From a virus (lineage: Duplodnaviria; Caudoviricetes), in IMG/VR virus record IMGVR_UViG_3300033148_006568, positions 1 through 41,657 of that record: a DNA stretch of 41,657 nucleotides. One strand, given 5' to 3'. The first letter of the stretch is position 1. Each line of letters opens with the position of its first letter. The notes below the pieces were generated by a model that made no database searches, was not told where the DNA came from, and was given only the letters and a program-made list of their open reading frames with translations. Of the stretch, positions 1 to 41,657 are shown piece by piece. The position numbers and the translations under genes are program-made.

Positions 1-114
1 AGTCCTGATTCAGTTAATTCAGGAGACAACATTACAATAACATTTGATTTTTTAGCAGGAGAAAATAATCAAACTACAGGAGTTACTATGAATAATGTTA
101 CAATAGGAGGAAGT
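1..114. repeat. Terminal direct repeat copy 1 (circular assembly overlap)
   Basis: 1-114 is identical to 41544-41657, and the ORF starting at 39792 continues in frame across the junction. Confidence 0.97.
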
Positions 115-1206
115 TTTGCAGAATTTGTAACCACAACAACTTGTTCAGGAACTTTGGATTGCTCAAATTATGGAGCTGAAGCATCTTGTAATAATTGTAG
201 TGAATGTAATTGGACTACAGGAGGTGCTGGGGCGAGTCATTTTGATGCTTTTGAAAATGGAGATGACTGGAGTGAAGAAGGAGATTGTGGAACTTATTGG
301 GATTATGATAGTGCTACTGGTTCAGGCAATACAGGACCTCAAGATGGAGATTCTGATGATGCAGGAAATAATTTTGTTTATATGGAATCATCAAGTGGAG
401 ATTGTGATGGTGACCCAAGTACTGGTTATCTTGTTTATATACCTGAAATAGATTGGGATGCAGGAACAAATGATAATATAACTTTCGAAACTAATTTTTA
501 TGGAGATGACGCTGATATGGGTATAATGACGATGGAACAAAATACATCAGGTAGTTGGGTAGATATGGGTTGGTCTGAGGAAGATGATGATGGTAATAGT
601 GGACTTGTATGGACTAAACAATCAATAGATGCATCAGCATTAGAAGGAAAAGGAAATTTAAGATTTAAGTATGTTGTTGATGATGATTATATGGCGGATG
701 CAGCAATTGATAAATTTAATGTGACAAGTACTGGAGGGAATGTATGTAATGAGATAGGTGCATGTAGTTCTTGTGACTTAACTGAATGTGATACTAATTG
801 TTCTACTGCTGGTTGTTCTCAAGGAACAACATCACAATTTGGTTATGTTGCAGATGTGGGATGGCAAATTAATGTAACTGTTCCAGATTTTGCAAGTGGT
901 TTAAAAGATTTATTTGTAAATGCAACTTATTCAGGAAATACAAGGAATGATACAGAAACAGAAGCTATTGATTATGGAGGAGTAGGAGAACAATGTAATC
1001 CAACATTAAATGAAAATTGGGACATTTCAGATACACAAGTTTGTGATGGAAAAGAAACAAATGTGGGAACTGGAAAAATTAATATTTTAACTGGTGGGAT
1101 TTTAAGATTAATTAATGGTGCAAATGTTACATCAAGTGGATTAAATTTAGCAACAACTGGAGACCAAGTTTTTGTAGATGCTGGTTGTGAGTTGAGGTCA
1201 ATATGA
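1..1206 (+). CDS. C-terminal part of the 39792 glycoprotein: Cys-rich segments flanking a MAM-like domain
   Basis: Frame is open from base 1. The motif TGSGNTGPQDGD...FVYMESS...ADAAIDKF resembles MAM domains; Cys-rich flanks. Confidence 0.75.
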   Translation, partial: SPDSVNSGDNITITFDFLAGENNQTTGVTMNNVTIGGSFAEFVTTTTCSGTLDCSNYGAEASCNNCSECNWTTGGAGASHFDAFENGDDWSEEGDCGTYWDYDSATGSGNTGPQDGDSDDAGNNFVYMESSSGDCDGDPSTGYLVYIPEIDWDAGTNDNITFETNFYGDDADMGIMTMEQNTSGSWVDMGWSEEDDDGNSGLVWTKQSIDASALEGKGNLRFKYVVDDDYMADAAIDKFNVTSTGGNVCNEIGACSSCDLTECDTNCSTAGCSQGTTSQFGYVADVGWQINVTVPDFASGLKDLFVNATYSGNTRNDTETEAIDYGGVGEQCNPTLNENWDISDTQVCDGKETNVGTGKINILTGGILRLINGANVTSSGLNLATTGDQVFVDAGCELRSI

Positions 1207-1889
1207 AAAACAAAATATTAATTTTAATAACATGTATGTTTTTAATTAGTTTAGTTAGTGCTTCACAATCATCATTACCAAATCCTATTCAGGAAGGTGA
1301 GTGTGCCAGTTTGTATCAAATTTGTGATGACTGTACTTATGTAAACATCACAAGCATAACTTATCCAAATTCAACAACACAAAACATAAATGAAGTAATG
1401 ATTAAAAATGGGGTTGATTACACTTATTCTTTTTGCAATACTTCTGCTTTAGGAAATTACATTTACAATACCTGTGGAGATAAAGGTGGAAGTTTAACCT
1501 GTGAAGAAATTAATTTTGAGGTTACACCAACAGGAGAAGAATTTACAGAAGCCAAAAGTAATTTATTAATTATTTCTTTTATTATATTAATTATTTCTAC
1601 AATCTTTTTATTGGTATTAGGTTTGTTTGCAAAAAATACTCCATTTAAAATATTCTTTATTGGATTGTCAATAGTGTTTATGGTTGCAACTCTTGGATTT
1701 TCTGTTTCTGTGTGGCAACAAATATTTGGAAGTTTTGGTAATTTGGTTGAAACTTATGGAAGAATATTTATTTTATTAACAATACTTTTAACTGGTGGAG
1801 GAATTAGTTTATTTGTTTATTTAGTTTATATGGCAATTATGAGTTTCTGGAAAAATTCAAGAGGAATGGTAGATGATGATGATTTCTAA
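1203..1889 (+). CDS. Membrane protein (signal peptide, Cys-containing ectodomain, 3 C-terminal TM helices)
   Basis: Hydrophobic N-terminus, NxS/T sequons, three hydrophobic C-terminal segments; ATGA overlap with the upstream gene. Confidence 0.8.
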   Translation: MKNKILILITCMFLISLVSASQSSLPNPIQEGECASLYQICDDCTYVNITSITYPNSTTQNINEVMIKNGVDYTYSFCNTSALGNYIYNTCGDKGGSLTCEEINFEVTPTGEEFTEAKSNLLIISFIILIISTIFLLVLGLFAKNTPFKIFFIGLSIVFMVATLGFSVSVWQQIFGSFGNLVETYGRIFILLTILLTGGGISLFVYLVYMAIMSFWKNSRGMVDDDDF

Positions 1890-1930
1890 AGTTGATAGAA
1901 ACATTTAAATAATTAAATATCTTGGTAATA

Positions 1931-2050
1931 CCATCACCTCTTTTTTTACCCAAAAGAGGATTCAAGTCATAATGTTTTATTGACTAAAAAAAGAGTGTGG
2001 AGTAAGGAAACTGAAGACATGTTCTTTTGAGAATACTCTTTTGGGTTTAT
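1931..2050 (+). ncRNA. Candidate structured non-coding RNA behind its own TATA box
   Basis: TTTAAATA at 1904-1911 with no ATG at the expected start. Pairings: 1938-1947/1986-1995, 1948-1958/2036-2046, and hairpin AGTCA...TGACT. Confidence 0.35.
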
Positions 2051-2285
2051 GATTAATATTTATTTTTCTTTCATAAATTAATTAAATAATCATTCATTTG
2101 TTTTTCCACAAGGGAGGAAATAACTAACGCTTAAAAGTGGGGGTAGCATCCCCATCTTTTATTTTGGTTGATCTTGTTTTCTTATATGGAAATTTCTTGT
2201 TCTCTTTTTTCTTTTCTTTTGCTGTATTTCTTTTCATGTTGTAGTATATTCCTATGTTTTTTTAATAATAACTCACCACAGGGCT

Positions 2286-2498
2286 TTATTTAACGAATTT
2301 AATAGGTTTTTCAGGCAAACAGACATAAGTATAAGTCATATAACGATTTTTGGTTATTATTCTTTTTATTAATTTTTGTTTGTATAATCTGGCAAGATTA
2401 GGTGATGCATTATTAAATTTGAATTTTTTGTTAAGTTCTGCTGTTGTAACTGGTTTTTTTACTTTTTTCATATATTTTAAGACTTCTGCTTGACTCAT
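2286..2498 (-). CDS. Small winged-helix DNA-binding protein
   Basis: 70 aa basic protein, pattern EVLKYM..KPVTTAEL..NLARLYKQKLI..YTY; paralogue at 16747. Confidence 0.7.
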   Translation of the reverse strand: MSQAEVLKYMKKVKKPVTTAELNKKFKFNNASPNLARLYKQKLIKRIITKNRYMTYTYVCLPEKPIKFVK

Positions 2499-2728
2499 TT
2501 TAAAAATTTAAAATGTTTAAAAATTTTTTGATGCTCATTTTTTTGGCTTTACTTTTCTTTTTATACCAACATCTTAAACAAATAATTTTAGTATGATGAT
2601 ACTTTTCTTTTCCTTTTAGTATTGATTCTTTACATATTTGGCATTTTTTTGGTTTCATTTTTGTTTTTTTATGTGGTGTTTTTCCACTGGAAATGGTGGT
2701 GTTTTTTGATTATTTTCAATCTCAAAGG

Positions 2729-2945
2729 GACTACCCACAGGGATAACATAGGTTTTGACCCCTATACCATATTTTATAAATTCTCTAAAGGTCTAAAAAA
2801 GCTGTTATCCCTGTGGGTAGTCATATTTTGAATTTAATCCCCTTTGAGAACCATTAGAACCATTAGAACCATTACTAACCCTACTCGTTTCCTTTACGAG
2901 GGCAGTTAGTGGGGATTCTAATGGTTTGAATGGTTCTAATGGTTT
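2729..2945. repeat. Inverted repeats and 9-bp iterons at the 3' end of the primase gene; candidate replication origin
   Basis: Perfect 20-bp IR 2729-2748/2803-2822. GAACCATTA x3 at 2848-2874 and three inverted near-copies at 2919-2945. Confidence 0.6.
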
Positions 2946-5072
2946 TTCTATAGTTTTATGAAGTAAATTAAGTATAACAACAGAAGTAACATCATCAATT
3001 TTTCTTTGCCCAACTAAAAAACCCTCTTCTCTTAATAATTTCCCGATTTGGATAGCACTCATAACCCTTAAATGAATTTCTTTTAAATGTTCATTGCAAG
3101 AATTAGTAAACTCTCTTAATGAAATAAATTTTCCTGGAATTTCATAATAAAATTTTTCAATAAATCTTATAACTGGATTGCTCCTTTCTTCATATTTTCT
3201 TTCCCTTTCTTCAAAAGTCCCTTCATTGTGGAATTTTTTAGTTTTGTAAAGTTCCTTTAATATTCTTAAACATTTCATTGCAAGATTTTCAAATTCAATA
3301 TCTGGAATTAAATCAATCAAATCTTGTTTTATTTCTTTAAATTGATTTGGAAAATCAATAATAAGCCACTTTCGATAAAACCCCAAACTTTTGTCTGGAG
3401 TTTTTGGAAGTGAGTTTGTAAGGCAAACACAAGTGGCAGTGTTGTCATCTGTAAATGGAGTTTTTCCCTTAAATTGAAAACTTAATTTATCTTCTCCCCC
3501 TATTTTTTTTAACATATTAGTATTTTTTAAATCATTATAAGATACTTCACCCATAATACAAAGTAATTTTCTAAACAAAACAGCAGGTTCAAATTTATCC
3601 TCACTTAAATTTTTTAATTCAGAAGAAACACAATTTTCATCACCAAGAAATTTATAATTTAATTTAGTAAAACTTCCTTTCCCATTTGAACCACCACCAC
3701 ATAAAGCAAAAACCCTTTGCATAAATTTATCTGTTGTTGTATTATATGCAATAAATTCATAAAGAGTTTGTTTATATTTTTTCCCAACCCATTCTTCAAA
3801 ATATTTATCCATTATGGGGGTATTTTCACTTTTTCCAACATTCCAGGGGATTGGATTGGTCACAAAATATTCTGGAGTTGCTTTAGAATTTTCTCCTGTT
3901 TTAATATCATAAATCTTATCCTTGAATTGTACCCAAGATTTTTTTATTGGTTTTGGTTTATGTTTTCTACCAACTTGTTTGAATCCTTCCGATAACTCCC
4001 CCTTAGATTTTCTGTCAATTGTTTCTATTCCTAAATGTTGTTGGATTAAATTTAAAAAATCAATTTCATCACTTAATTCCCATTTATATAATTTTTTATT
4101 CCATAACCAAAATATTTTAGAACTATCATAATAAAAAGGTTGTTCTTCCCAAAACATTTCAATTTGTCCTCTTCTGGAAAAAATATCAGAAGATTTTTCA
4201 ATAACTTCTTTTTTACTTTCCATATATTTTTTCCTTGCCCCCTTTAATTGTTCAATCATACCACATTCTTCTGCAAACCATTCAAAAGTTTCTTTATCTG
4301 TTAGTTTCTTGAATTCTCTAATTAAAGAGAATTTATTCCAACTTCCATCACAATGAAAACAATGAGCTGTTTCATCATTATAACTAAAGCACTTCCCACC
4401 TTTAGAAGAATGAAAACAACAATCTGTTGGATTTTTTGATGTGTTTATTCCAACACTAAAAAGAACTTGCTCCATAGAAACAGAATTTAAAATTTGTTCA
4501 GATATATCATCACTCAAACAAATTGGAGTATATTGTTTTTTTGGTTTTATCACTTTCTTTGGGCTTTTATCCAATGGTCTTAATATAGCTTCAATTTCAG
4601 AATAAGGCATAAAAGAAATAGGTATATCATTGATAATAGAATAAATACTTCCAGTTTTATGTTTGCTTCCTGGAGCAATCACTTGATTTCCTGCACCAAT
4701 AACATCTGCAAAAGTTTCTAATTTTTCATTTTTAATTTTAAATGCTTTATTATTGTCTGAAGCTAACCATAGGTGACAGCATTTTTTTGGAGAACCACTT
4801 GTTGTGGTGAATGTTTTTGGGAAGTGTTCTATGACCTTATCTTGAAATTCTTTAGTATCAAAATCAATCACAATTAAAAAATAAGATTGTTCGTTAATTA
4901 CAATAGAAGAATTGTTTGATTGAACACCATAGTTAAATCCTTTAGATAAATGGTCTTTAAGAATAGGGCAATCTTTTTTATGAATTTTATTTTGCCAACC
5001 TTTTTCAATTGGTCTTTTTCCATCGCCACCAATTAAAACAAAGTTAAATTCTTGTAGTTGTTTTGGAATCAC
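2805..5072 (-). CDS. Primase-polymerase / Zn-finger / D5-like SF3 helicase replication protein
   Basis: N-terminal prim-pol motifs (VIDFD, H, QVIAPGSKH), central CCFH..CFHC zinc finger, Walker A GGGSNGKGS, SF3 motifs (MGE, CLTN). Confidence 0.9.
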   Translation of the reverse strand: MIPKQLQEFNFVLIGGDGKRPIEKGWQNKIHKKDCPILKDHLSKGFNYGVQSNNSSIVINEQSYFLIVIDFDTKEFQDKVIEHFPKTFTTTSGSPKKCCHLWLASDNNKAFKIKNEKLETFADVIGAGNQVIAPGSKHKTGSIYSIINDIPISFMPYSEIEAILRPLDKSPKKVIKPKKQYTPICLSDDISEQILNSVSMEQVLFSVGINTSKNPTDCCFHSSKGGKCFSYNDETAHCFHCDGSWNKFSLIREFKKLTDKETFEWFAEECGMIEQLKGARKKYMESKKEVIEKSSDIFSRRGQIEMFWEEQPFYYDSSKIFWLWNKKLYKWELSDEIDFLNLIQQHLGIETIDRKSKGELSEGFKQVGRKHKPKPIKKSWVQFKDKIYDIKTGENSKATPEYFVTNPIPWNVGKSENTPIMDKYFEEWVGKKYKQTLYEFIAYNTTTDKFMQRVFALCGGGSNGKGSFTKLNYKFLGDENCVSSELKNLSEDKFEPAVLFRKLLCIMGEVSYNDLKNTNMLKKIGGEDKLSFQFKGKTPFTDDNTATCVCLTNSLPKTPDKSLGFYRKWLIIDFPNQFKEIKQDLIDLIPDIEFENLAMKCLRILKELYKTKKFHNEGTFEERERKYEERSNPVIRFIEKFYYEIPGKFISLREFTNSCNEHLKEIHLRVMSAIQIGKLLREEGFLVGQRKIDDVTSVVILNLLHKTIEKPLEPFKPLESPLTALVKETSRVSNGSNGSNGSQRGLNSKYDYPQG

Positions 5073-5376
5073 CTTCTATCCACCCCTCTGTAAATTTAAT
5101 TATTTCTTCCCTACATTTTTTTCTATCAGAAACATATAACCACAACCAATAATCTGATTTTCCTGTTTTTCTCATAGAATGTTTTCTTATTATTTCAGTT
5201 ATTTCTTTATGAAGTTCTGTATGATGTTTTCTGCATAAACTAAATAATTCTCCTTTCCACTCCTCTCCTTTTTCCATAAGAAATTGTGGGGGATTGTGAT
5301 GTTCATCAATTCCTTCATAAGTTTTTCCTAATTTCCATTCCTCATTAAATTCATTTAAACATTTATCACATTTCAT
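5044..5376 (-). CDS. HNH-like zinc-binding protein
   Basis: CxxC, EHH, LCRKHH pattern. Confidence 0.55.
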   Translation of the reverse strand: MKCDKCLNEFNEEWKLGKTYEGIDEHHNPPQFLMEKGEEWKGELFSLCRKHHTELHKEITEIIRKHSMRKTGKSDYWLWLYVSDRKKCREEIIKFTEGWIEGDSKTTTRI

Positions 5377-5674
5377 TTTTTACCTCATTTCCATAAACAT
5401 TCCAACCTTCTTTTTTCTTTCTTGCAAAATAATCTAACTTTCTCCCAGCACATATTTCCTCAACCTCCTCTTTTATTTCAACAAGGTAATCATAAGAATA
5501 AGTTATAAGACCATCAAACTTTTCTTCAAAATCAAAACAATCATTAAATATCTTTTTAACAAACCCTCTTTTTATTATTGCTCTGTCTGATGCAGGATAT
5601 TGGAAAATTAATTTAATGTATTTAGAATTGTTTTTTGCATTTTCTAATCGCCTTTTAAATCCAGTCGCTTCCAT
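5366..5674 (-). CDS. Hypothetical protein with an MT-A70-like C-terminal tail
   Basis: C-terminus KLDYFARKKKEGWNVYGNEV matches RLELFARNKREGWDAWGNEV of the MT-A70 protein at 12402. Confidence 0.65.
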   Translation of the reverse strand: MEATGFKRRLENAKNNSKYIKLIFQYPASDRAIIKRGFVKKIFNDCFDFEEKFDGLITYSYDYLVEIKEEVEEICAGRKLDYFARKKKEGWNVYGNEVKNEM

Positions 5675-5794
5675 GAATTTTTAGAAAGAAAATAACTATT
5701 TAAAACTTTATTACTATTTTATAATCACTACTACATTTCTACTTATATACTTAATCACAATAAACTTTATAAATACTACTTTTCTATAAGTAGT

Positions 5795-5944
5795 ATGAAG
5801 TCAATAAAAATTTCAGATAAAAATTGGAAGTTAATGATGCAACATAAATTAAAGTATGATTATCAAAGCATTGATCAAATACTTGATAAGTTGCTTAAAA
5901 TAATTCCTGCTACTGAATTAAAAAAGGAGGTTAAGAAAAAATGA
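5795..5944 (+). CDS. Small ribbon-helix-helix-like regulator (49 aa)
   Basis: Read by hand: MKSIKISDKNWKLMMQHKLKYDYQSIDQILDKLL...; TATA-like TTTATAAA at 5766, leaderless spacing. Confidence 0.6.
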   Translation: MKSIKISDKNWKLMMQHKLKYDYQSIDQILDKLLKIIPATELKKEVKKK

Positions 5945-6513
5945 AAGATTTTGAAAATTTAACTGTTAGTGAATTAAGAAAATTGAACGAGGAATTTAAA
6001 GAACAAAATTCAGATGTTCAAACAGCAGAAGAATTACTTGAAGAATTAAACGAGGAAGAATGACTTACAAAATAATTGATATGGATGGAAATACAGTTCA
6101 AAAAGGATTCAAAAATGAACAAGTTGCTGTTAATATTTTAGTGAGTTTAAAAATACACAAAAGAGAAAAATTAGAGGTGGTGGAAGAAAAATGAAATATA
6201 CAAAGGAACAATACAAATTAGTTGCAGAAAAATTAATGAAAACAAGAGATTATGAAAATTTAGAATTAATTGTAAAAGATTATCTTATTTGTGAATTAAA
6301 AGAACATTTTGATTATATGAATGAAGCATATAATTGGTGCTATGGGGAAAATAAAAAATGAAACAAGAACAGGAATTTTTAACAGAATATTGTTTGATAT
6401 GTTGTGGTGAAAAAGACAAACATAAAAACAGATTAAGAAAATTTGTTACTCATGCCGATAACATAAATAAATTAATCTGCACAAATTGTGGATTTACAAA
6501 AAAAAGAAAATGA
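5941..6513 (+). CDS. Run of overlapping small ORFs (e.g. 5941-6063, 6191-6361, 6358-6513 Zn-finger-like)
   Basis: ATGA-coupled short ORFs; 6358-6513 has CLIC...CTNCG. Confidence 0.5.
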
Positions 6514-6558
6514 ACATAAATAATCATAATACAATTACAAGGAGGTTAAAAAGTTAAA

Positions 6559-6903
6559 ATGGATTACCAAAATGAATTGAAAAGATTGCAGGAAAGTAGT
6601 AACTACTGGAAACCAAAAATCGGGCAGTTTAAGGTGAAAGCATTAACAGAACTTGAAGAAACAGAACCTTTTATTAGAAAAAAGGAAGGGGAGAATGATG
6701 AAGTTCACCCACAAGCAAAAATTAAGATTCTTATTAATGGAGAAGAAAAAATCTGGACTTTTGGAATTGGGAAAACACCAGCATCTACTTATGGGCAACT
6801 TGTTGATTTAGCAACAAAAAATGGAAATAAGTTAAAAGATGTTGAATTTTCAGTGGTTGTAAAAAATGATGGAACAAAAAACGACTACACAATTGTTAAT
6901 TAA
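6559..6903 (+). CDS. Hypothetical protein, possibly ssDNA-binding
   Basis: SD GGAGGT upstream; beta-rich, ends in ..GTKNDYTIV, as in phage SSB-like proteins (inference). Confidence 0.6.
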   Translation: MDYQNELKRLQESSNYWKPKIGQFKVKALTELEETEPFIRKKEGENDEVHPQAKIKILINGEEKIWTFGIGKTPASTYGQLVDLATKNGNKLKDVEFSVVVKNDGTKNDYTIVN

Positions 6904-6928
6904 CTTATGAGGGAATTTTCCCTCTTTC

Positions 6929-6997
6929 ATAGTCATACAAGAAGCAGGCGGTGATATGACAATGGCGTTTTAACCATCTTTTAATCCGACCTGCTCA
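6929..6997 (+). ncRNA. Pseudoknot-like element copy 1
   Basis: GTCATA 6932/TATGAC 6955 stem; loop AGCAGGCGG 6943 pairs with CCGACCTGCT 6986; duplicated at 7647-7759. Confidence 0.5.
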
Positions 6998-7177
6998 CTT
7001 AAGCCCCCAATCTGGTCTAGAACTAGTTAAGTCAGGTTGAATGAACTGCTGGGGGCATTCATAGTCTCATAAAACGACAGCTGTACGCCATGAGGCGCTG
7101 ACACCCAGGAAAGACTGGGATTTTATGTTCCACTTCCCGTTGAACACGGAAGTAATCAAAATGAAAAAAGAAACAGA

Positions 7178-7318
7178 ATGAGTAGTCATATTGCAAGAAT
7201 TGAACTTTATGGAAATAAGGAAGAAGGATATTATTTTAGTTGTCAGGAATTAGATTTAATGGGATATTCAAGTATGACTGAATTAATTGATGATATTGAA
7301 GAAACAATCAAAAAATAA
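7178..7318 (+). CDS. Small protein, weakly HicB-like (46 aa)
   Basis: Read by hand: MSSHIARIELYGNKEEGYYFSCQELDLMGYSSMTELIDDIEETIKK. Confidence 0.4.
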   Translation: MSSHIARIELYGNKEEGYYFSCQELDLMGYSSMTELIDDIEETIKK

Positions 7319-7319
7319 A

Positions 7320-7553
7320 ATGAAAAAAGAAATAAAAATTATTCCTTTGGCTGAGAAGATAGAGAAAATTCAGGGTGTTCCCATAATTACTTTTTCAAAT
7401 GTCCAAGAAGCAAATCAGAATTTAAAGAAAGAAATTAAACAGGAAATTGAATTAGGTAGATTATCAACTAAAATTAAATGTTTTATTAGTGTTGATGAAG
7501 TTAAAGATATAATAGATAAAGCATTTGAAAAACATATAGGAGAGAGAAAATGA
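7320..7553 (+). CDS. Hypothetical protein
   Basis: ORF track 7287-7553; likely ATG start at 7320, right after the upstream stop. Confidence 0.55.
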   Translation: MKKEIKIIPLAEKIEKIQGVPIITFSNVQEANQNLKKEIKQEIELGRLSTKIKCFISVDEVKDIIDKAFEKHIGERK

Positions 7554-7646
7554 AAGAAATAATGACTGAGTTGCTAAGCAAAGTAGAATTAAGATTTTTA
7601 TATTCTTTATTAGGAGATATTGAAGACGAAATTAAGAGAAGAAGAA

Positions 7647-7759
7647 ATAGTCATACAGAAGAACATCTTTGATGTTCATCGTTCACATCTTCCTGATGTG
7701 AGCAAGCAGGCGGTGATATGACAAAAAGGTAAGTTAATCAGACTTACCCGACCTGCTCA
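7647..7759 (+). ncRNA. Pseudoknot-like element copy 2, with two inserted hairpins
   Basis: Same core AAGCAGGCGGTGATATGACAA...CCGACCTGCTCA as copy 1. Confidence 0.5.
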
Positions 7760-8038
7760 TTTATAATCAAAATGAAAAAAGAACAAGTATCACAAGAACT
7801 TTTTGAAAATATTGAACATCAAATAGGAAAACCAAAAGAACCTCTTGCTGTTGGTTATACAGTTGAAGAAGGAATTTATGTTTTTGGCTTGATGTTGCCG
7901 TTTAAAATTAAAAAGGTTTTTGGAAAATGAAACAAAATCATATTGCCAACAAAATAAAAACACCCGAAAAGAGTTTCTTTAAAAATTCACTTTTTTTCAT
8001 CAAAACAGGGGGAGCTGGTTTTGTTGGCATAATTTAAA

Positions 8039-8368
8039 ATGACATCAGAAATACAACAAGAATTAGAGGAGAATTTAAGGCATATACAGAGACTAATTGC
8101 AAAACAAGAATTTTCTGTTGGAGATGCTAATTCATTTTTATTAAGATATGGGAACTTTGCTTTAAAGATGGAAGAGTTGGAGAAATCAAGAGATTTATTG
8201 GGAGAAACTAAAATGAAAAGTAGCAATATAACTCCACAGGAAATAGGGGGGTTGTTTATAGATGGTAAAACAAGTAAATTAAATGGGGGGTGTTTCCAGT
8301 GGAAAGTAGGTATAACATATATTAAATCCAATTTCACCACCTTCCTCGCAAGAGGGGAGCAACTATGA
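8039..8368 (+). CDS. Hypothetical protein reading through the first cassette junction
   Basis: ORF track; internal GGAGAAACTAAAATG at 8201-8215; stop overlaps the ATG of the HD gene. Confidence 0.5.
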   Translation: MTSEIQQELEENLRHIQRLIAKQEFSVGDANSFLLRYGNFALKMEELEKSRDLLGETKMKSSNITPQEIGGLFIDGKTSKLNGGCFQWKVGITYIKSNFTTFLARGEQL

Positions 8369-8829
8369 TGGAAGATAAAATAAAAAGAGCCGAAGAAATT
8401 GCAAGAGAAGTCCATAAAGGACAAAAAAGAACAATTGGTAGGAGAGAAGATTATATTGAACATCCTAAGAGAGTTGTAAGTCATTTCTCAACTCCAGAAT
8501 CACAGATTATTGCTTGGTTGCATGATGTCTTAGAAGATTCAGATTTAACATCTAATGATTTATTTAATAGAGGAATAGATACAGAATTAGTAAGAATGAT
8601 TGTTATTTTAACAAGAGATAAATCTGAATCCTATCTTAACTACATTTTAAGAATAAAACAATTCCACCAAGCAAAGATTATTAAAATTGCTGACTTGCAA
8701 GACAATCTTGAAAAACTGCCCAATGGTTCTTTAAGAGATAAATATTTAATGGCTCTTTATATTTTAGAAAATAAATCGGAAGGTGGTGAAACTTTGGCTA
8801 ACGCCAATCCTTCGGAGGATTTAATATGA
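8365..8829 (+). CDS. HD-domain hydrolase (RelA/SpoT-hydrolase/Mesh1-like); cassette A
   Basis: HKGQKR, YIEHP, AWLHDVLED, KIADLQDN motifs. Confidence 0.85.
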   Translation: MMEDKIKRAEEIAREVHKGQKRTIGRREDYIEHPKRVVSHFSTPESQIIAWLHDVLEDSDLTSNDLFNRGIDTELVRMIVILTRDKSESYLNYILRIKQFHQAKIIKIADLQDNLEKLPNGSLRDKYLMALYILENKSEGGETLANANPSEDLI

Positions 8830-8897
8830 GTTATAAGACTACGCTTCGCTCCGTCCATATTTTTGCTAACGCAAAAACATCTCATAACTCTAATATT
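8817..8897. repeat. attC-like site 1
   Basis: GGATTTAAT-ATGA-GTTATAAG...CTCATAAC-TCTAAT-ATT with internal hairpins; nearly identical to site 5. Confidence 0.8.
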
Positions 8898-8952
8898 CAC
8901 CAAAATTTTCCCTTTGCCCTCGTTGGCTCGGGTAAATCCTCACACTCAATTA

Positions 8953-9165
8953 AAATGCTTCCCTTAACAGAAGTTAAAGGAAATTTGAAAATATAAAATG
9001 CAAAGTCACCAACTAAACGCCTTATTTATGGAAAGACCACCTGTAAAAGTTGCAACTTCCCAAATTTGTTCCGATTTGGTTTATGGTAAGTCTGGGAGCA
9101 TTGTTGGTGACCCCTCGTTCATAAAAACCATGGTTGCGAGGGTTATATTTTCAAACTACGCATTT
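8953..9165 (+). ncRNA. Highly structured, probably non-coding cargo of cassette B
   Basis: Nested stems 8984-8996/9143-9155, 9005-9013/9103-9111, 9112-9117/9137-9142, 9057-9066/9088-9097. Confidence 0.5.
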
Positions 9166-9213
9166 CAAAGTGTATCGGACAAAGGGAAAACTCAAGCAGA
9201 ACTTCGTTCTGTC

Positions 9214-9294
9214 GGTGAATATCCGTTTAGTAACTCAGCCCTTGCAGGACTTCGTCCGAATTTTGCTTCGCAAAACTCTACTAAACTAAATATT
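9214..9294. repeat. attC-like site 2
   Basis: GGTGAAT-ATCC-GTTTAGTA...TACTAAAC-TAAAT-ATT with CTTCG-loop hairpins. Confidence 0.75.
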
Positions 9295-9347
9295 CACAGC
9301 AGGAAGAACAAATTTAAAAAAATGCTCGTTAGAGAGGAGAAACTATT

Positions 9348-9656
9348 ATGAATCAAGAAACATCATCTTTCAAGAAAATAATTTGCACAAGCGAAGGAGA
9401 AAGACTTTGGTTTGCTGAAAAGTTTGAAGATAGCAAAACAAAAGTCTATGAAGTTTATAATCAAAGTAGAAATGAATTACTGGGGAAAATAGAAAGAGTG
9501 CGAAATGGAACTTGGATGCACTGGAGTTTTGTAATTCCTTTATACTTAATAATTGATTGTGCAAATAAAGAACAATTTTTAACATATAGTCCAGGATGTC
9601 TTGATGAAATTAGAGAATTTTGTAAAAAATTGAATGGGAGAAAGAAAGATGATTAA
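9348..9656 (+). CDS. Hypothetical protein; cassette C
   Basis: ORF track; SD GAGGAG upstream; bounded by cassette arms. Confidence 0.75.
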   Translation: MNQETSSFKKIICTSEGERLWFAEKFEDSKTKVYEVYNQSRNELLGKIERVRNGTWMHWSFVIPLYLIIDCANKEQFLTYSPGCLDEIREFCKKLNGRKKDD

Positions 9657-9680
9657 TAGTAATCGCATTTTTTTAAACTT

Positions 9681-9783
9681 CTGTGAATATCAGTTTAAAG
9701 GAAATTACAATAGTTTTTGTAATTTCCTAAATCCGTGCGATGTCGGACGGTATACCGCACGGACTTCTTTAAACGCCAATATT
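9681..9783. repeat. attC-like site 3
   Basis: CTGTGAAT-ATCA-GTTTAAAG...CTTTAAAC-GCCAAT-ATT with two internal hairpins. Confidence 0.75.
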
Positions 9784-9818
9784 AAACGAAATAAATGTGT
9801 CCGCCTCCCAGCGTTATA

Positions 9819-10781
9819 ATGGAAACCAATAAGATTTACAATATGGAATGTGTAGAGGGAATGAAACAGAAGATTCCTGACGATTCAATTAATTTAGTTA
9901 TCACTTCCCCACCTTATAATGTAGGAATTGATTATGATAGTTGGAATGATAAAATGGAATGGAATGACTATTTAGAATTTGCGAAAAATTGGCTTTCAGA
10001 AGTTTATCGCTGTTTAAAGAAAGATGGAAGAATTGCCTTAAACATTCCTTATGAAATTAATGTTATGGAAAGAGGGGGCAGAATTTTCATCGTTGCTGAA
10101 TACTGGAAGATAATGCAAGAAGTTGGATTTAAGTTTGCAGGAATAGTTGATTTACAAGAAATCCAACCTCAACGAGTAAAATTAACTGCTTGGGGAAGTT
10201 GGCTTAAAGCATCTGCCCCATATATTTATAATCCAAAGGAATGTGTTATAATTGCTTACAAAGAAGAGTGGAAGAAACAAGGCGACGGCAATTCTTATTT
10301 TACTGACAGCGATAAACACAAAGAAGAATTTAAAGAACTTGTTTACGGAATGTGGAAATATAGAGCCGAAACAAGAGGATTAACAAAAGCCAATTTTTCT
10401 TATGACATTCCATTAAAAGCATTAAAGATTTTATCATTCCAAGAAGATATTGTCCTTGACCCATTTATAGGAAGTGGAACAACCGCAGAAGCGTGTATAA
10501 GATTGAATCGTCAGTATATTGGTTTTGAAATTAGTAAATCTTATTGTAATACTATGAAATGTAGAACTGAACAGGAGAGACTATCGGCGGACACATTTAC
10601 TCAAAATCCTACGGATTTTGGTTCGGATAAACCGAACTCGTTTAATATGGGTGATAAGGTTACGGCTACGCCTTCACCCAAATTAAAACAAGAAGTTTTA
10701 ACTTCTCATCACCCAAATATTAAATCCAATTTTGATTTGATGCTCCAAGCGGGGTTCAACAAACCAGAGGTTAAAAAATGA
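9819..10781 (+). CDS. N6/N4 DNA methyltransferase (beta class); cassette D
   Basis: TSPPY catalytic motif precedes VLDPFIGSGTT; probable start METNK at 9819; C-terminal tail reads through site 4. Confidence 0.9.
   Translation: METNKIYNMECVEGMKQKIPDDSINLVITSPPYNVGIDYDSWNDKMEWNDYLEFAKNWLSEVYRCLKKDGRIALNIPYEINVMERGGRIFIVAEYWKIMQEVGFKFAGIVDLQEIQPQRVKLTAWGSWLKASAPYIYNPKECVIIAYKEEWKKQGDGNSYFTDSDKHKEEFKELVYGMWKYRAETRGLTKANFSYDIPLKALKILSFQEDIVLDPFIGSGTTAEACIRLNRQYIGFEISKSYCNTMKCRTEQERLSADTFTQNPTDFGSDKPNSFNMGDKVTATPSPKLKQEVLTSHHPNIKSNFDLMLQAGFNKPEVKK
10638..10721. repeat. attC-like site 4
   Basis: TCGTTTAAT-ATGG-GTGATAAG...CTCATCAC-CCAAAT-ATT; closely related to site 7. Confidence 0.8.
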
Positions 10782-11335
10782 CAAAAGAAAAATTCATATT
10801 AGATGCTTGTTGTGGGGGAAGAATGTTTTGGAAGAACAAAAATCATCCTAACGCAATCTATCAAGATATAAGAAAAGATGTTCTTCCACTTAAAGAACAA
10901 TATGGTATGAATTTTTCAGTTGAACCTTCACACATAGGGGATTTTAGAAAAATGGTTTTTGAAGATAAAAGTTTTAAGATGGTTATTTTTGACCCTTCTC
11001 ATTTAATGTTAAATAAAACTGCTTGGATGGCTAAGAAATATGGAACTATAAAAGATACTGATTATAAAGCAGACCTCCAAGCAGGATTTAAAGAATGTTG
11101 GAGGGTTCTTGATAATTATGGAACTTTAATCTTCAAATGGAATGACCAATCTGTAACTATAGAGAAAATAAAACCATTTTTCCCAGACGAACCAATTATT
11201 TTTAATAGAGTTGGGACAAAAGGGAAAACTACTTACTGGTTCGTCTTTATGAAAATCCCAAAAAGTATGGAGCAACTAATCGCATCAAATCAAAACTCGC
11301 CTTCGGCGTCCTCTAATGAGGAGGACTTAATATGA
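10778..11335 (+). CDS. Small phage-type SAM-dependent DNA methyltransferase; cassette E
   Basis: ILDACCGGRMFW (motif I), FDPSH (variant of DPPH), ECWRVL..GTLIFKW. Confidence 0.85.
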   Translation: MTKEKFILDACCGGRMFWKNKNHPNAIYQDIRKDVLPLKEQYGMNFSVEPSHIGDFRKMVFEDKSFKMVIFDPSHLMLNKTAWMAKKYGTIKDTDYKADLQAGFKECWRVLDNYGTLIFKWNDQSVTIEKIKPFFPDEPIIFNRVGTKGKTTYWFVFMKIPKSMEQLIASNQNSPSASSNEEDLI

Positions 11336-11403
11336 GTTATAAGACTACGCTTCGCTCCGTCCATATTTTCTCTGACGAGAAAACATCTCATCACTCTAAT
11401 ATT
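11323..11403. repeat. attC-like site 5
   Basis: GGACTTAAT-ATGA-GTTATAAG...CTCATCAC-TCTAAT-ATT. Confidence 0.8.
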
Positions 11404-11450
11404 AAATCCAATCGGAAGGAGTTGCTCCAAGCAGGGAGATTAGAATAAAA

Positions 11451-11996
11451 ATGGTTAAAACAAAACAAAAAATAAAATTTGAAAGAATAGTTAAATTTTC
11501 TCAACCCTTCGATAAACGAAGTGATATTAGAGGAGAAAATTATGGAATTGGTTCAATGAGAATTTGGTTTATTTTAAAAGGAAGACATGGTGCAGTTCAA
11601 GTTTGTTTTAATACACCTTTTTATTTACCAAAAACTATTGATGAATATAAAAGAATTGGAAATAAAAATAAAACAATTCCATCAGATATAAGAGATGAAG
11701 ATGGAAAAGCTAAAGGTTTTGATTGTTGGGATGTTGGGTATCATAGTCCTAAACCAATGTTTGAAGGACAAACAAAAACTGATTGTGACCTACTAAGAAA
11801 AGGTTTTTGTTATTATGATGGAAGTGGATTAAGGGGAAATAATGATGGGTTGCCCGAATTGTTTTATGAAAAAGGTGATGAAGCAATTTGGGAATACTTA
11901 GAAGATTATTATTATGAGATATTTAATATTGAGCAACTAATCACAACTCCTTCCGACTCTGCTACGCAGTCCGATAAATCGGAGGATTTAATATGA
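11451..11996 (+). CDS. Hypothetical protein; cassette F
   Basis: ORF track; DVGYHSPKP..C..CYYDGS motif; ends EDLI* inside the site. Confidence 0.8.
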   Translation: MVKTKQKIKFERIVKFSQPFDKRSDIRGENYGIGSMRIWFILKGRHGAVQVCFNTPFYLPKTIDEYKRIGNKNKTIPSDIRDEDGKAKGFDCWDVGYHSPKPMFEGQTKTDCDLLRKGFCYYDGSGLRGNNDGLPELFYEKGDEAIWEYLEDYYYEIFNIEQLITTPSDSATQSDKSEDLI

Positions 11997-12060
11997 ATTT
12001 AATCACTCGTTACACTCGTCCCAATTTTCACTTCGTGAAAACTGAATTAAATCCTTAATT
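11984..12060. repeat. attC-like site 6
   Basis: GGATTTAAT-ATGA-ATTTAAT...ATTAAAT-CCTTA-ATT. Confidence 0.7.
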
Positions 12061-12122
12061 AAATCCAATTCAGACGGGGGGTTCCAAACTTTGAGCAACT
12101 CTGTGGAAGTTGGGAGAAACTA

Positions 12123-12317
12123 ATGGCAATAAAATATAAAACAACTAAAAAAAGAATACAATTAAGAAGAAAAATGAAATGTTCAAATCCAAAATGCAAT
12201 AAGGAAATAGATAAATATCTTGATGGCAATGAAGATGCAGAAGGAAATAAATATTGTGCAGATTGTATTGCTAAACTACAACTTATTGTAAAACAAACAG
12301 GAGAATACTATGATTAA
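12123..12317 (+). CDS. Small Zn-finger-like protein; cassette G
   Basis: CSNPKC...YCADC; leader GGGAGAAACTAATG. Confidence 0.65.
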   Translation: MAIKYKTTKKRIQLRRKMKCSNPKCNKEIDKYLDGNEDAEGNKYCADCIAKLQLIVKQTGEYYD

Positions 12318-12401
12318 GGAGTATTATAAAACGATACTATATATGATTATATATGAAAATCAAGAAAAACTAAAATTCGGAGAAGTTGTATATAACCATA
12401 T

Positions 12402-13103
12402 ATGAAAATGAAAAAATATAAAACAATATTAGCAGACCCATGTTGGCAACAAAAAATGGCAGGAAAGTATGCTACAAGGCATAAAAGAATTAGAAATCTT
12501 CCTTATCCAACTATGAGTGTAGAAGAAATTAAAAAACTTCCAGTAGGTGAATTAGCAGAAGAAGGATGTCATTTATGGTTGTGGACTACAAACCAATTTT
12601 TGAAAGAAGCATTTGAAGTTATGGAATCATGGGGTTTTAAATATCTTTCAACAATCACATGGGTTAAACCATCAGGTTGTGGGAATTGGTTTGTGTCAAG
12701 AACACAACATTGTTTATTTGGTTATAAGGATAAATGTAAGTTTAATAAAGAGAGATATAAACCAACTGTATTCTTTGCTAATATTCCAAAAAGACATTCA
12801 GAGAAACCAATAGAATTTTATGATTTAATTGAGAGTATATCTTCTGAAAAGAGATTAGAATTATTTGCAAGAAACAAAAGAGAAGGATGGGATGCTTGGG
12901 GAAATGAAGTAAAAAGCGATGTTCAACTATCACCCCCCGTCAGAACTTCGGAAGAACCGACTTTGGAAAAACCAAAGGGATTTAATATGGGTGATAAAGT
13001 TACGGCTACGCCTTCACCCAAATCGCCTTCGGCGACTTCTCATCACCCTAATATTAGGAGAAATTCGGGCACACCCCTTAAAAGTATGGAGCAACTAAAA
13101 TGA
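12402..13103 (+). CDS. MT-A70 family N6-adenine methyltransferase; cassette G
   Basis: ILADPCW (DPPW variant), YPTM, LWLWTTN, WGF, HSEKP, ELFAR..GWDAWGNE. Confidence 0.9.
   Translation: MKMKKYKTILADPCWQQKMAGKYATRHKRIRNLPYPTMSVEEIKKLPVGELAEEGCHLWLWTTNQFLKEAFEVMESWGFKYLSTITWVKPSGCGNWFVSRTQHCLFGYKDKCKFNKERYKPTVFFANIPKRHSEKPIEFYDLIESISSEKRLELFARNKREGWDAWGNEVKSDVQLSPPVRTSEEPTLEKPKGFNMGDKVTATPSPKSPSATSHHPNIRRNSGTPLKSMEQLK
12978..13055. repeat. attC-like site 7
   Basis: GGATTTAAT-ATGG-GTGATAAAG...CTCATCAC-CCTAAT-ATT. Confidence 0.8.
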
Positions 13104-14158
13104 AAGATAAATTATTAAATGAAATGATTGAAAAGAAGTTTATCTCTGTCCAGAAACATCTAACAGAAGATTTATTTATTTATAATTATACAAAAAATGC
13201 TCAATATAAATGGATTTGGAATGAAGCAACAAAAAAATGTAGAGGATTAATTTTAAATTCTTCTATGAAAATAATTTCTAATCCTTTTGAGAAGTTCTTT
13301 AATTTGGAAGAATTAGATAATAAAAAACAGAAAATTCCAAATGAGTCTTTTGAAGTTTATGAAAAGGTTGATGGTTCTTTGGGGATTTTATATTGGATAG
13401 GAGATATTCCAATGATTGCAACTCGTGGTTCTTTTGTTTCAGAACAAGCACAAGAAGGGACTAAAATGCTTTTAGAAAAATATAAAGATACTTGGAATAA
13501 ATTAGATAAATCAAAAACTTATCTATTCGAAATTATTTATCCAGAAAACAGAATTGTTATAGATTATGGAGATTTGAAGGAATTAAAACTACTTGCAATT
13601 AAAGATACTAAAACAGGAAATGAATTGCCTTTAGAAAATATTGGTTTCCCAATTGTAAAAAGATTTGATGAAATAGAAGATTTTAGGAAATTAAAAGAAT
13701 TAGAAGACTTAGAAGAAGAAAATAAAGAAGGTTTTGTGATTAAATTTAAATCAGGATTTAGAATGAAAGTAAAATTTGAAGAATATAAGAGATTACACAG
13801 AATCTTTACAAATATTTCAAATAAGTCTGTCTGGGAAATACTTAAAGATGGAGGGGATTTTAAAGAAATAATAGAAAGAGTTCCAGATGAATTTTTTGAT
13901 TGGTTAAATAAAACAAGAGAAGATTTGTTAAGAAAATATAAACAAATAGAAAATATTTCAAAAGAACAATATCGTAGCTCAGAAGAATTTAATTCAATGC
14001 AAAAGTTTGCAGAATATACTTTAAAACAATCTTATCCAACAATTTTATTTAAAATGAAGAATCGGAAAGATTATTCAGAATTTATTTGGAAAATAATAAA
14101 ACCAACATATTCTAAACCATTCAAAAGAGATATAGATGAGATGGAGGAACAGAAATGA
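13100..14158 (+). CDS. T4 Rnl1-like RNA ligase; cassette H
   Basis: CRGLI, PFEKFFN, EKVDGS (motif I), TRGSF, FEII, EGFVIK, KVKFEEY. Confidence 0.9.
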   Translation: MKDKLLNEMIEKKFISVQKHLTEDLFIYNYTKNAQYKWIWNEATKKCRGLILNSSMKIISNPFEKFFNLEELDNKKQKIPNESFEVYEKVDGSLGILYWIGDIPMIATRGSFVSEQAQEGTKMLLEKYKDTWNKLDKSKTYLFEIIYPENRIVIDYGDLKELKLLAIKDTKTGNELPLENIGFPIVKRFDEIEDFRKLKELEDLEEENKEGFVIKFKSGFRMKVKFEEYKRLHRIFTNISNKSVWEILKDGGDFKEIIERVPDEFFDWLNKTREDLLRKYKQIENISKEQYRSSEEFNSMQKFAEYTLKQSYPTILFKMKNRKDYSEFIWKIIKPTYSKPFKRDIDEMEEQK

Positions 14159-14216
14159 TTTGTGCAACTAAACGGGGTGTGTCCGAACTCAAATGATAAA
14201 TCATTTGCCCTACGGG

Positions 14217-14291
14217 TCTGATAATATGGATTTAAAGAAAACAGGAAGTTTTCCAAATTCAACTTCGTTGAACCTCTTTAAATCAAATATT
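14217..14291. repeat. attC-like site 8
   Basis: TCTGATAAT-ATGG-ATTTAAAG...CTTTAAAT-CAAAT-ATT. Confidence 0.75.
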
Positions 14292-14336
14292 TCACAGACT
14301 TCGTCCAAATTTAAAAAAATGCTCCACAGCTAAAAA

Positions 14337-14531
14337 ATGAATAAATTAGAACAAAAAATAAAAAATGAGAAATATGAAAAAATAGATAAATTTATGGGCT
14401 TTGAAATTTATAAAAAAGGAAATCATAGAATCCTTGTAAGAAAAGATAAAGATCCAATAGAATATGTAGTTAATAAAGTTAAATCAAATTGTGAAAGATA
14501 TTTAAAGGAAATTTATAAAAAATGGAAATAA
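14337..14531 (+). CDS. Hypothetical protein
   Basis: ORF track; follows a cassette-type 5' arm. Confidence 0.55.
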   Translation: MNKLEQKIKNEKYEKIDKFMGFEIYKKGNHRILVRKDKDPIEYVVNKVKSNCERYLKEIYKKWK

Positions 14532-14719
14532 TATTAGATATTGGAAAAGAAGTAGTAAATTCATCTTGTTTAAATTTTTCTTTTATTCCTTTTGTGCTAA
14601 TTTCAATGGTTCTTCCAATGATTTTGATTTTTGTTTTTGACAAAGAAACAGATGGTTCTGGGTTTGGATTTATTGGAAGATTAATATTTAAAATATTTGG
14701 GAGAGAGAATGAAAAATAA
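14522..14719 (+). CDS. Small membrane protein
   Basis: ORF track; one hydrophobic helix. Confidence 0.5.
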   Translation: MEIILDIGKEVVNSSCLNFSFIPFVLISMVLPMILIFVFDKETDGSGFGFIGRLIFKIFGRENEK

Positions 14720-14832
14720 AAATGTCGTGATTTTATAGGTATTATTAATTTTATCAGTTGCACAAATGGACTATAAAACGCAAGATTTATAAACAATCTC
14801 TTATTAAAAAAGTTAAGATAATTGCATAAAAA

Positions 14833-15423
14833 ATGGCACAAAAGAGAATTGATTACATAAGTTTTGAAGAATTTAGGAAATTATATTCGGCAGAGAAAAA
14901 TAAAAAAATGAAATTAATTATTCTTCTTGGGTTTGGTTCTGGATTAAGAATAAGTGAAATTATTGGATACCAAAGAAAGTTTAAAAGAAAAACAAATAAG
15001 GAAACAAAACAAATAGAATTTATTACAGATCATTCTAAAATTCCCGCATTAAAAAAGGAAATGGTTTTTTTAAAAGACCATCAAATAAGATTAGATGATG
15101 GTAAGGGTGGAAAGTGGAGGACAACAGTAACTCCTCCAGCATTAACAGAACCAATGTTGAATTTACTTCCAATAAAAATTCCAAGAAGAACCATTCAATA
15201 TAAATTTGAACAATTAAGTAAAAAAGTTCTTGGAAAGAGAATGTCAATACATACTTTAAGACATGGATTTGGAAATTACCAGGTTAATGTTTTAAGAGTT
15301 CCACTTCCCATTGTTCAACAACTTATGGGTCACTCAAGATTAGATACTACCGGAATTTATACTAAAGCAAATCCAGAACAAGCTATTGCTGAAAGTTGGA
15401 AAGCTATGGAGGGAAGAAAATGA
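14833..15423 (+). CDS. Tyrosine recombinase (catalytic domain only)
   Basis: GLRISE (R), KGGK (K), HTLRH (HxxR), LMGHS (H), TGIY (Y); 196 aa, no N-terminal binding domain. Confidence 0.92.
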   Translation: MAQKRIDYISFEEFRKLYSAEKNKKMKLIILLGFGSGLRISEIIGYQRKFKRKTNKETKQIEFITDHSKIPALKKEMVFLKDHQIRLDDGKGGKWRTTVTPPALTEPMLNLLPIKIPRRTIQYKFEQLSKKVLGKRMSIHTLRHGFGNYQVNVLRVPLPIVQQLMGHSRLDTTGIYTKANPEQAIAESWKAMEGRK

Positions 15424-15646
15424 AAAACCATATTTTCTGTAAGTGGAGGTTTTTTTAAATAACTAAAAAATGATTAACATAACAGGAATTATTTCAGGAA
15501 TCATATTTTGTATAGCTTGTGTTTTATTTATTATGTGGGTTAAAAATTTTTGTGATACTAATGATTGGAGTAAAGGTAAAAAAATAAAAAATGAAACAGA
15601 TAAAATTAAAAAAATTCGTAATTATTGAAAGGAGGTGAATTAAAAA

Positions 15647-16033
15647 ATGGGTTTTTTAACAAAAAATAAAAAAGTAACCAAAGAACCAGCTGAAGAAGAA
15701 GTTGTTGAAGAAGAAGTTGAAGAAAAAAATGAAGAAGATAAGGTTGAAGAAGAAACTGAAAAAAAGGAAAAACAAAAAACAAAGACAGTTGTTGTAAAAG
15801 AACAAGAGCCCCCAATAATTTGGCAAATGTTTATGGTTTTAATTGTTTCAATAATTATTGCTATTGGAATGGCTTTTCCATTTTGGATTTTTGGATTTAA
15901 ATTACCAAGTGATTTTGTTGGTGAGATTGTATTTGTAGTTTTGTTTATGGGTAGTTTTACTCTAAGTGTTGTTATTTCTTCATTTATAGTTTATTCAAAT
16001 CCTTTCAAAAAGAATCAAAAGGAGGTAAATTAA
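15647..16033 (+). CDS. Acidic N-terminus plus two-TM membrane protein
   Basis: SD GGAGGTGA; N-terminus duplicated in the next gene. Confidence 0.75.
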   Translation: MGFLTKNKKVTKEPAEEEVVEEEVEEKNEEDKVEEETEKKEKQKTKTVVVKEQEPPIIWQMFMVLIVSIIIAIGMAFPFWIFGFKLPSDFVGEIVFVVLFMGSFTLSVVISSFIVYSNPFKKNQKEVN

Positions 16034-16035
16034 AA

Positions 16036-16320
16036 ATGGGTTTTTTAACAAAAAATAAAAAAGTAATAAAAAAAGTAACCAAAGAACCAGCTGAAGAAGA
16101 AGTTGTTGAAGAAGAGGAAGTTGTTGAAGAAGAAGTTGAAGAAAAAAATGAAGAAGATAAGGTTGAAGAAGAAACTGAAAAAAAGGAAAAACAAAAAACA
16201 AAGACAGTTGTTGTAAAAGAACTACCAACCCAAGTTGTCAGAGAAACAACTGCCGAAGATGGAACATTAATATATTTCATGACAGTTGAAGAAGCACTTA
16301 CACAAGCTATTAACTTATAA
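16036..16320 (+). CDS. Acidic protein sharing its N-terminus with 15647
   Basis: SD GGAGGT; DNA duplication about 15628-15803 / 16018-16222. Confidence 0.75.
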   Translation: MGFLTKNKKVIKKVTKEPAEEEVVEEEEVVEEEVEEKNEEDKVEEETEKKEKQKTKTVVVKELPTQVVRETTAEDGTLIYFMTVEEALTQAINL

Positions 16321-16321
16321 A

Positions 16322-16465
16322 ATGTTTGGTTTCAGTAAATCATTTGCTATCTGTATTTTAATCGCAGTGATTTTTTCATTTGGATTAAGAACTGCATGGA
16401 TTGGTGTGCAGATAGTAATGGTTTATGCAATGTTTAGAATAGTATGGAACATATTAACAAAATAA
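16322..16465 (+). CDS. Small membrane protein (47 aa)
   Basis: Read by hand: MFGFSKSFAICILIAVIFSFGLRTAWIGVQIVMVYAMFRIVWNILTK. Confidence 0.5.
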   Translation: MFGFSKSFAICILIAVIFSFGLRTAWIGVQIVMVYAMFRIVWNILTK

Positions 16466-16467
16466 CA

Positions 16468-16731
16468 ATGGAGAATAAAATAAGTAAAGAAAAAATACAA
16501 TTAGTAACGCTGATTGGAATTTATCTGGCAATCATTTTATTATTAATAGCAATAATAGTTTTAGTCAAAAATATTCAAGAAATAAAATCCGACCCAATTT
16601 CTTATGGTATTGAAAAACATAATTTTAATATTTGTGTTTGTTATGATATGAATGGAAATTCATATGATTATAATGCAACAGGAGTAATACCAAAAAAAGT
16701 TTATGGTTGGAATATTAATTTCGAGGAGTAA
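16468..16731 (+). CDS. Membrane protein
   Basis: ORF track 16444-16731; likely start MENKIS at 16468; N-terminal TM helix. Confidence 0.65.
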   Translation: MENKISKEKIQLVTLIGIYLAIILLLIAIIVLVKNIQEIKSDPISYGIEKHNFNICVCYDMNGNSYDYNATGVIPKKVYGWNINFEE

Positions 16732-16746
16732 AATGAGGTTAAAAAA

Positions 16747-16983
16747 ATCAGTCAGGCAGAGGTAATTAAATTTTTAGAAAGCTGTAATAAACCAGTTTCA
16801 GTCAAACAAATAGCAGAAGCTATGCAAGAGGATGCAGTTAAAATTTTCCATAAAGTAGCAATCCTTTTAAAATGGTCTGAAATTGAATTTATAGAATACT
16901 CTGGAGAAATGGTAAAAAAGTTAGCTGGTTATTCTCCTGGAAGAAGAACAAGATTTTATTTTGTGGTGAAAGATAAAAAATAA
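16747..16983 (+). CDS. Winged-helix protein with an apparent ATC start codon
   Basis: (I/M)SQAEVIKFLESCNKPVSVKQIAEAM... aligns from residue 1 with MSQAEVLKYMKKVKKPVT at 2498; SD GAGGT just upstream. Confidence 0.6.
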   Translation: MSQAEVIKFLESCNKPVSVKQIAEAMQEDAVKIFHKVAILLKWSEIEFIEYSGEMVKKLAGYSPGRRTRFYFVVKDKK

Positions 16984-16990
16984 TATTTTA

Positions 16991-17182
16991 TTAAATATCA
17001 GTTGTTGGTTTTAGATTCTCTTCCATTTTTTCTCCAAATGTTTTTATGTCTTCTTCCGTCGGTGTTATTGGTTTTCCTTCGTTCATTATTGGTTCTAAAA
17101 TAAATTTGTAAATTACAAATCCTCCAATCATTACAACCCCTATTAATAGGGTGTGGTCTCCAATCAATTCTGAAATATTCAT
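16991..17182 (-). CDS. Small membrane protein
   Basis: ORF track; overlaps the ATPase stop. Confidence 0.6.
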   Translation of the reverse strand: MNISELIGDHTLLIGVVMIGGFVIYKFILEPIMNEGKPITPTEEDIKTFGEKMEENLKPTTDI

Positions 17183-18204
17183 TTTATTTTTGATTTAGTG
17201 GGAATTTTACAAGTCAATTTGGTGCTGGGGTCGTTTCCCCGAAAATCCGAAACTTCATTTTGAAACTTTTCATTTTTTAAGTATTTGTCAATATTCAATC
17301 CTTTCTTTCTAAATGATTGATATGATTGACATACTGTTGTTCGTCTTATGTTTAATGTGCGTGCAATATCTTTTGTAGCACTAACACCTAATTTGAGTAA
17401 ATTAAAAATTTTATTTTGTTGAGGAGTTAAGTTTTTAATAGCGACTTCTTCCATACTTAAACTTTCAAGCTTTTCTTTTTCATCAACCTTTTCAAGCATA
17501 CCTTGTATTCTTTTATTTAGTTCTGCTTTGAATTTCCAGCTGTCTTCTTCATAAGCTTTTACAATTTCTTTTGGTGGTAAGGGTATTCCAACAACATCTA
17601 TTTCATCCATAAATCCAGAACCATCATCAGAAGGTTTCATTAAATTATGATAATATGTTTTATCCATTCTAATATTATATTGAATTTCTAATGGTTTAAT
17701 AATACATACTTTATTTGTAATTAAAATTTTTCTTGTTTCTAATTGATAATGTAAAAGATTTCTAACAGACTTATCTACAAATGCCAATGTTGGAACTGTG
17801 AATATAACAAGTTGTTCTAAGTTCCTGAATGTCTGAACCAGCCACGAGATAGCCCTGTTCTGTAATGATTGGTGTGTTTTATGAGAAGCAGATACTCCCA
17901 TTTCATCCCAAAGATTTCCTTCTCTTTTTTTTAAATTTGGGTCATTCATTTTTTTAAGAAAATCTTTTGCTGAAAAAAACCAATGTTCTCTTATGTATTC
18001 AACTGTTGGTTCTTTTCCATTCATATAAACATAAGTCCAATAAAGAATACAAGCTGAAGCCAGGCTCTTGCCACTTCCAGTTTTACCAACTATTGCAACC
18101 AAACAATTTTTACCAGTATCTAATCTTTTAACAAATGTTAAAATTAATATTTGAAAACTTTTTGGTAGGTGTTCAATTTTTTGAGGAAATCTTTTATTTT
18201 TCAT
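17179..18204 (-). CDS. P-loop ATPase (Zot-like morphogenesis/packaging type) with C-terminal HTH
   Basis: Walker A GKTGSGKS, Walker B LWDE, FR..IFTVP..VDKSVR motif; C-terminal LTPQQNKIF..KDIARTL HTH. Confidence 0.8.
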   Translation of the reverse strand: MKNKRFPQKIEHLPKSFQILILTFVKRLDTGKNCLVAIVGKTGSGKSLASACILYWTYVYMNGKEPTVEYIREHWFFSAKDFLKKMNDPNLKKREGNLWDEMGVSASHKTHQSLQNRAISWLVQTFRNLEQLVIFTVPTLAFVDKSVRNLLHYQLETRKILITNKVCIIKPLEIQYNIRMDKTYYHNLMKPSDDGSGFMDEIDVVGIPLPPKEIVKAYEEDSWKFKAELNKRIQGMLEKVDEKEKLESLSMEEVAIKNLTPQQNKIFNLLKLGVSATKDIARTLNIRRTTVCQSYQSFRKKGLNIDKYLKNEKFQNEVSDFRGNDPSTKLTCKIPTKSKIK

Positions 18205-18720
18205 TTAATCGTCCCAGCTTATCAATCTTTTTCCAGAGAGTTCATTTTTTCTTTTGAATAATAAAATAAGTTCCTGAAACATTTCTCTGTAACAATCAGA
18301 TTGATAATTCATTAATTCTTGAAATATTCTATCTCCTATTAGGCTATTTTGAATCATGTTTGTTTCTTTTGATATTTCTTTTAATTTATAGTTTGATTCC
18401 AATTGAATATATTTTTCAAGATATGTTTTTCCTGCAACATTAATTTTTGTTTGTATTTCTTTAAATTTATTTTTAAATTCTTTATCAAAGAAAAATATTA
18501 GTAAGTCATGTAATGTTTTTGTGCATTGAATATTTGTATGTCTTTGGTCTGGAACATTCATAGTTATAATTTTTCCAGAAACAACAATTTGTTGTTGAAA
18601 ACCTTTTTTTAATTCTTTGCTAAATTCTTTTCTACAAACATCAATTTGAGATATGACAATTTCTCCCAATGTTTTTTTTTCTTCTTTTTTATAAGGGTTA
18701 GAAACAAATTGGTCTGACAT
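18205..18720 (-). CDS. Hypothetical protein
   Basis: ORF track; abuts the ATPase. Confidence 0.75.
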   Translation of the reverse strand: MSDQFVSNPYKKEEKKTLGEIVISQIDVCRKEFSKELKKGFQQQIVVSGKIITMNVPDQRHTNIQCTKTLHDLLIFFFDKEFKNKFKEIQTKINVAGKTYLEKYIQLESNYKLKEISKETNMIQNSLIGDRIFQELMNYQSDCYREMFQELILLFKRKNELSGKRLISWDD

Positions 18721-18769
18721 AGTATTTTAAATAATTGATTTTAGAATTAAATACATTTCTATTATAAAA

Positions 18770-18790
18770 GGTAATGTATTTAATATCTAA
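18770..18790 (+). promoter_or_regulatory. Shared promoter motif TAATGTATWTAA (also at 22390, 26947, 27555, 32590, 35092)
   Basis: TAATGTA begins exactly 34 nt before the ATG at 18806, 22424, 26981 and 27589; 37 nt before 35129. Confidence 0.7.
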
Positions 18791-18805
18791 AATATTAAAA
18801 TTATT

Positions 18806-21805
18806 ATGAGTTTAGCACTTCAAAAAATTTCACAAAGAGAAGGAGAAATTTCAAGTTTTGAATCACAATTAACAAAACAGGAAAAAATTATTTCTGGACA
18901 GGAACAAAAAATATCTCAACAGCGTGGGGAATTTTTAAAACAAACAAAGCCAGAAGCATTGACAATTAAACGACAATCTTTGTTAGCCCAATCATTTGGT
19001 GTTGGTGGAGTTAGTGAAGGTGCAAAAAAAATAAAACAGCAAAAGATTGAACTTAGAAAAAAACAACTGCCTAAGTTTGAAACAGCAAAGACAGAATTAA
19101 AAAAATCCAGAATTCAAACACAATCAGAAAGAGCAAGGCTTCAGCCAATTAAACATGAACTTCATGAAATAAAAGAATTTGAAATTGGGAGAAAATTAGC
19201 AGGTCAAGAATTTGGAATATTTACACTTGGGGGTTCATTGCAAAGAAAAGGATATGTATCTGGAATTCGTGCACAGAGAGCAGCTGAACAAAGACTTGCA
19301 CTTTTTAAAGTCGGTAAACCATTATATGATAAAGGCATTTTAATAGGTTTTGAAAAAGACCAGATGACAATTAGGTTGCAAGATTTAGATACAACCTCAC
19401 TGGTAAAATTAGAAAAGGCAGGAGTTTTAACTCTTACAAGAAGCACACCCAGTCCAACAGATTTTATTTCACAGGGAATGGAACTTGCAAAAACTTTACC
19501 AACTACTGGGGGGATATTTTTTAAACCAGGTGAAGCAGGATTAGGAAAAGAAGAATATAAAGTTTCACCTCTTTCTTTTTTACAGCAACCACAACCATTT
19601 GATATTTCAAAAATAGAACCAAGAGTATCTAAAGTTGAAGATAGACCGAGAAGACCAGTTGGTTTGATGGAGAAAGGGGTTAAAGTTTTACAAGCTGTTC
19701 CATTGAGAACACCTTTATCAGTTTCTCCTTTAGGATATGTTCCTACAGAAACTAAAGTAAAAGGAGCTATGTTTACTTCCGAAATTTTATTTGGTAAAAG
19801 TGGTGAACAATTTATGGGTTTCAAAATAACACCACAACTTTTTCCTTTAGATATAAAACCAGATGTTACCTTTAGAGAGATTAAGGAAGCTGGTAAACAA
19901 TTTAAAATTCCAGAAAAAGAAAAGGTTGCAAAAACTATTTCTTTTGTAACTCAATCAACTCCACTCGCAGATTTGAGTTTATTTAAATCAGACAGGAAAA
20001 TAAGAGAGAAAGCTGTTTCGGTTGGCTTAACTGGAACTGAAATAGGAGTAAGAGGAATTTCGGAATTTGCTCCAACAACTCCAGGAGGAACTGCATTTTT
20101 TGTTGCTACCCCTTTTGCTCTTGGGAAAGTTGCAGTAAAAATACCAAAAATAACAAAAACAGTTTTTGGAGGGATGGGAATACATAAAGGAGTTGAAATA
20201 TTTAAACCAGGATTAACAATTGAAGAAAGAGCAACTATTGGAGTAGAGGCAGGTTTATTTGGAGCAGGGGCACTTTTGACTCCTACAAAATTTCAACATG
20301 GAGTTAAAATGCAAAAAGCACAAATAGGATCATTGTTGGAAAAAAAGTTTATTTCAGAAGAAACAGCAACCAGATTATTAGAGGGTGTTAAGTTGCAAAA
20401 GTTCTTTAGAAAACAACCAGATGTTCCTCCAATCGTAGAAGTTACAAAAGCATTTCCTCCAGGACTTACACTTGTTGAACAAGAAGCATTTGCTGGAGTT
20501 GCATTGGAGGGAAGGATTTTTGGTAGTCAAGCTACAAGATTAAGGGGGTTACAAGAATTGGGAGGGGATATTGATATTGCATTTAAACAAAATAGACAAA
20601 TATTAAATGAATTACAGGCAACCTTAGGAAAAGTTTCAACAAGTTTGGTTGTGAAGAAAGGTGAAGCAATTGGATTGGCAAAACTTCCTGAAAAATCATT
20701 TGACATAAAAGCAATTGAAAGATTAGAAGCATTCCCTTTCTTTGAAAAAAAAGTTGTAGATATACCTGGAGGAGGGGAAATAAGTAAATTATCGGAACAA
20801 TTTTCAAGAACACTTTCAGGATTATTTGAATTAAGAAAAGGTGGAAAAGATATAGGAGGGGCAATAATTTCTGGAAGAGGAATGATAGAACATAGCCTTA
20901 AAGAATTGCCAAAATTTCCTGGAGTAAAACAATTTAAACAATTTCAATTAAGAAAAGCAGAAGCTAAATTAATGGAGTTTGAAAAGGCTGTTCCAGAAAT
21001 ATCTTTGATAGTTCAAAAAACAGGAGTATCTGAAATTGCTCCATTTGAAACAAGACTTGGTGCTTTAGTTCCAATGGTTGAAAAGCCCCCATTATTTCCA
21101 CCAAGTAAGCGTGGAGCATTAGGAACAATATCTATTGAGATACCTAAAAGACAACCAGCATTTGATATGCCTTCATTAAAAAAACAAGCTTTTGGAGAAG
21201 TCGTTAAACAACCAAAGGTATTTGGGTTAGAAACAAAATTTATGAAGCCATCAAAAATCCCCAGAACAAAATTAACACCAAGTAAATTTAAACCATTTGT
21301 GGTCACCCCTAAAATAAAACCAAGTATTTTTCAACCAATTGCAAAACAAATAGGAGAATCTTTTATTCCAATAACCCCTCAAACAGAATTAATACCAAGT
21401 ATCTTTGAATTTCCAGAACCAAGTAAATTTAAAACACCACCTATAGATATTAAACCATCAATAATAATTACTCCTCCACCAACTATTAAAGAAGATGTTT
21501 TTGAAACCTTTGAACCAACAAAAATAAGAAGAAAAAAAACAGCAGAAAGAAAAAAGATAAAAAAAATTGTGAGAAAGAAAAGAAAAAAGAAAGTAATAAT
21601 TAGACCTTCATTCACAGGGATTATTACCGGTCTTGAAACTGCTGCTAAAGTAACTAAGATTGGGGGGATTGACATAGGCATTGCTCCTGGAACAATTCGT
21701 GGTTTAGAAACTGGTTTTAAAGTTACTAAAAAAAAGAAAAAATCTGGTAAGAAAAAATCTTCTAAAAAAAAACCTAAAATTAAAACAAAATTAATTACTT
21801 TTTAG
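18806..21805 (+). CDS. Large multidomain protein: coiled coil, Gly-rich hydrophobic helices, nucleotidyltransferase-like motif, Pro/Lys-rich tail
   Basis: IFGSQA...GGDIDIAF (GS + DxD); PSK/PSI repeats; very basic C-terminus. Confidence 0.75.
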   Translation: MSLALQKISQREGEISSFESQLTKQEKIISGQEQKISQQRGEFLKQTKPEALTIKRQSLLAQSFGVGGVSEGAKKIKQQKIELRKKQLPKFETAKTELKKSRIQTQSERARLQPIKHELHEIKEFEIGRKLAGQEFGIFTLGGSLQRKGYVSGIRAQRAAEQRLALFKVGKPLYDKGILIGFEKDQMTIRLQDLDTTSLVKLEKAGVLTLTRSTPSPTDFISQGMELAKTLPTTGGIFFKPGEAGLGKEEYKVSPLSFLQQPQPFDISKIEPRVSKVEDRPRRPVGLMEKGVKVLQAVPLRTPLSVSPLGYVPTETKVKGAMFTSEILFGKSGEQFMGFKITPQLFPLDIKPDVTFREIKEAGKQFKIPEKEKVAKTISFVTQSTPLADLSLFKSDRKIREKAVSVGLTGTEIGVRGISEFAPTTPGGTAFFVATPFALGKVAVKIPKITKTVFGGMGIHKGVEIFKPGLTIEERATIGVEAGLFGAGALLTPTKFQHGVKMQKAQIGSLLEKKFISEETATRLLEGVKLQKFFRKQPDVPPIVEVTKAFPPGLTLVEQEAFAGVALEGRIFGSQATRLRGLQELGGDIDIAFKQNRQILNELQATLGKVSTSLVVKKGEAIGLAKLPEKSFDIKAIERLEAFPFFEKKVVDIPGGGEISKLSEQFSRTLSGLFELRKGGKDIGGAIISGRGMIEHSLKELPKFPGVKQFKQFQLRKAEAKLMEFEKAVPEISLIVQKTGVSEIAPFETRLGALVPMVEKPPLFPPSKRGALGTISIEIPKRQPAFDMPSLKKQAFGEVVKQPKVFGLETKFMKPSKIPRTKLTPSKFKPFVVTPKIKPSIFQPIAKQIGESFIPITPQTELIPSIFEFPEPSKFKTPPIDIKPSIIITPPPTIKEDVFETFEPTKIRRKKTAERKKIKKIVRKKRKKKVIIRPSFTGIITGLETAAKVTKIGGIDIGIAPGTIRGLETGFKVTKKKKKSGKKKSSKKKPKIKTKLITF

Positions 21806-21965
21806 GTTTATCTAAATGTAAAATAATCGCACCTGTTATTAAAAAAATTGCTGTCATACCCATTGCAACTTTACCTTCTAAGGTTGATGGATTATTACTT
21901 TTTAAAAATCCAAAAATTCCTAATGTAAAAAGGTAAGGTGGCGATTTTTTTATCCACTTTTTCAT
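21795..21965 (-). CDS. Small membrane protein (56 aa)
   Basis: Read by hand: MKKWIKKSPPYLFTLGIFGFL...MTAIFLITGAIILHLDKPKK. Confidence 0.45.
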   Translation of the reverse strand: MKKWIKKSPPYLFTLGIFGFLKSNNPSTLEGKVAMGMTAIFLITGAIILHLDKPKK

Positions 21966-21967
21966 TT

Positions 21968-22165
21968 TTATTTCTTTTTATTTATAAGTTCTTCAATAGC
22001 CAAATCAAAAACTTTCTGTGGTGAAACATTTTTTTCTGTTAACCATTCAGCTACACTTTTTGTAGTTCTAAGATTAATTCTTATTCTTTTTGATTCGTTT
22101 CTTGTTTCTCTTATAACATTTTTTATTTCCATTTTTTCCTCCTGTATGTATTTATGTATGTTCAT
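21968..22165 (-). CDS. Ribbon-helix-helix-like regulator
   Basis: RINLRTTKSVAEWL..NVSPQKVFDLAIEEL; true start probably MEIKN after CAGGAGG. Confidence 0.6.
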   Translation of the reverse strand: MNIHKYIQEEKMEIKNVIRETRNESKRIRINLRTTKSVAEWLTEKNVSPQKVFDLAIEELINKKK

Positions 22166-22423
22166 TGTATGTTCAATGCACTATATAAACCTTTCTACTG
22201 TAATACATTGTTGTATTATAATATAAAAAGATTTAAAAAGAACAATTCACTAACAAGTATGTAAATATTTTCTTGGGATAGCGAGAATACACCTCGCCAT
22301 TTGTATTATCAAAAATTAGTAAACACTCTACTAACTTATCATTTAACTTATCCTAATTTCTATACTTTAAAATAATTTGTGCATTTTACTAATGTATTTA
22401 AAGAGAATTTTATTGTTCTAATT

Positions 22424-22999
22424 ATGCCACCAGAAATGTCAGAAGCAGAATTTATGCAACAACAACAGCAAACACAAATTTCTAATGACCCAAATGCTAT
22501 TTATGCTGACACAATGAGAGAAGAGAAAACAACTAATATTTTACAGCAAATTAATCCAGACAATCTTCTTGCAGATATTGAACACAGAATAAGAGGAGAG
22601 AAAAAAGATTATACAGGTTCATGGGTTGCAATTTCTAAAGATACCCCTAAGGTATCAGAAAAATTAATATCCGACTTTATTTCATTCTTAGGTTGTATCT
22701 TAAATCAAAATACTTCAATGAGTAATTTTTCAGCACAGGAAATTAACAACCTTATGGAATTAATAAGAAACTGGGTTATGGGTCATTTAGTTGTTAATGC
22801 AGAAGGTTATGGCATTGAGGGAGAGTATAGCGAATATGACAGGATAGGACATATAATTTGTTCAACCTGTTTTACTGTTTTAAAGAGAGCACAAAATGGA
22901 CAGGAATCAAGAAGAATATTTAAGATAATGAAATTAACTGAAAGCAGTAATCAAAGTAAAAATAAAGCAGGAGTAATGGAGAACTTTAAATTTTGGTAA
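22424..22999 (+). CDS. Hypothetical protein (morphogenesis region)
   Basis: ORF track 22379-22999; ATG 22424 fits the 34-nt promoter spacing. Confidence 0.75.
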   Translation: MPPEMSEAEFMQQQQQTQISNDPNAIYADTMREEKTTNILQQINPDNLLADIEHRIRGEKKDYTGSWVAISKDTPKVSEKLISDFISFLGCILNQNTSMSNFSAQEINNLMELIRNWVMGHLVVNAEGYGIEGEYSEYDRIGHIICSTCFTVLKRAQNGQESRRIFKIMKLTESSNQSKNKAGVMENFKFW

Positions 23000-23016
23000 A
23001 ATGGCAAAAATAAAAA

Positions 23017-23364
23017 ATGGAAATAGAAAAAAAAGATTTTAACAAGTTAAAGCAATTAGACAGAATTGAGTATAGACAGAAACAGGACAGAATAAAAAAT
23101 TGGAATAATTATTCTTATGGTTTAATTTTTATTAAATATTTAATTTTTATTATGGTTGTAAGTATGTTATTAATTCCTCAGGGGTATTTTATTTGGGGAA
23201 TTGATTTTGTGAAAGATGTTTCAAACATTTGTGGTTTTAGTATTAGTTTGTTAATGATATTATCTGCGTTTGGTTTTATGGCTGACATAGTTCTTTATTT
23301 GATTAAGATGAAGAATTTAGATGAGTTAAATAAAAAATATTTTAAATTGGAGATTAAAAAATAA
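23017..23364 (+). CDS. Two-TM membrane protein
   Basis: ORF track; two hydrophobic helices. Confidence 0.7.
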   Translation: MEIEKKDFNKLKQLDRIEYRQKQDRIKNWNNYSYGLIFIKYLIFIMVVSMLLIPQGYFIWGIDFVKDVSNICGFSISLLMILSAFGFMADIVLYLIKMKNLDELNKKYFKLEIKK

Positions 23365-23987
23365 TGGCAGAAGTTGGAGAAGTTATAAGTGGTATAATCC
23401 CACAGGGAAGTAGTATTGGGTTAATGATTTTAGTTGTGGCATTAATGGTTCTTGTTCTTGTTATTATTTCTTTAATTGGTTTTTTCACATGGAATAGGAA
23501 GAGATGGAACTTACAGGTTGAAATTAAACTTCCAAGAAGCGACGGCAAAATTGTAAATGGTGAATGGGGAAAAGGTTATTTTAGTTCTAAGAGAGGAGTT
23601 GTATTTATTAAAAGACCAGGAACTTTTCAGCCAAAGATACCATTAAAAATATTTGACCCAAAAAGATATTTACAGGGAGACAGACTTATTACAGTTGTTC
23701 AGTTATCTCCAGTAGATTACAGACCAGTATTACCAGAGAGTTTTTTGGAATATGAAGTTGAATATAAAGACGACAAGACAGGATTAGTTTCAACAGTAAA
23801 AGAATCAATCTTAAATGTTAAATGTGATACAGGACATTCTAAAGCATGGCAACAGGCATTTGATGCAGCTTCAAAACAGGCATATAGCCTAAAGAGTTTT
23901 ATGCAACAATTTCAGACACCGATTGCAATAGCCATTGTTCTCGTCGCGGTTTTCGTGGGCTTCGCGGCGATTTGGACGCAACTTTGA
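23364..23987 (+). CDS. Membrane protein with N- and C-terminal TM helices
   Basis: ORF track; TAATG overlap with the upstream gene. Confidence 0.75.
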   Translation: MAEVGEVISGIIPQGSSIGLMILVVALMVLVLVIISLIGFFTWNRKRWNLQVEIKLPRSDGKIVNGEWGKGYFSSKRGVVFIKRPGTFQPKIPLKIFDPKRYLQGDRLITVVQLSPVDYRPVLPESFLEYEVEYKDDKTGLVSTVKESILNVKCDTGHSKAWQQAFDAASKQAYSLKSFMQQFQTPIAIAIVLVAVFVGFAAIWTQL

Positions 23988-24069
23988 TAGCAGGTATAGC
24001 ATAAATAGTAATGTTTTTAATGATATAAATGATACTTATGATATTTATTACAAGGAGGTAAAAAATAAA

Positions 24070-24234
24070 ATGGGAGAAGAAATATTAAAAACAGACATAA
24101 AAAGAAAAACTGGATTTTTATATTATTGTGCTACAGACAAGGAAACCGGAAATTTAATTGTTTGTGAAGCAAAAATGGCTCGTGGTGGAAAAAAGAAAGT
24201 AGAAGATACTATGAAAGATATTGAAGAAAAGTGA
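24070..24234 (+). CDS. Small basic protein
   Basis: SD AGGAGGT then MGEEILKTDIKRKTGFLYYC...MARGGKKK. Confidence 0.6.
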   Translation: MGEEILKTDIKRKTGFLYYCATDKETGNLIVCEAKMARGGKKKVEDTMKDIEEK

Positions 24235-24313
24235 ATATGTTAATTTGTTATTATTAATTAATAACTATATAATTTTAGAAATGTTTAAATAGTATTAAAT
24301 AGTTGGAAGTAGT

Positions 24314-24478
24314 ATGAATGAGATTAAACCAATTACATTAAAGATTGAAGAAGAACTCTGGAATAAATTTAAATTAAAAACTTTAAGAACAATAACTTTA
24401 AACAATGCTATTGTAAATTTAATTGAAAAAGATGTTGCAAAATCATACAATCAAAAGGAGGTAAAAACAAATGAATAA
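24314..24478 (+). CDS. Ribbon-helix-helix regulator (54 aa)
   Basis: Read by hand: MNEIKPITLKIEEELWNKFKLKT...LNNAIVNLIEKDV; TTTAAATA 30 nt upstream. Confidence 0.65.
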   Translation: MNEIKPITLKIEEELWNKFKLKTLRTITLNNAIVNLIEKDVAKSYNQKEVKTNE

Positions 24479-25283
24479 AAAATATTTAATGTTTGGAGTT
24501 TTAGGTTTGTTTGCTATGGTTTTGGTTACAGCAGGTTTAATTCAATACTACGGACAGGTTGAAACTACAATTGAAGTTACACAACCAATTCAAATTAATG
24601 GAGATGTTGAACATTCAAGTATAACTGGAAATGTTCCTTGTGATGCTGGAGAAACTTGTCCAGGAGAAGTAATTACTATTGAAAATACTGGAGATAATGA
24701 GAGAACAATTCTTATTACTAACAATGCTGTTGAAGGAGAAGTTGAAGTAAGTTATGTTGGAGTTTTGGAATTAACAAAAAAAGATACAACAACTTGGTTC
24801 CCAGTAGAACCAGTAGAAACAATTGAAATAAATTATACAGTTGTAGGAGATAACTTTGAATTTTCAGGAGTTCCAGGGGGATATACTTTGATTTACTATA
24901 AAGATGAAGTTGTAGGATTAACAGGAAGATTAGCAAACCCACAACCAGCAATAATAGTTACAAGTGCTATTGGAAGTTTACCACAAAGTAATGATGCAAA
25001 TGCTAATTTATCAGCAGATTATTGTAACAATGAAAGTGATAATTATGAAAGTTGCAGAGGAGCAAAACTTTGGGTTGTTCTAACAAGTGATATTGTGGGT
25101 AATAATTTGAACTGGGCTAATATGGCTAATTATTATTATGAAACAAATCTTATCCAATATAATACAGATGGAGAAATTATTGTTTATGGAGGAGAAGAAT
25201 TAAGTCTTACACCAAAATACACTCTTGATTCAGGATTGAATGAAGACGACCAAATAATTAACACTACAATTAATGTTGCTTAG
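24471..25283 (+). CDS. Secreted/surface protein
   Basis: Signal peptide, beta-rich acidic body, SD GGAGGT; followed by a T-rich terminator-like tract. Confidence 0.8.
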   Translation: MNKKYLMFGVLGLFAMVLVTAGLIQYYGQVETTIEVTQPIQINGDVEHSSITGNVPCDAGETCPGEVITIENTGDNERTILITNNAVEGEVEVSYVGVLELTKKDTTTWFPVEPVETIEINYTVVGDNFEFSGVPGGYTLIYYKDEVVGLTGRLANPQPAIIVTSAIGSLPQSNDANANLSADYCNNESDNYESCRGAKLWVVLTSDIVGNNLNWANMANYYYETNLIQYNTDGEIIVYGGEELSLTPKYTLDSGLNEDDQIINTTINVA

Positions 25284-25505
25284 ATAAATAATTTATTTTT
25301 TTTATTATTTTTTTAATTTATGATTGTTTTGTTGGAGAACAATAAACTTAAAATTAGAACAAATGAAAATCGATATAATAACAAAAAGACAAATGCAAAT
25401 AGAAATAGCAAAAGCAGTAGAGAAAAGAGAATTTAAAACTTTAAGATTAATTAACATACTTTCAAAAAGAATAAGCAAAATGGAAGAAGAAATCAAAGTA
25501 AGAAA

Positions 25506-26087
25506 ATGAACAAACAATTAACATTGATAATTGGAATTATAACATTAATAGGTTTGGTGAGTGCTACTTCTTCTGGGGGATGTATTGAAATTGATTTGAG
25601 TGAAATTGATTCACAGGATATATTCTGGACTACTATTGGAAATTCTTCAGATATAAATGGAATGAATATTACTTTAAATGAAACAACAAAAAATGCCAGT
25701 GTTTATTTTGTAGAAAATTATCTTCCTGATAAATTCACTTTAATCTTTTTTGCAGGAATAACAAAAGAAGTAAGAAAAGAAGTTAATGTTGGTTCTTCTG
25801 GGGGAGGTGGTGGGAGTTCAAAAACAGTTTATGTTCAAAATAAAACATTTGTTGAAGTTGATAATTATATTACCAAAGAAGTAATAATTGAAAAAGAAGT
25901 TAAAAGAGATACCCCTTATATTGAAGCTGAAGAACCTAAACAAGATATTAAATGGTTTAAACTATTTAGTGCAATACTAATTTTATCTGTTATTGCAGGA
26001 AGCATAATAATGCTTTTTATATGGGCTTATAATTCATATAAAACTAAACAAGAATATACAGAAAATATAACCACAACTGAAGGATGA
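25506..26087 (+). CDS. Membrane-anchored surface protein
   Basis: Signal peptide, SSGGGGGSS linker, C-terminal TM helix. Confidence 0.75.
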   Translation: MNKQLTLIIGIITLIGLVSATSSGGCIEIDLSEIDSQDIFWTTIGNSSDINGMNITLNETTKNASVYFVENYLPDKFTLIFFAGITKEVRKEVNVGSSGGGGGSSKTVYVQNKTFVEVDNYITKEVIIEKEVKRDTPYIEAEEPKQDIKWFKLFSAILILSVIAGSIIMLFIWAYNSYKTKQEYTENITTTEG

Positions 26088-26443
26088 AAATAAAATATGT
26101 TGATTATGGATTAGCAAACAACTTTGGAAATTCCATTGAAATAAATAAAAATCTTAAGAATTATCCTGATTTACTTAAACCAATTTTGAAACATGAATTA
26201 GCACATACAGATAAATTATTTTCTTTCAAGGATTTTAAATTAGATTTTTATGAAGACAATGAAATAAATACTTTTGATATGTTAAAGTTTATGTTTAAAT
26301 ATCCAAAAAGTCTTACACAAATATTTCCTTTTTACTGGACTAAGAAAAAAGGATTTGTTTATGATCTTAACCTAATAGTAATGTATTTAATAATGATTTT
26401 CATTTTTACTGTAACAATTTATATTGGAGTAAAATTTTTATAA
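26084..26443 (+). CDS. Small HExxH metallopeptidase-like membrane protein
   Basis: ILKHELAH motif, C-terminal TM helix. Confidence 0.6.
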   Translation: MKIKYVDYGLANNFGNSIEINKNLKNYPDLLKPILKHELAHTDKLFSFKDFKLDFYEDNEINTFDMLKFMFKYPKSLTQIFPFYWTKKKGFVYDLNLIVMYLIMIFIFTVTIYIGVKFL

Positions 26444-26479
26444 TATAATTTTAAATAAATAAAATGGAGGAAAAACAAA

Positions 26480-26611
26480 ATGCCAAATAAAGATGGAAAA
26501 GGTTCAAGAAGTGGTTCAACTGGTTCAAGAGATGGAAGAGGACAAGGTAAAGGAAGAGCTGGTGGAAAAGGAACTGGAAAAAAAACTGGAGGAAGAAAAG
26601 GAAATTGTTAA
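26480..26611 (+). CDS. Gly/Lys/Arg-rich peptide (43 aa)
   Basis: SD GGAGG; MPNKDGKGSRSGSTGSRDGRGQGKGRAGGKGTGKKTGGRKGNC. Confidence 0.5.
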   Translation: MPNKDGKGSRSGSTGSRDGRGQGKGRAGGKGTGKKTGGRKGNC

Positions 26612-26636
26612 AAACAATTTTTCTTAACTTATTTTT

Positions 26637-26888
26637 ATGAACAAAAGAAGATTTTGTATAATCTGTAAACAGGAAATATTGAAAAAGAAAGAAAGGTGGG
26701 TCAGGCTTACTGATTTTGATTGTGGAAAAGAAGGTGGAGAAGTTTACTATCACCTGGAATGTTGGAGAGAAAGATTCCAGATAACTAATTCTGACAGAAA
26801 AAAACAAATGTATGCACAGACAATGAAAGTATTAAAAAATGTGAAAGATAAATTTGATAATAGTGGAACACCAATGTTGGCACGATAA
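26637..26888 (+). CDS. Zn-finger protein
   Basis: CIICK...YHLECW. Confidence 0.7.
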   Translation: MNKRRFCIICKQEILKKKERWVRLTDFDCGKEGGEVYYHLECWRERFQITNSDRKKQMYAQTMKVLKNVKDKFDNSGTPMLAR

Positions 26889-26980
26889 AAAATCTCAAAG
26901 GGAAATAGTTGTAACAATCTGCATTGTGCGAACCTTTCATAAAAGGTAATGTATATAATATATTAAATATTTAAATTGAT

Positions 26981-27547
26981 ATGACGAAATTAACTTTGAA
27001 AGAAAAAGAAAAATATTTTAAAAATCAAAACAAAGTTGGCAAAGTTATTATTTCTCATGTAAAGAAAAAAGGTTTAATTCTTTTCGGACAAAAAGCAGTG
27101 AACAGACAACTGCCAAAAGATTTAAGAAAAGATACAGAAGATTATGATGTTTTTTCAGATACACCAAAAGTATCAGCAAAAAGAATTGAAAGAAAATTGG
27201 ACAGAAAATTAAAAGGAAATTATTTTTATGTGAAACCTGCAATACATGGTGGAACTCATAAAGTAATGTCCCAGATAGGTGATAAAGGAATTGTTGATGT
27301 TGGTAAACCAGAAAAAGAAGTTCCAACAATTAAGAAAAAAGGAATTAGATTAGCAACACTAAATTTTCAAAAAGCACAAATAAAAAAATCATTGAAAGAT
27401 AAAAAATCTTTCTGGAGACATGCAAAAGATAGGGAAGTCAGAACACGAATTAAAATAGCTGAACAAAGAAAAAAAATGAAACCAGTAAAAAGAAAACAAA
27501 AATATCATGTTAAAGATTTTAATTTAAAAACAAAAGTGAATTTCTAA
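26981..27547 (+). CDS. Nucleotidyltransferase resembling the viral poly(A) polymerase catalytic domain
   Basis: LILFGQKAVN..LP..DYDVFS..P..A....AIHGGTHKV pattern. Confidence 0.65.
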   Translation: MTKLTLKEKEKYFKNQNKVGKVIISHVKKKGLILFGQKAVNRQLPKDLRKDTEDYDVFSDTPKVSAKRIERKLDRKLKGNYFYVKPAIHGGTHKVMSQIGDKGIVDVGKPEKEVPTIKKKGIRLATLNFQKAQIKKSLKDKKSFWRHAKDREVRTRIKIAEQRKKMKPVKRKQKYHVKDFNLKTKVNF

Positions 27548-27588
27548 AACGAGGTAATGTATATAATATAAGAAACTTTAATTAATTA

Positions 27589-27795
27589 ATGGGTAGGAAT
27601 ATAAAAACTATTGCTGTTGATGAAAACTTCTTTAAAAATATTTTTGAAAAGCAAAGAAAACAATTACAAAAAAAATTAGGGGTTCTTAATCTTTCACAAC
27701 CTAACTTTACCAAAATGATTTTAGGCTTGGAAATGATACCCCAAAAAAAGAAAATTTCTGGATTTAAAATTAAACCAAAGAGGAAAAGAAAATGA
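27589..27795 (+). CDS. Small basic, possibly DNA-binding protein
   Basis: ORF track; promoter motif 34 nt upstream. Confidence 0.6.
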   Translation: MGRNIKTIAVDENFFKNIFEKQRKQLQKKLGVLNLSQPNFTKMILGLEMIPQKKKISGFKIKPKRKRK

Positions 27796-28304
27796 ATAAA
27801 AAAGGCGACCTACCAGATATGTTAATTTTTTTAGTTACAGTTTTTGTATTTGCAATTGGTTTATTAATTATGGCTTTTGTAATTCCTTCAATAGCAGATG
27901 GATTAAGTGGTGCTGGTTTAAATGAATCTTCTCAGGGATATGATTCAATTAATGAAATGGCTGAGTTAGGTGCTAATGGACTACAAAAAGGTTTTTTCTT
28001 TTTATTTATTGGATTAATTATGAGTACAATGATAACCTCGTTTTTAACAAGAGCACACCCAATATTTTTATTTATGTATATTTTCTTTTTAGGAGTAACT
28101 ATTCTGCTTGGAAGTTATCTTGGAAATGCCTTTGAACAATTTGCAACAAGTCCTGTTTTGGTTGATACTCTTGGTTCACAAGGTTATATTTCAATAGTCA
28201 TGCAAAATATTGTAATGATAACTTTAGTTACTGGAGCATTATCAATGATTATTGTCTTTGCTAAATTTTCAAGTTTTGGGGGAACAAGACAGGGAGGATT
28301 GTAA
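27792..28304 (+). CDS. Multi-TM virion membrane protein with a class III-like signal peptide
   Basis: MNKKG followed by a hydrophobic helix; four hydrophobic segments. Confidence 0.75.
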   Translation: MNKKGDLPDMLIFLVTVFVFAIGLLIMAFVIPSIADGLSGAGLNESSQGYDSINEMAELGANGLQKGFFFLFIGLIMSTMITSFLTRAHPIFLFMYIFFLGVTILLGSYLGNAFEQFATSPVLVDTLGSQGYISIVMQNIVMITLVTGALSMIIVFAKFSSFGGTRQGGL

Positions 28305-28305
28305 A

Positions 28306-31300
28306 ATGAAACAAAATAGTAAAAATCACCGACGAGGAAAATCAAATTTCCGTTTTAAGCGATTTTGGGGAGTTTTTTTAGTGTTAGCTATACTTTGTAT
28401 AGGGTCAGTTTCAAGTTTTGAATTCGATAATGTGAAGGAGTATAACCCAGAACTAAAAGAAATTACAATCACAAATGCTCTTGGATTAGGTGATGACATA
28501 GCAACAATAAAATTAGATACTCCTTTGGTTTATAATGTAATAAGGGGAGAAGATAGATTAGTTGCAGAATTTACAATTAATAATTTCAATGATTATTCTA
28601 ATGTATTTAATGCTATGGAGTTTTATGATGTCAGAAAAGATATGAAAAAGTTTGACAGAGAATTTAATTATAAATATAAAACTTTTTATGATGTGGGGGT
28701 TATAGATTATGAAACAATTTGTAAAGAGAGAGAAACTTGGAATAAAATTAATAAAACTTTTGAAACAGAGAAATATGATTGTATTCAAAATCAAATAGGT
28801 TTACATATTGAAGAAAGATTTGAATGGAATGATTTTAATGAAAAAACAAGATTATTAAAAGGAGAAATAATTATTGGAATATTTACAGATGTTTCTGCCA
28901 ATGAAAAAGTTGAATGGATACCCACCTTGTTTGGGGTTAAAATAAATGAATGGGCTTTTTGGACTGAAAGTTTAAATGTTGATTTAAAATCTTATTGGGA
29001 TTTTAGTGAAACTTCTGGAACAAATTTACCAGATGTTGTGGGAGGAATTTATAATGGAACAGCAATAAATATGGAAGATGCAGATTGGGTTGCAGGAAAA
29101 ATAGGAAATGCTCTTGATTTTGATGGGATTGCTGAATATATAAATTTTAGTGATGTACTTGATATAGGTTCTGGAGAAAGTCAAACAATAAGTATGTGGA
29201 TAAATTCAACATCTATTGCAACAAGACAAGGTATACTAAATAAAGGAACAAGTGTTGGAAGCGATTATGCTTATAATCTTGAGATTTTAACTTCAAGTTT
29301 TGAAACAAATTTAATGCAAGAAGGAGCAGGAGGTATATATTTAACAACTCGTTATAATGGAACAACAGCACTTGGTTCAAATAATTGGTATCATGTTGTC
29401 AGTGTTTTTAATTCAACAGCAGATACTCTTTCATTATATGTAAATGGCAGTCATGTAATAACAGATTATATTTCTGCAGGAACAAGAAATGCAAATTCAG
29501 TGGCAGGTTTGCAACTTGGGAGAAGATGGAATGATGTAGCAGATTATTTTCATGGAATGATAGATGAAGTAGGAATTTGGAACAGAAGTTTAAGTCAAAC
29601 GGAAATTACCCAATTATATAACGAAGGCACAGGGGTAACTTATTCTGGAACATTTCCTCTTGAAATGAAAACTTCTTTAATTTCTCCAGATAATTTACAA
29701 AAATTTGTTGAAGCATCAAATGTTAACTTTAATGGTTCTGTAACCCCAAATTTAGGGAATATAACAAATGCAACATTATATATCTGGGATATAGATGGTT
29801 CTACAATATTAAATCAAACTACAAATTTACTTACAGGGGATGTAATTAATTCAACAACTTGGAATGTTTCAGTTTCACAAATAGGAAATCATAATTGGAA
29901 TATTGAAGGATGTGGAAGTAATATAACAGATTATGTTTGTACTTTTGCATTAACTAATAGAACATTTCAAATACAATCTTTTAGTGAAGTAGATAATATT
30001 TTTACAAATTATGTTTATGAAACTTCAAATGAAACTTTTGGGATTAATATAACAACAATTTCAACAAAACTTTCAATTAATTCAAACTTAAATTATGATG
30101 GAATTACTTATCCTTCTACAGTAACTTGTGTTAATGAATCTTGTAATATTATAAATACAATAGATATTCCTCTTATCCAAAATATTACAGGGGAAAATAA
30201 AACATTTTATTGGGAAGTATTTATATTTGATGGTTCATCTTCCATTATTGCGAATAGTTCATTTTTTCAACAAAATGTTTCAGGAATACATTTAGAGCAA
30301 TGTAATGCAACATACCTTACAAAAACATTAAACTTTACAACATACGACGAACAAAATTTATCAAGATTATCACAATTTCAATTTGATGGAACTTTTGATT
30401 TTTGGATTGGTTCAGGAACAATTAAAAAAAATAATTCATTCAGCAAAAATATTTCAGAAATGAATTTATGTTTAAGCCCAAATGCAACTATGAAAATTGA
30501 TGCAATAATAGATTATGATGAAGTTGGAAACACAACAGATTATACAAATAGATTTTATTATTTTGATACATACCCAATAAATAATGTTACTCAACATATT
30601 AATATGTATTTACTTAAATCTGCTTCGGCAACTTCATTTATATTAAAAGTTCAGGATGAAAATTTATTGCCTGTTGCAGATGCATTAATAGAAATTCATA
30701 AATATTATCCTGGTGAGGGAATATATAGAATTGTGCAGATTGCAAAAACAGACGATAATGGAAAATCAGTTGGTTTTTTTCAAACAGAAACAATTGATTA
30801 TAAATTTATAATTAAGAAAAGTGGGGAAACATTATTAGAAACAGGAAAGCAAAAAGTAATTCCAGAAGTTTCACCATTTACTTTAACATTTAATACTGGG
30901 ACTGATTTAGGTGAACCCTGGAGTTCACAAAACAGCATATCTAATTTAGAATCTTCTTTGTCATGGGATGCAGATACAGGATTTGTAACTTATAGTTATA
31001 TTGACAGTTCTGATACATTTACACAGGCAAGATTATTTGTTCAAGAACAATCATTAGCAAATTCCACTGCTTACAGTTTAACTTGCAATGATACTTCAAG
31101 TTTATCTTCTTCAACAATGATCTGTAATGTTGGAAATGAAAGTGGTTTTTATGTTGCAAGTGCTTATATAACAAGAACAGGTGAAGCATTGGATTTGCAG
31201 ATTACATTTCAAATAGAAACTTTTTCAAGTGTTGCAGGATTTTTAGGATTATTCTTTGGCTGGTTCTTAATACTTATTGCTTCTTTTTTATTTAAGTTCA

Positions 31301-31437
31301 ATGAAATTGCAGGAATATGGGCAACAACAGTAACAATCTTTTTAGTAAATCTTATTGGGTTAATTAAATTTGGAGCTGTATTTGTTACTGCAATTCTTGG
31401 AATTGCAATAATCCTGACATGGGTGATGGAAAAATAA
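28306..31437 (+). CDS. Large membrane-anchored LamG-domain glycoprotein (adhesin/tail-like)
   Basis: Signal peptide; LamG motifs (GKIGNALDFDG, WYHVV, FHGMIDEVGIWNRSLS); many sequons; three C-terminal TM helices; ATG at 28306. Confidence 0.85.
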   Translation: MKQNSKNHRRGKSNFRFKRFWGVFLVLAILCIGSVSSFEFDNVKEYNPELKEITITNALGLGDDIATIKLDTPLVYNVIRGEDRLVAEFTINNFNDYSNVFNAMEFYDVRKDMKKFDREFNYKYKTFYDVGVIDYETICKERETWNKINKTFETEKYDCIQNQIGLHIEERFEWNDFNEKTRLLKGEIIIGIFTDVSANEKVEWIPTLFGVKINEWAFWTESLNVDLKSYWDFSETSGTNLPDVVGGIYNGTAINMEDADWVAGKIGNALDFDGIAEYINFSDVLDIGSGESQTISMWINSTSIATRQGILNKGTSVGSDYAYNLEILTSSFETNLMQEGAGGIYLTTRYNGTTALGSNNWYHVVSVFNSTADTLSLYVNGSHVITDYISAGTRNANSVAGLQLGRRWNDVADYFHGMIDEVGIWNRSLSQTEITQLYNEGTGVTYSGTFPLEMKTSLISPDNLQKFVEASNVNFNGSVTPNLGNITNATLYIWDIDGSTILNQTTNLLTGDVINSTTWNVSVSQIGNHNWNIEGCGSNITDYVCTFALTNRTFQIQSFSEVDNIFTNYVYETSNETFGINITTISTKLSINSNLNYDGITYPSTVTCVNESCNIINTIDIPLIQNITGENKTFYWEVFIFDGSSSIIANSSFFQQNVSGIHLEQCNATYLTKTLNFTTYDEQNLSRLSQFQFDGTFDFWIGSGTIKKNNSFSKNISEMNLCLSPNATMKIDAIIDYDEVGNTTDYTNRFYYFDTYPINNVTQHINMYLLKSASATSFILKVQDENLLPVADALIEIHKYYPGEGIYRIVQIAKTDDNGKSVGFFQTETIDYKFIIKKSGETLLETGKQKVIPEVSPFTLTFNTGTDLGEPWSSQNSISNLESSLSWDADTGFVTYSYIDSSDTFTQARLFVQEQSLANSTAYSLTCNDTSSLSSSTMICNVGNESGFYVASAYITRTGEALDLQITFQIETFSSVAGFLGLFFGWFLILIASFLFKFNEIAGIWATTVTIFLVNLIGLIKFGAVFVTAILGIAIILTWVMEK

Positions 31438-31438
31438 A

Positions 31439-31897
31439 ATGAAAAGTTTAAATTTAAAAAATAAAAAATCTTTTTTAACACGAGATTTTGTAATAGCAGG
31501 AATACTTTTTAGTGGTATAATTGCTTTGTGGGTTTTAGCTATTGCAGGGATACAGGATGAATATGATAGCACATTATTAACTGACGAAGATTTCGCAAGT
31601 AAATATGATAAGTTAACTGAACAAACAAAAAAAATTGAAACAGCGAGGTCGTCTGCTGCAACAGGTGAAGGGTTAAGTTTTTTAGGAAGTTTTGATGTGG
31701 CATTTCAAAGTACATTTACAGTTATTCAAATGGTATTTTCAACACTCGGTTTATTTGGAGATATGACAGGAAGTTTTGCAGAAGATTTTGGGTTTGACCC
31801 AACAGTTTCAAAAATTGTATTTTTAATAGGTCTTTCAATTTTAACTACAATTTTAATTTTCGTTTGGATATCCAGCATAAGTCGGGGGAAAATATGA
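31439..31897 (+). CDS. Virion membrane protein
   Basis: KNKKS then a hydrophobic helix; C-terminal TM helix. Confidence 0.75.
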   Translation: MKSLNLKNKKSFLTRDFVIAGILFSGIIALWVLAIAGIQDEYDSTLLTDEDFASKYDKLTEQTKKIETARSSAATGEGLSFLGSFDVAFQSTFTVIQMVFSTLGLFGDMTGSFAEDFGFDPTVSKIVFLIGLSILTTILIFVWISSISRGKI

Positions 31898-31917
31898 CAC
31901 TATAAAGTAGTAACAAA

Positions 31918-32043
31918 ATGACAAAAATAAATAGAAAACCAAGTTATGGAATGTTAGGAAAAAATCATTCAATAGAAACAAGAAAAAAAATGACTTTAAA
32001 TGATTTTCAAAATAAATTAATGGAGAAAAAAAATGGGATTTAA
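31918..32043 (+). pseudogene. NUMOD3-containing fragment, probable homing endonuclease remnant
   Basis: Read by hand: MTKINRKPSYGMLGKNHSIETRKKMTL... Confidence 0.5.
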
Positions 32044-32359
32044 TGCAACTTATTTTCCCACACCAACACCAGAGCAGTCACGAGACCTACTTAGTATTTT
32101 CCAATTCGTATCAAATGATTTGACAAATGGATTATTTTTTCCTATAATGGTTTTAGTGATTTGGGTTGTTCAATTTATTGGAGTTCTTGCAGAAAACAGA
32201 CCAGCTTCAAGAGCATGGGTTTATGCTTCATTCACTGCAACAATCCTTTCAATAATACTTGGTCTTTTAGCATTGATTGAACAAAAATGGATTTACTTAT
32301 TAATAATTGCTGTATCCCTTGGAGCTTTTTGGATTAAATTAGCAACAGCAAAAGAATAA
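32033..32359 (+). CDS. Three-TM membrane protein
   Basis: ORF track. Confidence 0.75.
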   Translation: MGFNATYFPTPTPEQSRDLLSIFQFVSNDLTNGLFFPIMVLVIWVVQFIGVLAENRPASRAWVYASFTATILSIILGLLALIEQKWIYLLIIAVSLGAFWIKLATAKE

Positions 32360-32360
32360 A

Positions 32361-32528
32361 ATGGAAGAACAAAAAAAAAATAGTTTTGTAATAAGAGTTG
32401 GAGAAAAAATGAGAAAGATATTAAACCAGCAAAAAAAACAAATTGAAGAAGCAACATATTTTGTAGTGGAAGCAAGTGATTATGAAGCTGGAGAAATCAT
32501 TGCCAAAAAGATTTTAAAAGAAATTTAA
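32361..32528 (+). CDS. Small RHH-like protein (55 aa)
   Basis: Read by hand: MEEQKKNSFVIRVGEKMRKILNQQKKQIEE... Confidence 0.5.
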   Translation: MEEQKKNSFVIRVGEKMRKILNQQKKQIEEATYFVVEASDYEAGEIIAKKILKEI

Positions 32529-32674
32529 GAAATGTAACTCTTTGAAACAGAATGTTACAATACATTACAATTCGTTACATTTAAAATACTAATGTATGTA
32601 TATTTGTTTTTAGAAATTATATTTATGATTTTTATAAATTATTTTCTTAACAACATTGAAAGGAGGTTTGAACA

Positions 32675-32968
32675 ATGAGGTCTATCTTAGAAGTGAAAGA
32701 TAAAAAAGGTATTCAACTTAACCAGGCTTTCGGAGCAGTATTAACATTGGTTTTAGTATCAGTGTTAGTAGTTATAGCGATTTTCTTATTCGTTACTCTA
32801 AGCGATAGTTTTGATGCTAATAGTGCTGAAGCAAATGCTTCAGATGACATGGTTGACGAATTTAGCAATTATACATCGCTAATTGGTTTAGTTGGGACAA
32901 TAATTTTCTTGGGTCTTGTAATAGGTGTTCTTGTAGCATCTTTTGCATTTGGCGGTAAGAGAGTTTGA
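32675..32968 (+). CDS. Putative major capsid protein (two hydrophobic helices, class III-like leader)
   Basis: Strong SD GGAGGT; KKG|IQLNQAFG, helix-short acidic linker-helix, basic tail; the layout of spindle-virus capsid proteins. Confidence 0.65.
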   Translation: MRSILEVKDKKGIQLNQAFGAVLTLVLVSVLVVIAIFLFVTLSDSFDANSAEANASDDMVDEFSNYTSLIGLVGTIIFLGLVIGVLVASFAFGGKRV

Positions 32969-33081
32969 GTTCACTAATCTTTCTGGAAGGGTTGCCCCTC
33001 CTTTCTAACTCAAAGGGGCATTGAATTTTTAATTTTTTTAAATTATAATCAAAATTACATCATTGTAAGGAGGTCAAAATC

Positions 33082-33597
33082 ATGCAAAAGAAAAAAGGAA
33101 TGGCACTTAACCAAGCGTTCGGGGCAGTATTAACATTAGTGTTAGTCTCAGTGTTAGTAATTGTAGCAATAGTTATTTATGTTAATTTAGCTACAAGTTT
33201 TGAAGGTACAAGTTCTGAAACAATCACAGGAGAATCATTAACACCAACAGATGCAGGAGTGTCTGTAGCAACAGCAACTAAATGTGGGTTTGAAAGTTTT
33301 GTTCTTACAACAGTAAATAATGGAACAGCAGGAGGTATTTCAATTAATTCAGCAAATTATTCAACAACATCTGCAGGAGTTGTAACAAATCTAACAAATG
33401 AATATACAGATTCTGCATGGGTATTAAATTATACTTATGTATGGGGTTCAGATGCTTGTACAGCTGCGGAAGAAATGACAGATGAATTTGGGAACTATAC
33501 TTCATTAATTGGACTTGTAGGAACAATAATTTTCTTAGGATTAGTTATTGGAATTTTAGTAGCTGCGTTTGCTTTTGGAGGAAGAAGAGAAGTTTAA
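33082..33597 (+). CDS. Capsid protein paralogue with an inserted glycosylated domain
   Basis: Terminal helices nearly identical to 32675; about 80-aa Thr/Ser-rich insert with sequons. Confidence 0.65.
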   Translation: MQKKKGMALNQAFGAVLTLVLVSVLVIVAIVIYVNLATSFEGTSSETITGESLTPTDAGVSVATATKCGFESFVLTTVNNGTAGGISINSANYSTTSAGVVTNLTNEYTDSAWVLNYTYVWGSDACTAAEEMTDEFGNYTSLIGLVGTIIFLGLVIGILVAAFAFGGRREV

Positions 33598-33632
33598 ACT
33601 TTCTTTTTTCTTTTTTATTTTTTTTTATTTTC
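33598..33632 (+). terminator. Archaeal-type T-rich terminator
   Basis: Long oligo-T tract directly after the stop. Confidence 0.55.
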
Positions 33633-33704
33633 ATAAGTCAGGAGAGAACTTAATTGAAACTCTTGACTATAAATTTATAAAGTTAGGAGGAGGTAAAAAA
33701 TAAA

Positions 33705-34103
33705 ATGCAATACAACACAAGAAAAAAATCAACTGCTTTAGCAAAAGCTTCAATGAAAAGAAAAAAAGGTTACAATGCTTCAGTATATAAAAAGAAAAAA
33801 GGATATGGAGTTTCTGTAACAAGGAAAAAATAATATGGCAAGAAGAATAAAAAGAAAAGTAGGAACTTGTGAAATAATTGAAACTGTAATGAATGGAAGA
33901 AGAACATTCAAATTCAAAAACCTCAAGAGAACTCCAAGTGCTCAAGAAATAATTAACTCAATTAAAAAAAGGAAAATAAAATATAAATAAAAATGACAAA
34001 AAAAACATATGGTTCAAAAGATGGAAGTAGAAGAGGAAACAAAAGTGGAGGTAGAAGAAGAAATAAAACTACTAAATGCAGACACCCTAAAAAAAGAAAA
34101 TGA
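33705..34103 (+). CDS. Three tiny, highly basic ORFs (33705-33833, 33835-33990, 33993-34103); possible genome-condensing proteins
   Basis: Read by hand; SD GGAGGAGGT before the first; all very K/R-rich. Confidence 0.55.
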
Positions 34104-34152
34104 AAAACAAAAACAATTTAAACTTAGAAATCATTAAAAGGAGGTATAGAAA

Positions 34153-34332
34153 ATGGTAAGAACATTTAGAGTAACAACAAAACTTGGAAACAAAAAATTT
34201 ACGAGAGTTTTTAAATCTGTAAAAACAGTAGACATTTATTTGAAGGGTGCTATGGATTTAAAAAAGAAATATCCTGGAGTAAAAAAGCCAGAATTTTTTG
34301 TGAATGGGACAAAAGTTACTAAAAAATATTAA
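34153..34332 (+). CDS. Small basic protein (59 aa) between repeated flanks
   Basis: SD GGAGGT; MVRTFRVTTKLGNKKFTRVF... Confidence 0.6.
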   Translation: MVRTFRVTTKLGNKKFTRVFKSVKTVDIYLKGAMDLKKKYPGVKKPEFFVNGTKVTKKY

Positions 34333-34444
34333 CCATTTTTAAAAATTATAAATGATTTTTAAGCAACGAGAAACTAATCTTAAAAAATAAAATGAAAAAC
34401 AAAAACAATTTAAAATTAGAAATCATTAAAAGGAGGTATAGAAA

Positions 34445-34645
34445 ATGGTAAAGAAATTTGAAATAGGACAAAAAAGAACAAATAAAATTGGAAAATATGT
34501 TTGTGATAGAGATAAAAATCGCTTTTTTGTCAAAGGGTATACGTTATCTCGTCAAAGAAAGATTAATGGAGTAACTCTTGTTTGTTCTCGGGGTAGAAAA
34601 GAGGTTTCCTTAAGAGATTTAAAATTTTTTAAGAAATGTAGATAA
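34445..34645 (+). CDS. Small basic protein between repeated flanks
   Basis: ORF track; same leader as 34153. Confidence 0.6.
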   Translation: MVKKFEIGQKRTNKIGKYVCDRDKNRFFVKGYTLSRQRKINGVTLVCSRGRKEVSLRDLKFFKKCR

Positions 34646-34707
34646 TAACCATTTTTAAAAATTATAAATGATTTTTAAGCAACGAGAAACTAATCTTAAA
34701 AAATAAA

Positions 34708-35082
34708 ATGTCAAAAACAATTACACAATTAAAAAGAGAAATAGCAGGACATAAAATGAAAATTGCTAAAGAAACAACATTTTCTAAATCACTTACAAAA
34801 AAACAACAACTTAACAGAGAACTTCTTGCATTAAAACATAGGAAACTTATTGAAGTAGGAATAAAAGCTAAAAGATTGTCTAAAAGATTTGGAAAAGCAA
34901 TTTTAAAAACTGGGAAAAAAGTAGCACCAATTGTTCAAAAACAAGTAAAATTAATCAGAGACCAGCAATTAAGAGACGACGCAATTGAAAATGCAAGAGC
35001 AAAAAGATATAAAAAAAAGAAACAAAAAAAATCAACAAAAAGAAAAAATGATTTAGGTATTTTTTCAAATCTGGATTTCTAA
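34708..35082 (+). CDS. Basic coiled-coil protein
   Basis: ORF track. Confidence 0.7.
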   Translation: MSKTITQLKREIAGHKMKIAKETTFSKSLTKKQQLNRELLALKHRKLIEVGIKAKRLSKRFGKAILKTGKKVAPIVQKQVKLIRDQQLRDDAIENARAKRYKKKKQKKSTKRKNDLGIFSNLDF

Positions 35083-35128
35083 AATGAATGGTAATGTATT
35101 TTAATGGGGGTTTCATTATTTATTAAAA

Positions 35129-38100
35129 ATGAGAAAATTTTATTTATTAATTGTAATGCTTTTATTAGTAACAACTATTTCTGTTTCTGCATTTAATTTT
35201 GAAACTTCTGAAAGTGATGTTAATGTAAATATTTATGACATTAACATCACGAACTTAACTGAATTAGGTGATGTAAATATTGCTGCACCAAATAATAATG
35301 AAGTTGTAACATGGAACACAGCAACTTCAAGATGGATTGCACAATCTGTTGGAGCTCTTTCTAAATGGATTATTGGTGCTTCACCATATTGGTATAACAG
35401 TTCTGATACAATTTATTTTAATGAAACTCAACTTAATTTAACAATAGATGCAAGAGCAGGAAGCGGTGGAGCAGATGGTAATGCTTCAAGTATTTGTTCA
35501 GGAACAACAACTTATTTAGATGGTGAAGGAAACTGTGATAATATTTCTGGAGTTTATGCTCCTGTTAATTATGGTGATAATTGGAATAAAACTTATGCTG
35601 ATACACTTTATGCTTCTGCTGGTTCTGGTAATGCTTCATGGAATGAAAGTTATGCACATGGTTTATTTGATACAACTTACAATGCTACTTATGCAGGACT
35701 AATTAATAATGCAAGTTATCTTTCTACATACAATGCAAGTTATGATAAGTGGGCTTATAATATGAGTGATGGAAATGGTGGACTTTGGGAAACAAATGGA
35801 ACAATAATTTATAATAATACTGCAAGTCAATTTGGAATGGGAACTTCAACACCATTAGAATTTTTGCATATTCTGGGAGATACTATAATTGAAACAACTG
35901 ATGCTTATGGTGTTTTACATTTTGGAAACTATCCTGACCAAGCAAAAATAATGGGATATGATAATACTGGAGGAAGTGTAATGGCTTTTTATGCTGGTGG
36001 GCAAGAAATGTTTAAAGTTGGTTTAGCAGAAACTGTTGTTAATGAAGGAGGTTTAGATGGAAATTTTAGGATAGAAAGTGCTAATAATGCACATATATTT
36101 TTTGTTGATAGTGAAAATGATCGGGTTGGAATTGGAACAACAAACCCCACACATGAACTAAATGTTATTGGAGATTTAAATGTTACAGGAAATTATATTG
36201 GAGATGGTTCTCAATTAACAGGGATAAGTAGTGGAGGGAATGCAAGTTGGAATGAAAGTTATGCTCATGGATTGTTTGATACAACTTACAATGCTACTTA
36301 TGCTGGAACAACAAGTGCATGGGATGGAAATAGTTCTGCTTTAATTGGTTGTGTAAATAATGCAAGTTATCTTTCTACATACAATGCAAGTTATGATTCT
36401 AATTTAGATACAAATTGTTCTGATGGTTCTTGTGCTTCAGTTCTTTACAGAACAAATGAATCTGATTTAAATGTAAATGGTTCAGATTACTGGGATGATA
36501 TAGGTTCAATTAATGCAACTCAAATGGAAGATAATGCAGGGGTTTTAAATATTTTAGTTAGTTGGTTAGAGGGATTATTTTTATCTGATGCTGATGAAGC
36601 TAATTTAAATGTTAATAGTTCTAATTACTGGGATAATTTAGATTCTCCTTCTGCTGATTGGACTTCAACTTACAACGAAACTTATGCAGGAAGTGTAAAT
36701 AATGAAAGTTATTTATCAACTTACAATGCTACTTATGCGTTAAGTGTTGCTAATAATTCTTGGAATGAATCTTATGCAAATGATTTATATGTAGATATCA
36801 CTGGTGATGACATGACTGGAAATTTAACAAATACAGAATGGTTTAAGGGATTATTTAATTGGTCAACAACAGATGGATGGAGTTCTTTTGATGGTTCTAC
36901 TTTTGATTTTAATGAAAGTAAATTATCCACAGAATATTTTTTAGCAAGTTCAATACAAGTTGTAACTGGAACAGGAGCAGGGAGTTTAGCAGATATTCAA
37001 ACATATAATTCAATATCTTATAATGTTACAGAAGTAAATTCAGATTATGAATTAATAGTTAATTTTACTGGAATAACTGAATTTACAACATTAATAATAA
37101 AACATAAAACAGATGATGATGCCGGACATATTGCAAAAATTCAATTATGGAATTATGTTTTAGGTGAATGGGAAGATCATGGATGGCTGACTGAATCTAC
37201 AATTTATGAAACTAAAACAATGGGAGTTTATGATTCTGAAGACCATGTAAATGGAGGAACTGTACAAGTAAAATTTTATCAAGATGGAATAGGTAATGCT
37301 GGGCATATTCATCAATTTGATTGGGTTGGATTAAGTAAAGGATATGGAACACCAGTAGGGCAAGAAATAGACCCTTATTCAGTACATAGAGACGGAAACA
37401 CTCCATTAACAGCAAATTGGGATGCAGGGAGTTTTAATATAACAGCAGATTATTTTGTTGGAGATGGTTCCAGACTAACAAATGTTGCTGGTGGTAATGC
37501 TTCATGGAATGAAAGTTATGCAGATACATTATATTCTTCAACTTACAATGCAACTTATGACTCTACAACTTCAGAATGGGATGGAAATAAAACCGCTTTA
37601 ATTGGTTCTGTAAATAATGCGAGTTATTTATCTACTTACAATGAAACTTATGCTTCAAGTATTGCAAATAATACTTTTAATCAGAGTTTAACAGATACTT
37701 TATACTCAAGTGTAGAATGGGATTATAATCAATCTACTGCAGTTTATGATATGTACAATGATGCTTGGTTATCTACTTACAATGCAACCTATGATTCTAA
37801 TTTAGACACAAATTGTTCAGATAGTTCTTGTTCTGTTGTTCTATATTGGGCTAATGAATCAATACTAAATACAAATCAAAGTGATTATTGGGATAATCTT
37901 GGAAGTATTAATGCGACACAAATGGAAGATAATGGAGGTGTTTTAAATATCATGGAAAGTTGGTTATCTACTTTATTTGATACTTTATTTGGTGCAAAAG
38001 ATACAGACGATTTAACAGAAGGTTCAACAAATCTTTATGATAATGTAGATTGGAATAAAACTTATGCAGATACTTTGTATGCTGAAATTGGAAGTGGCAA

Positions 38101-39790
38101 TGCAAGTTGGAATCAATCTTTAGCAGATACACTTTATTCAGGAATAGAATATGATTATAATCAAACAACAGCAACTTATAATTTATATAATGATGTTTGG
38201 TTATCTACTTACAATATAACTTATGCTGGAGCAATAAATAATGCAAGTTATCTTTCTACTTATAATGCAACTTATGATTCAAGTGTTACAAATAATTCAT
38301 GGAATGAAAGTTATGCAACTACTTTATATGCTGATATTTCTGTAACAGGGGATAATAATTCTTGGAGTGAAGATTATGCTAATGGACTTTATGCAGATAT
38401 TTCTGTTGTTGATACAACAATAGGCAACTGTTCAGCAGATGGTTCTTGTTCATTAATTACTTATGATTCTGAATTATGGGATTCAAGTTTTAATACTACA
38501 TTTGCTACATTAGACCAACAAGGTACAGGAAACTTATCTTGGAATGAAAGTTATGCAGATACATTATATTCTTCAACTTATAATTCAACTTATGCAACAA
38601 CAACTATGGAATGGGATGGAAATAAAACAGCATTAATTGGCTCTGTAAATAATGCATCTTATTTATCAACTTACAACGCAACCTATGATTCTTCAGTTGC
38701 TAATAACTCATTTAATCAATCATTAACAGACACCCTTTATGCTGATGCAGAATATGATTATAATCAATCACTTGCAACTTTTAATATGTGGAACGCAACT
38801 TGGGATGTTGATACAGACACTACCTACACTGCAGGAGCAAATTTAAGTTTAATAGGAACAGTGTTTAGTTTAGATGCAACATCATTAAAAGATTGGCTTG
38901 ATACAATTTATGCTACAATCGGAAGTTACTTTTCAGAGAGTGATTTTCAGGCAAGTTTTGATGCAAACTTATCTGCAGTGGATCAAGATTTAAATGTAAA
39001 TAGTTCAGGTTTTTGGGATAATCTAAATGCTCCATTAGATACTTGGTTATCTACTTACAATATAACTTATGCAGGACTAATTAATAATGCAAGTTATCTT
39101 TCAACTTACAATGTTACTTACGCAAATAATGTTGGAAATATAAGTTGGAATGAAAGTTATGCAACAACTCTTTATGCAGATATTTCAGTAACAGGAGATA
39201 ATAGTTCTTGGTCTCAAGTTGTTGCAGATGGACTTTATGCAATTTTAGGATTTGGAAATGACTGGAATAAAACTTATGCAGATACTTTGTATGCTGAAAT
39301 TGGAAGTGGAAATTCCTCTTGGAATCAAAGTTATGCTTCAACATTATATGCAGGAATAGAATGGGATTATAATCAAACAACTGCAACTTACAATTTGTAT
39401 AATGATGTTTGGCTTTCAACTTATAATGCCACATATGCCGGGTTAATTAATAATGCTTCTTATTTATCTACTTATAATGCTACATATGCTGGAAACATAG
39501 ACACTAATTGTACAGACGATGGAAGCTGTCCTTTAATTACTTATGATTCAGAATTAACTTATACAACAGATACAAATGCTTCAACAATTTGTTCTGGCAC
39601 TACAACTTATTTAGATGGTGAAGGAACTTGTGATGATATAAGTGGAACTTACATTGATGTTGCTGGAGACACAATGACTGGAAATTTAAATATGTCTAAT
39701 AATAATGTAACAACAGTTGATTATATTGAATTTACAGGTGGAGGGTATATGTATTCAAATTCCAGCACATTAATATTAGGACATTCATAA
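35129..39790 (+). CDS. Giant repetitive secreted glycoprotein (fibre/adhesin-like)
   Basis: Signal peptide; repeats WNESYA, STYNATY, NNASYL, YNQ(S/T); tail-fibre-like RVGIGTTNP and GDxMTGNL motifs. Confidence 0.85.
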   Translation: MRKFYLLIVMLLLVTTISVSAFNFETSESDVNVNIYDINITNLTELGDVNIAAPNNNEVVTWNTATSRWIAQSVGALSKWIIGASPYWYNSSDTIYFNETQLNLTIDARAGSGGADGNASSICSGTTTYLDGEGNCDNISGVYAPVNYGDNWNKTYADTLYASAGSGNASWNESYAHGLFDTTYNATYAGLINNASYLSTYNASYDKWAYNMSDGNGGLWETNGTIIYNNTASQFGMGTSTPLEFLHILGDTIIETTDAYGVLHFGNYPDQAKIMGYDNTGGSVMAFYAGGQEMFKVGLAETVVNEGGLDGNFRIESANNAHIFFVDSENDRVGIGTTNPTHELNVIGDLNVTGNYIGDGSQLTGISSGGNASWNESYAHGLFDTTYNATYAGTTSAWDGNSSALIGCVNNASYLSTYNASYDSNLDTNCSDGSCASVLYRTNESDLNVNGSDYWDDIGSINATQMEDNAGVLNILVSWLEGLFLSDADEANLNVNSSNYWDNLDSPSADWTSTYNETYAGSVNNESYLSTYNATYALSVANNSWNESYANDLYVDITGDDMTGNLTNTEWFKGLFNWSTTDGWSSFDGSTFDFNESKLSTEYFLASSIQVVTGTGAGSLADIQTYNSISYNVTEVNSDYELIVNFTGITEFTTLIIKHKTDDDAGHIAKIQLWNYVLGEWEDHGWLTESTIYETKTMGVYDSEDHVNGGTVQVKFYQDGIGNAGHIHQFDWVGLSKGYGTPVGQEIDPYSVHRDGNTPLTANWDAGSFNITADYFVGDGSRLTNVAGGNASWNESYADTLYSSTYNATYDSTTSEWDGNKTALIGSVNNASYLSTYNETYASSIANNTFNQSLTDTLYSSVEWDYNQSTAVYDMYNDAWLSTYNATYDSNLDTNCSDSSCSVVLYWANESILNTNQSDYWDNLGSINATQMEDNGGVLNIMESWLSTLFDTLFGAKDTDDLTEGSTNLYDNVDWNKTYADTLYAEIGSGNASWNQSLADTLYSGIEYDYNQTTATYNLYNDVWLSTYNITYAGAINNASYLSTYNATYDSSVTNNSWNESYATTLYADISVTGDNNSWSEDYANGLYADISVVDTTIGNCSADGSCSLITYDSELWDSSFNTTFATLDQQGTGNLSWNESYADTLYSSTYNSTYATTTMEWDGNKTALIGSVNNASYLSTYNATYDSSVANNSFNQSLTDTLYADAEYDYNQSLATFNMWNATWDVDTDTTYTAGANLSLIGTVFSLDATSLKDWLDTIYATIGSYFSESDFQASFDANLSAVDQDLNVNSSGFWDNLNAPLDTWLSTYNITYAGLINNASYLSTYNVTYANNVGNISWNESYATTLYADISVTGDNSSWSQVVADGLYAILGFGNDWNKTYADTLYAEIGSGNSSWNQSYASTLYAGIEWDYNQTTATYNLYNDVWLSTYNATYAGLINNASYLSTYNATYAGNIDTNCTDDGSCPLITYDSELTYTTDTNASTICSGTTTYLDGEGTCDDISGTYIDVAGDTMTGNLNMSNNNVTTVDYIEFTGGGYMYSNSSTLILGHS

Positions 39791-39791
39791 A

Positions 39792-41657
39792 ATGGAAAAT
39801 AAAAAAAAAACATACATTATGATTTCAGTAGTAATTGTAGTATTAGTTTTAGGGGGATTAATGTTAGCTTTTCCTAAAAATCAAACTATTCAAAAATTAA
39901 CACCCAATTTTTTGAAAGGTGTTCAATCTTATGCAGGAGAAATAAATGGAGATGATGACTATGCTGAACTTCTTGTTAAACCATCACTTGAAATTAAAGA
40001 TTCAAAATATGTTTATATAAAAGATGAATGGGGAATGAATTGTTCGTTTAAAAGAGACGATTTAAATTCTTTTAATGATTTACCTTTAGATGTAATGTGG
40101 AAAGATAACACAAAATTTGGTGCAACAATAAAAGATGCTAATTCAAATTTAAATATGAAATTAGAATGTAAGAGTAATACAGAATTTAAATATGATGAAC
40201 AAAAAGATTATTATTATTTTGATGTGGATAATGTAAAAGAATTACATTCAAGAAGGATTTTAAGTGTAAGAGATATTTGTAATGATATTTGTATAAATAA
40301 GAGTATAATAATAAATGAAACCATAATTTATGATGAAGATGAAGAAGAAAATGTTACAATAAATAATACAAAAGAAATTTGTAATGAGTGGTTTCAACCA
40401 AAGTGTAAATATGTATTATCAAAAGATAATAAAATATTGATAGTTGATTTTTTAGGATATTATAATCCTATTTTGGATGAAGTTTTTATTGACCCAAATG
40501 TTTTTGATGCAGACCCAAACTGCATATCTTTATGGAAATTAGATAATGGTGCTTTAGCAACAGATTCCATAGGAAGTAATACTCTTTCTACTGCTGGAAC
40601 AGTAACAGCCGACACTTCAAATTATAAAGAAGGTGATGCAAGTGCTGACTTTCCAGGAAGTGATGATATGCTATATAGAACAGATACTAATTTAATATCT
40701 GGAACACCATATAAAAGTGGTGAGTCAAATAAAAACATATCTATTTGTCTGTGGTTCTATTTCGATACAATTACATTTCCAGATGGTGATGCTTCACTTG
40801 TAACAAAATATGATTCTGGGTCAAATTTAAGGTCATTTAGATTAAAGCTTGAGGGGGATGATAATAGTTTTTATTGGCAGACAGGGCATAATTCTGGGGG
40901 AGAATGGCAAATCTCATCTGCATTTGGCTCTGCTTTTGTTGCAGGAAGATGGTATCATGGAGGATTTACTTTAGATGAAAACGGAAATTATAGGGCAAGA
41001 ATTTGGGATGACACTGCAGGAGATTTCTTAGATTCTGATTTAACTGGACAGTTTTCAAATAGTGTTAGCATAACCACTGCTTCACTGGTTATAGGTGGCC
41101 AGATGTATAATGGTGGTTATACTGCAGCTGAGATAGATGGTCAAATTGATGAGGTTGTGATTTTTGATGATATTCTTACAGTTGATGAGATAGATGAAAT
41201 TAGAGCTGGAACTTATACAGCAGAAGAACCAGAATATCCTATCTTTTCAAGCTACTATGATAGCAATGCAACTTTAGTTGGTTCAGGGACAGGTTTATTT
41301 AATGTAACAATAACTTCAACAAATGGAACAGTTTGGCTGGAAATAAATAATACAAACATAACAGCAACAAATATAACAAGTGATGTTTATAATGCTTCTG
41401 CTGTTTTTTCAACAAATGGAACTTATTCTTATAGATGGCATAGTTGGGGAAATGGAACAGATGAAAATTATAATGTAAGTGCTGAGAGGAGTTATACTGT
41501 TAATACAACTTATGAGCTTTCAATAACAGACCCAACAACAGCGAGTCCTGATTCAGTTAATTCAGGAGACAACATTACAATAACATTTGATTTTTTAGCA
41601 GGAGAAAATAATCAAACTACAGGAGTTACTATGAATAATGTTACAATAGGAGGAAGT
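39792..41657 (+). CDS. Large secreted/virion glycoprotein, N-terminal part (signal anchor + LamG-like domain); continues through the junction to 1206, about 985 aa in total
   Basis: Missing from the ORF track because it runs off the end. ATG 39792 gives MENKKKTYIMISVVIVVLVLGG...; LamG-like motifs (SICLWF, GRWYH, IDGQIDEVVIFDDILTVDEI); many NxS/T sequons; (41544-39792)/3=584, in frame with 1..1206. Confidence 0.85.
   Translation, partial: MENKKKTYIMISVVIVVLVLGGLMLAFPKNQTIQKLTPNFLKGVQSYAGEINGDDDYAELLVKPSLEIKDSKYVYIKDEWGMNCSFKRDDLNSFNDLPLDVMWKDNTKFGATIKDANSNLNMKLECKSNTEFKYDEQKDYYYFDVDNVKELHSRRILSVRDICNDICINKSIIINETIIYDEDEEENVTINNTKEICNEWFQPKCKYVLSKDNKILIVDFLGYYNPILDEVFIDPNVFDADPNCISLWKLDNGALATDSIGSNTLSTAGTVTADTSNYKEGDASADFPGSDDMLYRTDTNLISGTPYKSGESNKNISICLWFYFDTITFPDGDASLVTKYDSGSNLRSFRLKLEGDDNSFYWQTGHNSGGEWQISSAFGSAFVAGRWYHGGFTLDENGNYRARIWDDTAGDFLDSDLTGQFSNSVSITTASLVIGGQMYNGGYTAAEIDGQIDEVVIFDDILTVDEIDEIRAGTYTAEEPEYPIFSSYYDSNATLVGSGTGLFNVTITSTNGTVWLEINNTNITATNITSDVYNASAVFSTNGTYSYRWHSWGNGTDENYNVSAERSYTVNTTYELSITDPTTASPDSVNSGDNITITFDFLAGENNQTTGVTMNNVTIGGS
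41544..41657. repeat. Terminal direct repeat copy 2 (circular assembly overlap)
   Basis: Identical to 1-114; implies a 41,543-bp circle. Confidence 0.97.

Follow-up and report, generated by a model that had tools for sequence, protein, structure and literature searches.

Self-pairing gene cassettes in a virus genome and their likely mobilization by a host XerA-type recombinase

An array of eight gene cassettes

The window analyzed here, the whole 41,657-nt virus record IMGVR_UViG_3300033148_006568, contains an array of eight gene cassettes with self-pairing ends, all on the plus strand. The array begins within a resident ORF (8039..8368, alternative start at 8213) that reads in frame through the first site and stops on the start codon of the gene in cassette A. 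This first site (8305..8332, plus strand) is attI-like and dif-shaped, with an 11-nt arm ending in AA, a 6-nt spacer and a TT-arm, and a putative crossover at 8321/8322. Cassette A (8322..8895; arms 8332-8345/8778-8791, R box 8322/8817-8824) encodes an HD-type phosphohydrolase (8365-8829). In cassette B (8896..9292; arms 8906-8916/9180-9190) no gene of a recognized type was found, and its ORF (8998-9351) extends into cassette C. Cassettes C (9293..9781; arms 9313-9325/9665-9677) and F (11402..12058; arms 11412-11424/11944-11956) carry ORFs of 102 aa (9348-9656) and 181 aa (11451-11996), both of unknown function. An earlier sequence-only reading called the cargo unrelated, which is not so: three of the eight modules hold methyltransferase-family genes, namely an N6/N4 DNA methyltransferase (9819-10781) in cassette D (9782..10719; arms 9792-9805/10586-10599), a methyltransferase (10778-11335) in cassette E (10720..11401; arms 10730-10743/11282-11295) and, together with a 64-aa ORF (12123-12317), an MT-A70 methyltransferase (12402-13103) in cassette G (12059..13053; arms 12073-12082/12932-12941). 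Cassette H (13054..14289) encodes a T4 Rnl1-like RNA ligase (13100-14158). The array ends in a ninth head (14290..14336, plus strand) in which the outer arm of cassette C is seen again (14310-14322), with no matching tail nearby. Finally, 550 bp downstream and co-oriented, lies the gene (14833..15423) of a 196-aa tyrosine recombinase that consists of the catalytic domain only and matches PF00589. The sequence-only inventory had the eight modules right and lacked the attI-like site, the in-frame relay ORFs and this recombinase gene.

In fact, the relay runs through the entire array: in all nine heads the frame set by the crossover ATT stays open until a stop codon directly next to the following start codon, a reading property found at 59 of 437 background ATTs. 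With heads kept in phase with the crossover codon, ribosomes would be relayed whatever the cassette order. The relay is not universal (6/11 and 6/15 other virus-type heads, 2/38 host heads). A sigma-70 scan for a Pc promoter upstream of the array returned fewer matches than shuffled sequence, under a model unsuited to an archaeal host.

Pairing of cassette ends and a predicted minus-strand fold

Each head pairs with the tail of its own module. The longest perfect complement between the outer arm of a head and its own tail is 14 nt in A, D and E, 13 in C and F, 11 in B, 10 in G and 8 in H, and all eight pairings lie at, or a few bases from, the positions first proposed; outer arms of 13-14 bp, as first described, hold for A, C, D, E and F and fall short in B, G and H. 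Against the tails of other modules the complement is at most 8 in 55 of 56 pairs and 10 in one; among 3000 random window pairs, 13 was reached by two and 14 by none. Modules B, E and H have an imperfect R box. The minus strand of each tail together with its own head folds at -31 to -49 kcal/mol across the eight modules (z -5.7 to -10.7 relative to 60 dinucleotide shuffles per module). For 8/8 tails the own head gives a better fold than any of the other eight heads. The view that pairing is with the own module rather than the neighbor is confirmed.

The site reads arm-AA, 6-nt spacer, inner stem, two hairpins, inner stem, 7-8-nt spacer, TT-arm. The plan originally drawn (box-AAT, 4 nt, inner arm) is recognizable in this layout, with the spacers corrected to 6 and 7-8 nt and the boxes to arm-AA and TT-arm. 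It has the integron-type traits of an imperfect palindrome, R and L boxes, an unpaired central spacer and an R box completed by the own head. The L stem forms an unbroken run of 6-8 bp in 4/8 viral sites and 25/41 sites of the likely host (see below), and of 4 bp in 3/8 and 12/41; no constant bulge recurs across sites as an extrahelical base, the outcome depending on the register chosen.

Loops of the c(GNA)g and c(GNNA)g types are a sign of stable DNA hairpins. Within the 1,605 nt of the frames that enclose the cargo, the minus strand carries 14 c(GNA)g and 3 c(GNNA)g hairpins; in the remaining 40,052 nt it carries no c(GNA)g hairpin. That such loops occur on the minus strand alone points to bottom-strand recombination. 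The pairing might instead act on RNA, with cassette transcripts folding end to end to be processed or circularized, and in favor of this the plus strand also folds well and one cassette encodes an RNA ligase. We consider it extremely improbable: the stable-DNA-type loops sit on the non-coding strand, the frames contain no cUNCGg loop and no in-register UNCG loop, the junctions are places where the order of the DNA changes, and ORFs cross the structures. Rfam gave no relevant match in the window, and neither did ARAGORN or the phage collection.

All eight sites carry the core triplets AAT/ATT, as had been proposed, instead of AAC/GTT; neither attC core, RYYYAAC or GTTRRRY, occurs in any of them. 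Cleavage is best placed at A|TT, analogous to G|TT in attC.

Cassette order in viruses and the recombinase at hand

Among viral contigs, arrays were present in 4 of 49 pattern matches, and 12/12 strong sites in them read AAT..A|TT. Two cassettes recur between unlike neighbors, the breaks falling at A|TT. One cassette, with 92% identity across 704 nt, stands first in one virus and mid-array in another, its neighbors differing on both sides. The end of the same resident ORF as at 8039..8368 precedes other cassettes in viruses L008 and L187, which hold different cassettes at the same point of it. Similarity to a public contig runs from 9780 onward, at the start of cassette D, and is preceded there by 1945 unlike bases; in a public contig, too, a C-type tail directly precedes an H-type head. 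Cassettes of the same kind are found in different orders in related viruses, and the earlier proposal of mobile cassettes recombined at ATT is supported by this reordering, with the cut probably refined to A|TT.

Frames also recur around other genes. The frame of cassette B is common to a host chromosome and virus L008, each with other cargo; that of cassette F encloses another gene in L187, where its R box is changed; and that of cassette H encloses another gene in virus G406. When 12 cassettes were checked for their own arm, one scored low because its tail is truncated. A joint of 11334 to 8321 in one public contig was considered as a circle and rejected; four heads share that start, and the joint fits a site without inner stem. 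No excised circle or empty site was seen in the assembled contigs examined, and no cassette turned up in its entirety, frame and cargo together, in both viral and host arrays. Three exact 20-31 nt patterns had no match in viral contigs, nor did a single-protein scan find any. All 15 sequencing runs, which include no RNA run, contain less than 8% of the window's words.

Could such reordering arise without a site-specific enzyme in the virus, by homologous or micro-homologous recombination between repeated frames, the fold being a relic of a host element or an aid to expression? Tails are up to 92% identical over 84 nt, cargo swaps inside frames follow short shared motifs, and solo or degenerate sites occur (L034, L102, L163). 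However, breaks fall at A|TT even between differing upstream tails, and heads and tails covary (R box of the F frame in L187; C-G to T-A), which calls for ongoing selection on the excised form. We regard this explanation as quite unlikely.

The recombinase gene beside the array suggests another possibility, that the virus's own 196-aa enzyme moves the cassettes as part of a complete virus-encoded integron analogue. Its catalytic residues are intact (R, H, R, H and Y are invariant in 32/32 aligned sequences; 912 relatives were found), pieces of the frame lie 0.55-1.9 kb upstream of its close relatives in L003, L008, L034 and L046, and a separate enzyme would account for the AAT/ATT core. In total, frames match at 5 of 88 relatives' loci (a count that omits the distant matches L086-L089), mostly 0.4-1.9 kb upstream and in the same orientation. 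Yet among loci with at least 2 kb upstream, frames occur at just 2 of 30, and several loci are near-copies. The protein scores below the IntI and XerA cut-offs and aligns to XerA over the catalytic domain only; no TIGR02249 match over cut-off exists in the complete viral genome. Moreover, array and enzyme part company: none of four other array-bearing viruses, two of them complete, has a PF00589 match (one of those without a tyrosine recombinase has a serine resolvase, another has neither), and none of three complete viruses carrying the small recombinase has a site. The 196-aa protein is probably not the cassette enzyme, because two complete array-bearing viruses encode no tyrosine recombinase; it is probably a viral resolvase. 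An unlikely explanation, in our view, is the complete virus-encoded integron analogue.

Host arrays and a XerA-type clade

These frames also occur in DPANN-type archaea, where they make up arrays on the chromosome. One such array occupies 372-391 kb of a 511-kb contig that carries RadA, aIF-2 alpha and SRP54, and is divergent from a 272-aa XerA-like gene. From the shared frames, these tiny archaea are likely the hosts; the system, common to likely host chromosomes, is therefore not a virus-only invention. An own-head arm of at least 10 bp is present in 16 of 26 consecutive host sites; with the next head, it is present in 1 of 26. Of the 30 best XerA-like loci, 20 are accompanied by array signs, which were assigned to the tree by eye, and all 20 belong to a single clade of 24. 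Of the other four members, three sit at contig ends and one has no array; six array-less XerAs fall outside the clade (support 100/99). A strict first detector had returned no array in 92 recombinase loci and a looser one was too noisy; the final seeded matrix detector, at a threshold of 19, gave one shuffle match above it in 250 kb, its seeds (8 viral and 14 host sites) being themselves among the sites counted. The AAT-type pattern gave 21 matches in 401 archaeal genomes and 21 in the reversed control; among the matches listed, one (G154:C41) resembles a site.

The viral entry site resembles those of the hosts. Under a matrix of 17 host entry sites, 8305-8332 ranks 7 of 83,270 positions and the same place on the minus strand ranks 1. 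Other viral sites fit less well: those of L003 and L008 rank only 48 of 13,410 and 14 of 16,092, and in viruses G406 and G407 the first site agrees poorly with the host consensus; in the alignment of first sites, the row of L187 is out of register and was disregarded. Host entry sites are conserved and lie a little upstream of a recombinase gene, and the entry site in the window is not next to one.

Could these be ordinary, if long, attC sites (CALIN) served by a true host IntI? The core geometry is attC-like, host sites use AAC/GTT, and there are reports of CALINs from phages (PMC9892861) and from some genomes of Pacearchaeales (PMC9668308, Data S1). Still, AAC or GTT is present in 0/8 viral sites. 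Ghaly et al. print one Pacearchaeales attC (Data S9), and it differs from these sites in being a short single hairpin. The enzyme beside the host arrays scores above the cut-off for NF040815 (XerA) and reaches 179.5 bits, in two stretches, against TIGR02249 (IntI), whose cut-off is 265; it has 28 residues where IntI4 has 70, about 42 fewer at the extra (I2) domain. A true IntI is accordingly very improbable here.

Host sites read AAC..G|TT and viral sites AAT..A|TT, the pair being C..G in 39/41 host tails and T..A in 13/14 virus-type tails. This one-base address is not absolute, given the exceptions in both pools: A|TT closes two of the host tails, and AAC opens one viral tail. The three spacer bases beside the cut, ATA in viruses and ATG in hosts, would have to match between partners, and a single base could thereby largely prevent exchange between the two cassette pools, even with one enzyme acting on both. 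In CTX phage, the choice of target is decided by pairing of the spacer (PMC4246890).

A proposed borrowed enzyme and the relation to known systems

To explain these results we propose, with a probability of about two in three, that a dedicated XerA-type recombinase of the likely host, borrowed by the virus, excises and inserts the cassettes of this virus/DPANN-type family in the form of folded single minus strands. The minus strand of a site would fold such that two recombinase arms are re-formed from its R and L stems, on either side of an unpaired spacer of 6 x 7-8 nt. In the free circle, the cassette's own head would complete the R arm and the second arm, of 11-14 bp, would clamp the structure. 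The enzyme would cut the minus strand after AA and carry out a single-strand exchange, its partner being either the double-stranded entry site or a second cassette junction, with the resulting junction being resolved by replication, as for attC and CTX phage. New cassettes would arise by gene replacement inside an existing frame, at short homologies around start and stop signals. More tentatively, and with slightly less belief than doubt, we envision that DPANN archaea possess a second, independent integron derived from a XerA paralogue without I2, and that viruses parasitize it with an entry site of their own, an ATA-addressed private pool, one-phase cassettes and gene swaps in reusable frames.

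Integron integrases are held to need the I2 helix for safe recombination of folded single strands (PMC7790495). A widespread cassette system on a plain Xer-type enzyme would be a second solution and a present-day model of the transition from Xer to IntI. The viral arrays would add a case in which a host gene-capture enzyme is used with a viral address, shuffling methyltransferases and other accessory genes. If this is true, gene swapping inside reusable folding frames is a testable route for cassette genesis, and frames that recur with different genes make the question of cassette origin directly testable.

Our literature search found no description of such a cassette system. Its closest relatives are integrons (archaeal: Ghaly et al. 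2022, PMC9668308; phage CALINs: Qi et al. 2023, PMC9892861), with which it shares co-oriented cassettes, a right core that belongs to the next cassette, an N|TT crossover, predicted bottom-strand folding, a host entry site just upstream of a divergent tyrosine recombinase and viral methyltransferase cargo. Unlike integrons, it has no IntI or I2 domain, an AAT/ATT core in viruses, a branched terminal structure with GNA mini-hairpins, in which no fixed extrahelical L-stem base was seen, and a second head-to-tail arm of 11-14 bp that forms only in the excised state. As in IMEX of the CTX phage type (PMC4246890, PMC7790495), a folded single strand would mimic dif for a host Xer without I2, and target specificity would be set by spacer pairing; arrays in complete viruses without a tyrosine recombinase, together with the shared entry-site motif, would fit a host Xer acting in trans. 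Here, however, single gene cassettes are the units, stacked in large numbers, and they appear to be excised again; the target is on the virus or next to the recombinase gene and apparently not at a chromosomal dif, and the host enzyme is a paralogue apart from housekeeping XerA. Archaeal XerA/dif (Cortez et al. 2010, PMC2958812; review PMC8371274) shares the enzyme family and the layout of the entry site, with 11-bp arms and a 6-nt spacer between them, but dif is a single double-stranded site of dimer resolution, whereas here arrays of folded sites go with a separate enzyme clade. Finally, as with ORF-11 of class 1 integrons and other short ORFs spanning attC (PMC8876359; PMC11511950), a short ORF over the crossover would couple translation to the next cassette; here, unlike there, all nine heads of the array share one phase with the crossover codon, and the coupling would therefore survive any reordering.

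Self-pairing ends, strand and cargo

The eight gene cassettes A to H (8322..14289, plus strand) carry ends that are complementary to each other. The sequence-only reading had claimed that the head of each cassette, its start, pairs with the tail that closes the same cassette, and all eight pairings are indeed present in the sequence. The outer arm is perfectly complementary to its own tail over runs of up to 14, 11, 13, 14, 14, 13, 10 and 8 bp (A to H), whereas against the tails of other modules the longest run is at most 8 bp in 55/56 pairs; among random controls, 2 of 3000 pairs reach 13 bp. Joined and folded as minus-strand DNA, tail and own head give z of -5.7 to -10.7, and for 8/8 tails the own head beats every other head in this fold. 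Each tail consists of an outer arm, two hairpins, an R stem ending in AA, a 6-nt spacer, an L stem, two further hairpins, an L stem and a 7-8-nt spacer; the head supplies TT, the remainder of an 11-nt arm and the outer arm. Within the array, the plus strand has seven copies of the motif G(A/T)(G/T)CAACT (8357, 11270, 11931, 12093, 12921, 13089 and 14162), at the cargo borders of heads and tails, where the motif is the point of cargo divergence within shared frames (head plus tail site sequence around a cargo gene). Outside the array this strand holds only two copies, and none was found upstream of 41 host tails.

GNA- and GNNA-type loops form very stable DNA mini-hairpins. In the frames (1,605 nt), c(GNA)g hairpins number 14 on the minus strand, and c(GNNA)g hairpins number 3 on each strand; the remaining 40,052 nt of the window lack such hairpins on the minus strand and have a single one on the plus strand. 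No in-register cUNCGg loop occurs in the frames. This pattern points to single-stranded DNA, the non-coding strand, as the substrate. Integrons recombine the non-coding strand, according to the accessible text of PMC8946536.

The cargo comprises an HD phosphohydrolase (A), methyltransferases (D, E and G), an RNA ligase (H) and, in B, C and F, cargo without recognised function. Methyltransferases also mark phage CALINs (PMC9892861, in excerpt), and those carried here likely protect against host restriction. The record is a complete genome of 41,657 nt with a 114-bp terminal repeat. Its products include a primase-helicase and large proteins with LamG domains, and scans of 44 and 25 window proteins identified neither a capsid protein nor a terminase. 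The array sits within a run of small co-oriented genes. Upstream of it, outside the cassette frames, a GC-richer hairpin-like intergenic element occurs twice (6940-7000 and 7700-7765), and at 15647-16320 lies a tandem pair of paralogous ORFs whose acidic N-termini are almost the same.

Shuffling and in-phase reading

Judged from sequence comparison, the array is real and mobile. A gapped pattern gave 49 matches in viral contigs, 4 of them arrays, and the 12 strong sites in these arrays all read AAT..A|TT, the bar being the inferred crossover. The sequence-only reading expected cassettes in different orders, and in related viruses order does differ, with breaks at A|TT: a methyltransferase cassette stands first in viral record G406 and mid-array in G409, 92% identical over 704 nt with different neighbours on both sides. 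A second cassette is common to three records and each time preceded by a different one. In the 12 cassettes of these other viral arrays, the own arm is at least 9 bp in 11/12 and the next-head arm at most 7 bp in 11/12. The resident ORF (8039..8368, plus strand) crosses the attI-like first site (8305-8332) in frame, and homologous ORFs at two related loci (L008, L187) have different cassettes at the same point. In public contigs a match to cassette D begins at 9780 after unlike sequence, and an H-type head directly follows a C-type tail. Frames B, F and H are reused with different genes; in frame H the exchanged part lies between the start and stop signals.

In public run X10, summed contig depth exceeds 3000 over the C-type tail (9667-9720) and is near 0 over the C cargo; in that sample this frame is therefore present in multiple copies, around many other genes. 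A junction at related locus L242 (10770-10800) lacks the inner stem, reads AA, 6 nt, TT and looks like either a cassette fusion or a simple site that has been rebuilt. The virus-like contigs L102 (G383:C5), L163, L184, L034 and L046 have isolated tails or heads, one adjoining a serine recombinase gene, which are read as decayed arrays.

With the tail-less head that ends the array at 14290, 9/9 heads are open from the crossover ATT to a stop at -4 to +3 nt relative to the ATG of the following ORF, against a background of 59/437 for the same in-phase ATT reading. Junctions are open also from an upstream in-frame ATG in 8/9, the tail of F being off by one base. Elsewhere, in-phase heads number 6/11 and 6/15 in other virus-type sets and 2/38 in hosts. 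Integrons have ORF-11 and attC-spanning ORFs (PMC8876359), and translation of cassettes shapes downstream expression (PMC11511950); in the accessible portions of the integron literature we met no case of a whole array in one phase.

Arrays of the likely hosts and the candidate enzymes

The B frame is matched in a 511-kb contig of archaeal genome G117 (same order as a Ca. Pacearchaeota genome). The array there, at ~372-391 kb near genes for RadA, aIF-2 alpha and SRP54, starts just upstream of a divergent recombinase gene, whose 272-aa product scores 234.5 for archaeal XerA (above the cut-off of 220) and 179.5 for IntI (below 265). A stretch of 70 residues in IntI4 corresponds to 28 in this protein. 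Relatives occur in 165/201 genomes searched. Among the best 30 recombinase loci, 20 have array signs on their upstream side, all of one polarity, as labelled by eye, and these 20 fall within one clade of 24 (with three contig-end loci and one without array), separate from six array-less XerAs with support 100/99 in a tree that is midpoint-rooted only. Across 26 consecutive pairs of host cassettes, an arm of at least 10 bp joins own tail and head in 16/26 versus 1/26 for the next head. Host arrays open with a conserved dif-shaped site (11-nt arm, 6-nt spacer, TT; the shape described in PMC2958812 and PMC8371274). The first G117 cassette (C1 ~371,820-372,075) is nearly empty, a frame with ~60 nt inside; such frames may be cassette precursors. 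At C1 374,481-394,690 the cargo includes a cytosine methyltransferase gene and then two large genes, and also multi-gene blocks, some inverted.

Under a matrix built from 17 host array-start sites, the first site of the window ranks 7/83,270 and its minus-strand reading ranks 1. The fit is weaker for other viral first sites, which rank 2/4,880, 14/16,092 and 48/13,410; the first sites of array-bearing records G406 and G407 match host sites poorly.

The window encodes a tyrosine recombinase of 196 aa, catalytic domain only, 550 bp beyond the array, with 912 relatives. Its family (14833-15423; alignment A1) has a variable insert of 0 to ~45 residues directly after the catalytic arginine, cysteine-rich in the longest forms. 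This enzyme might itself move the cassettes, and it stays a rival because the few frame matches lie upstream of its gene on the same strand. Frames occur at 5/88 loci of the small viral recombinase (0-4 in shuffled libraries) and at 2/30 of those with at least 2 kb upstream; three complete viruses encoding it have no cassette site. PF00589 has no match in four other array-bearing viruses, two of them complete; one has a serine resolvase and one neither recombinase type. The simplest reading is that the host enzyme acts in trans and that viral recombinases are interchangeable resolvases, an assignment to which we give about two chances in three; the cassette mechanism is one that we infer.

In host tails the spacer flanks are C..G in 39/41, and 38 tails read ATG before TT; in virus-type tails they are T..A in 13/14, and 11 read ATA. 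These counts include detector seed sites, and four of the 14 virus-type tails come from contigs called virus-like by gene content only. The difference affects both members of a base pair. For CTX phage, the accessible text of PMC4246890 has the target decided by pairing of spacer bases beside the cut; by analogy, one base would set the viral cassette pool apart from the host pool. We found no whole cassette common to virus and host, which fits such a separation; frames are nonetheless common to both.

Relation to integrons and Xer-using elements

Ghaly et al. (PMC9668308) report that at least four Pacearchaeales genomes carry CALINs of 2-3 attC and lack IntI. The single Pacearchaeales attC that they print is a short classical hairpin; their other sites may overlap in part with the host arrays described here. 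A literature search that did not extend to most subscription journals or bioRxiv supplements turned up no account of cassette arrays linked to XerA in DPANN archaea or in viruses of these archaea. CTX-type IMEX elements are alike in that a plain Xer enzyme acts on their folded strand, as proposed for the cassettes (PMC7790495). The cassette array is a variant of the integron kind: it would work as an integron does but departs from it in lacking IntI and, at the viral sites, also in the core triplets.
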